From Flavobacteriaceae bacterium UBA4166 (GTDB taxonomy: Bacteria; Bacteroidota; Bacteroidia; Flavobacteriales; Flavobacteriaceae), in NCBI GenBank assembly GCA_002379985.1, contig DFVG01000010.1:4630-68629 (forward strand): a stretch of DNA of 64,000 nucleotides, in the 5' to 3' direction. Both the position numbers and the translations under genes were made by a program. A model generated the notes under the pieces. It did not search any database and was not told the origin of the DNA. It saw nothing but the letters and a program-made list of their open reading frames with translations. Shown piece by piece: positions 1 through 64,000 of the stretch (positions are counted from its first letter, which is position 1; each line of letters opens with the position of its first letter).

Positions 1-10026: not shown

Positions 10027-10352
10027 CCCCCCACACGCTTTACGTGAAAACCTTTGTCTTTTAAATATTCCATAATCTCTTTGCGATAGTCGCCCTGAAT
10101 AATAATGGTCTCATTTTTAAAGCTGCCTCCAACCCCGAGCAGGGTCTTCAATTCTTTGGCAAGTTGCTTAAAATCTGATTTGGCACCATTGTAACCGTCG
10201 ATGATGGTAATCGGTTTTCCTTTTCGCTTTTCGTATTTACAAAGCAATGGATCGTCTTGAAGCCATACCGTATCTGGTGCTTCCTCTTTCTCTTCGGAAG
10301 GCTCCGGCACGTGATCGGGAAACAATTTCTTTAATTGATCTTCGAGGTCCAT
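10023..10352 (-). CDS. translation initiation factor SUI1/YciH family
   Basis: C-terminal ITIIDGY...LKTLLGVGGS...IIIQGDYR...GFHVKRVGG matches SUI1. Start set to MDLEDQL (ATG 10350-10352), which abuts the upstream stop. The longer ORF extension overlaps the upstream gene. Confidence 0.85.
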   Translation of the reverse strand: MDLEDQLKKLFPDHVPEPSEEKEEAPDTVWLQDDPLLCKYEKRKGKPITIIDGYNGAKSDFKQLAKELKTLLGVGGSFKNETIIIQGDYRKEIMEYLKDKGFHVKRVGG

Positions 10353-10353
10353 T

Positions 10354-11304
10354 CTATTTTTTAATAAGTCCGATTTCCACCAAACGCTGATGTAAGAACT
10401 CACCAGCCGTGATATCAGGATAAGCTTTCGGGTGGGCCTCATCGATACACGCTTCCAGACAATTTAGCTTCATATCACTACGTGGGTGCATAAAGAAAGG
10501 TATACTATATCGTGGAGTGTCCCATTGCTCTTTTGGTGGGTTGACCACACGGTGAATCGTAGATCGCAGTTTGTTATTGGTATGACGCTCTAGCATATCA
10601 CCCACGTTGATCACCAACTCATCCTCCGCGGGAATGGCATCGATCCATTCGCCATCCTTTCGCAATACTTGGAGTCCGCCTGTAGAAGCTCCCATTAATA
10701 AGGTGATCAAGTTAATATCGCCATGCGCACCGGCACGAACGGCGCCTTTGGGCTCTTCAGTGATAGGAGGGTAGTGGATGGGGCGCAGAATACTGTTCCC
10801 GTTTGAGGCCCAATGATCAAAATAGTGTTCATCGAGTCCGATATACAACGCCAAAGCCCGCAACACATAGATCCCGGTTTTTTCAAGCATTCTATACGCT
10901 TCCATTCCCGTATGGTTAAAGTCTTGCAGTTCTTCGACCTGAACATTTTCAGGATAGCTGTCCGGAAGGTTTGCATCCTCTTCAGGCTCTTGGCCAAAAT
11001 GCCAAAATTCTTTGAGATCGCCTTCTTTTTTACCTTTGGCGTGTTCTTTTCCGAAGGAAACATAGCCGCGTTGGCCGCCTAGTCCTTCAATCTCATATTT
11101 CTTTTTAACTTCTACAGGAAGTGCAAAAAACGCTTTAATTTCTTTATATAGCTCTTCAACCAAAGCATCGCTCAAGAAGTGATTTTTTAGGGATACAAAC
11201 CCGATTTCTTCATAAGCGTTACCAATTTGATCTACAAATTGTTGTTTCCGTTTTGGATCTTCCGAAAGAAAATCAGCTAAATCTACGCTTGGGATATTGT
11301 TCAT
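10354..11304 (-). CDS. 2-oxoglutarate/Fe(II)-dependent oxygenase (isopenicillin N synthase-like)
   Basis: Facial triad HGDINLITLL ... HRV. N-terminal DIOX_N-like region. Confidence 0.8.
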   Translation of the reverse strand: MNNIPSVDLADFLSEDPKRKQQFVDQIGNAYEEIGFVSLKNHFLSDALVEELYKEIKAFFALPVEVKKKYEIEGLGGQRGYVSFGKEHAKGKKEGDLKEFWHFGQEPEEDANLPDSYPENVQVEELQDFNHTGMEAYRMLEKTGIYVLRALALYIGLDEHYFDHWASNGNSILRPIHYPPITEEPKGAVRAGAHGDINLITLLMGASTGGLQVLRKDGEWIDAIPAEDELVINVGDMLERHTNNKLRSTIHRVVNPPKEQWDTPRYSIPFFMHPRSDMKLNCLEACIDEAHPKAYPDITAGEFLHQRLVEIGLIKK

Positions 11305-11427
11305 AAGTATTCCGTTTAACAGGTTACAAATATACCAAATATCCTCGGCACTTCCGAAGCGAAAAAAAACACAAAAATCATCATCAATACTTGATTTTTT
11401 CTACTTTTGAATAACTCAATTCAATTC

Positions 11428-13431
11428 ATGGAAACCCAGAAAACAACCACCCCTCCGTTTGATTATACAACTCACAATCTCGATACTGAAACACTTTTAA
11501 AACTTTATGAAGGCATGTTATTGCCACGTATGATCGAAGAGAAGATGTTGATCTTACTGCGACAAGGCAAGATCTCTAAATGGTTTAGTGGTATTGGGCA
11601 AGAAGCCATTGCTGTGGGCGTTACGGCTGCATTGCGTAAGGAAGAGTACATTTTACCCATGCACCGAAATTTGGGTGTCTTTACCATGAGGGATATACCT
11701 CTATTTCGCTTGTTTGAACAATGGCAAGGAAAGTCCAACGGGTTTACAAAAGGGCGTGATCGCAGCTTTCATTTTGGTACCCAAGAATACAACATCGTAG
11801 GCATGATCTCGCATTTGGGACCACAATTTGGTGTGGCCGACGGGATCGCACTGGGTAATCTTCTCAAAGACAATAAGCAAGTTTGTGCTGTTTTCACTGG
11901 AGAAGGAGGGACGAGTGAAGGCGACATCCACGAAGCCCTCAATGTGGCATCGGTCTGGCAACTGCCGGTGCTTTTTTGTATCGAAAATAATGGGTACGGT
12001 CTATCAACACCTACCGAAGAACAGTATCGCTGTGAGCATTTGGCAGATCGTGCGCAAGGATATGGCATGGAATCACACATCATTGAAGGAAATAACATTG
12101 TTTCGGTCTATGGGCAAATCAATGCCCTTGTTGAAAGCATGCGTGAAAATCCGCGCCCTGTGTTGATAGAGTTCAAAACCTTTAGGATGCGTGGTCACGA
12201 AGAGGCAAGTGGTACTAAGTATGTTCCGCAAGATTTAATGGACTTCTGGGAAGCGAAAGATCCGGTGCTTAATTTTGAGCGGTATTTGATGTCGGAAGGA
12301 ATTCTTTCTGAAACAAAAAATGAAACCTATAAAACCACCATCAAGAACGAAATTGACAAGAACTTGGAGATCGCTTTTGCCGCTCCGGAAATTATTCCTT
12401 CGTTGAGCGAGGAATTGTCGGACGTATTTGCTCCTTCCGAAGCCATAGACGTTCTACCGAATGAGACAACTACCGAATTACGATTGGTAGATGCTATTTC
12501 TGAAGGGTTACGACAATCCATGGGACGCCACGATAATTTGGTGATCATGGGACAGGACATCGCTGAGTATGGAGGGGTTTTCAAAATAACAGAAGGATTT
12601 GTGGAGCGCTTCGGAAAAGATCGTGTGCGAAACACTCCTATCTGTGAGTCGGCTATCGTTTCTGCAGCCATGGGGCTCTCCATAAATGATTATAAAGCTG
12701 TCATGGAAATGCAATTTGGTGATTTTGTGACTTCAGGTTTCAATCCAATTGTAAATTATCTGGCAAAGAGCCACTATCGATGGAATCAAAAAGCAGATGT
12801 TGTGATCCGAATGCCCTGTGGAGCCGGCGTAGGAGCAGGCCCATTTCACAGTCAGACAAATGAAGCGTGGTTTACCCATACACCCGGACTCAAGGTTGTA
12901 TATCCGGCATTTCCATACGACGCCAAAGGATTATTGGCGAGTGCCATTAACGATCCGAATCCCGTGTTGTTCTTCGAGCACAAAGCATTATATCGCAGCA
13001 TCCGACAAGAAGTTCCAACCGAATATTATACGCTTCCGCTTGGAAAAGCCGCACAGCTAAAAGAAGGAACCCAAATGAGCATCATCACGTACGGAGCAGG
13101 AGTTCATTGGGCGATGGAAGTACTAGACACCTTATCCATTTCCGTAGACCTTATTGACCTTCGAACCTTGGCTCCTTTAGATACAGCCGCCATTTATCAA
13201 TCAGTTCGAAAAACGAACAAAGTGCTCATTTTGCAAGAAGATTCTATGTTTGGAGGGGTGGCTTCTGATATCGCTTCCCTGATCGCAGAACACTGTTTTG
13301 AATCTTTGGATGCACCCGTTAAAAGAGTTGCTAGTTTAGAAACTCCTATACCCTTTGCGAAAGCTCTTGAAGAACAGTACCTTCCCAAAGAACGGTTAAA
13401 GAGGGCAATACAAGACCTTCTCGCTTATTAA
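11428..13431 (+). CDS. 2-oxoacid dehydrogenase E1 component, fused alpha/beta subunits
   Basis: The N-half carries a TPP-binding alpha subunit (GEGGTSEGD...NNGYG). The C-half is a transketolase-like beta subunit (GQDIAEYGGVFKIT, FEHKALY). First ATG at 11428; the ORF track starts at a TTG. Confidence 0.85.
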   Translation: METQKTTTPPFDYTTHNLDTETLLKLYEGMLLPRMIEEKMLILLRQGKISKWFSGIGQEAIAVGVTAALRKEEYILPMHRNLGVFTMRDIPLFRLFEQWQGKSNGFTKGRDRSFHFGTQEYNIVGMISHLGPQFGVADGIALGNLLKDNKQVCAVFTGEGGTSEGDIHEALNVASVWQLPVLFCIENNGYGLSTPTEEQYRCEHLADRAQGYGMESHIIEGNNIVSVYGQINALVESMRENPRPVLIEFKTFRMRGHEEASGTKYVPQDLMDFWEAKDPVLNFERYLMSEGILSETKNETYKTTIKNEIDKNLEIAFAAPEIIPSLSEELSDVFAPSEAIDVLPNETTTELRLVDAISEGLRQSMGRHDNLVIMGQDIAEYGGVFKITEGFVERFGKDRVRNTPICESAIVSAAMGLSINDYKAVMEMQFGDFVTSGFNPIVNYLAKSHYRWNQKADVVIRMPCGAGVGAGPFHSQTNEAWFTHTPGLKVVYPAFPYDAKGLLASAINDPNPVLFFEHKALYRSIRQEVPTEYYTLPLGKAAQLKEGTQMSIITYGAGVHWAMEVLDTLSISVDLIDLRTLAPLDTAAIYQSVRKTNKVLILQEDSMFGGVASDIASLIAEHCFESLDAPVKRVASLETPIPFAKALEEQYLPKERLKRAIQDLLAY

Positions 13432-13527
13432 TCTTTTAACATTTGCTGTTAAACTTCACACAAACATAGTTTTGCAGGGACGTTTTTGATGTACTTTAGA
13501 GTCACTAATCATTAAAAACAAGAAACT

Positions 13528-13689
13528 ATGTTACGCTGGATTATTATTTTTCTGATCATCGCTCTTGTAGCAGCGGTATTTGGTTTCGGTGGAATCGCAG
13601 AAGGTGCTACCGACATCGCACAAATTATTTTTTACATCTTCATAGTACTATTGGTACTGTCATTGCTATCTAGATTATTCAGAAGATAG
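13528..13689 (+). CDS. small membrane protein, DUF1328/YtjA-like
   Basis: 53-aa ORF below the track cutoff: [53 protein letters not shown]. It has the family's typical GFGGIA core between two TM helices. Confidence 0.65.
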
Positions 13690-13722
13690 AAACAAAAGAA
13701 CACTTAATCTAAACCAACACTT

Positions 13723-14202
13723 ATGAAAAAAATACTTGCAGTTGTACTGTTGGCATTTGTAGCTTTTGGCTGCGGTACCCCAAAAACAGTAAAAGAATCA
13801 AAAAAAGTAATTAAAGGATATTGGAACCTCACGAACATCTCATACAGTGAATCAGGAACCTATAATGTAACGCTATTGAACGATACTTCTAAAGAATGTT
13901 TTGAAGGAAGTACGTGGCGATTTATTCCCAACAATAACACGGGAATATACACTGTCAATAACGGAAACTGTCCAACCGGGGATCGAAATTTTATTTTTAC
14001 CATCCAAGAGATCGATGCGAATACGGGACTTTACGATTTCTTATTGAAACCTACGATCAAGCGAGGAAAACCTGATGATTCTATTGGTTTCCGTTTAAGT
14101 CTTACCCAACTAACTGAAAATTCAATGCGTTGGGAGCAGACCGTTTCTGTAGATGGATCCCCTTTTACTATTTATATGAACTTTTCTAAAATTGAAGAAT
14201 AA
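13723..14202 (+). CDS. lipocalin-like lipoprotein
   Basis: Lipobox AFGCG, a beta-rich sequence and a GYWNL start typical of lipocalin-like domains. Confidence 0.55.
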   Translation: MKKILAVVLLAFVAFGCGTPKTVKESKKVIKGYWNLTNISYSESGTYNVTLLNDTSKECFEGSTWRFIPNNNTGIYTVNNGNCPTGDRNFIFTIQEIDANTGLYDFLLKPTIKRGKPDDSIGFRLSLTQLTENSMRWEQTVSVDGSPFTIYMNFSKIEE

Positions 14203-14912
14203 TGAAAACCTTTTTTAAGAATATATTTATAGTTGCTCTTGCATTGGTATTCACAGCGAGTTTTGTGAGTTGTGAGGCAACACGAAATGCGAACAATAAG
14301 CAAAAAGGCGCTGTAATCGGTGCAGCGGGTGGTGCTATTTTAGGTGCCATTATTGGTAATAACGTCGGAAAAGGCGGAAATGGCGAAATCGGTGCGGTCA
14401 TCGGTGGAGTCGTTGGAGGTACTGCCGGTGTCATTATTGGTGATAAAATGGACAAACAAGCTCAGAAAATTGAGCAAGAAATTCCTGGAGCTCAAGTTGA
14501 GCGAGTGGATGACGGAATTGTCGTAACTTTTGATGAAAATAGTGGTGTTTATTTTGACACGAACAAGTATAACATCAATGCCGCTTCGCAAGAAACACTA
14601 AATAAATTGGCAGCCGTTTTAGTAGAATATCCGGATACAGATGTGCTAGTGGTAGGACATACCGATAGCACGGGTACGGATGCCTATAATATGGAGCTTT
14701 CGAAAAACCGCGCCTATGCAGTGACCAATTATTTTACGCAGAATCGCGGACTAAGTTCTGGGCGTTTTACCACAAATTGGTACGGAGAGCAGAGTCCGAT
14801 TGCAGATAACAATACTGCTGAAGGACGCGCGCAAAACCGTCGTGTAAATATTGCCATCTTGCCAAACGATAAAATGGTACAAGATGCTGAAAGAGAAGCA
14901 AGCGGAAACTAA
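14202..14912 (+). CDS. OmpA-family protein with N-terminal glycine-zipper
   Basis: Gly-zipper GAVIGAAGGAILGAIIGNNVGKGG. OmpA C-terminal domain (VVGHTDSTGTDAYNMELSKNRA...NRRV). Confidence 0.85.
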   Translation: MKTFFKNIFIVALALVFTASFVSCEATRNANNKQKGAVIGAAGGAILGAIIGNNVGKGGNGEIGAVIGGVVGGTAGVIIGDKMDKQAQKIEQEIPGAQVERVDDGIVVTFDENSGVYFDTNKYNINAASQETLNKLAAVLVEYPDTDVLVVGHTDSTGTDAYNMELSKNRAYAVTNYFTQNRGLSSGRFTTNWYGEQSPIADNNTAEGRAQNRRVNIAILPNDKMVQDAEREASGN

Positions 14913-14936
14913 TTATTTCTGAAGCAATTATTAAAA

Positions 14937-14968
14937 ACCTGCCTTCCTGTAAAGGCGGGTTTTTTTAT
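14937..14968 (+). terminator. rho-independent terminator
   Basis: A 9-bp stem accugccuu/aaggcgggu (one G-U pair) with a 5-nt loop, followed by TTTTTTTATT. Confidence 0.65.
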
Positions 14969-14990
14969 TGATATATTTACAGCAACGCCT

Positions 14991-16109
14991 ATGAAATCAT
15001 ACGAACTTATCATTATTGGAGGAGGCCTAGCCGGATTGTGCTGTGCAATTCATCTCGCTAAAGAAGGTAAGAGCGTTGTTGTTATTGAAAAAGAGTCGTT
15101 TCCGCATCACAAGGTCTGTGGCGAATATGTTTCTAATGAGGTTGTTGGCTATCTGAATGCCCTCGGAATTGACCCATACCACCACGGAGCTGTGGCTATC
15201 AACGAATTGGAATGGTCCACAGTAGATGGCAAGAACGTATGTGTTGAACTACCCTTGGGAGGCTTCGGAATGAGCCGCTTTGCGCTGGATCACCTTCTGT
15301 TTCAGAAGGCATCATCGTTTTGCGAAGTTGTTCAAGAAACAGTGACAGAGGTTTCTTTTCACGACAATATTTTTACCGTTGAAACACAGACGGGAACTCA
15401 TTTTCAAGCGCCTATTGTTGTAGGTGCCTTCGGAAAGCGTTCGTTGTTAGATAAAAAATTAGAACGAAAATTCATCAATGAAAGAACCGCTTGGATGGCC
15501 GTAAAAGGACATTATGAATACGATTATCCTGTAAATCGTGTCGGACTCCATACTTTTGATGGTGGATACTGTGGCCTATCCAAAACAGAATCCGGCAGTG
15601 TAAATGCCTGTTATTTGGCAACAGTGCCTTCGTTTAAAAACGCCGGAAGCTTGGAAGCCCACCGCAAAACCGTGGTGAGCAGCAATCCAATTTTAAAAGA
15701 GTTTTTTGCAAAAGCAAAGCCGCTTTTCGACGCTCCTCTAACGATCAGTCAGATTTCCTTTGCATCAAAGCCCCCTGTTGAAAATCACATATTTATGGTA
15801 GGCGATAGTGCGGGGCTCATCCATCCATTATGTGGCAACGGCATGGCGATGGCCATCCACGGCGCGAAGATATTTTGTGAATTATACCTCCAAGCGTCAA
15901 AGGAGGAACCTCTCAACAGAGCAGACCTAGAACGTGCGTATGAAAAGCAATGGAGCGCTACCTTTTCAAACCGACTCCGAGTCGGGAGTTGGGTTCAAGA
16001 AATTTTAATGCGACCTGGTTGGGCTTCCATAGGATATCAAGTAGTCCGGAAAGCCCCGATGTTACTGAAAAAAATAATTCAACAGACCCATGGGCAACCT
16101 ATAGCATAA
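14991..16109 (+). CDS. FAD-dependent oxidoreductase (geranylgeranyl-reductase/aromatic hydroxylase-like)
   Basis: Rossmann IIIGGGLAGL...VIEKE, KVCGE motif and GDSAGLIHPLCGNGM. Confidence 0.8.
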   Translation: MKSYELIIIGGGLAGLCCAIHLAKEGKSVVVIEKESFPHHKVCGEYVSNEVVGYLNALGIDPYHHGAVAINELEWSTVDGKNVCVELPLGGFGMSRFALDHLLFQKASSFCEVVQETVTEVSFHDNIFTVETQTGTHFQAPIVVGAFGKRSLLDKKLERKFINERTAWMAVKGHYEYDYPVNRVGLHTFDGGYCGLSKTESGSVNACYLATVPSFKNAGSLEAHRKTVVSSNPILKEFFAKAKPLFDAPLTISQISFASKPPVENHIFMVGDSAGLIHPLCGNGMAMAIHGAKIFCELYLQASKEEPLNRADLERAYEKQWSATFSNRLRVGSWVQEILMRPGWASIGYQVVRKAPMLLKKIIQQTHGQPIA

Positions 16110-16819
16110 TGGTTCAGTTTTCTTCAACATATCGTTCTAAAGAGACCGAAATCATGGATGATTTTGACCTACAGGGTGCCGAAATGCAACAATTACTCAC
16201 TGATCTTAAAACAGTGAATTGTTATCTGGGTGGGAATACTGTGACGCTTTCAGGAATAGAACTGCTTCTAAAAGACATTCCTGCCACAACATCTATCACA
16301 ATAGCAGATATAGGCTGCGGAGATGGGGAAATGTTGCGGCAATGTGCACGTTATTTTCAGAAGAAAAAAATAGCAGTCCACTGTCTGGGGATCGATGCGA
16401 ATGCGCATATTTTAGAAGAAGCTGCCATTCGTTCTACTGAATTTCAAAACATTACGTATCACAAAATTGACGTATTTTCCCAAGAGGCTACTATTCCGCC
16501 ATTTGACATCGCGTGCTGCACCTTGTTCTTGCACCACTTTAAAAACGATCAGATTATCACCTTGTTGAATCGATTGTCGCAAACTGCGAGACTAGGCGTA
16601 GTGGTCAATGATCTTGCGAGAAATCGTTGGGCATTTCAATTGTTTAAAATTTTTGGTTGGCTATTTTTGAAAAGTAAGATCGCAAAACACGACGGATTGG
16701 TTTCCGTAGCTCGAGGATTTAAGAAGCGAGAGCTGAAGGCCATGAGCAAACAAATTGAAGGGACACATCAAATTAAATTAAAATGGGCCTTCAGATATCA
16801 ATGGATAATTAAAAAATAA
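16109..16819 (+). CDS. class I SAM-dependent methyltransferase
   Basis: Motif I IADIGCGDGE. The ATG overlaps the upstream TAA (TAATG). The 15950 extension overlaps the upstream gene and is rejected. Confidence 0.8.
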   Translation: MVQFSSTYRSKETEIMDDFDLQGAEMQQLLTDLKTVNCYLGGNTVTLSGIELLLKDIPATTSITIADIGCGDGEMLRQCARYFQKKKIAVHCLGIDANAHILEEAAIRSTEFQNITYHKIDVFSQEATIPPFDIACCTLFLHHFKNDQIITLLNRLSQTARLGVVVNDLARNRWAFQLFKIFGWLFLKSKIAKHDGLVSVARGFKKRELKAMSKQIEGTHQIKLKWAFRYQWIIKK

Positions 16820-17871
16820 TGAGCGTACACATTCCTGCTGTAGCAAAACAACTACCTCCTTTTACGAGGAACACCTCCGAAATTTTGCCCTTCGTTGAGA
16901 CTTGGATGGAAGGACAAGACAATCGATTCAAACGAAAAGTGCTAAAAATCTTTGAAGGAGCAGGGGTCGATCGACGTTATTCCATCATGGACGCTCCAGA
17001 TGTTTTTGAACATACTTCCTTTGAGGCTCGAAACGATGCGTACGTAGCGGCAATGAAGACCCTAGGGAAACAATCTTTGGAAAAAGCATTACAAAAAGCA
17101 GCTTGGAGCCCGAAGGAGGTAGATTTCATTATTACCGTAAGTTGCACGGGAATTATGATTCCTTCCGTAGATGCGTATTTGATCAATGAGCTGGACATGC
17201 GAGAAGATATCGTAAGACTTCCAGTGACCGAGATGGGCTGTGCTGCGGGAATTTCAGGAATGATCTACGCCTATCAATTCCTCAAAGCAAATCCCGGCAA
17301 ACGCGCCGCCGTGATCGCCTTAGAATCACCCACAGCAACATTTCAATGGGATGATTATTCTATGGTAAACATTGTAAGCGCTGCGATTTTTGGGGATGGT
17401 GCGGCCTGTGTGTTATTGTCTTCGGAAGAAGAAGCACCCGGTCCTAAAATTCTCGATGAAGGTATGTACCACTTTTACGATGCTACACACATGATGGGGT
17501 TTAAATTGGTGAATAGCGGACTCCAAATGATCTTGGATAAATCGGTTCCTGAAACTATTTCATCGCATTTTCCAAAGATCATACACCCGTTTTTAGAGCG
17601 GAATCATAGAACAATAGAAGATATAGATCATTTGATCTTTCATCCCGGCGGAAAAAAAATCGTTCAAACCGTTGAAGACCTCTTCGGAAGCCTTGGAAAG
17701 AACATTGACGACACTAAGGCCGTCCTCAAAGAGTACGGAAACATGAGTAGTGCAACTGTACTCTATGTGCTCGAGCGATTTATGGAACGTGATCTTGAGA
17801 AAGGAAGCTTAGGACTTATGCTGAGTTTTGGTCCCGGTTTTTCAGCGCAACGTATTTTATTAGAGTTTTGA
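16819..17871 (+). CDS. type III polyketide synthase (chalcone synthase superfamily)
   Basis: Cys-His-Asn triad contexts VSCTGIMIPS, FHPGGKKI and GNMSSATVLYVLE. Confidence 0.9.
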   Translation: MSVHIPAVAKQLPPFTRNTSEILPFVETWMEGQDNRFKRKVLKIFEGAGVDRRYSIMDAPDVFEHTSFEARNDAYVAAMKTLGKQSLEKALQKAAWSPKEVDFIITVSCTGIMIPSVDAYLINELDMREDIVRLPVTEMGCAAGISGMIYAYQFLKANPGKRAAVIALESPTATFQWDDYSMVNIVSAAIFGDGAACVLLSSEEEAPGPKILDEGMYHFYDATHMMGFKLVNSGLQMILDKSVPETISSHFPKIIHPFLERNHRTIEDIDHLIFHPGGKKIVQTVEDLFGSLGKNIDDTKAVLKEYGNMSSATVLYVLERFMERDLEKGSLGLMLSFGPGFSAQRILLEF

Positions 17872-17872
17872 T

Positions 17873-18652
17873 ATGGAGCAGCAACAGATAAAAAATAAAT
17901 GGGCGTTAATCCTCGGTGGCAGTAGCGGACTCGGTTGGGCGTCTGCCGTGCAACTCGCCAAAGACGGATTTCATATGTGCATTGTCCATCGTACGCGAAG
18001 AAGCGCGCTACCAGACTTCGAAAAACGTGCAAATTCGTTGAAAGAATACGGTGTTGAGGTCAAACTTTTTAATAGCAATGCACTTCAAAAAGAAACCCTA
18101 GATACGGTACTTACGGAAATTCCGAAGCAATCATTAAGCGTCCTCATTCACAGCATCGCCAAAGGGAGCTTAAAAACCATGCGTCCTTCAGATACTTCTT
18201 CATTACGTCTAGAGGATATCAATATTACCTTACATGCCATGGCCACTAGTTGGTATCAATGGACACAGGCCGCAATCACCAAAGAGGTATTTGCAGCAAC
18301 CGCCTGCAATATGGCGTTTACCAGTGAAGGCAATACAAAAGTTTGGCCGGGATACGGAGCGGTTTCGGCAGCAAAGGCAACGCTAGAAGCATTGATGCGA
18401 CAAATGGCGGTGGAATTTGCACCCTTGGGAATGCGCACAAATTGTATTCAGGCAGGAACTACAGAAACTCCTTCTTTTTATATGATACCCGGAAGCGAAC
18501 AATTGGCCCAAATGGCACAAAAAAGAAACCCTTTTAACCGACTTACCACTCCTGAAGATATTGGAAACGTCGTTTCGTTACTTTGTTCTGATAAAGCAGA
18601 ATGGATCAACGGAACGGTAGTTGTTGCGGATGGCGGTGAACATTTGAGGTAA
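17873..18652 (+). CDS. SDR-family reductase with enoyl-ACP-reductase-type Y-x6-K motif
   Basis: Cofactor-binding ILGGSSGLGWA. The catalytic region YGAVSAAK is Y-x6-K (FabI/FabL style), not the classical Y-x3-K. Confidence 0.7.
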   Translation: MEQQQIKNKWALILGGSSGLGWASAVQLAKDGFHMCIVHRTRRSALPDFEKRANSLKEYGVEVKLFNSNALQKETLDTVLTEIPKQSLSVLIHSIAKGSLKTMRPSDTSSLRLEDINITLHAMATSWYQWTQAAITKEVFAATACNMAFTSEGNTKVWPGYGAVSAAKATLEALMRQMAVEFAPLGMRTNCIQAGTTETPSFYMIPGSEQLAQMAQKRNPFNRLTTPEDIGNVVSLLCSDKAEWINGTVVVADGGEHLR

Positions 18653-19101
18653 TGAAAAAAGACTTGCAATACATAGTCAATCACTTACCCTATAAGGCAC
18701 CCTTTCTATTTGTTGATGAATTGACACAGGTAGATGAGAATGGAGCCTCGGGACATTATACTTTTTCTGAAGATTCAGAATTTTACCAAGGCCACTTTCC
18801 TGATCATCCCATCACTCCGGGCGTTCTATTGACAGAATGTATGGCGCAAATAGGCCTCGTAAGTTTGGGTATTTTTTTGCTTTCTTCGGAAGAAGTAGAA
18901 GAGCAGACTTCCGTAGCTCTAAGCGAAACAAACATTGAGTTTTTAAAAGGAGTAAATCCCGGAGAAACAGTTTACGTACAATCGGAAAAAATCTATTTCC
19001 GCTTCGGAAAGCTTAAATGTAAGGTGCGAATGACCAATGCAAAAGATGAATTAGTTTGCAAAGGAATTATAAGTGGAATGGTATTTCAGAAGAAGACATG
19101 A
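18652..19101 (+). CDS. FabZ/FabA-like hot-dog dehydratase
   Basis: GHFPDHPITPGVLLTECMAQ active-site motif. Confidence 0.8.
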   Translation: MKKDLQYIVNHLPYKAPFLFVDELTQVDENGASGHYTFSEDSEFYQGHFPDHPITPGVLLTECMAQIGLVSLGIFLLSSEEVEEQTSVALSETNIEFLKGVNPGETVYVQSEKIYFRFGKLKCKVRMTNAKDELVCKGIISGMVFQKKT

Positions 19102-20369
19102 AAAAGCGAGTCGTTATCACAGGGTTAGGTATTGTAGCTCCGAATGGTATCGGACTAACAGATTTTGAAGCTGCCTTACGCGCCGGCACGTCAGGCATCC
19201 GCTTCTTTCCGAAACTGGAGGCTTTGAAGTTTTCTTGTCAAATAGGAGGGAAGCCTCAGCTTTCGCAAGAGAAGATTGACACCTATCTTTCTTCGTTACA
19301 GCAACGCAATTTTAATGCAAACGGTATTCTCTACGGAATCATCGCCGGAATGGATGCCTTGAAGGATGCAAACATCAAACCGGCAGATCCGGAGGCGGAA
19401 CCTTTGTGGGATTTCGGAATTATTTTCGGAACCGGAACCAGCGGTGTGGATAAATTCCGTGAAGCGATCTATCAGGTTGATGAAAAAAACGTACGCCGAC
19501 TGGGAAGTACTACGGTGATTCAAACCATGAGCAGCGGCATCAGTGCGTATTTAGGTGGAATGATCGGTGCGGGAAATCGCGTCACCACTAATTCGGCTGC
19601 CTGTGCCACTGGTACCGAAGCCTTACTGTTGGGATATGAACACATTGCTTCCGGCCAAGCTAGTCAGATGCTCTGCGGAAGTTGTAGTGACGACGGCCCT
19701 TATCTTTGGGGTGGTTTTGATGCCATGCGCGTGACTACCTGGAAACATAACGACCAATCCGAACAAGCATCACGCCCATTAAGTGCTTCCGCCAGCGGTT
19801 TTGTTCCTTCCAGTGGTGCCGGGGCGTATCTTCTGGAATCACTAGAAAGTGCCGAAGCCAGAGGAGCCACGATTTATGGTGAAGTTTTAGGTGGCGCCAT
19901 CAATAACGGAGGGCAGCGATTGGGCGGAAGCATGACCGCACCCAACAATACCGCGGTGCAAAAATGTATTTCAAAAGCGCTTGAAAATAGCAAGGTAACT
20001 GCTTCAGAAATTGACTACATCAACGGACATTTGACGGCCACGATCAAAGATCCGGTTGAAATTCAAAACTGGTGCGAAGCCTTGCAGCGTTCCGGAACGC
20101 AGTTCCCCTATATCAATTCGCTAAAGGGAATGATTGGTCACGGACTGGCAGCCAGTGGGAGTATGGAGATCGTCGCGACACTGCTTCAGCTAAAACACAA
20201 TTTTATTTTTCCGAATGTCAATGCGGAAGACCTCCATCCTGAAATTGAAAATCAAGTAGATAGCAATCGCATTCCGCAGAAAACCATAGAAACACCTTTA
20301 AAAACTGTGGCAAAAGCAAGTTTTGGTTTTGGAGATGTAAACGCGTGTGTTATCTTTAGAAAAATTTAA
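19098..20369 (+). CDS. beta-ketoacyl-ACP synthase (KAS I/II-like)
   Basis: MKKRVVITGLG start, active-site NSAACATGTEA, and His motifs NGHLTAT and IGHGLAASG. ATGA overlap with the upstream gene. Confidence 0.85.
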   Translation: MKKRVVITGLGIVAPNGIGLTDFEAALRAGTSGIRFFPKLEALKFSCQIGGKPQLSQEKIDTYLSSLQQRNFNANGILYGIIAGMDALKDANIKPADPEAEPLWDFGIIFGTGTSGVDKFREAIYQVDEKNVRRLGSTTVIQTMSSGISAYLGGMIGAGNRVTTNSAACATGTEALLLGYEHIASGQASQMLCGSCSDDGPYLWGGFDAMRVTTWKHNDQSEQASRPLSASASGFVPSSGAGAYLLESLESAEARGATIYGEVLGGAINNGGQRLGGSMTAPNNTAVQKCISKALENSKVTASEIDYINGHLTATIKDPVEIQNWCEALQRSGTQFPYINSLKGMIGHGLAASGSMEIVATLLQLKHNFIFPNVNAEDLHPEIENQVDSNRIPQKTIETPLKTVAKASFGFGDVNACVIFRKI

Positions 20370-20375
20370 AATTCC

Positions 20376-20633
20376 ATGACCACCGAAAGGATTTACGCCA
20401 AATTACTTCCCATTATCCAAAATTATTTACCTGAAGATGTTTCTCCCGATGAGGTGGATCCCGATAAGGATCTTACGCGAGAGCTCAATATCAATTCTGC
20501 GCATTTGGTAGATGTGGTGTTGGATGTGGAAGATGCCTTTGATGTAGAGTTTGCTAATGATGATATGGAAAGTTTGCGAACCGTAAACGATGCCATTACC
20601 ATTATTCAAAACAAGCTCAAGGAAAACCAATAA
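20376..20633 (+). CDS. acyl carrier protein
   Basis: 85 aa and acidic. Phosphopantetheine-site-like LNINSAHLVDVVLDVEDAF. Confidence 0.75.
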   Translation: MTTERIYAKLLPIIQNYLPEDVSPDEVDPDKDLTRELNINSAHLVDVVLDVEDAFDVEFANDDMESLRTVNDAITIIQNKLKENQ

Positions 20634-20635
20634 GC

Positions 20636-21403
20636 ATGGAAGGACTGTTTACGCCTGAAAATTTTATTGCGCTGGCCTTACTTACCTTGCTTCAAGCAGT
20701 ATTAGGACTTGACAACTTGTTGTACATCTCTATTGAATCCAAGCGAGCGCCTGTAGAAAAGCAAAAAAAGGTGCGGCAACTGGGCATTGGTCTTGCCATT
20801 GTATTACGTATTGTGCTGCTCTTCGTGCTGTTGCGCCTTATCGAGTTATTTCAAGATCCCTTCTTCGGAATTCATGCCACCGATGTTTTTGAAGGCGAAT
20901 TCAACCTGCATAGTATCATTGTGCTTTTCGGTGGGGTTTTTATCATGTACACCGCTGTAAAAGAAATTTTACACATGATGACCATTGAAAAGCATGAAAA
21001 AAAAACTGCCAAGCCGAAGTCGGTAGGCATGATCATTACCTCTATTGTGATCATGAATCTCGTCTTTTCATTTGATTCTATTTTAGGCGCCATTGCCTTA
21101 ACCGATGTGTTCTGGGTGATGGCAACCGCTATTGTTATTGGCGGACTGCTTATGATCTGGCTCAGCGGAAAGGTGACCGAGTTCCTGAAAAAGAATCGAA
21201 TGTATGAAGTGCTCGGGCTTTTCATTTTACTCATTGTTGGCGTTATGTTACTTTCGGAAGGAGGACACATTGCCCATATGAAGCTCTTCGGAAACCCAAT
21301 AACCCCTATGAGCAAAACAACCTTCTACTTTGTGATCGCGGTATTGGTGATCGTGGATATTGTTCAAGGCCGCTATCAGAAAAAGCTCAATAAACAATTG
21401 TAA
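20636..21403 (+). CDS. TerC-family integral membrane protein
   Basis: LQAVLGLDNLLYISI motif and multiple TM helices. Starts 3 nt after the ACP stop. Confidence 0.8.
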   Translation: MEGLFTPENFIALALLTLLQAVLGLDNLLYISIESKRAPVEKQKKVRQLGIGLAIVLRIVLLFVLLRLIELFQDPFFGIHATDVFEGEFNLHSIIVLFGGVFIMYTAVKEILHMMTIEKHEKKTAKPKSVGMIITSIVIMNLVFSFDSILGAIALTDVFWVMATAIVIGGLLMIWLSGKVTEFLKKNRMYEVLGLFILLIVGVMLLSEGGHIAHMKLFGNPITPMSKTTFYFVIAVLVIVDIVQGRYQKKLNKQL

Positions 21404-21406
21404 ACT

Positions 21407-22633
21407 ATGGAAGCCGGGCGTTTGAAGCGTACTCCAAACCGACTCGCCGTAAAACTCAGTACTGCAGGAGAACGGGTGGTACGCAGCGGTCATCCGTGGA
21501 TCTTTTCTAAGCGTATCGTAAAATGTAAGGAAGGCGGAAAACCGGGTGATATCGCCGTCATTTTCAGTCAGCAGTCCAATACCGTTTTGGGCATCGGACT
21601 CTACGATCCGGATTCTCCCATTCGAATTAAGATGCTGTATACCTCGGGGCCGGCGACCATCGATCAAGCCTTTTTTTCAGAAAAAATCATCCAAGCTAAA
21701 ATGCTTCGGAAACCGCTCTTAGCAACGCATACGAATAGTTACCGACTAATTTTTGGGGAGAATGACGGATTGCCCGGGCTCATTGCCGATGTCTACGACA
21801 CCGTACTGGTCATAAAATTATATACTGCAATTTGGTTGCCTTTCCTTCAGATGATCGTTCCGCTTATTGAAAAAGCAGCACAAACACAGACCACGGTAGT
21901 CAGACTCAACCGCTTGCTGGAGAAAAAGACCATTACAGGACTTACTGATGGCATGATCTGGAGTGGAAGTCTCACTTCAGAAACCGTTGTATTTCTGGAG
22001 CACGGAATTCGGTTTCAAGCCAATGTGATCAAAGGACATAAAACCGGATATTTTTTAGATCATCGCCATAACCGGAAGCAAGTAGGGGAGATGGCTTCAG
22101 GAAAAACAGTTTTGGATGTGTTTTCTTATGCCGGTGGGTTTTCTGTTCATGCGCTAGTAGGCGGTGCGAAAGAAGTGACGAGTGTTGATATCAGTGCGCA
22201 TGCGCTCGCTGTCGCGGAAGAAAATGCGCAACTCAATTCTTTCAACGGTACTCATAAAACCGTGGCAGGAGACGCTTTTGAAGTCTTAGAAAACTGGGTT
22301 TCCGAAGGAATTACCTACGATATCGTGGTTATCGACCCCCCAAGTTTTGCGAAACGTGCTTCTGAAATTCCAAAAGCCATTAAAAAATATCATCAATTGG
22401 CTTCCTTAGGAGCGCAACTGGTCGCTAAAGGTGGAACGCTTGTCTTGGCTTCCTGTTCTTCAAGAATCAATGCCGAACAATTTTTCGAAATCAACGACAA
22501 AGCCTTACGTCGTGTGGGAAGGGTATTTACACGTATCCAGAAAACCGCACACGATATCGATCATCCGGTTACGTTTCCGGAAGGATGGTATTTAAAATGC
22601 GGGTATTATCAATTAGACAAAAAGCGAAAGTAG
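21407..22633 (+). CDS. SAM-dependent rRNA (cytosine-C5) methyltransferase, RlmI-like
   Basis: PUA-like N-terminus (GHPWIF), methyltransferase core VLDVFSYAGGFS and VVIDPPSFAK. Confidence 0.8.
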   Translation: MEAGRLKRTPNRLAVKLSTAGERVVRSGHPWIFSKRIVKCKEGGKPGDIAVIFSQQSNTVLGIGLYDPDSPIRIKMLYTSGPATIDQAFFSEKIIQAKMLRKPLLATHTNSYRLIFGENDGLPGLIADVYDTVLVIKLYTAIWLPFLQMIVPLIEKAAQTQTTVVRLNRLLEKKTITGLTDGMIWSGSLTSETVVFLEHGIRFQANVIKGHKTGYFLDHRHNRKQVGEMASGKTVLDVFSYAGGFSVHALVGGAKEVTSVDISAHALAVAEENAQLNSFNGTHKTVAGDAFEVLENWVSEGITYDIVVIDPPSFAKRASEIPKAIKKYHQLASLGAQLVAKGGTLVLASCSSRINAEQFFEINDKALRRVGRVFTRIQKTAHDIDHPVTFPEGWYLKCGYYQLDKKRK

Positions 22634-23950
22634 CAGGACCGTAGAAAACCCTGTGAGCGCCAATAGCGTGGTCATGACCGTCCAACTTCGAAAGGTTTGC
22701 TCTTCATTCATTCCCAAATATTTACTTACCAACCAGAATCCGCTATCATTGACATGAGAAAGAATGGAGGCACCCGCAGCAATGGCGATCACCAACAATG
22801 CTTTATCCATGGCTCCGGTTTCTGTAAGCAATAGGGGTGCTGTTACTCCGGCCGCAGTGATCATCGCAACGGTGGCAGAACCTTGTAGAATGCGAACCAA
22901 CGCCGCCACCACAAAGGCAAACACCAACGTACTGAGTCCCATTTCCGAAAAATACGTCGCTAACATATCTCCGGCACCTGTTGCGATCAATGTTTCTTTA
23001 AACACCCCACCGGCGCCGGTCAGTAAAATGATGACCCCTGCAGGGGCTAACGATTTTGCTGTAATATTCTGAAGTGCCTTTCGGGAAGTACCGCGACGTA
23101 CTCCCAACACGTACCATGCAAGAAGGTTCGCCAGGATTAGGGCTACAAAAGGATGTCCTACCATCTGCAGCCAATTTTTGATGCTCTCTGGAAGCCAATT
23201 GTCACCCAACGGACTGTTCAATACGGTATTGCAAACAATAAGGATGATAGGCAGTCCGATAATGGAAAAAATGACTCCCACGGAAGGAAGTTGCCGTTGG
23301 TCTGCAGCATCTTCAAAACCTTCAGGAGCTTCAATATGAATACGCTTTGCAATATATTTTCCGAAAAGGGGTCCGCTTACAATAGCCGTAGGGATCCCGA
23401 CGATAAAACCAAACACAATCACCCAACCCAGATCAGCATTCAGAATATCTGCTACCGCCACTGGACCAGGAGTCGGCGGAATAAAAGCATGTGTAATCGC
23501 AAGTCCGGCCAACAGTGGAATTCCGTATAGTAACAACGACTTTTTAGACTTCCGCTGCAGCGAATAAATAAGCGGCACTAAAATAATAAATGCGACATCG
23601 AAGAATACAGGAATGGCTACAAAGAAACCTGTAAGCATCAGTGCCCAAGCGGTATTCTTGTTTTTTGTTTTATTCAAAAGAAATCCGGCGACGGCTTCCG
23701 CACCGCCACTGTGCTCTAGAATAGCTCCAAACATTGCTCCTAGTCCGACGACCACTGCCACGAAGCCCAACGTATTGCCCATACCGATCTTGATAGTGTC
23801 AATAATATTGAGCGGTTGCATTCCGGCTAGAATTCCCACCAAAATACTAGCCATCAGCAAAGCGATAAATGCTTGGATGCGAAATTTTAGAATAAGGAGT
23901 AACAGCAGTGCGATGCCTGCGCCGATGGCAAGGAGTAACGTACTATCCAT
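22613..23950 (-). CDS. gntP: gluconate:H+ symporter (GntP family)
   Basis: About 12 TM helices and GntP-type motifs. Start set to MDSTLLL (ATG 23948-23950), just after the gnd stop. Confidence 0.85.
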   Translation of the reverse strand: MDSTLLLAIGAGIALLLLLILKFRIQAFIALLMASILVGILAGMQPLNIIDTIKIGMGNTLGFVAVVVGLGAMFGAILEHSGGAEAVAGFLLNKTKNKNTAWALMLTGFFVAIPVFFDVAFIILVPLIYSLQRKSKKSLLLYGIPLLAGLAITHAFIPPTPGPVAVADILNADLGWVIVFGFIVGIPTAIVSGPLFGKYIAKRIHIEAPEGFEDAADQRQLPSVGVIFSIIGLPIILIVCNTVLNSPLGDNWLPESIKNWLQMVGHPFVALILANLLAWYVLGVRRGTSRKALQNITAKSLAPAGVIILLTGAGGVFKETLIATGAGDMLATYFSEMGLSTLVFAFVVAALVRILQGSATVAMITAAGVTAPLLLTETGAMDKALLVIAIAAGASILSHVNDSGFWLVSKYLGMNEEQTFRSWTVMTTLLALTGFSTVLLLSLFV

Positions 23951-25343
23951 GAGTATTGTTCCAATTCGTGGTAAAAGATTCATCTTCAAGACGGTCAATT
24001 CGACGGTAGGTGTGGGCGCCAAAACTATCTCGTTGTGCTTGAATTAAATTCGCAGGTAAAGACACTGAACTCATTGTATACCAATATTGTAACGCATTTG
24101 AAAAACAAGGCACGGCAATATGTTGAGCGGATGCTTCTGTAAGTATCGTATCTAAAGCAGGCACACCGTTCTTTCGAGTCGATTCAAACATCGGGTGCTG
24201 TAAAAAATCTTCTTCTGAAATAGCTTTCGAAATATCAACAACCAACGTTGAGGCCAAGATACAGCCGTTGGTCCACACGCGAGTAATTTCCTGTAAAGAC
24301 ACATCCCAGCCGTAGTGATCGGAGGCCATCTGGATCAATTGTAATCCCTCATGGTGATTCAACACACGCGCCCATCGGTAGGCATTTTGGAGCGCCTCAA
24401 TTGTGATTAGCGCATCCGTTTTCGCAGCATTACTCAAGGCCGCCAATTGCTTTCGTTTCTTTTTTAAGGAAGAAAAGGATCTCGCGAACAAGGCCGATGC
24501 CGTAAACGAAGCAGGAGCTCCAAGTTCAGTTGCAGCTTGCACGGTCCAACTTCCGGTGCCTTTGCTGGCTGCGACATCTAGTACTTTTTCTAATAAGGGA
24601 GTGCCGTTTTCCTTCTTCCGAAGAATGTTAATGGTGGTTTCCAGAAGAAAGCTTTGTTCCAGACCTTCATTCCATTCCGAAAGTAGCTCCGCCATCGTAT
24701 CATGATCTAGGCTAGGTTTCAATAAAACATATGCCTCTGCCAGTAATTGCATTTCAGCATATTCGATTCCATTATGCACCATCTTTACAAAATGCCCACA
24801 ACCTTGAGGCCCTAAATAAGCAACGCAGGGATTCCCATTGGGGTCTTTCGCCGCTATGCTTTCCAAAATAGGCTGAATTAAATAGTAATTGGTTTGTTGA
24901 CCGCCGACCATCATTGAAGGACCTTTCCGCGCTCCGGAGGCACCTCCTGAAACCCCAACGCCAAAAAAGGCCATTCCTTTTTTCTGTAGCGAGCCGCAGC
25001 GTCGAAAAGTATCTTTGTAATGAGAATTTCCCCCATCGATAATACTATCATCGCGATCTAAAAAAGGCGTAAGTTGGTCGATCACTTCATCCACCGGGGC
25101 ACCGGCCGGGACCATGATTAAAATCTTTCTGGGACGGGCGAGGGATGCTACAAAATCGGTCAGTTGCGTATGGCCCTGAATATGCTCACCGGGATGGTCT
25201 TTGAGAAAATCAGCGACGACCCTTGCTTCGATACCTTCAGAACGGTTATACACTGAAATAGAAATACCCTTTTCCGCAGCATTTGCCGCTAGATTCGCTC
25301 CCATGACCCCTAGGCCAATAATTCCAAATTCAGCCTTATTCAT
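23943..25343 (-). CDS. gnd: 6-phosphogluconate dehydrogenase (decarboxylating)
   Basis: FGIIGLGVMGANLA Rossmann motif, GGNSHYKDT and HNGIEYAEMQ motifs. Start at MNKAEF. Confidence 0.9.
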   Translation of the reverse strand: MNKAEFGIIGLGVMGANLAANAAEKGISISVYNRSEGIEARVVADFLKDHPGEHIQGHTQLTDFVASLARPRKILIMVPAGAPVDEVIDQLTPFLDRDDSIIDGGNSHYKDTFRRCGSLQKKGMAFFGVGVSGGASGARKGPSMMVGGQQTNYYLIQPILESIAAKDPNGNPCVAYLGPQGCGHFVKMVHNGIEYAEMQLLAEAYVLLKPSLDHDTMAELLSEWNEGLEQSFLLETTINILRKKENGTPLLEKVLDVAASKGTGSWTVQAATELGAPASFTASALFARSFSSLKKKRKQLAALSNAAKTDALITIEALQNAYRWARVLNHHEGLQLIQMASDHYGWDVSLQEITRVWTNGCILASTLVVDISKAISEEDFLQHPMFESTRKNGVPALDTILTEASAQHIAVPCFSNALQYWYTMSSVSLPANLIQAQRDSFGAHTYRRIDRLEDESFTTNWNNTHG

Positions 25344-25818
25344 ACGATTGGTATTTGGAAAGAATATCATCAACAATATGTTCGGGAGATCTAGTTACAC
25401 TCACACGAAATGCTTTCGTGGGAGGTTCTAAGGCATCAAATTGGGACTGCAACAGGGCAGGAGGCATGTAATGGTCTGTGCGCTGTTGTAGCCGCTGATA
25501 AATTGCCGGGTAACCCCCTTGTAAAAATACCCAAAAAGCGTCACGATTGCTATCTAACATGTCTCGATACGAACGTTTTAGTGCTGAGCAGGCCAAAACC
25601 GCCTCGCCTTCCGTTGACCATTTCTGAATATTTGTTGCTAAAGTTTCCAACCAAGGTTTTCGATCTGAATCATTTAAGGACGTTCCTTGTTGCATTTTTA
25701 GCACATTCGATTCCGGATGAAAATCATCAGCATCGTAAAAGGGAGCGTTCAACCTATTGGCCAACAAAGTACCTACCGTCGTTTTTCCGCAGCCGCTAAC
25801 ACCCATAATTATGATCAA
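25336..25818 (-). CDS. gntK: gluconokinase
   Basis: P-loop MGVSGCGKTTVG. Size and motifs match the GntK/IdnK family. Sits upstream of gnd-gntP. Confidence 0.85.
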   Translation of the reverse strand: MIIIMGVSGCGKTTVGTLLANRLNAPFYDADDFHPESNVLKMQQGTSLNDSDRKPWLETLATNIQKWSTEGEAVLACSALKRSYRDMLDSNRDAFWVFLQGGYPAIYQRLQQRTDHYMPPALLQSQFDALEPPTKAFRVSVTRSPEHIVDDILSKYQSYE

Positions 25819-25956
25819 TGATCTGTATTTTAAAAGAAGTTACAAGGTACGTAGAATTTCAATTCTTTTAAAACCCTGTTAATAGGGGCGTTAAAGAGTT
25901 TTAAAACATTTCTTTATTACCTAATTGAAGTTTATTTTAATATAAAATCAAGCATT

Positions 25957-26331
25957 ATGAAAAAGATATTCTTAGTACTATTATTGTTGACCACTACAGG
26001 CATGTTTGCACAAGATCCCATGTTACAAAAGGATAATGAGGAAATGGAGGCAAGAGCCGAACTGCTCACGCAGCAGTACAATGAAGAACTCGCATTGACT
26101 CCCAAACAGCAATTGTTGTTTCAGAAAAAAGTAGAAGAATTCTTAATTCGAGCGGAGTCCATACGCATGAAAACCGAGGGAAAGAATGAAATGGATGCCT
26201 TAGCAGAGCTTCAGATTCAAGAAATTACTGAAATGAACAATGTGCTCACACAACCTCAAATGGATCTTTACAAAAAACTACGCCCTGTCATGCAACCCAT
26301 AGGGGAGGTTTCTGAGAATGAGAAAATGTAA
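25957..26331 (+). CDS. secreted LTXXQ-motif (CpxP/Spy-like) protein
   Basis: Signal peptide, helical sequence and two LTxxQ motifs (LTPKQ, LTQPQ). Confidence 0.45.
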   Translation: MKKIFLVLLLLTTTGMFAQDPMLQKDNEEMEARAELLTQQYNEELALTPKQQLLFQKKVEEFLIRAESIRMKTEGKNEMDALAELQIQEITEMNNVLTQPQMDLYKKLRPVMQPIGEVSENEKM

Positions 26332-26356
26332 ACTAAGACAAAACAATTATAAAAGC

Positions 26357-26387
26357 GAAAGCGCAGTTTTTACTGCGCTTTCTTTAT
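26357..26387. terminator. bidirectional hairpin terminator between convergent genes
   Basis: gaaagcgcag / ctgcgctttc 10-bp stem flanked by A- and T-runs. Confidence 0.6.
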
Positions 26388-26412
26388 AGGGAGTTGTTCA
26401 AGGGAGAACAAA

Positions 26413-26871
26413 TTATTTAAATTTTTCGTCTTTGGTGGTTGATTCGATCGTAGGATCGTCTGTATGCATCGTTTTTTTAAGTCCGGCAGAATCTACATTG
26501 AAAAACTCCATGATTTCGGTAGGGTTTTCAATTTGTTTCATTTTTTCTCCGTTGATCGCGATGGGCTGTGTGAGGACTTCATTATTATTCTGAAGGATTT
26601 TCACCCAGTCTTCGGTATTGTAATCAGATCGGTCTTTATCGTCTTCTTTCAAAACACGTTTATCAACCAAATCGCCTACCTTGACATTAAGTCCGTCTGC
26701 GATTTCGGCCCACTGTGTACCCGTGACTTTTACTTTTGCAATATCAATGGTATGAATCTTCTCTTCGATCCCTTGTAAATAACTCAACGTATGTTTTCCC
26801 ACACGTGTGTTGCTGCTATACACTAAGGTAAGCTGTTTGTCATCTCTTGCGAGTACTGCCATATCTTCCAT
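26413..26871 (-). CDS. ArsC/Spx-like thioredoxin-fold protein (no CXXC)
   Basis: Weak resemblance to ArsC-family layout (LTLVYSSNTRVGK..., LTQPIAINGEK). The assignment is tentative. Confidence 0.4.
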   Translation of the reverse strand: MEDMAVLARDDKQLTLVYSSNTRVGKHTLSYLQGIEEKIHTIDIAKVKVTGTQWAEIADGLNVKVGDLVDKRVLKEDDKDRSDYNTEDWVKILQNNNEVLTQPIAINGEKMKQIENPTEIMEFFNVDSAGLKKTMHTDDPTIESTTKDEKFK

Positions 26872-26872
26872 C

Positions 26873-27175
26873 TTAATGAGTTTGCATCTTTTCCTTACGC
26901 TTCTGTAGTTGACGCTTTAATTCATTATACGATTCGCTTACAGATTTTTCAAAATTTTCATTCGATGCTTCTGCAAATATACGAGGTCCCGGCGCACTTA
27001 AACGAATATTACAGATTTTTCCTGTTTCGTCGCTTGAAGTATTTTCAGTTTTAAAGAAAACATCGGCTCTTACGATGAAGTCATAGCGGTTAAACAATTT
27101 TTCTAATTTCTTAGCGGTAAAGATTTCTAGCGCGTCGCTAGCAGATACCTTATCATATTCGAAGTTGATGTTCAT
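26873..27175 (-). CDS. ribosome hibernation factor HPF/RaiA family
   Basis: MNINFEY...ALEIFTAKKLEKL... pattern of the short S30AE/HPF family. ATG at 27173-27175. Confidence 0.7.
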   Translation of the reverse strand: MNINFEYDKVSASDALEIFTAKKLEKLFNRYDFIVRADVFFKTENTSSDETGKICNIRLSAPGPRIFAEASNENFEKSVSESYNELKRQLQKRKEKMQTH

Positions 27176-27343
27176 AATTATAGAATTTCTTTTAAAGATA
27201 CAATAGGAGGGAGGGGGTGCCAAATTTTTAATAGTTCTTTGTGAAAAACTCTTGAAAGATCGTGCCGTTGCGTTAAATGTTTTTTAATTGTTTTTGGAAG
27301 CGGAATGCAGTCGTTACTTTTAGAAAAACAAAAAAAGAAAAAG

Positions 27344-27955
27344 ATGGCTGACACACTCAATGAAGTAAGAAAAATTACACCTACCGAATACGACATACAT
27401 CCTTTAATCAAATCGCGATGGAGTCCCAGAGCGTTTGATTCGAAACCGCTCTCTGAAGAGGATATCCATATTTTATTGGAAGCAGGACGTTGGGCTCCAA
27501 GCAGTAATAATTTACAGCCTTGGCGTATTATATGGGGATTGAAGGGTAGCGATACCTATAACCGTATTTTTGATTGCTTAGCCGAATTCAACCAAGGATG
27601 GGTAGAAGGGGCTCCGGCCTTGTGGATTGGAGCGATCAAAACCGATATGAAAGAGGGAAAGAAAGAAAACTTTCATGCCTTGCACGATCTCGGACTCTTT
27701 ATGGGGAATGTTGTGAATCAAGCGGAATCGATGGGAATTGCTGTTCATCAAATGGCCGGAATTGATTTTGAGAAGGCGAAGAAAGAATTTGGCTTTCCTG
27801 ATAACTATCATGTAGCTACGGCTACAGCCTTCGGGTATTATGGTGGGAATCCTGAAACACTTTCCGAAGACTTACAAGAAGAAGAATTACAAACGAAACG
27901 CGAACGCAAGCCACAAGCCGAATTTGCCTTCAACGGAAATTTCAAAAAAGACTAA
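27344..27955 (+). CDS. nitroreductase family protein
   Basis: RWSPRAF...LLEAGRWAPSSNNLQPWR motif. Confidence 0.8.
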   Translation: MADTLNEVRKITPTEYDIHPLIKSRWSPRAFDSKPLSEEDIHILLEAGRWAPSSNNLQPWRIIWGLKGSDTYNRIFDCLAEFNQGWVEGAPALWIGAIKTDMKEGKKENFHALHDLGLFMGNVVNQAESMGIAVHQMAGIDFEKAKKEFGFPDNYHVATATAFGYYGGNPETLSEDLQEEELQTKRERKPQAEFAFNGNFKKD

Positions 27956-27958
27956 ACC

Positions 27959-28168
27959 ATGGAAAAAACAAGAAAACAAAAGAAGCATGCCGACTTCCAA
28001 GATGCTTACCGCAGATCTTCTAACTTTAACAAGTCGACAAAAAAGGAAGACTTTGAGCCGGGCGAGAATGGGGAATTAACCTTAGCGGAAAAAGAAGAGC
28101 GTGATGCGAAAAAAATTGCAGATGCCATGAAGCATTTGGAAGATGAAGATACAGACGAGAACAGTTAG
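27959..28168 (+). CDS. small charged hypothetical protein
   Basis: 69-aa ORF, 3 nt after the upstream stop, followed by a terminator. No recognisable family. Confidence 0.35.
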   Translation: MEKTRKQKKHADFQDAYRRSSNFNKSTKKEDFEPGENGELTLAEKEERDAKKIADAMKHLEDEDTDENS

Positions 28169-28186
28169 TGAATTGTGTTTTGGTTA

Positions 28187-28227
28187 AAACGGCGGGATCC
28201 GAATAACGGGTGTCGCCGTTTTTTTAT
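28187..28227. terminator. hairpin terminator between convergent genes
   Basis: aaacggcg ... cgccgttt stem followed by TTTTTT. Confidence 0.6.
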
Positions 28228-29207
28228 GAAGGTAAGTGAGGGTCATCGGCAGGTGGGAGGTCTTCTTCAGGAAGGGGTTGCTTAATATAAACCGAAGCCA
28301 AAACGCCTCCTAGCAAAGCAACTGCGATAACCGCTAACGAAGCCCATTCCGGAATTTCAATATGGTGGGAAAAGATCATTTTGAGTCCGACAAACGTCAG
28401 GATCGCCACTAAGCTATAATTGATATAGCGGAACTTCTCTAACATTCGGGAAATTAAAAAATACATCGATCTAAGTCCGAGTATCGCTAAAATATTCGAA
28501 CTAAACACCAAAAACGGATCGGCTGTAATCGCAAGAATGGCCGGAATGCTGTCTAAGGCAAAGAGTACGTCCGTGAGCTCAATGACGATAAGGGCTAAGA
28601 ATAGGGGCGTGGCCATACGCTTTCCCATTTTCCGAATAAAAAATTTATCGCCTTCCGTATGGTGGGTTACCGCGAAAAATTTCCGTACCCAGCGATAGAC
28701 CTTCGAATCTTTCGGGTTGAAATCTTCTTCCCCATTAGAACGCAGCATTTTGTAGGCGGTGTAGAGTAGGAAGGCTCCAAAAACATAAATGATCCATTCG
28801 AATTTATTGATAAGCGCCACACCAAAGAGAATCATGAGTCCGCGAAACACCACCGCACCCAAAATACCCCAGAACAGGACTCGGTGTTGGTATTTGCTGG
28901 GAATATTAAAGGAGGAGAAGATGATGGCGATCACAAAGACATTATCGATACTTAGGGATAATTCGATCAAATAACCCGTAATATATTTTAAGGTAGCGTT
29001 CGAAGGAGTGAGTCCGGTAGGGTTCTCAACGAGTTCATGTTGAAATAGCAGATAGATCGCTCCCGAAAAAGCCAAGGCAAACGACACCCAAACGGTGGTC
29101 CAGATTGCGGCTTCTTTTGTTTTGATAACGTGTGCTTTGCGATTGAAGACACCGAGGTCTAAGGCAAGAAAAATAATAATGAGCGCAATAAAAGCAGTCC
29201 AGATCAC
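28224..29207 (-). CDS. TerC/Alx-family integral membrane protein
   Basis: LSIDNVFVIAIIF and ALDSIPAILAIT twin motifs. About 9 TM helices. Confidence 0.85.
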   Translation of the reverse strand: MIWTAFIALIIIFLALDLGVFNRKAHVIKTKEAAIWTTVWVSFALAFSGAIYLLFQHELVENPTGLTPSNATLKYITGYLIELSLSIDNVFVIAIIFSSFNIPSKYQHRVLFWGILGAVVFRGLMILFGVALINKFEWIIYVFGAFLLYTAYKMLRSNGEEDFNPKDSKVYRWVRKFFAVTHHTEGDKFFIRKMGKRMATPLFLALIVIELTDVLFALDSIPAILAITADPFLVFSSNILAILGLRSMYFLISRMLEKFRYINYSLVAILTFVGLKMIFSHHIEIPEWASLAVIAVALLGGVLASVYIKQPLPEEDLPPADDPHLPS

Positions 29208-29261
29208 AGGCGGTTAATTTTACGCAAAAGTACGGCGACGGTTCAAGAAACTGTTTTAGAG

Positions 29262-29425
29262 AAATGTTAAGGTTGTGAAGGACTTAGGACTTAGGATGTA
29301 GGATGTATAGTGAGTTGGTGAATTTGTGAGTCGGAAGAGGACGTAGGACTTAAGATGAAGGATAAATAGGAGATAAGAATTAGTGGATTAGTGATTCGGG
29401 AGAAGATGTAAGAGTTAGGACCATT
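29262..29425. repeat. C-depleted low-complexity word repeat (taggac/aggatgt/gtgagttggtg/gtggatt)
   Basis: Only about 6 C in 29281-29420 by direct count. Built from recurring short words. Its vocabulary is the reverse complement of the tract at 33781-34040. Confidence 0.7.
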
Positions 29426-29517
29426 GTCATGGTTTTATAGGATTGGGGCATGCTTCTTGTACTATAGCTAGTGTTAAACTCATTGTGTCATTGGCACACA
29501 ATGCTTATCTTAAACCT

Positions 29518-30117
29518 ATGAAAAAGAAACCATTATATCATCGATTATTCCTTGTTGCGGTCATGGCGATGGTGTTTCAAAGTTGTGGTTCTTCTGAAAA
29601 TGCCGCTGAAGAGACACAAAATGCGCAAGCCTTTCAGGCTGTTAGTGATTTAGTAGCTTCTGAAATGTATCGTATTGATGTAGAAAATGCGCAACCTTTT
29701 AATACGGCTGCAACGACGCAAGTACTTAATGAATTGGCGCCTTATATGAATGGAAGCACTTCCGGGAATATACAACTGTCTGGCGACAATTACTTTTTAG
29801 AAGTCACACAAGGAAAAGTGAAGGCTAATATGCCGTTTTTCGGACAACAATTGCAAGGTAGCGGTGGAAATAGAAACAGTCAGGATGTTGGTGTGGATAT
29901 GAATGGAATGACGGAAGATTATGCCGCAAAGGTTTTAGAGCGCAAGCAGAAAATTGAAATCTACTTTGAAGCAGATGATGTAAACAACAAAACCGAACGC
30001 TATCAAGTATTTATCAACGCATACCCAAACCAACGTGCCACCATACAAGTAACTTCTTCGCAACGCACGGTGATTCGATATACCGGAAGAATTCATGCCG
30101 TTCCGGATGCGATGTAA
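29518..30117 (+). CDS. lipoprotein, DUF4251-like
   Basis: MKKKPLYHRLFLVAVMAMVFQSCGS lipobox. Two-lobed beta-rich layout (YRIDVENAQP..., YFLEV...) resembles DUF4251. Confidence 0.55.
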   Translation: MKKKPLYHRLFLVAVMAMVFQSCGSSENAAEETQNAQAFQAVSDLVASEMYRIDVENAQPFNTAATTQVLNELAPYMNGSTSGNIQLSGDNYFLEVTQGKVKANMPFFGQQLQGSGGNRNSQDVGVDMNGMTEDYAAKVLERKQKIEIYFEADDVNNKTERYQVFINAYPNQRATIQVTSSQRTVIRYTGRIHAVPDAM

Positions 30118-30183
30118 GGAGGAAAGGGAGAATACGGTAATTCTTTAAAGCGATATCATTCACAATGAAACATAGAACTTTCG

Positions 30184-30215
<32 letters not shown>

Positions 30216-30247
30216 TGCAATCAAAGTAAATTACTGGATACGCAGTA

Positions 30248-30304
30248 TTTTACATAATTACAGTTCTAGTGCTTTAGCGCTATAACGGTCGTAATTATGT
30301 AAAA
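30248..30304. promoter_or_regulatory. perfect 14-bp inverted repeat TTTTACATAATTAC-N29-GTAATTATGTAAAA
   Basis: The arms 30248-30261 and 30291-30304 are exact reverse complements. They belong to a five-copy TTTTACATAA motif family. Function unknown. Confidence 0.5.
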
Positions 30305-30504
30305 AGTAGTTTGCGCGTAGCTACACTATTTTGTTCAACATCAGAAATCACATTGCGTATGCGAATTATGTCAGCAGATATTATGTAAAAGCAAATTGCG
30401 CTACTAAAGTAATTGTTTCTTTCTCTATCAATCTTTTCTGCCCGTCCAAAAAAGATTCAAAAATAGGACGCTCTTTATGTATAAATTTTAGTAAGTAAAA
30501 CCAG

Positions 30505-30560
30505 AACGCAGCGCTATATTCATTCCAAGGTTTCATGAATGCTTACGCTGCGTTTTTATT
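30505..30560 (+). terminator. long hairpin followed by a T-run (terminator-like or structured RNA)
   Basis: Arms aacgcagcg (30505-13) and cgctgcgtt (30546-54) with inner pairing attcat/atgaat, then TTTTTATT. Confidence 0.4.
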
Positions 30561-30984
30561 CTGTGTAAAGAGGAATTTGTCTAGAACCAATTAGTGAAAT
30601 CATATCGCCAAATTGATGCAAAATGCCTTCCTCTCGCTATGCTCGTCGGAGACACTAAAAATCAAGACTGCATACGGGTGATCGTTAAGAAATGGTCTCG
30701 AAGACCATTTTAGTGAGCCGCGAGCCGGTGCGCTGGTAGAAACAATTAACGGCTCGCTGCGCTATATTTTAGGAAAGCTTAGTACTCGCTTATAATGATC
30801 ACGACAAGCTTTAAGCATTTGAAAACTAAGATTATTTAGAACTATCCCCTAAAATATGGTCGTTCCACTCGCCTATTGTTTTTACCAAAATTTTATGAGG
30901 TCAAGTTTAACATCGAGAATCTATTTTACATAAAATTACAATTTTATATATTCTTATATTATGAAAAATATAGTTTTAGTTAGA

Positions 30985-31113
30985 TTACTTTCTTTTGCGT
31001 TTAGGTGGCTTCAGTGATGGTGTATTTCCTGGTGTATCCTTATTATCTCTCTGACGTCTATCCGGTTTTCCTGTTGATTTAGCAATTCTTTTTGGCCCTG
31101 GTTTAAGTCCCAT
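30985..31113 (-). CDS. possible 42-aa highly basic peptide
   Basis: ATG lies 11 nt after the cyclase stop: MGLKPGPKRIAKSTGKPDRRQRDNKDTPGNTPSLKPPKRKRK*. There is no other support for it. Confidence 0.2.
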   Translation of the reverse strand: MGLKPGPKRIAKSTGKPDRRQRDNKDTPGNTPSLKPPKRKRK

Positions 31114-31124
31114 AATATTTGTTT

Positions 31125-32462
31125 TCAATTTAATATGTTATTTAAGTTTATATCTGTATCCAATTTGTCATCTACGTAAATTGGGAATTTTAATACTATA
31201 TTGTTTGTATGCTCTCTTTGAATTGTGCATTTTAGATAATGGTTTCCATGATAGCCAGCATGAGCAATACAATATGTTTGATTCAAATAAAAATTCTCAA
31301 AATTGTGTCGTTCCTCATTTGCTAGTTTCGCTTCTTTACCTGAATTGAAAGCTTCCCAAATAATTTTTTCATGAGGTTTTTTATAATATGGCGAACCATT
31401 TATCATTAGTTGATATTTAATATATTTGCCTTTAAGTATAGAATAGTTGTTTTCATAATATTGAGAAGCAGTACTTTCTTGTTTTGGTCTGTAAACACTC
31501 GCTTTAAGGGTAAAAGGATTATCAACGATTTCTAAATTACCACTTCCATTTTTTCTATAAAATGAGAAACTATTTAAATATTTTTTCCAACTGAAATCAA
31601 ATTGACAATAATTAAGTTCTGAAGATTGAATTATATATCTATCCTCAACAGGTTGACCATTCTTTTTAACCGTTGGTATACTGATATAATCTTCGTTCAT
31701 TTCTATAGCATCAACTAAATTTTTACCAATTCTAATAGAATTTACTGATGCTTTATTCTGTAATTTAGCAGCTAAATCAGTATGTAAGCTAGTTGTTGTA
31801 AGCTCATTACAATTAGCAATCCCATAGTGAGACCACATAACATTGTCATCATTTCCATAATCTAAACCAACTCTTATTTTTATTGGGTCAAGTCCATAAT
31901 TTTCAAATGCTGATGATAAGTCTTCAGAAACAACTTGACATAAAACGCTCGCAGAATTAAGAGCATTAATTACACTATTATTCGGGTTAGAATTTTTTCT
32001 CACAAACTGAACAAATACTGCATCTCCTTGTAATCTATGAACATGTCCTCCAAAATGACTGACTACATTGATGCAAAGAGTTAATAAAGTGTCTTTAATT
32101 AAACGTACTTCTTCTAAAGAGTATTTAAGAGCTAATCTAGTAGAGCCTTTAATATCTACAAACATAGAAACACAATGATGATTAAGTGTTTGATTATGTT
32201 CTAGGTTCTCAAAATCTGGATGATTACCAATTTTTATGGTATCAAAAGAATATTTATTTGGTCCGAAATATTTTTGAAGTTGATTAGAGTCAAACTCTAA
32301 TATCGTTTTAGAATCTGGTTCTATTGTTGTCGGTAAAGAAGAAAATGTTTCTGTACTTTGATTTAGCAAGATATATGGTGATTTAATTCCTTTTTGAAAT
32401 TTTTGTTCTGATCTGCTCAATACACTTTCTATTCCTGATTTGTAGTTTTTAAATAAGCTCAT
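31125..32462 (-). CDS. class III nucleotidyl cyclase (Pycsar PycC-like) with an uncharacterised C-terminal domain
   Basis: Cyclase-homology core: VSMFVDIKGSTRL (metal Asp 1), GGHVHRLQGDAVFVQF (metal Asp 2), IKIRVGLDYG and HTDLAAKLQNKA. About 95 aa N-terminal and about 190 aa C-terminal sequence remain unassigned. Confidence 0.8.
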   Translation of the reverse strand: MSLFKNYKSGIESVLSRSEQKFQKGIKSPYILLNQSTETFSSLPTTIEPDSKTILEFDSNQLQKYFGPNKYSFDTIKIGNHPDFENLEHNQTLNHHCVSMFVDIKGSTRLALKYSLEEVRLIKDTLLTLCINVVSHFGGHVHRLQGDAVFVQFVRKNSNPNNSVINALNSASVLCQVVSEDLSSAFENYGLDPIKIRVGLDYGNDDNVMWSHYGIANCNELTTTSLHTDLAAKLQNKASVNSIRIGKNLVDAIEMNEDYISIPTVKKNGQPVEDRYIIQSSELNYCQFDFSWKKYLNSFSFYRKNGSGNLEIVDNPFTLKASVYRPKQESTASQYYENNYSILKGKYIKYQLMINGSPYYKKPHEKIIWEAFNSGKEAKLANEERHNFENFYLNQTYCIAHAGYHGNHYLKCTIQREHTNNIVLKFPIYVDDKLDTDINLNNILN

Positions 32463-32974
32463 ACTATTTTAATTATAATAATTATTAAAAGCAGAATTAA
32501 TTGAACAAAGACCATTCTAATAGACCAACGGATTCTGTTATATTTTGTTTTTAAACCTTTTGATATAGAATAAATCTGTTTCGCTATATCTTTACATACT
32601 TTTTTATCCTTTTGTTCCTTGTATTGATTTAGAAAATCTTCTTCATTCATATCAGCAATAGATTTAAAAAATACTAAAGAGTGATACTTTTTACTACTCG
32701 AATTATTGGTTTTTAAAAAAGGAAATACAGCTGCTATTGTAAAACCAATACTTAATATTCCTATTACAAGTATACCAATAAGAAGACCTATTGTCCAGTT
32801 CTCTGCCTTACCATTATTAAACCCAATTATATCATTAAAGCTTGTTACTATGAAACCAAATAAAAAGGCACTAAAAGCCAATAAGAAGTTCCCTTTACTA
32901 TTAGCTCCTTCAATGTAATGATCGAACCTATTCAACACATACCTAGATTGTTCTATTTCATTTATTTCTTTCAT
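32459..32974 (-). CDS. small multi-TM protein resembling Pycsar TM / SLATT-type effectors
   Basis: 171 aa. N-terminal helix, TM segments (FLLAFSAFLFGFIV, IGLLIGILVIGILSIGFTIAAVF), a cytosolic HSLVFFKSIADMNEEDF region and a C-terminal TM (FVQLILLLIIIIIKIV). ATGA overlap with the cyclase. Confidence 0.6.
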   Translation of the reverse strand: MKEINEIEQSRYVLNRFDHYIEGANSKGNFLLAFSAFLFGFIVTSFNDIIGFNNGKAENWTIGLLIGILVIGILSIGFTIAAVFPFLKTNNSSSKKYHSLVFFKSIADMNEEDFLNQYKEQKDKKVCKDIAKQIYSISKGLKTKYNRIRWSIRMVFVQLILLLIIIIIKIV

Positions 32975-33598
32975 TTAAATTTTTATTACTTCTTCAACAA
33001 TTCCTTGAATTCTAAAATTGCTTGTTAATATTATTGGTTGATGTATTTTATTTGTTGATTTTGGCTTTAGAATTACCATTCCTCCACTTCTAAAAAATTC
33101 TTTAACTGTTGCTTCATCATCAATAAGAGCTAATACTTTATCACCATTATTTGCGTCTTGCTGTTGTCTTATTAATAATAAATCTCCATCATTAATCCCT
33201 GCTTCATTCATAGAATCACCTTCTGCCCTCAATAAGAAATATTTATAACCCTTTTTTATAATCTCTACAGAAATAGAAACTTCAGCTTCAATATTCTCAT
33301 CTGCAAAAATTGGTATTCCACAAGCTACACTTCCTAATAAAGGTATTTTCACAGTTTGTGCTCTTGAACCATAATCTTCGGGTATTTCAAAATCAACAAT
33401 CTGATAACTGCCATCTGGCTTTTTTCTTAAAATTTCTTTTTCTTCAAGACTTTTCAATAAAACAGCAGATGAACGCGGTGATTTATATCCCAAGCCACTC
33501 ATTAATTCACGTACACTTGGCATCTTTCCTTGATGGACTAAAGCGTTTCTAATAATTTTTAATGCTTCTACCTCTTTATCAGACAAATTATAAAACAT
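32975..33598 (-). CDS. lexA: canonical LexA-type repressor (winged-helix DNA-binding domain + S24 peptidase)
   Basis: Collinear with E. coli LexA: PSVRELMSGLGYKSPRSSAVLLKSLEEKEIL (wHTH), Ala-Gly site in LLGSVACGIPIFA, Ser in EGDSM and Lys in ATVKEF. Its stop is immediately followed by the next ATG. ATG at 33596-33598; the track starts at a TTG. Confidence 0.85.
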   Translation of the reverse strand: MFYNLSDKEVEALKIIRNALVHQGKMPSVRELMSGLGYKSPRSSAVLLKSLEEKEILRKKPDGSYQIVDFEIPEDYGSRAQTVKIPLLGSVACGIPIFADENIEAEVSISVEIIKKGYKYFLLRAEGDSMNEAGINDGDLLLIRQQQDANNGDKVLALIDDEATVKEFFRSGGMVILKPKSTNKIHQPIILTSNFRIQGIVEEVIKI

Positions 33599-33780
33599 AC
33601 ACAAATATACACTTTGAATACAGTCGTAACATTATTATAAGATATTAGTTATAAACTAGTTATCAACATTTTTTAAATTTGCGAGTACGAGTATAAATAT
33701 ATTTTTGGAGGGGATATTTTCTTTGAGGAATTCCGTAAAGAAAAATATAAGCAATTATAATATCATTTCACATCCCCCTT

Positions 33781-34040
33781 CGCTTACTCGCCGATCCCCA
33801 AGCCTTTCCCACTAACTAACCAATCCACCAATCCACCAACTCACAACTTCACTAACCCCATTGTCTATAGAAACGAAATTCTCTCTCAATAACGAAACCA
33901 AGTTCCAACAACTTCTCTACTATAGACCCAACTAAACCCCGCACCCCACAACAAAAAACGACCCCATTTCTGGAGTCGCTTTTATCTATCATTTCATACA
34001 TCATACGTCATAAGTCCTAGCGTCTAACATCCTAGGTCCT
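33781..34040. repeat. G-depleted low-complexity word repeat, inverted counterpart of 29262-29425
   Basis: 12 G in 33781-33960 by direct count. Contains caccaactcac (33834-44), the reverse complement of gtgagttggtg (29310-20), plus gtcctag/acatcct words. Confidence 0.7.
33952..33980 (-). terminator. probable terminator of the BNR/sortilin-like gene
   Basis: On the minus strand, gcgactcc/ggggtcg imperfect stem followed by TTTTTT. Confidence 0.45.
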
Positions 34041-34044
34041 ACAA

Positions 34045-37000
34045 CTAATTCTCCATCAACCCCTGTCCTTCAATCCACGGGGCACCCGCAGCTTTGAGTC
34101 GGCGTTCTAAATTTGGCAAGGTGTTGTTTTCCATCGCTTTTAACTTCGACTGCACCGAGTTCAATTGTCCTTTGACACGCTGTAGCAGTGCTTTATGCGT
34201 TCCGGTGGGGCCATAGGTATTCCCAAAAGCCACCCAGCCTATTCTTCCGCCGTCATTAGCCGTTGGATTGGACCGCTCCCCTATTTCATCCTTCACCGGA
34301 TTGCCGCGAAGCTCTTTCTGGATCGCTAATAAGTCCATCCGCGCTTTGTTGATGTCTTTCAATAGCGCATCATTATTCGCAGTCGCCTTGTTGGCAGCGC
34401 GTTTCATGGCGGCTACTTTGTCTAATTGACGTGTCATCATCATATTAGTAGCGGTAAGGTTCTGCTGAAAGGCAAACACTTCTTCTCTAAAATTATTCAT
34501 TTCGTCATACGACTTGCGCGGTAAGGCTCCATCGTACATCGCTACTACTTCAAATTCTTCTGGACCTTGAAGCGTGGTGGTTACTCCGTCTACGCGTTTT
34601 ACCAATGTTGCAGAATACGTTCCCGGCGTTACCATCACATTTCCGGTACCAATGCCGTCACCGTCTCCTGAGAGTCGTTCTCCGCGTTTGTCAGGATAAT
34701 TCAACTCCCAATTCACGCGATTAAAGCCTTTTTTGTTGGTGCCTTCAATCGTATTCACCAAGTTTCCGTTTGCATCCTTGATCAAAAACAGCACTTTGGG
34801 TCCGTCTTGATTGGCTTCTGCCTCTAAGGCATCCCAACCTGGAAAATCAGTGTTTGATTTTTCACGTTCCTTGCGATCGTCTTTCAACGATTTATATCCA
34901 TCGGCCAGATAATACGTAAATCGTGCGCCAAAAGGTGCATTCGGAGCTTTGTATTCGGCATCGCCTTGACTTCCCACACGGCTTGCTTCAGAATACCAAT
35001 GCGCATCTTTTATAGGGAATAAGGTCGCTTCTTTAGAAAGCATGGAAGCGTTGAAATTGCGCAACGGACTAATATCATCTAAAATAAAGAAACCACGTCC
35101 AAAAGAAGCTCCTACCAAATCGTCTTCACGGCGTTGAATCGTAATGTCTCGGAAGGAAATCGTAGGTACTCCTCCACTCAGTTCTACCCAATTCTTGCCA
35201 CCATTGGTCGTAAAATAGATACCGTATTCCGTGGCAGCAAACAGCAAATTCTTATCAACATGATCTTGCACCAAACGCCAAACCAATAAGCGCTCCGGAA
35301 GGTCACCGTTGATCAGCGACCATGTTCTCCCCTTATCAGAACTCTTCAAAATATATGGTTTGTAATCACCGTATTTGTGATTGTCTACCGCGGCGTAGAC
35401 CACATTCGCATCGAACAGGTCGGCGCGCACATCGTTCACGAAAGGCACGTTTCCTAGTCCTTTGATATTGCTTAAGGTTGCTTTTCGCCAAGTGTTTCCG
35501 CCGTCTTCGGTTGTTTGAATGATCCCGTCATCGGTTCCGGCGTAAATAAGTCCTTCTTGCTTTGGAGATTCCGCCAGCGAAGTAATGGTATTGTAATTAG
35601 ACATGGCTCCCACATCCCAAGCGTTATCCCAACTCTGTTGTTTTCCGTAATATGGAATGTTCATCCGCTCTTGGTTCAAGGTGAGGTCTTCGGAAATAGG
35701 AGTCCAATCGTCTCCTCTATTCTCCGAACGCCACACACGCTGTGACGCAAAATAAAGGCGTTTTGGATTATGCGGACTCACCAAAATTGGGGCATCCCAA
35801 TTGAAACGTTCAAAAGGTTCGCCTGCTCTAGCCTGCGGCTGAATAAATACCGTTTCCTTGGTCGTTTGATCGATACGCCATAAGGCTCCTTGCTGAAACT
35901 CTCCGTAAGTAATGTTGGGGTTTCCGGGTTCGATAGCCGACTGGTGCCCGTCGGCTCCTAAGGTTTTCCACCAATCGGAATTAGTGATTCCGTCTGAATA
36001 GGTGGTTTGCGAAGGTCCGCCGTGTGAACCATTGTCTTGGGTTCCGCCATAAATATTATAAAAAGGTTCTGAATCGTCTACTGCTACTTTAAAGTATTGC
36101 GTGATCGGAAGGTTTCGAATGAACTTCCAGCTATCCGTCAGATCAAAACTTTCATACAACCCACCATCCGTTCCGAAGAGCACATAATTAGGGTCGGAAG
36201 CTTTAAACGCCATCGCATGACTATCTACGTGCTTATTCTTTTCATTCATGGTATAAAAGGTTTTTCCATGATTATCTGAAATTTGCACATAGTTGCTCAT
36301 CAAGAACAACTTTCCCTCGTGATGGGGTGATGCGTACAGCTCTTGGTAGTAATGCGGACCAGTACCTCCGGAAACGGCATCTGATTGTTTGGTCCAAGAC
36401 GCCCCTCTGTTCGTAGACATATAAAGGCCACCCTTTGTGCGGTCTTCTTCAATAGCCGCGTAGATCGTATCTGGATTAAAAGGTGAAATGGCCAGCCCGA
36501 TCTTTCCTAAATTTGACTTCGGAAGGCCATTGCTTAACTTCGTCCAAGTAGTTCCTCCATCCGTACTTTTATGAAGCCCTGAACCGGGTCCGCCGCCCAA
36601 ATAACCTGCTACGGTTCTATGACGTTGCCAAGTGGCAGCGTATAGCACATCCGGATTTCTAGGATCGATCACCAAATCGGTTGCTCCCACCCATTCGGCA
36701 TCTCCTAAGGTGCGTTTCCAAGTAGTACCTCCATCCGTCGTTTTATACACGCCGCGTTCCCCACCGGAAGTCCACAACGGCCCTTGAGACACTGCCCAAA
36801 CTACGTTGGAGTCTTCAGGATGTATAATGATCTTAGAGATATGGTCTGAATTTTTCAGTCCGACGTTTTTCCAACTGGCACCATCATCATGACTCACATA
36901 CACGCCATCTCCAAAGGCCACGTGACGTCCTCCTACATTTTCGCCGGTTCCTACCCAAATAGTATGGGTATTGTTAGGGTCAATGGCTATAGCCCCAATA

Positions 37001-37272
37001 GAATAGGACGCTTCATTATCGAAGATCGGTTTCCAGGTGGTTCCGGAATTGATGGTCTTCCACACGCCGCCGGAACCAACAGCGACATACCATACGTTTT
37101 CGTTTTCAGGGTGTATGGCGATATCGGCAATTCTTCCCGAGGTGAAGGCCGGACCAATATTTCGCATGGTTAAGCCGGAAAAAGTTTTGTCAGTAATTTC
37201 TTGTGCTTGTACCGGAATCGTTAGCAATAACGACAGTACACATAAAAAAGAGAAAAATAATCGGTGTTTCAT
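34045..37272 (-). CDS. secreted BNR/Asp-box repeat, sortilin (VPS10)-like beta-propeller protein
   Basis: Many S-x-D-x-G-x-T-W boxes (SHDDGASWK, TTDGGTTWK, STDGGTTWT, TEDGGNTWR, SSDKGRTWS). Signal peptide after MKHRLFF (ATG 37270-72). Confidence 0.85.
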   Translation of the reverse strand: MKHRLFFSFLCVLSLLLTIPVQAQEITDKTFSGLTMRNIGPAFTSGRIADIAIHPENENVWYVAVGSGGVWKTINSGTTWKPIFDNEASYSIGAIAIDPNNTHTIWVGTGENVGGRHVAFGDGVYVSHDDGASWKNVGLKNSDHISKIIIHPEDSNVVWAVSQGPLWTSGGERGVYKTTDGGTTWKRTLGDAEWVGATDLVIDPRNPDVLYAATWQRHRTVAGYLGGGPGSGLHKSTDGGTTWTKLSNGLPKSNLGKIGLAISPFNPDTIYAAIEEDRTKGGLYMSTNRGASWTKQSDAVSGGTGPHYYQELYASPHHEGKLFLMSNYVQISDNHGKTFYTMNEKNKHVDSHAMAFKASDPNYVLFGTDGGLYESFDLTDSWKFIRNLPITQYFKVAVDDSEPFYNIYGGTQDNGSHGGPSQTTYSDGITNSDWWKTLGADGHQSAIEPGNPNITYGEFQQGALWRIDQTTKETVFIQPQARAGEPFERFNWDAPILVSPHNPKRLYFASQRVWRSENRGDDWTPISEDLTLNQERMNIPYYGKQQSWDNAWDVGAMSNYNTITSLAESPKQEGLIYAGTDDGIIQTTEDGGNTWRKATLSNIKGLGNVPFVNDVRADLFDANVVYAAVDNHKYGDYKPYILKSSDKGRTWSLINGDLPERLLVWRLVQDHVDKNLLFAATEYGIYFTTNGGKNWVELSGGVPTISFRDITIQRREDDLVGASFGRGFFILDDISPLRNFNASMLSKEATLFPIKDAHWYSEASRVGSQGDAEYKAPNAPFGARFTYYLADGYKSLKDDRKEREKSNTDFPGWDALEAEANQDGPKVLFLIKDANGNLVNTIEGTNKKGFNRVNWELNYPDKRGERLSGDGDGIGTGNVMVTPGTYSATLVKRVDGVTTTLQGPEEFEVVAMYDGALPRKSYDEMNNFREEVFAFQQNLTATNMMMTRQLDKVAAMKRAANKATANNDALLKDINKARMDLLAIQKELRGNPVKDEIGERSNPTANDGGRIGWVAFGNTYGPTGTHKALLQRVKGQLNSVQSKLKAMENNTLPNLERRLKAAGAPWIEGQGLMEN

Positions 37273-37461
37273 TATGTAGTTTTTTGGTTGTTCAGAACGC
37301 CATACACAATATGACGCAACGTTCAAAATACGACTATTCTCGTGTTTTTTTTATGAAATGAAGGTATTTAACGTTCGCATCTGCTTCAGATGATATACAT
37401 CTTCTATTTGCAAACTTTCGACGTAAGAAGGAATGTGGTTTCTATAACTAGGATGTTTACT

Positions 37462-38571
37462 TCAGGAGGTCTCATCTCCCGCTAGTGTAGGATAATCTAT
37501 ATACCCTTCTTTCCCGGGAGTGTAAAAGGTGTCCTTATTCCAATCGGCTACAGGTGCATTTTCTGCAAAACGTTCTACGAGATCGGGGTTAGAAACATAT
37601 AGCTTTCCGAAGGCCACCAAATCAGCGTCACTGTCTTCAATCACCTTATTTCCGGAATCCTGATCAAAGTTGCTGTTGATCATTAAAGTACCATTATACA
37701 AGGGTCGGAAGTGCTTGGCGATATTGGTCACGGCGAAAGGAATGTCAGAAACATCCGTAAACGGTTCCGAAAGATGTACGTACGCTAGGTTGTAATCGTT
37801 CAGTTTTGTAATGGTGTATTCGAAAGTAGGAATGGTTTCCTCGTCCATGGTCATTCCGAAGATTCCATGCAACGACGGATTGAATCGCGCACCTATCTTT
37901 TCTTCCGGAATTACCTCCTTGATAGCATCCAATACCTCAAAAAAGAAACGCGCTCTGTTCTCAATGCTACCCCCGTAGCGATCGGTTCGGGTGTTAGAAG
38001 TTCCGTTAAAGAATTGATGGAATAAATAACCATTTGAAGAATGAATTTCGACACCGTCAAAACCTGCATCCATAGCATTTTTCGCCGCTTGTTGGAAGTC
38101 GGAAACAGTCTGATCGATATCTTCTTGGGTCATCGCCTGCGGCGTTACGGTATCTTTAAAACCTTCAGGTGTGTAGGATTGTGCTTCCGGATTGATAGCA
38201 GATGGGGCCAGCGGCAATTCGCCATCGTGAAAATAAGGATGCGACATGCGTCCCACATGCCACAATTGTATGAAGATTTTTCCTCCTTGTTGATGCACCC
38301 GCTCCGTCACTTTTTTCCATCCTTCCACCTGCGCTTCGCTATGAATACCGGGCGTATTGATATACCCAACCGCACGTTTCGACACCTGTGAACCTTCGGT
38401 AATGATGAGTCCGGCAGACGCTCTTTGTTCGTAATACACGCCTTGGAGTTCATCCGTAGGTTTCTTTTCTGAATTTGTGGCCCGACTGCGCGTCATGGGT
38501 GCCATCACCACACGATTCTTCAAATTGAGTTGTTGTGTTTTATAGGATTGTAACAAGGGTTGTTTTGTCAT
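37462..38571 (-). CDS. NADH:flavin oxidoreductase / alkene reductase (Old Yellow Enzyme family)
   Basis: VMAPMTRSRA, IQLWHVGR and GVEIHSSNGYL motifs. Confidence 0.9.
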   Translation of the reverse strand: MTKQPLLQSYKTQQLNLKNRVVMAPMTRSRATNSEKKPTDELQGVYYEQRASAGLIITEGSQVSKRAVGYINTPGIHSEAQVEGWKKVTERVHQQGGKIFIQLWHVGRMSHPYFHDGELPLAPSAINPEAQSYTPEGFKDTVTPQAMTQEDIDQTVSDFQQAAKNAMDAGFDGVEIHSSNGYLFHQFFNGTSNTRTDRYGGSIENRARFFFEVLDAIKEVIPEEKIGARFNPSLHGIFGMTMDEETIPTFEYTITKLNDYNLAYVHLSEPFTDVSDIPFAVTNIAKHFRPLYNGTLMINSNFDQDSGNKVIEDSDADLVAFGKLYVSNPDLVERFAENAPVADWNKDTFYTPGKEGYIDYPTLAGDETS

Positions 38572-38800
38572 GATTTCTGTATTTATTGAATGCTTCCGAA
38601 GATAAAAATTATAGGTGGTGACTATATTGAAAAACCATACTTCCCTCCTATGATACTATCAATAAAAAGTTGGACGTCTCAAAATTTCTTAAAAACCCTT
38701 AAACCGCTATTAAACTTATACTAAAGTGGGTTTTTAATTATGATCCGGCGGTTGTAATCCCGTACCTTTAGGATACTAATTAATAAAAAATCAAGACACT

Positions 38801-39019
38801 ATGAATAGACGAAACAAGCAAACAGGAATTTGGGCACTTATCGGATTAGGAACAGCAGCCGCTGCGTATTTTGGATATCGCGCCCTTCCTGCAGATACCA
38901 AAAAAAATATCGGCAATAAAGTTCAAGGTGCCGGACAAAGCATCGCAGACAAAGCACGCGAGCTTGAAAGTTTGGTTAAAAAGAATGCTAAGAAAACAGA
39001 ACAAGCGGTTACCTCCTAG
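38801..39019 (+). CDS. YtxH-like small membrane-anchored protein
   Basis: N-terminal TM helix followed by an amphipathic helical tail. A strong terminator follows. Confidence 0.4.
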   Translation: MNRRNKQTGIWALIGLGTAAAAYFGYRALPADTKKNIGNKVQGAGQSIADKARELESLVKKNAKKTEQAVTS

Positions 39020-39040
39020 AGAGATTATCGCTTATCAAAA

Positions 39041-39077
39041 GCCCTGCAAGATTGCACCCCTTGCAGGGTTTTTTTAT
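39041..39077 (+). terminator. rho-independent terminator
   Basis: ccctgcaa / ttgcaggg stem followed by TTTTTTTATT. Confidence 0.7.
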
Positions 39078-39125
39078 TCCTAAAATTAATTTGTTAAATC
39101 GTATACGATTATATATCTTTCCGGT

Positions 39126-39734
39126 GTGAAATCTGTAATTCGATATCGAGATCTCGTAAAAGAGCATCTTCTAAAAGGAATGGCGGAAGGAAGTTTGTCT
39201 GCCGGAGATTTCCTATCATTAGCCCAAATTGCACGTGATCTTGGGATCAGTGTGACGCCAATTCGGGAAGCGCTCACCCAACTCGAACAAGCGCAAATCG
39301 TTTGTTCCGTGCCCAACCGTGGGTTTCAAATTCCAACTTTAAATTCAAGAGAAATACCTCAACTCTACCCCATAGTTGCTGCTTTGGAAGGATTGGCCAT
39401 GGAACAAACAGCGTACGGAAGTGTGATACTCCATCAATTACGCGAAAAGCAGAAAGCCTTCGTTCAATCCCGCACACCCATTGAACGTATTCAATCAGAT
39501 ATGAATTTTCACGATGCCCTCACCCAATATTGTGGCAATGATACTGTGTTACAAATTCTTGACGATCTCAAGGTGCGCATCTTTTTTTACGAATTGGACT
39601 TTATGCGGAAAAACGGCTTCGACACAACTTCCGAAGCACAACACGAAGCCATCATCGCGCATCTGGAACAACAAGAAATTGATAAAGCCATTGCCGTAGT
39701 AAAAGAAAATTGGTTACAAATTTTAAATACCTAA
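39126..39734 (+). CDS. GntR-family transcriptional regulator (FadR/FCD type)
   Basis: wHTH LSLAQIARDLGISVTPIREAL plus a helical FCD-like C-domain. GTG start. Confidence 0.8.
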   Translation: MKSVIRYRDLVKEHLLKGMAEGSLSAGDFLSLAQIARDLGISVTPIREALTQLEQAQIVCSVPNRGFQIPTLNSREIPQLYPIVAALEGLAMEQTAYGSVILHQLREKQKAFVQSRTPIERIQSDMNFHDALTQYCGNDTVLQILDDLKVRIFFYELDFMRKNGFDTTSEAQHEAIIAHLEQQEIDKAIAVVKENWLQILNT

Positions 39735-39736
39735 TC

Positions 39737-40705
39737 ATGAAACAATTGCTGATTACCATCCTCCCGATCTTTTTTTTCTCTTGCGCCGTTCAAGAATCCA
39801 CGAGTACTTCTTCACATATTTCTGAAACCGTGATTCGAACACCGCAGGTGTTTTTACCCGGACTTGTTTCCGAAGAAGAATCAACTCAATTCGATCTGGT
39901 CTTTGCTCCCGATAATCGAACGATTTATTTTACGCGTCGGAAAGGTGAAGAAAAACAGCGAATTTACACGGCTAGCTACTCCGAGGAACAAGGTTGGTCT
40001 ACGCCGGAACTCACTTCTTTTTCTACCGATCGCGATGAATATCCGAATCTTACTCCGGATGGAAATACCTTGTACTTCGGGAGCGAACGTCCAATTGAAG
40101 GAAGACCTAATTTAGGAAATTTTGATACCAATGTCTGGATGAACACAAAGAGTAACGAAGGATGGAGCACTCCCACTCCCCTTTCGCCCACAATCAATTA
40201 TGTGCAAGCCGAAGGTGAGCAATGGCCCGTAAGCAATGAAAACCATTTTCACACGGTTGACGGTGAAACGTTTTATCTCTGTACTCAGCGGCCCGGAACG
40301 GCAGGTATTGATCTCTACCAAACCACTAAAACCACATCAGGCTTTACGGAACCTCAAAAATTACCGGCCACTATCAATACTGAAAAATACTGGGAATATG
40401 CGCCGAAACTTTCACCTGATGGCAACTATTTATTTTTCCAATCCTACGGCCGACCCGACACTCAAGGGGGTGACGATATTTATGTAAGTAAGCGCGGAGT
40501 AGACGGACAATGGCAACAAGCACTCCCTTTAGGACCGATGATCAACACAGGACAGAACGAATGTCCTACCGGTATCACTTGGGACGGCAACTTCTTTTTC
40601 TTTACACGCGATGAACCGTCACCGGAAGGCGATTACGGCGGAATTTCAAAAATCTATGTCATTTCCATGGAGGCTTTACAACTGGAAACTTTATTTGAGG
40701 AATAA
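39737..40705 (+). CDS. lipoprotein with TolB-like PD40/WD40-like beta-propeller repeats
   Basis: Lipobox FFFSCA. Repeated 'E..P.lspDG..lyF' units (EYPNLTPDGNTLYFGS, EYAPKLSPDGNYLFFQS). Confidence 0.65.
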   Translation: MKQLLITILPIFFFSCAVQESTSTSSHISETVIRTPQVFLPGLVSEEESTQFDLVFAPDNRTIYFTRRKGEEKQRIYTASYSEEQGWSTPELTSFSTDRDEYPNLTPDGNTLYFGSERPIEGRPNLGNFDTNVWMNTKSNEGWSTPTPLSPTINYVQAEGEQWPVSNENHFHTVDGETFYLCTQRPGTAGIDLYQTTKTTSGFTEPQKLPATINTEKYWEYAPKLSPDGNYLFFQSYGRPDTQGGDDIYVSKRGVDGQWQQALPLGPMINTGQNECPTGITWDGNFFFFTRDEPSPEGDYGGISKIYVISMEALQLETLFEE

Positions 40706-40707
40706 AA

Positions 40708-40747
40708 ATTCCCTTCAGCAAATACTGAAGGGAATATGATTTTTTAT
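40708..40747 (+). terminator. rho-independent terminator
   Basis: 11-bp stem attcccttcag / ctgaagggaat, with a T-run shortly after. Confidence 0.6.
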
Positions 40748-40903
40748 AATGAAAAAGGTTTTATGCTTGTGACAGCGCATAAGCCCTCTAAAGTATGTAG
40801 AATTCGTTCATTAGGATTCTTAAAAAATTGCCCTTCTTAAAATTCTTATAAATAATTGTTGGAGGAGCTTTGGTAGTTTAATTTTATAGAAAACAACGCA
40901 CCT

Positions 40904-41029
40904 ATGAAAAAACTACTTCGTGCTATTATTGCATTTTGGGCTGCTCGTAAATTAGGAGGCTCACTTGGTTGTCTTGGAACCATTATCCTCTTTTTTGTAA
41001 TCTTTTGGCTGTTAGGCTGGATCTTTTAA
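40904..41029 (+). CDS. possible 41-aa membrane peptide
   Basis: MKKLLRAIIAFWAARKLGGSLGCLGTIILFFVIFWLLGWIF*. Supported only by being an open frame with hydrophobic character. Confidence 0.2.
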   Translation: MKKLLRAIIAFWAARKLGGSLGCLGTIILFFVIFWLLGWIF

Positions 41030-41030
41030 T

Positions 41031-42302
41031 CTAGCTATCGCTCGCTTCATGCGCTTCAAGATCTTTTCTCAAGTCTAATTTTCGAAGCTTCGGAAGGGCT
41101 AGGCCCGTACTTACCACGGTGATCAATGTCATGGTTCCACCAAATACCACGGCGGTCACTGTACCCATCAGCTTTGCTGTGAGTCCGCTTTCAAACGCCC
41201 CCAATTCATTCGACGACCCTACGAACATCGAATTTACCGATGCGACTCTTCCACGCATCGAATCGGGTGTACGCAGTTGTAGGATGGTTTGACGAATGAT
41301 CATTGAAATACCATCGGTCAAGCCACTGAAGAACAAGGCCACAACCGACAACCAAAAGGAAGTTGAAATTCCGAAGATAATAATACAAATTCCGAAGCCA
41401 AAGATCGCTGTCAACAATTTCATGCCGGCATGTTTGTTCAGCGGAAAATACGCCGAAGTAAACATCATCACCAGTGCTCCAACGGCCGGTGCGGCGCGCA
41501 ACACGCCAAAGCCTTCAGGCCCTACTTTTAAAATATCTTGTGCGTAGACCGGAAGCAGCGCAACGGCGCCTCCAAAAAGTACAGCAATCATATCCAGCGT
41601 AATGGCTCCTAAGATCACTTTCGTTTTTCGAACAAAGCGGATGCCTTCTTTCAAACTTTGCCAAACCGGTTCCCCTAGTTTTGGGTTTAAGATGGGTTTC
41701 TTCGGAATTCGCAGTAATACCAATAAAGCAGTGAGGGAACAGCCGAAAATAGCAAACATAGAACCGTGCACCCCGATCCAGTGAATAGAAAACCCGGCTA
41801 CGGCAGGCCCTACAACCGCACCCATTTGCCACACCGAACTACTCCACGTCGCGGCATTGGGATATACTTTCTTCGGAACCAATAAAGAGAATAGTGAAAA
41901 AATGGTGGGGCCTAAAAAGGCGCGAACTACACCTCCTAAAAAAACTAGAATATAAATGATAATCAACTTGGTTTTTGAAACCAATTCGCCCACTACTTCC
42001 GGCCAGGTGATCAAAAACAATCCTAAGCTCACCACCGAAAAACCAAAGATGCAGGTGACTAGCAAATTGCGCTTTTCACGTTGATCAACGATGTGCCCCG
42101 CAAACAACGCCAACGAGACTGCTGGCACCACCTCCATGAGTCCGATGATACCTAATGAAAGCGGATTTTTAGTAATACTATACACTTCCCATTCGATGAC
42201 CACAAACTGCATGGACCAAGCGAAGACCATCGCAAAACGAACCAATAGAAATAGGTTGAATTCTTTGAAACGGAGCGCCGCATAGGGATCGTTTTTCGCC
42301 AT
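41031..42302 (-). CDS. MFS transporter
   Basis: About 12 TM helices and an MFS-type GHIVDQREKR loop motif. Confidence 0.85.
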   Translation of the reverse strand: MAKNDPYAALRFKEFNLFLLVRFAMVFAWSMQFVVIEWEVYSITKNPLSLGIIGLMEVVPAVSLALFAGHIVDQREKRNLLVTCIFGFSVVSLGLFLITWPEVVGELVSKTKLIIIYILVFLGGVVRAFLGPTIFSLFSLLVPKKVYPNAATWSSSVWQMGAVVGPAVAGFSIHWIGVHGSMFAIFGCSLTALLVLLRIPKKPILNPKLGEPVWQSLKEGIRFVRKTKVILGAITLDMIAVLFGGAVALLPVYAQDILKVGPEGFGVLRAAPAVGALVMMFTSAYFPLNKHAGMKLLTAIFGFGICIIIFGISTSFWLSVVALFFSGLTDGISMIIRQTILQLRTPDSMRGRVASVNSMFVGSSNELGAFESGLTAKLMGTVTAVVFGGTMTLITVVSTGLALPKLRKLDLRKDLEAHEASDS

Positions 42303-42335
42303 ACCTCAAAGGTAAAACTGAAATCTGATACGATA

Positions 42336-44006
42336 CTAACGAACGATGATTTTTTTATGAAGAACGTTTTTACCTACTTGTACGCGCACAAAATAGAATC
42401 CGCTTATGGGGGTCTGAATTTCTGACCACAACAACTTTTTTTGCTGCATGACTGTTGATGGTAATAAAGTTTGTACCACACGCCCTTGCATGTCGACCAA
42501 TGTAATAGTTGTTTGCTGAGCTGAAGGCAGCTTAATGTCGATCACTGTTTCAGATGTAGTTGGATTTGGATAGATGCTAACGGCTTCCGTAAGGGCAATA
42601 TCATTAATTCCGAAGGATTCAGGCTCGATAAAGGTATAATACACATCTTGCCCGCCATTCAGTGTGTTGGCCCATGCCAGATGCGCCCCAGCATTAGTAC
42701 TTTTCATATCAAAATAGTCGCCCATCTTACTTTGATTGGGATAACCGATTGTAGGATCAAAAGCATCTGAAAGCACCATTTCTGGCTCCCAAGTAGTTCC
42801 CTGATCGTCTGAAAACGTATAATACAATACAGAGTCAACGGTTCCTGAAGGCGCATCTCTTGTATCCAACCACACCACATCAATTCGACCGTTTGGTGCT
42901 ACAGCCATGGTGCCCATCCATTGAAAAGCATCGTTGCCAATATCGGTATTCAAACGGATCGCAGGCTCGAAAGTGAGTCCGCCATCGGTACTTCTAGAAA
43001 ACATCACATCTGCTGGATCACCGTTGGTTCTTTCTACTGAGGCCAATACATACACATTGCCCGCTCCGGGACCACTCGAAATATCAATATCTACCCAAGC
43101 TTGCCCCAGCAAACCAACGGGATTCACCGCTACTCCGGCATTCAAAAAACCTTCAAGGTCCACTTCCGAAGGAGTTTCCCAAACAATACTGCTTCCGGCA
43201 TTCTGTGCATTTAAGGAGCGAACTACGATGACACCGGTACTACCTCCTACTCCCACAAGGTATAACACACCGTCATTGTCCACGGCCAGTGTTCCCCAGA
43301 ATGGGTCACCTGCCACCGCTATGCAGTCTTCAAAAGTTTCACTACCATCAGTAGAACGCGTAAAGTTTCCCGGCGGACAGGTAGTAAAGCTGGAATTCCA
43401 ATACGAATAATTAAAGCCATCACTGCTGCCACCACTTCTATCGATGCGCATCCATTGTTTATCTCCGCCTTTGGCAGGAACCGGAGCTTCCCAAACCACG
43501 CCACCATCAGTAATTTCAAACACATCACATTCAAAACTGTCTTGCAAACTGTTATAGTAAAAATTTCCGTCGAGATCAAAATCTAAGACCGGATCACTTC
43601 TAAAAACTCCCGGATCTAACACCCCCGGAAAGGTAAAAGAAGCACCTCCGTCTAGAGAAAAGCCGTAACCCGCTTGTCTAAAATTACTGGCAATAGCATC
43701 AAATTGTCGCCAACCGATAACCATGCGATCGTTATTGGTAGGATCAACGGCGATACTAGGTTCGTTCGCGGCATCTCCAATAATATCCATTCCGCTTCCA
43801 TCAACATTCACTTGGGTAGTAAAAAAAGTAGTAGCCCTCTGTTGATAGGCAGGTTGTCGTTGCATCGTATCTTTATTGACGGGAACATAAGGATCGTCTG
43901 CCGTTTCATGATACTTTTCCTTAAGTTCTTGCCATTGATTTTCTTGAGCCAAGAGCCAATGAGGAGCACATAAAAGAACGATAAAAAGGAGATAGAAAGT
44001 TTTCAT
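42336..44006 (-). CDS. secreted Asp-box (sialidase-fold-like) protein with T9SS type A C-terminal sorting domain
   Basis: Asp boxes (SLDGGASF, STDGSETFE, STDGGLTFE, SDDQGTTWE). C-terminal VSIYPNPTTSE...GFYFVRVQVGKNVLHKKIIVR is a Por-secretion tail. Confidence 0.75.
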   Translation of the reverse strand: MKTFYLLFIVLLCAPHWLLAQENQWQELKEKYHETADDPYVPVNKDTMQRQPAYQQRATTFFTTQVNVDGSGMDIIGDAANEPSIAVDPTNNDRMVIGWRQFDAIASNFRQAGYGFSLDGGASFTFPGVLDPGVFRSDPVLDFDLDGNFYYNSLQDSFECDVFEITDGGVVWEAPVPAKGGDKQWMRIDRSGGSSDGFNYSYWNSSFTTCPPGNFTRSTDGSETFEDCIAVAGDPFWGTLAVDNDGVLYLVGVGGSTGVIVVRSLNAQNAGSSIVWETPSEVDLEGFLNAGVAVNPVGLLGQAWVDIDISSGPGAGNVYVLASVERTNGDPADVMFSRSTDGGLTFEPAIRLNTDIGNDAFQWMGTMAVAPNGRIDVVWLDTRDAPSGTVDSVLYYTFSDDQGTTWEPEMVLSDAFDPTIGYPNQSKMGDYFDMKSTNAGAHLAWANTLNGGQDVYYTFIEPESFGINDIALTEAVSIYPNPTTSETVIDIKLPSAQQTTITLVDMQGRVVQTLLPSTVMQQKKLLWSEIQTPISGFYFVRVQVGKNVLHKKIIVR

Positions 44007-44156
44007 AGCAAATGTTTATTGAATTAAGATACAACAATTTAGGAAAAGAATAGTGCCCAACCAATACCGCAACACAATGGATGTTCTCTAAAATTAGTAA
44101 GTTTATAAAATGATTTATTGCTATTTCTTATGAGTACTCTTTCTTAAAAACCTTTT

Positions 44157-45482
44157 ATGAAACCAACCACACTTCTTCTTTTTGCGTTCCTATCGATAGG
44201 ACTTGTTTCTTGTAACCAAAATAAAACTTCTGAAAAGAAAACTATGTCTGAAACCGAATTGATCGCCAAAGCGAAAGCGATCCATCAAAACGTCATCACA
44301 CTGGATACGCATTGCGATATCAACGTGAATAATTTTACCGATTCCATCAACTATACGCAAGATTTGGATACGCAGATCACGCTTCCTAAAATGAAGGCCG
44401 GCGGACTCGATGTGGCGTGGTTTATTGTTTATACAGGTCAGGATAGTTTAAATGCTTCCGGTTATGAGAAGGCCTATGCCAATGCCATTGCGAAGTTCGA
44501 TGCGATACACCGCCTCACCAAAGAGATTGCTCCCAATGATATTGCGCTGGCACTAAATAGTGAAGAAGTACGGCGTATTCATTCCGAAGGAAAAAAAGTA
44601 GCGATGATCGGGATCGAGAACGGATATCCGGTAGGAGAAGACTTAAGTCGGGTAGAAGAATTTTACAATCTTGGCGGGCGCTATATGTCGTTGGCTCACA
44701 ACGGCCATAGCCAGTTGAGTGATAGCAATACAGGCGAAGAAAATGATGAGTGGTTGCATAACGGACTCAGTGATTTGGGGCAACAAGTGATTGTTGAAAT
44801 GAATCGATTGGGGATGATGATCGACGTGTCGCATCCTAGCAAGAAAGCGATGAAAGACATGATCGAACTTTCTAAAGCGCCCATCATCGCCTCGCATTCT
44901 TCGGCAAGAGCACTCTGTAATCACAGCAGAAATCTGGACGATGAGCAATTAGAATGGCTTAAAGAAAACGGCGGCGTGGTGCAAACGGTGGCGTTTCAGA
45001 GTTATTTGAACAAAGAAAAGGATGATGCCAGAACCGAAGTAGAAATAGAAGTCGCTAAGCAAGTTGCTGATTCTTTAGGGATGGAATGGTTAGAACGAGA
45101 GCAAGTGATGGCGTTACCTACCCTAGAACGGCGTGCTTATTTTGAACAATACCGAAAGTTAATTCCGCTTCGCGATAAAAAACTTGAGAAACTTCCCGAA
45201 CTACCGCCGGAAGTGGATGTAAAAGATTTTGTGGATCACATCGATTATCTCGTGGAAAAGATCGGGATCGATCATGTTGGGATTAGTTCTGATTTTGATG
45301 GCGGAGGCGGAATCAAAGGATGGAGTGATGCTTCGGAAACCTTTAATGTGACGCTGGAACTGGTTCGCCGTGGCTATACGGAAGCCGAAATTGAAAAGCT
45401 TTGGAGTGGAAATTTGTTGCGCGTAATGGATGAAGTGCAAGCGGTAGCACAAAAAATCCAATCGGAAGCAACCTCTTCTTAG
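44157..45482 (+). CDS. membrane dipeptidase (peptidase M19) lipoprotein
   Basis: DTHCD, LAHNGHSQLSD, DVSH and HSSARAL motifs. Lipobox LVSC. Confidence 0.9.
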   Translation: MKPTTLLLFAFLSIGLVSCNQNKTSEKKTMSETELIAKAKAIHQNVITLDTHCDINVNNFTDSINYTQDLDTQITLPKMKAGGLDVAWFIVYTGQDSLNASGYEKAYANAIAKFDAIHRLTKEIAPNDIALALNSEEVRRIHSEGKKVAMIGIENGYPVGEDLSRVEEFYNLGGRYMSLAHNGHSQLSDSNTGEENDEWLHNGLSDLGQQVIVEMNRLGMMIDVSHPSKKAMKDMIELSKAPIIASHSSARALCNHSRNLDDEQLEWLKENGGVVQTVAFQSYLNKEKDDARTEVEIEVAKQVADSLGMEWLEREQVMALPTLERRAYFEQYRKLIPLRDKKLEKLPELPPEVDVKDFVDHIDYLVEKIGIDHVGISSDFDGGGGIKGWSDASETFNVTLELVRRGYTEAEIEKLWSGNLLRVMDEVQAVAQKIQSEATSS

Positions 45483-46061
45483 ATGACGGAAACCTCCCAC
45501 CAACATTTCAAACTCTACAAACCCTCAGGGGTAATAAGTCAGTTTGTGAGTCAGCAGAAAAAAGCACACAAAAAGCAATTTCTCGGGAGTTTGTACCCCT
45601 TTCCAAAAGATACCATGTCTATTGGTCGCTTGGACGAAAAGAGTGAAGGTTTGTTGCTGTTAACTACAGATGGTACTGTGAGTTACGCCATTAATAATGG
45701 TCCTTTCGAAAAAGAATACTGGGCACAGGTTTCAGGATTGATCACCTCTGAAGCCATAAAAGAACTGGAGCAAGGGGTGGAAATTGGGATCCATGGCAAG
45801 AAGTATATGACCAAGCAGTGTACCGCAAAAAAATTAGACACCCCTACCCTTCCTGAAGCCCAACACAAATTGCCCGATGACCGGCATGGCCCCACCTCCT
45901 GGGTAGCTATTAACCTAACGGAAGGAAAGTTTCGCCAAGTACGAAAGATGACCGCGGCAGTTGGATTTCCAACACTTCGTTTGGTTCGCGTGCGTATTGG
46001 ATCACATGTTCTTGGTAACTTGCAACCGGGGGAGGCAGTAGCAGTTCCGAAGCTCGTGTAG
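45483..46061 (+). CDS. pseudouridine synthase (RsuA/RluE family, no S4 domain)
   Basis: Catalytic GRLDEKSEGLLLLTTDG and the KFRQVRKM motif. Confidence 0.85.
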   Translation: MTETSHQHFKLYKPSGVISQFVSQQKKAHKKQFLGSLYPFPKDTMSIGRLDEKSEGLLLLTTDGTVSYAINNGPFEKEYWAQVSGLITSEAIKELEQGVEIGIHGKKYMTKQCTAKKLDTPTLPEAQHKLPDDRHGPTSWVAINLTEGKFRQVRKMTAAVGFPTLRLVRVRIGSHVLGNLQPGEAVAVPKLV

Positions 46062-46113
46062 CGGGATGGCACTACTTTTGAGACTCGTAAAAAGAACCAA
46101 ATTCTTTTTAATT

Positions 46114-46677
46114 ATGAGAGCTTCAAGAAACACTCCCAAGATACAAGCCGGAAGCATGGCTGATATCGCCTTTCTATTACTTATCTTTTTTTTAGTCACC
46201 GCGTATATCCCAAACGATCAAGGCATCCTTCGAAAATTGCCCGCACCGTGCACCTCTGGCGATTGTATGGTAGAAGTGAAAGAACGAAACGTAGTACGCC
46301 TACTGCTCAATGAATCTGGGGAAGTATTGGTGAATGATGAAAAAGTAGCTCTTTCTGAATTATCAGAACAGTTACAGCAATTTGTGGACAATAACGGTGA
46401 AGGAGCATGTTCCTATTGTCATGGGTTGAAGTCTGAGAAAGCTTCTGAACACCCAAAAAACGCGGTGATATCGCTGCAAAGCAGTAGTAAAACACCGTAC
46501 GAAAAGTACATCGCCGTTCAAAATGAATTAACAAGGGCGTACGAAGCATTACGCACCAAGTATGTGTTAGAAGTATTGAAAACGACACCCGAAAAAGTAA
46601 CCCCCGAACAACTTTTGGAGGTTAGAAATGCTTATCCGTTTCAGTTATCAGAGGCAACGCTAAGAAACCCAAACTAG
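46114..46677 (+). CDS. ExbD/TolR-family biopolymer transport protein with extended C-terminus
   Basis: N-terminal SMADIAFLLLIFFLV TM anchor typical of ExbD. ATG at 46114. Confidence 0.65.
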   Translation: MRASRNTPKIQAGSMADIAFLLLIFFLVTAYIPNDQGILRKLPAPCTSGDCMVEVKERNVVRLLLNESGEVLVNDEKVALSELSEQLQQFVDNNGEGACSYCHGLKSEKASEHPKNAVISLQSSSKTPYEKYIAVQNELTRAYEALRTKYVLEVLKTTPEKVTPEQLLEVRNAYPFQLSEATLRNPN

Positions 46678-48161
46678 CGAGCCGTTTCGAAATAACTATC
46701 TAAGAATGCAAAACGATCTGTGATCCATTGGGTGAGATATGTCTTGTTCTCTTCGGTAAAGGTGTTTTCCCAAATCAGGGCTTCACGCGCATAGACGTGT
46801 TCTTTTTGAAATTGTTCGTACTGCTCATTGATTTGTTGCAGTACCGCTTCGGTGGCGTACAATTTCTTGCGAAGTTCAAACCAACGTTGTGCTACTTTCT
46901 GCCTGTAATTATTTGGATTTTCATCCCAAAGTCTTTTGAAAAGGCCATTATCTAAGATATCATCAGTCGTTGGAATTCGTTTTCCGGCTTGGATCACTCC
47001 AAAGCTTCCGTCTACATCCCAGGGAATGAATAGATAGGGTTCGTCGTTATCATACCTTCCGAAGTAAAAATTCTTTCCCAAATTATCTGTGGCGCGAATA
47101 GCATTCACAAAAAGAAAGTAATCAATTGCATTCTCTACATCCAACCATTGCTCCACATTCTGTGCGAAATCGGATTTGGAAGATGAGGTCACAAAGGTCA
47201 TAAAAGCATGAAGATTGTCATAAAAAGCCACATAATCTTCATAGGGATATTCCATCTCAAAGCCTGCCCAAGTGGGCAATGCATTTTTAAAGTCGGGTGC
47301 CGCCATAAACTTGGTACCATCCGCATAATAACCCGCCTTAAAGAGTTCACCTCGTACGGTGTCACCCTCCTTCTTTTTGAGCTTCATCAATTTACGGTCT
47401 ACCTGTTCTCCTAGATAATAAATACCTCGATAGGTTCCGTTCACAAAAAGATCCACATAAAAACCTTCCGGACCCGACTTCCCTTTGCGGCTGTACGTCC
47501 ATGGGCGTTGCTCCTGCCATAGGGCTAAGGCCGTTTTTGCTCGCAACCGAAGAGATTCATTGTACATCCCATCCAGCACATAATCATCATCTTCCCTGAG
47601 ATTCTTTAGCAGGACGTCTTCCGTATCTGTAGAATCTACATGCTCTTGAAATTCGATATCAAAGTTCTTCTTCGGAAACTGTAAAGAGATATTTCCGCGT
47701 AAACGCATCGTGATGGGCTGGGTAAAAGTGGTATCTGAATCGTAGTAGGAAAATCGCGCCGGAACCCTTGGGTGCTTTTTTAACGTATCTGCTTCATAGG
47801 AGATTTGCACAACGGGATAGGTGGTGGTAAATAATTGATATTCTTTACCATTTGATTGAAGTGATACCTTGTTTTTGGGATCAATGCTTCCTTCTTTTGT
47901 ATTTTGAAAAGCGGCGTCAAAGCGCAACACTTTCGGACGAATCCCCATTCGTTCCGCGGAAGGATTCCAGACAATAAGTTGGTTTTTGTGATCTATTCCG
48001 AAGGAATTATCTACGGCAGCAACCTCTTCCTGAGCACAGGAGATAAAGGGCATTCCAATGATAATTCCTAACAGATAAACAGTATAGATTGTTTTCAAAG
48101 CGCTTGTTGTTTTTCCTTCGGAAAAATACACAAATTGCCTCCTTCCTTTCCTTAAAACCAT
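46674..48161 (-). CDS. CotH kinase-family protein
   Basis: KKNFDIEF, LRLRAKTALALW and DNLGKNFYFGRYD...FIPWDVDGSFG motifs. Confidence 0.8.
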   Translation of the reverse strand: MVLRKGRRQFVYFSEGKTTSALKTIYTVYLLGIIIGMPFISCAQEEVAAVDNSFGIDHKNQLIVWNPSAERMGIRPKVLRFDAAFQNTKEGSIDPKNKVSLQSNGKEYQLFTTTYPVVQISYEADTLKKHPRVPARFSYYDSDTTFTQPITMRLRGNISLQFPKKNFDIEFQEHVDSTDTEDVLLKNLREDDDYVLDGMYNESLRLRAKTALALWQEQRPWTYSRKGKSGPEGFYVDLFVNGTYRGIYYLGEQVDRKLMKLKKKEGDTVRGELFKAGYYADGTKFMAAPDFKNALPTWAGFEMEYPYEDYVAFYDNLHAFMTFVTSSSKSDFAQNVEQWLDVENAIDYFLFVNAIRATDNLGKNFYFGRYDNDEPYLFIPWDVDGSFGVIQAGKRIPTTDDILDNGLFKRLWDENPNNYRQKVAQRWFELRKKLYATEAVLQQINEQYEQFQKEHVYAREALIWENTFTEENKTYLTQWITDRFAFLDSYFETAR

Positions 48162-48185
48162 GTTATAATTTTGAAGGAAAGAGGT

Positions 48186-48386
48186 TTAATCCTTGGTTTC
48201 TAAGCTGAAAAAATCATTTACAGGTTTACCGAAAACCTCTGAAAGTTTTAATGCCAATACGGTAGAAGGTACATACCGACTCGCTTCTATTGAATGTATG
48301 GTCTGACGGGACACCCCGATACGTTCGGCCAGTTCTTGTTGTGTTAGATTGAGAATGGCGCGTTCTACTTTTAACGTATTCTTCAT
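48186..48386 (-). CDS. XRE-family HTH transcriptional regulator (YozG-like)
   Basis: LTQQELAERIGVSRQTIHSIEASRYVPS. ATGA overlap with the upstream membrane gene. Confidence 0.85.
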   Translation of the reverse strand: MKNTLKVERAILNLTQQELAERIGVSRQTIHSIEASRYVPSTVLALKLSEVFGKPVNDFFSLETKD

Positions 48387-48832
48387 ACAGTACATTTTTT
48401 TACCATCATGCGAAAGAACAAGAGTTGCACCAATAGCATAAAGGCAAGCACTTGAAAATAACTAACATCCAAAACGGCGTCGCCGGAATCAACCACCAAG
48501 GCGACTACATAATCAATATAGGGTTGTATGAGCGCGTAGACGACCCCTAAGACAAAAGCGATTGCGTAGGATTGTGCGCGTAGTGCCCCCATCATTTCAT
48601 CCTCTACCCTTTCCTTCGAGACTGAGATCATTAGGAGTCCGATTAACAAAAAGTTTCGCAATAAATTTCGGAGCCAGAAAGGTTCCGCCTCTGTAAACTT
48701 TAGCGCAAACATGGTCGCAAGGACGACTAAGAATAATGCGAGTCCGATTCGTTTAAAATAATGCGGCAATTGAAAGTTTCGCAATCGTTGAAACGCCTTT
48801 CGATCCCACTCAATAATTTTTTTAATTGTCAT
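48383..48832 (-). CDS. 4-TM membrane protein partnered with the XRE regulator
   Basis: Hydrophobic segments. Start at MTIKK (ATG 48830-32). Co-oriented and overlapping with the HTH gene. Confidence 0.5.
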   Translation of the reverse strand: MTIKKIIEWDRKAFQRLRNFQLPHYFKRIGLALFLVVLATMFALKFTEAEPFWLRNLLRNFLLIGLLMISVSKERVEDEMMGALRAQSYAIAFVLGVVYALIQPYIDYVVALVVDSGDAVLDVSYFQVLAFMLLVQLLFFRMMVKKCTV

Positions 48833-48938
48833 CTGAAACAGTTTAGTTTGTTTTACAATATGACAAATATACATATATTTTTGTAAAACACACTTTACAT
48901 TTGTGAAAAACTTAAATGTTGACCGGGGCGTCTCTTGT

Positions 48939-49595
48939 TTATTCCTTAATTACGGTGATATTCGCTTTATAGCCGGTGAGCAGATTCCATCCTTTGGCAG
49001 AAATGATACGACCCTCTTCGTCATAAACGTGGAGCTCGGCAGTATTGGGACCCGAATCGCCTTGGTTCAGGGCTTGAAAACTGATGATATTAGGGCCATC
49101 GTCTAAACTAATCGTAATGCCTTGAAAACTTGCCGTTAGGGAGATGTCTGATTGTACAATATCTTCGTTGACGTACACGCGAATTCGGTCTCCATCCACA
49201 TACTGATGATCGCGAAACATCACCCGAACAAATCCGGTTTTGGTTCTCACCTCTCCCAAGACTTGATCTCGCGCCATAGTTTCTTCTTCTTTTTTCTTTT
49301 CTTCGAAGAATTTAGGTCCTTTTGCCATGGGCGTGTCTAAAAGACCATCATCTTGATTCATCTCAAAAGGCTTTTCTTCCTCTTTCCCTAAATCAGAATC
49401 GGTATTAAAATTATACTTTTTATTCTCTAGGTTTGAAATGTTGGGTTGTTTGATAGCGGGCAACTCCAACCCTGTAGGATCATTAGCATTATTATCAACC
49501 GCTTCAAAACGAACCGTGTTATTTCCGGTTTCGATTTGCGCGGTAGCGCTGGTCGTTAGAAGCACGATGCTAAAAAATAGAAAGAAAATTTTCAT
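48939..49595 (-). CDS. secreted hypothetical protein
   Basis: Signal peptide MKIFFLFFSIVLLTTSATAQ. No recognised family. Confidence 0.45.
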   Translation of the reverse strand: MKIFFLFFSIVLLTTSATAQIETGNNTVRFEAVDNNANDPTGLELPAIKQPNISNLENKKYNFNTDSDLGKEEEKPFEMNQDDGLLDTPMAKGPKFFEEKKKEEETMARDQVLGEVRTKTGFVRVMFRDHQYVDGDRIRVYVNEDIVQSDISLTASFQGITISLDDGPNIISFQALNQGDSGPNTAELHVYDEEGRIISAKGWNLLTGYKANITVIKE

Positions 49596-49648
49596 AACAC
49601 TCAATTTCCATATTCATGTGTCAAAATTCGAGCCAAAAATAACGAATT

Positions 49649-50599
49649 TTAAAATGTGCTCATTTCGTTTAGTTTACGAAGTTCTTCTTTCGACAGCTCC
49701 ATTTGAATAGCATCTTTGAAGGCTTGTAAGTGTTCCTCTTTTGTCGCACTTGCAATAGGCGCTGAGATTCCAGGTTGGTGCATCACCCACGCCAAGGCAA
49801 TGGCAGCCGATGTAGTTTGTTGATGATTTGCGATGTCTTCCAACACCATCAAGAGTTTTTTGGTATCTGCATTCCAGTGCTTTTTCACGTAATCGGTTCG
49901 GGAAGAATTCTCTAAGTCTTTTTCATTTCGGTATTTTCCGGAAAGCAATCCGCTTGCGAGCGAAAAGTAAGACGCTACTCCAAGTTGGTGTTGTTTACAA
50001 TAGTTTTGTAATTCGCCTTCAAAAGAATTACGCGACAAGAGATTGTACTCCGGTTGCACGACCTGATACTTCGGAAGGCCGTGCTCAGCGGCTATTTGTT
50101 CAGATTCTTTCAATCGGTCAACCGAAAAATTCGAGGCTCCAACAAAACGTACTTTTCCTTCGTCCATCAACTCTTGGTAGACCGAAAGGGTTTCCTTTGG
50201 CGTAGTTGTCTCATCATCTTTGTGACTATAATATAAGTCGATGTAGTCTGTTTGAAGTCGGCGTAACGAATCTTCCACTGATGCACGGATATGTGATTTT
50301 GAAAGGTCGATCTTTCCTTGCCCCATATCCATACCCACTTTGGTACAAATTATAAGGTCGTTGCGATTGCCGCGTTCTTTCATCCACTTCCCAAGGATGG
50401 ACTCACTCTCTCCGCCTTCATTGCCGGGAGCCCATCTTGAGTAGACATCTGCTGTATCAATGGTTTGAATTCCCATATCAAACATCAAATCTAAGATGGC
50501 GAAAGATTCTTTTTCGTTGAGTGTCCACCCAAATACATTCCCTCCAAAAATAATGGGAGAAATAGACAGATCGGTGCTTCCAAGTTTTTTGTATTGCAT
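49649..50599 (-). CDS. aldo/keto reductase
   Basis: MQYKKLGSTDLSISPIIFGGN, IDTADVYS and the LYYSHKDD pattern. Confidence 0.9.
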   Translation of the reverse strand: MQYKKLGSTDLSISPIIFGGNVFGWTLNEKESFAILDLMFDMGIQTIDTADVYSRWAPGNEGGESESILGKWMKERGNRNDLIICTKVGMDMGQGKIDLSKSHIRASVEDSLRRLQTDYIDLYYSHKDDETTTPKETLSVYQELMDEGKVRFVGASNFSVDRLKESEQIAAEHGLPKYQVVQPEYNLLSRNSFEGELQNYCKQHQLGVASYFSLASGLLSGKYRNEKDLENSSRTDYVKKHWNADTKKLLMVLEDIANHQQTTSAAIALAWVMHQPGISAPIASATKEEHLQAFKDAIQMELSKEELRKLNEMSTF

Positions 50600-50603
50600 G
50601 TTC

Positions 50604-50792
50604 TTAGTTTCTTTTGTCTTGTTTTCTTTTTCGCATCCACAACAACACCAAAATAACAGCAACAATGGGCAAGATCACATAGATAATAAGGTCGGCCGGA
50701 TCTGATAGATCGATGGGCGTATTATTATCTGGATGCGGTACATTTTCAGGAATTTGTAAGAAAAATCCAATAACTGCTGTGAAAGTGTGCAT
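50604..50792 (-). CDS. possible small membrane protein
   Basis: 62-aa ORF with a C-terminal TM (LIIYVILPIVAVILVLLW) and a basic tail. Ends 5 nt before the AKR start. Confidence 0.3.
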   Translation of the reverse strand: MHTFTAVIGFFLQIPENVPHPDNNTPIDLSDPADLIIYVILPIVAVILVLLWMRKRKQDKRN

Positions 50793-50925
50793 AGCGCTCT
50801 AATTTTCTCTTGAAGGTACAGAAAGCGTATTTTTCGCGCCAATTTTTAACAATTTGTGTTAAGGTTTTGGAATTGTCAAATCTAAGGGTTACTATAGAGG
50901 GTTAAACAAAATGAAATAGGATTAT

Positions 50926-51792
50926 ATGAGACAACTCAAAATTACCAAGCAGGTTACAAACCGTGAAACGAAATCGTTGAACAATTACCTACAAGATGTT
51001 AGTAAAATTGAAATGATTTCAGCAGATGAAGAGGTAGAGTTGGCAAGAAAAATTAAGGAAGGCGATCAAGTAGCACTAAACCGATTAACCAAAGCAAATT
51101 TACGCTTTGTTATTTCCGTAGCGAAACAATACCAGAACCAAGGATTACGACTCCCCGATTTGATTAATGAAGGAAACGTAGGATTGGTAAAGGCAGCAAA
51201 ACGATTTGATGAAACTCGTGGTTTTAAGTTCATTTCGTATGCTGTATGGTGGATCCGTCAATCGATTTTACAAGCCATCGCTGAGCATGCACGTGTGGTG
51301 CGACTTCCCCTTAATAAAATTGGCGAGATCAATAAAATACGAAAAGCTTCCAATCACTTGCAACAAGTATACGAACGCGTTCCTACTGCAAAGGAGATCG
51401 CGCAAGAATTGGATATCACAGAAAGCAAAGTGAAGTTAGCACTCAAAAACAGTAATCGAAGTTTATCGATGGACGCTCCTTTTCAGGAAGGTGAGAACGA
51501 TAACAACCTTTATGATGTTATTAGTAGTGGCGAGTCTCCAAAACCAGACAAAACCTTGTTGATGGACTCTTTGAAAACGGAGATCAACCGCGCGTTGAAT
51601 ACCCTTTCAGAGAAAGAAGCGAATATCATCAAGTTGAATTTTGGATTGGAAGGACAGCCTGCAAAGACACTTCAAGAAATTGGAGATGATTTTGATTTGA
51701 GTCGAGAGCGTGTACGCCAGATTAGAGAAAAAGCCATTCGTAATCTTCGTAGAGAATCCAAAAGTCATATTCTAAAGAAGTATTTAGGATAA
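50926..51792 (+). CDS. rpoD: primary RNA polymerase sigma factor (sigma-70/RpoD, short Bacteroidota form)
   Basis: Regions 2-4 are present: NLRFVISVAKQY, YAVWWIRQSI and FDLSRERVRQIREKA. 288 aa. Confidence 0.95.
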   Translation: MRQLKITKQVTNRETKSLNNYLQDVSKIEMISADEEVELARKIKEGDQVALNRLTKANLRFVISVAKQYQNQGLRLPDLINEGNVGLVKAAKRFDETRGFKFISYAVWWIRQSILQAIAEHARVVRLPLNKIGEINKIRKASNHLQQVYERVPTAKEIAQELDITESKVKLALKNSNRSLSMDAPFQEGENDNNLYDVISSGESPKPDKTLLMDSLKTEINRALNTLSEKEANIIKLNFGLEGQPAKTLQEIGDDFDLSRERVRQIREKAIRNLRRESKSHILKKYLG

Positions 51793-51881
51793 CAACTCGA
51801 TCATCTCACTATTTTTTATGATTTCCTTAGTCATTCGCTAGGACTTTGCCCTATATCTTTAGGGGTGACTAACCGCGCTAT

Positions 51882-53705
51882 ATGACAGGAGAAATAATTT
51901 TAGTGTTTGGCATCTTATTGGCAACAATTATCTTATTTGCCATCGAGATCTTTCCGGTTGATAAGGTTGCCATCTTATTAATTGTAGCCTTAAGCCTTTC
52001 GGGACTCGTAAGTCCGGAAGAAGCGATTTCCGGATTTTCAAACACCGCCACCATCACCATTCTGGCATTGATGATTTTGGCGTTAGGTATGGAAGATACG
52101 GGTGTGATCGCCACCTTAGCCCGGTTTCTCAATAAGCTGCATGCCCTTCCACTATTATTACTAGTGCCGGCCTTTATGTTTATCACAGCGGGTATTTCAG
52201 CATTTATTAGTACTACTGCGGTGGTGATCGTATTCATTAAGATCATTGGAGAGTTAAGCAAACGATTTGATATTCCTCGCTCTAAGTTATTGATGCCTAT
52301 TTCTTTCGCAGGAATCATGGGAGGTAGTTGTACATTGATGGGAACCTCTACCAACCTGCTGGTAAACAGTACCGCACAAAAGCTTGGGGCAGAACGCTTC
52401 AGTTTTTTTGAATTCTCGCTCTACGGTCTTATCTTTCTTGTCATTGCTGTTGTGGTGGTGACAATTGCTTCTCGATGGCTTCCGAAAGAAAGTTCGCCGA
52501 GCCTGGAAGAAGAATATAAATTAGAAGATTATGTTACTACGGTGCATATTTTAGAGGATTCCGAATTAATCGATAAAAAGATTCAGGACACCTTTCTCTT
52601 CGGAAATAAAAATATCGCTGTCCTAAAACTGATTCGAAAAGGCGTGGTTACCAATGCTCCTGGAAAGTACATTCAATTGCAACAACATGATAAGTTGATC
52701 CTCATGTGTGATTTTGAAAATTTGGTGCGATTGCATCAGGCCAATCATTTGAGTGTACACGAAAAGCAGCATTTACATAAGATTCCGGAAGAAGCGATGG
52801 AGGCCATCTCAGAAGTTCCCGAAACGGAAGTTCCTGTTGAATTTGTAGAGTTATTGATCTTACCGGGTTCTGATCTCATCGGAAAGAACTTACGAGACCT
52901 TCGGAGCGAAAACATTGGAGACGCAACGCCGATTGGTGTTCAAAAACGAAGAAATATTAGAAACACGAGAGAACGCTTGATTCGAAAAGATTTTGAGAAG
53001 ATCAATTTAAAACCGGGCGACCGTCTTTTAGTAAACGTCCCTGAAAATGAACTTGAAAGTTTGTATCAATTAACAAACATTGCAGTCTTGCGGGAAATGG
53101 AAGCGATAGAAAATCCTTCCGGAACCAAACGCTATTTAGGATTTGGAATTCTACTATCAGTCATCGGACTGGCAGCGTCTGGAGTTCTGTCAATTTTAAT
53201 AAGTTCTCTATTAGGGGTTTCCCTATTATTACTTACTGGTTGCATTTCACTGAACAATGTGTACCACCGCGTGAACTGGCAAGTTATCTTTTTATTGGCC
53301 GGAATGATCCCTTTAGGGGTGGCCATGCATAATACGGGAGCAGACGTTTGGATCTCTGAACAGCTTATGACAATCATGAGCGGTCAATCGAGTATGTTTA
53401 TTATCGGACTCATATTTTTGGTGACGATGCTCATGAGCGGGATCATCAGCAATAATGCCACCGCGATCATCATGACGCCCATCGCCATTGCCGTGGCAAC
53501 CGGACTAGAGTTATCCTTAATGCCATTTTTGCTTGCGGTGCTTTTTGGTGCGAATTTTAGCTTTTTCACGCCCATGGGATATCAAACCAATACATTGATA
53601 TATGGTATGGGTATTTATAAATTTAAACACTTTTTATGGATAGGAGGCATCTTATCAATTGTCCTTTGGGCAGTAGGAACCTTATTACTATCCACCTTAT
53701 TATAA
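51882..53705 (+). CDS. SLC13/DASS-family permease with central TrkA-C (RCK_C) domains
   Basis: TM bundles at both ends. The central soluble region has two TrkA-C-like units (VHILEDSELIDKKI..., LILPGSDLIGKNL...). Confidence 0.8.
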   Translation: MTGEIILVFGILLATIILFAIEIFPVDKVAILLIVALSLSGLVSPEEAISGFSNTATITILALMILALGMEDTGVIATLARFLNKLHALPLLLLVPAFMFITAGISAFISTTAVVIVFIKIIGELSKRFDIPRSKLLMPISFAGIMGGSCTLMGTSTNLLVNSTAQKLGAERFSFFEFSLYGLIFLVIAVVVVTIASRWLPKESSPSLEEEYKLEDYVTTVHILEDSELIDKKIQDTFLFGNKNIAVLKLIRKGVVTNAPGKYIQLQQHDKLILMCDFENLVRLHQANHLSVHEKQHLHKIPEEAMEAISEVPETEVPVEFVELLILPGSDLIGKNLRDLRSENIGDATPIGVQKRRNIRNTRERLIRKDFEKINLKPGDRLLVNVPENELESLYQLTNIAVLREMEAIENPSGTKRYLGFGILLSVIGLAASGVLSILISSLLGVSLLLLTGCISLNNVYHRVNWQVIFLLAGMIPLGVAMHNTGADVWISEQLMTIMSGQSSMFIIGLIFLVTMLMSGIISNNATAIIMTPIAIAVATGLELSLMPFLLAVLFGANFSFFTPMGYQTNTLIYGMGIYKFKHFLWIGGILSIVLWAVGTLLLSTLL

Positions 53706-53724
53706 ACCAACAAAACAAAACGTT

Positions 53725-54621
53725 ATGGAATTTTCAATAAACGACGCCATTAATAATTTATGGGAAAAACTTGATGGCTGGTTAGACGCTATTATTCTGA
53801 AATTACCCAATATGGTAGTCGCTATTCTGGTGATGATCCTATTTTATTTCCTGGCCAAGTACGTGAGTCGATTTACCAAGAAAATCGCTTTTAAAGGAAT
53901 CAAACAGGAATCCATTAAGCAGATGCTTACCAAGATTCTTTTTGCAGTCATCTTATTGGTAGGGTTTTTTATTGCCCTCGGAATACTAGAGCTCGACAAA
54001 GCGCTTACCTCTATCTTAGCCGGAGCAGGTGTCGTTGGACTGGCAATCGGTCTGGCCCTCCAAGGAACCTTAGGCAACACGGTTTCAGGATTGGTACTTT
54101 CCTTCCTGCCGAAGGTACGTATTGGTGATTTTATAGAAACAGGCGATAAAAAAGGATATGTTACTGAAATTAGCCTTCGGAATATTGTAATCCGTCAAAC
54201 CGATAATGAATATGTCATTATTCCAAATTCCACGTTTGTAGACAACCCATTCACAAACTATTCGTGGACCGAACGTTCTCGTATTGATGTTGCCTGCGGC
54301 GTGGGTTATGAAGATGATTTAGAAAAAGTAGAGCGCCTAGTGACAGAAGTGATCGATCAGAATTTTGAGCAGCTTGAAGGAGAGGGTGTTGAATTCTTTT
54401 TTACGGAATTTGGTGATAGCTCTATCAATTTTGTGACGCGATTCTGGATTAACAGTACGAAACCAAAACCCAAATTGGCTGCAAAACATAAAGCCATTAT
54501 GCTCATTAAAAAACGTTTCGATGCCGAAGGAGTCAATATCCCCTTCCCGATTCGCACCTTGGATTTTGGCAAAAATCAGTTGCAAATGGTTTCGAAACAT
54601 TCTGGAAACGGAACGTCATAA
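53725..54621 (+). CDS. mechanosensitive ion channel (MscS family)
   Basis: Three TM helices followed by the VRIGDFIE...GYVTEISLRNIVIRQTDNEYVIIPNS beta-domain. Confidence 0.85.
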   Translation: MEFSINDAINNLWEKLDGWLDAIILKLPNMVVAILVMILFYFLAKYVSRFTKKIAFKGIKQESIKQMLTKILFAVILLVGFFIALGILELDKALTSILAGAGVVGLAIGLALQGTLGNTVSGLVLSFLPKVRIGDFIETGDKKGYVTEISLRNIVIRQTDNEYVIIPNSTFVDNPFTNYSWTERSRIDVACGVGYEDDLEKVERLVTEVIDQNFEQLEGEGVEFFFTEFGDSSINFVTRFWINSTKPKPKLAAKHKAIMLIKKRFDAEGVNIPFPIRTLDFGKNQLQMVSKHSGNGTS

Positions 54622-54647
54622 ATCAAATCTTTTTGCATCAAGAAAAA

Positions 54648-54678
54648 AAGAGGGTTGGAAAACAACCCTCTTTTTTAT
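54648..54678 (+). terminator. rho-independent terminator
   Basis: aagagggttg / caaccctctt stem followed by TTTTTATT. Confidence 0.7.
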
Positions 54679-54802
54679 TCATTATCAGCCTCTTAAAAAT
54701 TACGTTATCAGACTTTTAACAAAACAATAGCATTCCTTAGGGAAAAACTTTAAGGATACCACCCTTTATTTGTACTCAACAAACCTATTAAACTAAATAA
54801 TC

Positions 54803-55657
54803 ATGAAAATGAAACTTGCACTTCCCCTAATCGCAGGAGCCTTAATTTTTACTTCCTGTGTTTCAAAAAAGAAATATGTAGAATTACAAGACCAATACAA
54901 TGAGTCGCAATCAGCTTTGATGAAGACTCAGGTCGAAAAAGAAAAGATCGAGGCAAAATATGCCGCCATCGAAGAACGTGTTGCCAACTACAACGCGAAA
55001 ATCAAATCCCTTTCTGATACCAACGAAGATCTTGAGATGAACAGCTTGAGAAAGTATGAGAATGTGGTCCTTTCGAATAAAGAAAAGGAACAGATGAAAA
55101 AAGCGTTGGCAAATGTAGATCAACAAGAGTTGGCTCAAGCGCAAACTCTTCAGGACAGTATGAATTTGATCATTTCTTATAACTTGAAGAAAAACTTAGA
55201 CAACAATCTTGTAGCCGACGGTGAAGAGGATGATATTAACATCGATATAGATGATACCGTTGTAATGATCAATATTTCCGATAAGCTATTATTTAATTCC
55301 GGAAGTTACCGTGTAAACCCTAAAGCTAATGATTTATTGGGCCGACTTGCTGAAATCATTAATAGTGAACCTGCTTTAGAGGTAATGATCGAAGGACATA
55401 CCGATGCTCGCACTGTGAAAAACGGAGCCTATATTAAAGATAATTGGGAGTTGAGTGTGGAACGTTCTACTGCAGTGATTAGAACCCTGCAAGACAAATT
55501 TAACGTAGCACCTGAGAAATTAATCGCGGCCGGGCGTAGTAGTTACAATCCTGTTGCAGATAATGAAACTGCCGATGGACGCTCAAAAAACCGTAGAACA
55601 CGTATTGTCATTCTACCAAACTTAGATAAATTCTTAGCGCTGTTATCAGCTAACTAA
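54803..55657 (+). CDS. OmpA/MotB-family lipoprotein with coiled-coil N-region
   Basis: Lipobox FTSC. C-terminal IEGHTDARTV...WELSVERS...NRRTRIVIL OmpA-like domain. Confidence 0.85.
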   Translation: MKMKLALPLIAGALIFTSCVSKKKYVELQDQYNESQSALMKTQVEKEKIEAKYAAIEERVANYNAKIKSLSDTNEDLEMNSLRKYENVVLSNKEKEQMKKALANVDQQELAQAQTLQDSMNLIISYNLKKNLDNNLVADGEEDDINIDIDDTVVMINISDKLLFNSGSYRVNPKANDLLGRLAEIINSEPALEVMIEGHTDARTVKNGAYIKDNWELSVERSTAVIRTLQDKFNVAPEKLIAAGRSSYNPVADNETADGRSKNRRTRIVILPNLDKFLALLSAN

Positions 55658-55683
55658 GATTTGCAACTCTTTTGAAAGAATAA

Positions 55684-55711
55684 AAAGCGGCTCCTGAAGC
55701 CGCTTTTTTTA
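55684..55711 (+). terminator. rho-independent terminator
   Basis: aagcggct / agccgctt stem with loop cctga, followed by TTTTTTTATT. Confidence 0.75.
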
Positions 55712-55780
55712 TTTCTTGATCTCAAATTATGTATCTTTAAGTAACCGTACGATGATTGCCCGTATCTAGACCCCCACGTT

Positions 55781-56212
55781 ATGCAGGTTATAAATTCACC
55801 TTTCTACGCTGATTGTCTTCATACCATCAAAAAACCATTTGGTGAATTTTTTATATTCCCCGATTTTGTGATTGGTGAAATTTCTGAAGGGGTACATTAC
55901 AATTGGGATCTTGCCATTGAGGTGATTGAAGAAGTATATGAGTATTTTGGATCCAGAGATATTGATGTGACTTATATTTCAAACCGTATACACTCCTATT
56001 CATTACATCCACAAGACTGGATAAAATTTTTTAAGAATAACCACTATATCAATGGCTTCGGAATAGTTACTTATAACAAAATTACCTTTAAGAATGTACT
56101 TATCGAGAAATTATTCTTTACCTCAAACCTTCGCCAATTTGAAACACTCGAAGCTGCCATAGATTGGGCACTATCGCTTTCTTCAAGAAACAAAAGACGC
56201 AAAAAGGGATAA
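55781..56212 (+). CDS. hypothetical protein, possibly STAS/SpoIIAA-like fold
   Basis: 143 aa. The C-terminal FETLEAAIDWALSL ending resembles STAS/SEC14-like small proteins. Tentative. Confidence 0.35.
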   Translation: MQVINSPFYADCLHTIKKPFGEFFIFPDFVIGEISEGVHYNWDLAIEVIEEVYEYFGSRDIDVTYISNRIHSYSLHPQDWIKFFKNNHYINGFGIVTYNKITFKNVLIEKLFFTSNLRQFETLEAAIDWALSLSSRNKRRKKG

Positions 56213-56291
56213 GATAAAAATAAGTAGTGTTAAAATCTTAATGTTTTGTTAAAGGAATTGATAAATAGACTAGATTTGTTGCCATATATCT

Positions 56292-56663
56292 ATGATCATG
56301 GCGTTACAACATCTTACCGATTTCTGTGAATTACATCTCTTTGACCGGTATGCGATTCTTAAGACATTTGAGAATCAATTGATGGATTCTAAAAAAGTAA
56401 AAGCGCTTCAAAAAATGTTTGCAGCACATTTTAAGGCCAGTGAATTTGTATTAATCTCCGATCGAAGTCATCAATACCAAATAGATCTAAATATCTACAA
56501 AGGCCCGAAAATACCAACCCTAAAGGGTGTTGCCGTTGTTTCAAAGACACCAGGTGAACGAGACCGAGCTTTACAGGAACAATCGCTGTACGATAATAGT
56601 TTTGCCTTTTTTGAGAATCTTGACGACGCTGTTCAATGGGCAAAAGCATTTTTCCGCTATTAG
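56292..56663 (+). CDS. hypothetical protein, distant paralogue of 55781-56212 (STAS-like?)
   Basis: 123 aa. Same layout and a similar ending (FENLDDAVQWAKAFF). Tentative. Confidence 0.35.
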   Translation: MIMALQHLTDFCELHLFDRYAILKTFENQLMDSKKVKALQKMFAAHFKASEFVLISDRSHQYQIDLNIYKGPKIPTLKGVAVVSKTPGERDRALQEQSLYDNSFAFFENLDDAVQWAKAFFRY

Positions 56664-56675
56664 CAGAATTCAATG

Positions 56676-57290
56676 TTACCCTGATACAGCAGGAAATTCT
56701 TCCAGCGCTTCAACAAGTTGATAAATATCTGAAATATCCTTTTCGGGCTCAATCTCTTGAAGGTCTGAAATTCTCTGATATTTTAAATGATAACAGTTGT
56801 CATTTGTATCACTGCTATACAACTCATCAATGACGCATACATTATTCTGAAATTTTATGATGTATGCGGTCGCTTCTTTAATTTTATTCTTCCGAATCTT
56901 CTGCCCCACCACAACACTGCCTTTGGCGACAGACGGATGGGTAGACTCTTCTATCTTTAAAACGATAATATTTCGGTTGGTATTTACTAATTTTAGCTTG
57001 CGTACATCCGACTCAACCACTAAAAGTCGTTTTTGTTGATGTGAATCCGACTTCAATGTTACATCTTCTGTCGGTTGAGTTTCTCGTTCTTCTCCAAAGA
57101 AAATATAATTTAGATTCAATTGACGCTCGTTACAAAGTGCGATTACCTTATTAAAATCAAGCGTATCCCTTTTTTTCCAAGTAGAAAGTGTATTGGGTTT
57201 TATATCTAAAAGTTTACAGAGTGCTTTATCTGAGGTAAGTAGAAGTTCATTTTTTATTCTTTCGATTACGGTAATAGCCGATTGTGCCAT
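56676..57290 (-). CDS. CI-repressor-type HTH regulator with uncharacterised C-terminal domain
   Basis: N-terminal IERIKNELLLTSDKALCKLLDIKPNTLSTWKKRDTLDFNKVIALC resembles the phage CI repressor HTH domain. Confidence 0.6.
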   Translation of the reverse strand: MAQSAITVIERIKNELLLTSDKALCKLLDIKPNTLSTWKKRDTLDFNKVIALCNERQLNLNYIFFGEERETQPTEDVTLKSDSHQQKRLLVVESDVRKLKLVNTNRNIIVLKIEESTHPSVAKGSVVVGQKIRKNKIKEATAYIIKFQNNVCVIDELYSSDTNDNCYHLKYQRISDLQEIEPEKDISDIYQLVEALEEFPAVSG

Positions 57291-57754
57291 ATATCACTTT
57301 TTACTAATACATGCCCAACATTGGGGAGGTATGTTACAGATCACTTTTAAACACCTTCTGGAGAATAAAAGCAACTTTTAATTAGGGAGTTAACTCGAAT
57401 AAAGATACCATTATTTGCAAATAAGTCAAGTTTAAATTCAAATTCCAACATTTTTGTAACAACTTCTAATTAAAAATAAGAAAATGTTAACGTTTCTTCC
57501 CCTTGATCGTAAGCTTTAAGACTGCAATATTCATAGGGTCTTCATGGTTTTTTCTTAGACTCATCTCAAAATGAGAACTCTCTTATTGAGAATATTTAAC
57601 ATATTTTTAAGATTTATTTTTATAACTTAGACCATATATCGATGATTCTAGACTTTCATCGCGAGCGAATCCTCACCTTGTAGTAATTACTACTTGTTCG
57701 TTAGAAGTAACGATTATTCGTTGCACATAAGAAGAACTTCAAAGCCCCGAATAT

Positions 57755-60700
57755 ATGATACGATTTCTACCTAATCCGTTTGTCTGTCTCTTGATCTTTT
57801 TAATCTATCACAGCAGTACGACCCTGTTGATGAGTCAGACCCCAACTTTAGCTAATCAAGTAACCCTTAGCAATCATGTGGATGACCCCGAAAACGCCAC
57901 TGAAGACAATGAAGAATTCGCCGTACTTAATTCGTATGGTGGAGATATTCTGGGTGGCGGAAGCTTTTCAGGAGAATTAGAGCTTGCCTTTCCTGAACAA
58001 GTTCCTGCCAATACTACCACCTATATCCGAATCGATTTTGATGAAGATATCTTGAATGCACTCCTCGGCGGAAGTTTAGGCACACTACTTGCCGATGTGG
58101 TTGGAACCATCGTTTTTGGCAATCACTACTTCAATGTAGAAGCGAGAAACGGAAGCGATACCGTGTTAAACAAATCATCCATAGTTCCGCCAGATAACTG
58201 GCGCTTTAGAATTGTACAAGATGATGAAGCTAACTTCTATATCGCCATTACTCCTAATCAGCCCTATGACAGAATTTATATTGAAGACAATACAGATGCT
58301 TTACTGCTGGGCACCTTTAATAGCATGAATGTATACAAGGCGTTCTACTATGCAGAAGCCGATTGTGCTATCGATCCCTTGTTTACTGATTTTGACGGAA
58401 ATGGACTAACGGTTGACCTGCTAGATTTAGGGGGAGCCGGAGTAACCAACCCACATCATGCCATTGATCAAGACACTACCAATTTTTCTGAAATTAGCTT
58501 GGGAATTATTGGCGTAGCTGCTTCTATGGAGCAAAACATTTATTTTCCGAAAACCTATAGCCCTTCTGAAACCCTAGAAATCACACTACAAACAGAACCT
58601 ACCTTAGTGACGCTGGGTATTTTAAATGAAGTGGAAGTGTTGGCTTTTGATAAGGGAGCCCTTACTTTTTACAGTGATATTAACACCTTGCTTACCGCCG
58701 ATCTATTGACGCTACTGCAAAATGGAGAACAGGCTACCATCCCTATTGAACCTGGGGTTGCCTTCGATCGCATCACGGTTCGCCTCAATTCCTTGATCGG
58801 TGTTAGTCTCTCACAATCGCTAGACCTGTATGGAGTTAGTATTACCGGACCTGCCACACCTACCACCAGTGACGATAATCAGTCCTTCTGTTTGGTCGAC
58901 GAACCTACCGTAGCCGATATAGATGTTAATGAACCTGATGTGATTTGGTATGACACACCTATGGCTGGAACTCCTTATGCACCAACAGATCCGTTGACGG
59001 ACGGTGCGACCTATTATGGGGCACAACGCGTTGAAGGTTGCGAAAGTGAAGAGCGACTTGCCGTAACCATTTCAGTAAACGATACCGATACGCCTACCAC
59101 TTCTGACGACACCCAAGAATTTTGCTTGATTGATGCGCCCACCATAGCAGACCTTCAAGCCGAAGGCCCTACAATTCAGTGGTATTTGGAACCTACAGGA
59201 GGAACACCTTTAGCTCCCAGCGAAGCACTTATGGATGGGGAAACCTACTTTGCCACCGCCACCGGAACCAATGGTTGTGAAAGCGCAAATCGATTGGAAG
59301 TTTCCGTAGTGATAGCAGACACCCCTACTCCAACGACTTCAGACGCAACACAAAGTTTCTGTTTGGTTGACACACCCACGATTGCCGATCTTGAAGCGGA
59401 AGGCCCTATGATTGTGTGGTATGACGCTCCCGAAGACGGAACGCCATACCTCCCCACAGATATTCTTGTAGACGGGGAAACGTATTTCGCTTCTGCTACG
59501 GATGCTTCCGGATGTGAAAGCGCTACTCGCTTAGAAGTAAGTGTTTCCCTGAATAACACAGACACTCCTACCACCAGCGATGCAAATCAAGATTTTTGTC
59601 AGATTGATACCCCTACTGTTTCCGACTTACAAGCGGATGGTCCTTCCATACAGTGGTACGATACTGAATCTGGCGGAACGCCGCTAGAACCTACAGAACC
59701 GCTAACAGATGGAGCAACCTACTATGCGACGGCAACTGGCACCAATGGTTGTGAAAGTATAAATCGTTTGGAAGTAGCCGTGACAATCAACAATACACCT
59801 ACACCAACAACAGACAACAGTACTCAGCAATTCTGCTTAAGTGATGCCCCTACTGTTGCCGATTTACAAGCAGACGGACCCTCTATTCAATGGTATCTTG
59901 ATGCTACCGGAGGCGCACCCTTAGCGCCAACGACAGCCCTTACAAACAACACGACCTACTACGCTACAGCGACAGACGCTTCCGGATGTGAAAGTGTGGA
60001 ACGTTTGGAAGTACTAGCCTTGCTCAATGACCCTGATGCCCCTACCACAGATAACACGACGCAAGAGTTTTGTGTTGTTGACGCTCCAACAGTAGCAGAC
60101 CTACAAGCAACGGGCGGCACAATTACATGGTATGATATGCCTACCGGAGGAACAGCATATGACCCCACAGATCCATTAGTAGACGGTCAAATCTATTATG
60201 CGACAGCGACTGATGCTAACGGATGTGAAAGCAGTGAACGTTTGGAGGTACTGGCGTCAATTTTAGACACCGATGCCCCCACCACCGATAACTCTACGCA
60301 AACGTTTTGTGTCATTGACCTTCCTACCGTGGCAAATCTACAAGCCGAAGGCGAAAATATCCAATGGTATGACGTAGCGACAGGAGGCGTGCCATTAGAC
60401 CCATCCGAACCATTGGTTTCAGGAAATACGTATTATGCAACTGCCACGAACGCCACCGGTTGTGAAAGTTCAGAACGACTTTCCGTATTGGCAACCATCG
60501 AAGATACTGATGCCCCAACAACAGACAATAGTACTCAGGAGTTCTGTCAAATAGACGAACCTAAAGTAGCAGATCTTCAGGCAACCGGCCCCAATATTGT
60601 TTGGTATGATATGCCTTCCGGCGGAACCCCTTATGACCCAACCGACCTACTTATGGACGGTACCACATACTATGCAACGGCTACCGATGCTTCCGGATGC

Positions 60701-64000: not shown

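What the first reader, a model, noticed from the sequence alone, without database searches (positions are those of the whole stretch)
31125..33604. Translationally coupled operon: canonical LexA repressor, multi-TM effector-like protein and class III nucleotide cyclase (Pycsar-like, apparently wired to the SOS signal)
**Seen in the sequence**
- Three minus-strand genes have essentially no intergenic space. The lexA-like TAA is directly followed by the ATG of the 171-aa TM protein, and that gene's TGA overlaps the cyclase ATG (ATGA).
- The cyclase has both metal-binding Asp contexts of the cyclase-homology domain (FVDIKGST, LQGDAVFVQF).
- The 171-aa protein has the helix, TM segments, cytosolic loop and C-terminal TM layout of membrane-disrupting effectors.
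- The first gene keeps every functional element of autocleavable LexA: the wHTH, the Ala-Gly site in VACG, the GDSM Ser and the TVKEF Lys.

**Established knowledge**
- Cyclase plus TM effector pairs define Pycsar anti-phage systems.
- LexA self-cleaves on RecA-ssDNA filaments.
- Bacteroidota were reported to largely lack canonical LexA.

**Inference**
- This may be a cyclic-nucleotide abortive-infection module whose expression, or whose trigger, is gated by a dedicated LexA paralogue. I do not know of such a gene order (regulator, effector, cyclase) and regulatory logic being described for Pycsar.
Basis: partly seen in the sequence, partly recalled or inferred. Interest (0 to 1): 0.85.

Follow-up and report, generated by a model that had tools for sequence, protein, structure and literature searches.

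The report
Portable LexA switch on Pycsar defence islet
A small, horizontally acquired island in a marine Flavobacteriaceae genome carries a standard cCMP-type Pycsar anti-phage system behind a self-cleaving LexA repressor, and the same LexA-plus-promoter module sits in front of many different CBASS systems in other genomes, which suggests a so far undescribed portable DNA-damage switch for cyclic-nucleotide immunity.

Summary
Three minus-strand genes (lexA 33598-32975, pycTM 32974-32459, pycC 32462-31125) are joined TAA|ATG and ATGA, inside a ~3.6-kb low-GC islet.

The cyclase is a full-length PycC (PADLOC E=4e-158). It has an AGS-C domain and the CTP-specificity residues of EaPycC (8JSF). 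The 171-aa protein is PycTM. The first gene is a canonical wHTH + S24 LexA (TIGR00498 above cut-off). Its scissile bond is Cys93-Gly94, as in UmuD, not Ala-Gly.

The main new result is comparative. Of 29 loci with a LexA at least 70% identical, 28 carry cyclic-nucleotide defence cargo directly downstream: Pycsar in 2, CBASS types I, II and III in the rest. None of ~50 ordinary lexA loci does. DNA homology between islets stops at the lexA stop codon.

A TGTAT-N6-TGTAT-N5-TGTAT array abuts the start codon. It occurs 35 times in 1.38 Mb, always at such a lexA.

Variants replace the wHTH head and the promoter with an XRE head and a new palindrome. The same Pycsar pair also occurs without any repressor.

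I read this LexA as an islet-borne, autoregulated repressor that probably lifts repression on RecA*/DNA damage. That makes it a functional analogue of CapW, CapH/CapP and CapK/CapS. I found no description of it in the literature. The Pycsar itself is ordinary; the regulator module is a new variant.

The parts
30184..33815 (-). Whole mobile defence islet (~3.6 kb), low GC, inserted between a Sortilin/BNR-type host gene and a DUF4251 host gene. The left limit is approximate.
   Evidence: GC is 28-33% against about 42% in the flanks. blastn homology to other islets runs from about 33784 to 32974 and resumes at 31142-30985, 30952-30739 and 30220-30184, with nothing beyond. After 30184 the loci diverge at once.
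33597..33622 (-). TGTAT-N6-TGTAT-N5-TGTAT direct-repeat array, the best operator candidate. Its last copy overlaps the ATG, and it contains a Bacteroidetes-type -7 box, TAtaTTTG, at 33609-33602.
   Evidence: Unique in the window even with 1 mismatch, with 0 of 100 shuffles matching. It occurs 35 times in 1.38 Mb, always within 60 nt upstream of a wHTH-LexA start. It is the only upstream element kept in orphan lexA at 66-69% identity and, in part, at 55%. It is lost when the wHTH head is replaced by an XRE head.
33646..33667 (-). GTTGATAACTA-GTTTATAACTA tandem (contains the palindrome TAGTT-N3-AACTA). Second operator or promoter candidate.
   Evidence: Conserved in islet-borne copies but absent upstream of orphan relatives.
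33723..33738 (-). TTACGGAATTCCTCAA, a degenerate copy of a TTACGG-N4-CCGTAA palindrome found in other islets.
   Evidence: A perfect palindrome in L013, L007 and L045. Absent from orphan lexA promoters. Function unknown.
32975..33598 (-). lexA: a 207-aa canonical LexA (wHTH + S24). Predicted scissile bond Cys93-Gly94; catalytic Ser129 and Lys166.
   Evidence: TIGR00498 lexA at 150 bits (cut-off 111); PF01726 + PF00717. Full-length alignment to E. coli LexA structures, E=4e-24. Residue conservation in 118-120 of 120 clade members. No PADLOC model matches.
32459..32974 (-). pycTM: a 171-aa transmembrane Pycsar effector. Its start follows the lexA stop with no gap.
   Evidence: Pfam PycTM E=1.2e-16 (61.5 bits; cut-off 27.2). 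PADLOC 2TM effector E=3e-47 and PycTM E=3e-35.
31125..32462 (-). pycC: a 445-aa Pycsar cyclase with a class III cyclase core (D103, D147) and a C-terminal AGS-C domain. Predicted cytidylate cyclase (F101, R143, Q145).
   Evidence: PADLOC PycC PDLC00761 E=4e-158 over residues 1-430; Pfam AGS_C E=5.5e-12. Best solved relative is 8JSF, the EaPycC cytidylate cyclase, E=1e-49, with the CTP-specificity residues F100/R142/Q144 conserved.
30985..31113 (-). 42-aa very basic small ORF (MGLKPGPKRIAKSTGKPDRRQRDNKDTPGNTPSLKPPKRKRK), part of the islet backbone.
   Evidence: Conserved after unrelated cargo in L020 and in L010 (where it is frameshifted), with mostly synonymous differences. No Pfam hit.
30739..30952 (-). 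Block b: a conserved non-coding imperfect inverted repeat (AAACAAT..ATATTTTAGRGG / variable ~75 nt / CYCTAAAATAT..ATTGTTT). Either a cassette-boundary element or a terminator.
   Evidence: Found in about 20 loci, downstream of the cargo and sometimes upstream of lexA. 24 predicted pairs with one compensatory column (A-U in 6 sequences, G-C in 5). No Rfam match.
30184..30220 (-). Right terminus of the islet (TTGCACTATAATTTATATTATGTAAAATAGAATATTT).
   Evidence: 97-100% identical across 9 loci from different genera, followed immediately by unrelated host DNA.

Best explanation
The window carries a horizontally acquired, non-autonomous defence islet of about 3.6 kb. Its cargo is an ordinary clade-E / 'Pycsar-2' Pycsar system. 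PycC (a class III cyclase with an AGS-C domain) is predicted to make cCMP on infection. cCMP would activate the membrane effector PycTM, and the infected cell would die or arrest (abortive infection).

The first gene of the operon is a canonical LexA that belongs to the islet, not to the host SOS network. I infer that it binds its own promoter, most likely at the TGTAT direct-repeat array that overlaps the -7 box and the start codon, and keeps lexA-pycTM-pycC at a low, autoregulated level. I further infer that RecA-ssDNA filaments formed by DNA damage, prophage induction or phage replication stimulate self-cleavage at Cys93-Gly94 by the Ser129/Lys166 dyad. That would derepress the operon and raise the amounts of Pycsar proteins.

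The promoter-plus-lexA unit is a portable module. The same unit, ending exactly at the lexA stop codon, drives CBASS type I, II or III cassettes in other Flavobacteriaceae. Its DNA-binding head and operator can be exchanged as a unit for an XRE-type head with a different palindrome.

Shown: gene identities, catalytic residues, modular architecture, association statistics and motif specificity. Inferred: operator identity, repression, RecA dependence, cCMP as the product, and anti-phage activity.
For: Identity of the parts.

Foreign origin: GC trough; sharp conserved termini followed by host-specific DNA; different chromosomal sites in different genera.

Association: 28 of 29 loci with a LexA at least 70% identical have CBASS or Pycsar directly downstream, mostly with gaps of 0-14 nt. 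None of about 50 ordinary lexA loci (35-55% identity) does.

Module boundary: blastn homology among about 30 loci ends at 32974/32975, the lexA stop codon.

Autoregulatory site: the TGTAT x3 array occurs 35 times in 1.38 Mb, always at a wHTH-lexA start and never elsewhere. It is unique in the 64-kb window, with 0 of 100 shuffles matching. It is retained in relatives at 55-69% identity whose remaining upstream DNA is unrelated. It is replaced by a different perfect palindrome when the wHTH is replaced by an XRE HTH.

Cleavage competence: Cys-Gly, Ser and Lys are conserved in 118-120 of 120 clade members. Cys-Gly is the natural site of UmuD (established knowledge).

Not the host SOS regulator: Bacteroidetes are reported to lack canonical LexA and to run SOS with CI-like S24 regulators (PMC8565304); there is no other S24 ORF in the window.

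Precedent for the logic: CapW, CapH/CapP and CapK/CapS repress adjacent CBASS, Pycsar and other immune operons and respond to DNA damage.
Against: There is no experiment. Repression, cleavage and induction are all inferred.

The TGTAT array overlaps a -7-like box and the start codon, so part of its conservation could reflect promoter or translation-start constraints rather than repressor binding. It is a direct repeat, whereas most LexA boxes are palindromes; alphaproteobacterial GTTC-N7-GTTC is the precedent. Two other conserved upstream motifs exist.

The repressor is dispensable for keeping the cargo. The same PycTM-PycC pair occurs without any repressor inside type I R-M operons, and the A. 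agarilytica lexA has an in-frame stop.

Stand-alone relatives at 66-69% identity sit in conserved chromosomal contexts, and one at 78% does too (L016). The protein family can therefore have another role.

For CapW and CapH/CapP, induction was not required for phage protection in laboratory assays, so the benefit of such gating is unclear.

Genome-wide absence of further boxes could not be tested, because only 64 kb of this genome is available.
Confidence: 0.65

Rival explanations
1. The LexA is simply the organism's SOS master regulator, and the Pycsar pair happens to lie next to it, or was inserted downstream of it, without any dedicated regulatory link.
For: The protein passes the NCBIfam lexA equivalog threshold. 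Stand-alone relatives at 66-69% identity sit in conserved chromosomal contexts in low-GC genomes, where they could be SOS regulators.
Against: lexA shares the islet's foreign GC content and its conserved termini. The gene is found at different chromosomal sites with CBASS or Pycsar cargo in 28 of 29 close loci, against none of about 50 ordinary lexA loci. The stop and start codons abut. The candidate operator occurs only at lexA itself in 1.38 Mb. Flavobacteriaceae use CI-like S24 regulators for SOS.
Confidence: 0.06
2. The S24 repressor is the immunity or maintenance repressor of a mobile element, like CI of prophages or SetR of SXT-type ICEs. Its primary role would be to couple the element's own mobilisation or copy number to the SOS response, and the defence genes would be passenger cargo expressed as a side effect.
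For: The islet has highly conserved termini, subterminal inverted repeats and a recurrent insertion site next to DUF4251. S24 repressors classically control mobile elements (established knowledge; see also the discussion). XRE-type CI-like heads can substitute for the wHTH.
Against: The islet contains no integrase, transposase, replication or transfer gene. The only genes in the repressor's operon are the defence genes, and they are translationally coupled to it. There are no close relatives on viral contigs.
Confidence: 0.12
3. The LexA acts mainly as a constitutive safety catch that silences a toxic effector-plus-cyclase pair, for example during establishment after horizontal transfer. In this view RecA-stimulated cleavage is irrelevant or vestigial.
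For: Abortive-infection cargo is potentially toxic. The repressor is the first gene of the operon and is probably negatively autoregulated. For CapW and CapH/CapP, induction was not needed for protection.
Against: The Cys-Gly site and the Ser/Lys dyad are invariant or nearly so in 120 of 120 sequences, which argues for selection on self-cleavage. The cargo persists without a repressor in R-M-embedded copies and with a truncated lexA in L010, so silencing is not essential for carriage.
Confidence: 0.12
4. The adjacency is a chance product of defence-island shuffling, and the LexA gene has no functional relation to the cargo.
For: Defence genes cluster and recombine frequently. L049/L112 shows further defence genes (a second CD-NTase and a type III-A retron) just downstream.
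Against: The cargo is restricted to cyclic-nucleotide systems in 28 of 28 cargo-bearing loci. The junction is fixed at the lexA stop codon. The genes are co-oriented and tightly spaced.
Confidence: 0.03

Closest known systems
Pycsar, clade E / 'Pycsar-2' type (EcPycC-EcPycTM; EaPycC, PDB 8JSF)
   Same: A two-gene cyclase plus TM-effector system. PycC has a class III cyclase core, both metal-binding Asp residues, the CTP-specificity triad F/R/Q and a C-terminal AGS-C domain. PycTM is a Pfam family member.
   Different: Nothing essential in the two core genes. The difference is that this copy is preceded in the same operon by a LexA repressor and rides on a small islet with conserved ends.
CapW/BrxR, CapH+CapP and CapK+CapS (DNA-damage-responsive regulators encoded beside CBASS, Pycsar, BREX and DISARM operons)
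   Same: A repressor encoded immediately upstream of diverse abortive-infection operons, portable between cargo types, and (inferred here) relieved by a DNA-damage signal.
   Different: The protein family is unrelated. There is no WYL domain, no CapP-type metallopeptidase and no kinase. It is a single self-cleaving S24 protein that would read the signal through the host's RecA filament rather than binding ssDNA itself. It is co-transcribed as the first gene of the operon.
Canonical LexA / SOS regulon (E. coli LexA, PDB 1JHH and 3JSO)
   Same: wHTH + S24 architecture, the Ser/Lys dyad, a hinge cleavage site, and probable autoregulation from a site at its own promoter.
   Different: It is encoded on a mobile islet in a phylum reported to lack canonical LexA. 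The scissile bond is Cys-Gly, as in UmuD. The candidate operator is a triple direct repeat found only at its own promoter in the DNA available, and no repair genes are seen under its control.
Non-canonical LexA of Bacteroidetes (CI-like HTH + S24; Sanchez-Osuna et al. 2021)
   Same: An S24 self-cleaving repressor in Flavobacteriaceae. The XRE-head variants of the islet repressor (L022, L051, L052, L105) have the same overall architecture.
   Different: The window protein has a LexA-type winged HTH, not a CI-type head. Its candidate motif is unrelated to CTAA-N5-TTAG or GGA-N5-TCC. It is linked to defence cargo, not to dinB or umuDC.
S24 and related repressors of mobile elements (lambda CI, SXT SetR; ImmR/ImmA)
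   Same: A repressor carried by a mobile element and inactivated via the SOS signal (established knowledge).
   Different: No mobility genes are under its control here. The operon it heads consists only of immune genes.

Membership tests
Pycsar | A PycC-family class III nucleotide cyclase with both catalytic Asp motifs | tested here: met
   PADLOC PycC E=4e-158, full length. Alignment to EaPycC 8JSF at E=1e-49, with D103 and D147 conserved. Pfam PF00211 itself did not score; only AGS_C did.
Pycsar | An adjacent effector with TM helices (PycTM) or a TIR domain | tested here: met
   Pfam PycTM at 61.5 bits against a cut-off of 27.2; PADLOC effector E=3e-47; ATGA overlap with pycC.
Pycsar | The cyclase makes cCMP or cUMP | not testable with these tools
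   The CTP-specificity residues F100/R142/Q144 of EaPycC are conserved as F101/R143/Q145, so cCMP is predicted. cGMP-making relatives ('Pucsar') exist, so LC-MS is needed.
Pycsar | Confers phage resistance by abortive infection | not testable with these tools
   Needs phage challenge of a host that expresses the operon.
Canonical LexA | N-terminal winged HTH (PF01726) plus a C-terminal S24 peptidase domain (PF00717) | tested here: met
   PF01726 E=1e-7 (32 bits; cut-off 23.7) and PF00717 E=5e-28. TIGR00498 at 150 bits against a cut-off of 111.
Canonical LexA | Ser/Lys catalytic dyad and an Ala-Gly scissile bond in the hinge | tested here: inconclusive
   Ser129 and Lys166 are present and conserved. 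The scissile position is Cys93-Gly94 instead of Ala-Gly in 120 of 120 sequences. Cys-Gly is the functional site of UmuD, so cleavage is plausible but untested.
Canonical LexA | RecA*-stimulated self-cleavage | not testable with these tools
   Needs an in vitro cleavage assay or in vivo mitomycin C/UV treatment.
Canonical LexA | Controls a multi-gene SOS regulon through boxes at DNA-repair genes | tested here: not met
   The candidate box occurs only at lexA itself in the 64-kb window and in 1.38 Mb of related loci. This test is limited, because the complete genome was not available.
CapW/BrxR, CapH+CapP or CapK+CapS regulators | A WYL-WCX domain protein, or an HTH repressor with a Zn-metallopeptidase partner, or a kinase with a repressor | tested here: not met
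   Pfam finds only LexA_DNA_bind + Peptidase_S24. No PADLOC model matches, and there is no partner gene in the islet. It is a functional analogue, not a member.
Integron-type gene cassette | attC-like imperfect inverted repeat with R''/R' core sites, and an integron integrase nearby | tested here: not met
   Block b is an imperfect inverted repeat around a variable centre, but it lacks the RYYYAAC/GTTRRRY cores. No integrase is present in the window islet.

The most novel reading that the evidence does not exclude
Marine Flavobacteriaceae carry a family of small, non-autonomous 'plug-and-play' immune islets. In these, a self-cleaving S24 repressor with exchangeable wHTH or XRE heads and matching operators forms a fourth, RecA-dependent class of DNA-damage switch for cyclic-nucleotide immunity (CBASS types I-III and Pycsar). 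The cassettes are exchanged at the repressor's stop codon and are moved by an unknown trans-acting system that recognises the conserved hairpin-like boundary repeats and prefers the 3' side of a DUF4251 gene. This would also mean that canonical LexA does exist in Bacteroidota, but as an immune-operon regulator rather than as the SOS master regulator.
Probability: 0.3. Interest if true: 0.85.

Novelty: new variant of a known kind. Interest (0 to 1): 0.68.

Why it matters
How abortive-infection systems are kept silent and then switched on is an active question. Three regulator families (CapW/BrxR, CapH+CapP, CapK+CapS) have each been characterised as DNA-damage sensors sitting beside CBASS, Pycsar and other operons.

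A cis-encoded canonical LexA would add a fourth solution, and a mechanistically different one. It would tap the host RecA filament, the classical SOS signal, instead of sensing ssDNA directly.

It would also give a concrete function to the 'LexA' genes annotated in a phylum thought to lack canonical LexA.

Finally, it offers a natural set of more than 25 islets with the same promoter and repressor but different cargo, plus head-swapped variants. That set is well suited to testing whether transcriptional gating matters for immunity, toxicity or horizontal transfer.

Tried and rejected
- **Pfam Guanylate_cyc.** It did not score for the cyclase. Family placement rests on the PADLOC PycC models and on PDB 8JSF.
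- **Empty site.** I looked for a conspecific empty site using the flanking Sortilin-like protein. All 22 contigs carry the islet, so excision or insertion could not be shown directly.
- **Non-coding RNA.** Rfam (E up to 1) and tRNA scans of the islet and window found nothing. No tRNA att site or known ncRNA explains the non-coding ~0.9 kb downstream of pycC.
- **Phage-borne origin.** Only one relative, at 40% identity, was found in IMG/VR. Rejected.
- **A second LexA in the window.** The CI-type HTH protein at 56676-57290 has no detectable S24 domain.
- **The three upstream motifs as operators.** The ATAAC tandem and the TTACGG-N4-CCGTAA palindrome are absent from orphan relatives, so I rank them below the TGTAT array. 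They are not excluded.
- **Integron attC interpretation of block b.** The core sites and an integrase are missing, so I kept it only as a structural resemblance.
- **Terminators.** The intrinsic-terminator scan of the islet found none.
- **Literature.** Searches for LexA or S24 together with CBASS, Pycsar or SMODS found no description of this association. Subscription-only papers are not covered.
- **Not run.** I did not run structure prediction, because full-length profile and PDB sequence matches already settle the folds.


Full report
**1. What is in the sequence**

Three minus-strand ORFs occupy 31125-33604. On the coding strand the first junction reads AAA ATT TAA|ATG AAA, so the lexA stop is followed directly by the next start. 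The second reads GT ATG A GC, an ATGA overlap. The conserved start of the first gene is the ATG at 33598, giving 207 aa. This is the length of nearly all relatives. The TTG at 33604 lies inside a promoter-like box. The trio sits in a GC trough of 28-33%, against about 42% on both sides.

**2. Identity of the three proteins**

*The 445-aa protein.* It matches the PADLOC PycC model PDLC00761 over its full length (E=4e-158) and has a Pfam AGS_C domain at residues 315-423. Pfam's Guanylate_cyc model does not score. Its closest solved structure is 8JSF (E=1e-49, residues 2-314). That structure is EaPycC from Elizabethkingia anophelis, a clade-E cytidylate cyclase whose CTP-specificity residues are F100, R142 and Q144 (PMC11224242). 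In the alignment these are conserved as F101, R143 and Q145, and the two catalytic Asp residues as D103 and D147. A recent preprint defines a 'Pycsar-2' subclade by an N-terminal bihelical domain, a C-terminal AGS-C domain and exclusive pairing with TM effectors. The same preprint shows that some relatives ('Pucsar') make cGMP. cCMP is therefore the best prediction, not a certainty.

*The 171-aa protein.* It is PycTM (Pfam 61.5 bits against a cut-off of 27.2; PADLOC 2TM effector E=3e-47).

*The 207-aa protein.* It passes the NCBIfam lexA equivalog model (150 bits against a cut-off of 111), carries LexA_DNA_bind plus Peptidase_S24, and aligns end to end with E. coli LexA structures. Ser129 and Lys166 match E. 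coli S119 and K156. The residue matching Ala84 is Cys93, so the predicted scissile bond is Cys93-Gly94. In 120 clade members, Cys, Gly and Ser are invariant and Lys is present in 118. Cys-Gly is the natural cleavage site of UmuD (established knowledge). No PADLOC model matches this protein.

**3. The LexA belongs to a portable module, not to Pycsar and not to the host**

Close relatives of this LexA (66-93% identity) occur in many marine Flavobacteriaceae genera. I fetched their loci from genomes and metagenomes and by look-up. Only two of them, both Aquimarina, have PycTM-PycC after lexA. In the others lexA is followed, on the same strand, usually after 0-14 nt and in equally low-GC DNA, by different cassettes. 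PADLOC and Pfam identify all of these as CBASS:
- patatin + CD-NTase;
- CD-NTase + E1/E2 + JAB + SAVED-HNH;
- 2TM + CD-NTase + E1/E2 + JAB;
- CD-NTase + E1/E2-JAB + NucC;
- CD-NTase + E2 + SAVED-HNH;
- CD-NTase + TM-STING;
- NUDIX-2TM + CD-NTase + E2;
- CD-NTase + TRIP13 + SAVED-peptidase, which is type III.

A single systematic table gives the count. It covers loci with a LexA at least 70% identical and enough downstream sequence, excluding copies of the window contig:

| LexA identity to the window protein | Informative loci | With cyclic-nucleotide defence cargo |
|---|---|---|
| 70% or more | 29 | 28 (the exception is L016) |
| 35-55% (ordinary lexA loci picked up by the same scans) | about 50 | 0 |

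At the nucleotile level, homology between the window and about 30 loci runs from roughly 33784/33679 to 32974. It stops at the lexA stop codon.

**4. The islet has defined ends and a backbone**

Downstream of the cargo, homology resumes in three places:
- a 42-aa basic ORF (31113-30985), shared with L010 and L020, with mostly synonymous differences;
- a ~165-215-nt imperfect inverted repeat, block b (30952-30739), present in about 20 loci, with 24 predicted pairs and one compensatory column;
- a 37-nt terminus (30220-30184) that is 97-100% identical across genera and is followed at once by unrelated DNA.

The window islet has no recombinase. Rfam and tRNA scans are negative, and there are no close relatives on viral contigs. 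A DUF4251 host gene (26-33% identical between genera) is the right-hand neighbour in the window, L010, L008, L019 and L105/106, which suggests an insertion hotspot. All 22 conspecific contigs carry the islet, so I found no empty site.

**5. Candidate operator**

About 230 bp upstream of lexA are conserved across genera. Three motifs stand out:
- TGTAT-N6-TGTAT-N5-TGTAT(G) at 33622-33597. It overlaps a Bacteroidetes-type -7 box, TAtaTTTG, and the start codon.
- A GTTRATAACTA tandem at 33667-33646.
- A TTACGG-N4-CCGTAA palindrome, degenerate in the window at 33738-33723.

Three tests favour the TGTAT array.

First, specificity. It is unique in the window even with one mismatch (0 of 100 shuffles match). 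It occurs 35 times in 1.38 Mb of fetched DNA, always within 60 nt upstream of a wHTH-lexA start and never elsewhere.

Second, deep footprinting. Stand-alone relatives at 66-69% identity, in unrelated genomic contexts, keep only this array. Relatives at 55% identity keep GTAT/TGTAT motifs at the start codon.

Third, co-variation with the DNA-binding head. In L022, L051, L052 and L105/106 the wHTH is replaced by an XRE-type HTH fused to the same S24 tail. In L105, nucleotide homology to the window starts at about 33349, the hinge. In these loci the whole promoter-proximal region is replaced, and a different perfect palindrome, ATCTCATA-T-TATGAGAT, appears.

The half-site resembles the E. coli CTGTAT half-site. 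The direct-repeat arrangement recalls the alphaproteobacterial GTTC-N7-GTTC box.

One caveat applies. The overlap with the promoter and the start codon means that conservation alone cannot prove repressor binding.

**6. The cargo side**

PycC relatives at 69-92% identity are common in Flavobacteriaceae. In Xanthomarina, Nonlabens and Salegentibacter the same PycTM-then-PycC pair, with the same 4-nt overlap, lies between hsdS and hsdR of type I R-M operons and has no repressor. In L105/L106 it follows an XRE-S24 repressor after a 1-nt gap. Two conclusions follow. The effector-then-cyclase order is the norm for this subclade. The S24 repressor is an optional add-on.

**7. Host context**

The window is ordinary Flavobacteriaceae chromosome: T9SS cargo and PorP/SprF, TerC, GntR and similar genes. 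It matches TARA and other marine assemblies. Bacteroidetes were reported to have no canonical LexA and to run SOS through CI-like S24 regulators with CTAA-N5-TTAG or GGA-N5-TCC boxes (PMC8565304). No other S24 protein is encoded in the window. The stand-alone subclade sits in genomes whose GC content (27-32%) equals that of the gene. Such lineages may be the source of the islet's lexA, and there the protein may have a different role, possibly a true SOS role.

**8. Mechanism proposed**

*Shown:* the parts, their catalytic residues, the modular architecture and the association statistics.

*Inferred:*
1. LexA binds the TGTAT array and autoregulates lexA-pycTM-pycC.
2. RecA-ssDNA filaments, formed on DNA damage, prophage induction or phage replication, trigger cleavage at Cys93-Gly94 and derepress the operon.
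3. PycC, once activated by infection, makes cCMP.
4. PycTM then disrupts the membrane (Pycsar mechanism as summarised in PMC11224242).

**9. Comparison with what is known, and novelty**

The regulatory logic matches CapW/BrxR, CapH+CapP and CapK+CapS. These are the families listed as DNA-damage-responsive regulators of adjacent CBASS, Pycsar, BREX and DISARM operons as of June 2026. None of those papers mentions LexA or S24. Full-text searches for LexA or S24 together with CBASS, Pycsar or SMODS found no description of this association. Subscription-only literature was not searchable.

The Pycsar itself is a new member of a known kind. The LexA module is a new variant of a known kind of regulation.

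Points against over-interpretation:
- There is no experimental evidence.
- Induction was dispensable for protection in the CapW and CapH/CapP studies.
- The cargo persists without the repressor.
- L010 carries a lexA with an in-frame stop.
- Orphan relatives exist.

Noticed in passing
window 30985-31113 (-): A 42-aa, very basic small ORF lies right after pycC. It is conserved (mostly synonymous differences) after unrelated cargo in L020 and, frameshifted, in L010. It has no family match. It is probably a real small protein of the islet backbone.
   Followed up: partly
window 30739-30952 (-); ~20 related loci: A conserved ~165-215-nt imperfect inverted repeat surrounds a variable centre (24 predicted pairs, one compensatory column). 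It lies downstream of the cargo and sometimes upstream of lexA. It could be a cassette-boundary or recombination hairpin, or a terminator. It has no Rfam match.
   Followed up: partly
window 30184-30220 (-), with related copies at 30246-30272 and 30916-30935: A 37-nt islet terminus is 97-100% identical across genera and is followed by host-specific DNA. Its core, TTATGTAAAATAG, recurs inside the islet, and inverted copies occur nearby (14-nt perfect inverted repeat at 30248-30261 / 30291-30304). A similar ~100-nt unit lies about 430 nt upstream of lexA in L005, L019, L020 and L042.
   Followed up: partly
window 29518-30117 (+); L010, L008, L019, L105/L106: A DUF4251 host gene (26-33% identical between genera) is the immediate right-hand neighbour of the islet in at least five lineages. 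This suggests a preferred insertion site at its 3' end.
   Followed up: partly
L022, L051, L052, L105, L106: These are head-swapped repressors: an XRE/CI-type HTH fused at the hinge to the same S24 tail, with a different promoter and a perfect palindrome, ATCTCATA-T-TATGAGAT. They sit in front of CBASS (L022) or the same Pycsar pair (L105/106).
   Followed up: partly
L005, L006, L007, L010, L020, L022, L045, L046: A conserved 132-136-aa protein (MNKLDFLKFELATF...SLMPSLSNWEIK) recurs at the 3' side of many cassettes, often preceded by a 67-74-aa ORF (MERYRNRDSGVKAYQ...). Neither has a Pfam or PADLOC match. Both are absent from the window islet.
   Followed up: partly
L010:10001-10621 (Aquimarina agarilytica ZC1): The lexA of this Pycsar islet has an in-frame stop at codon 54 (SLEE*EIL), while pycTM and pycC are intact. 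It is either a natural repressor-null islet or an assembly error.
   Followed up: no
L107-L111: Stand-alone lexA genes at 66-69% identity sit in conserved chromosomal contexts of low-GC (27-32%) Bacteroidota genomes and keep the TGTAT array. They may be a genuine canonical LexA lineage in a phylum said to lack one, and the likely donor of the islet gene.
   Followed up: partly
L102, L103, L104: The same PycTM-PycC pair is embedded between hsdS and hsdR of type I R-M operons (Xanthomarina, Nonlabens, Salegentibacter), together with RhuM-like, PLD-nuclease or reverse-transcriptase genes. This is a second kind of hotspot for the cassette.
   Followed up: no
L056, L057, L086, L089: An S24 domain about 50% identical to the LexA tail is fused to the C-terminus of 636-770-aa proteins of unknown function. 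This is a different architecture that uses the same self-cleaving module.
   Followed up: no
window 55700-57300: A second low-GC patch (35-37%) holds a 204-aa protein with a phage-CI-type HTH but no detectable S24 domain (56676-57290, minus strand). Two small ORFs that look paralogous lie on the plus strand (55781-56212 and 56292-56663). It may be a remnant of another mobile element.
   Followed up: partly
L049 / L112 (Polaribacter-like): The LexA-CBASS islet is followed directly by a second CD-NTase-like gene and a type III-A retron (PRTase + reverse transcriptase), so here the islet is part of a larger defence island.
   Followed up: no
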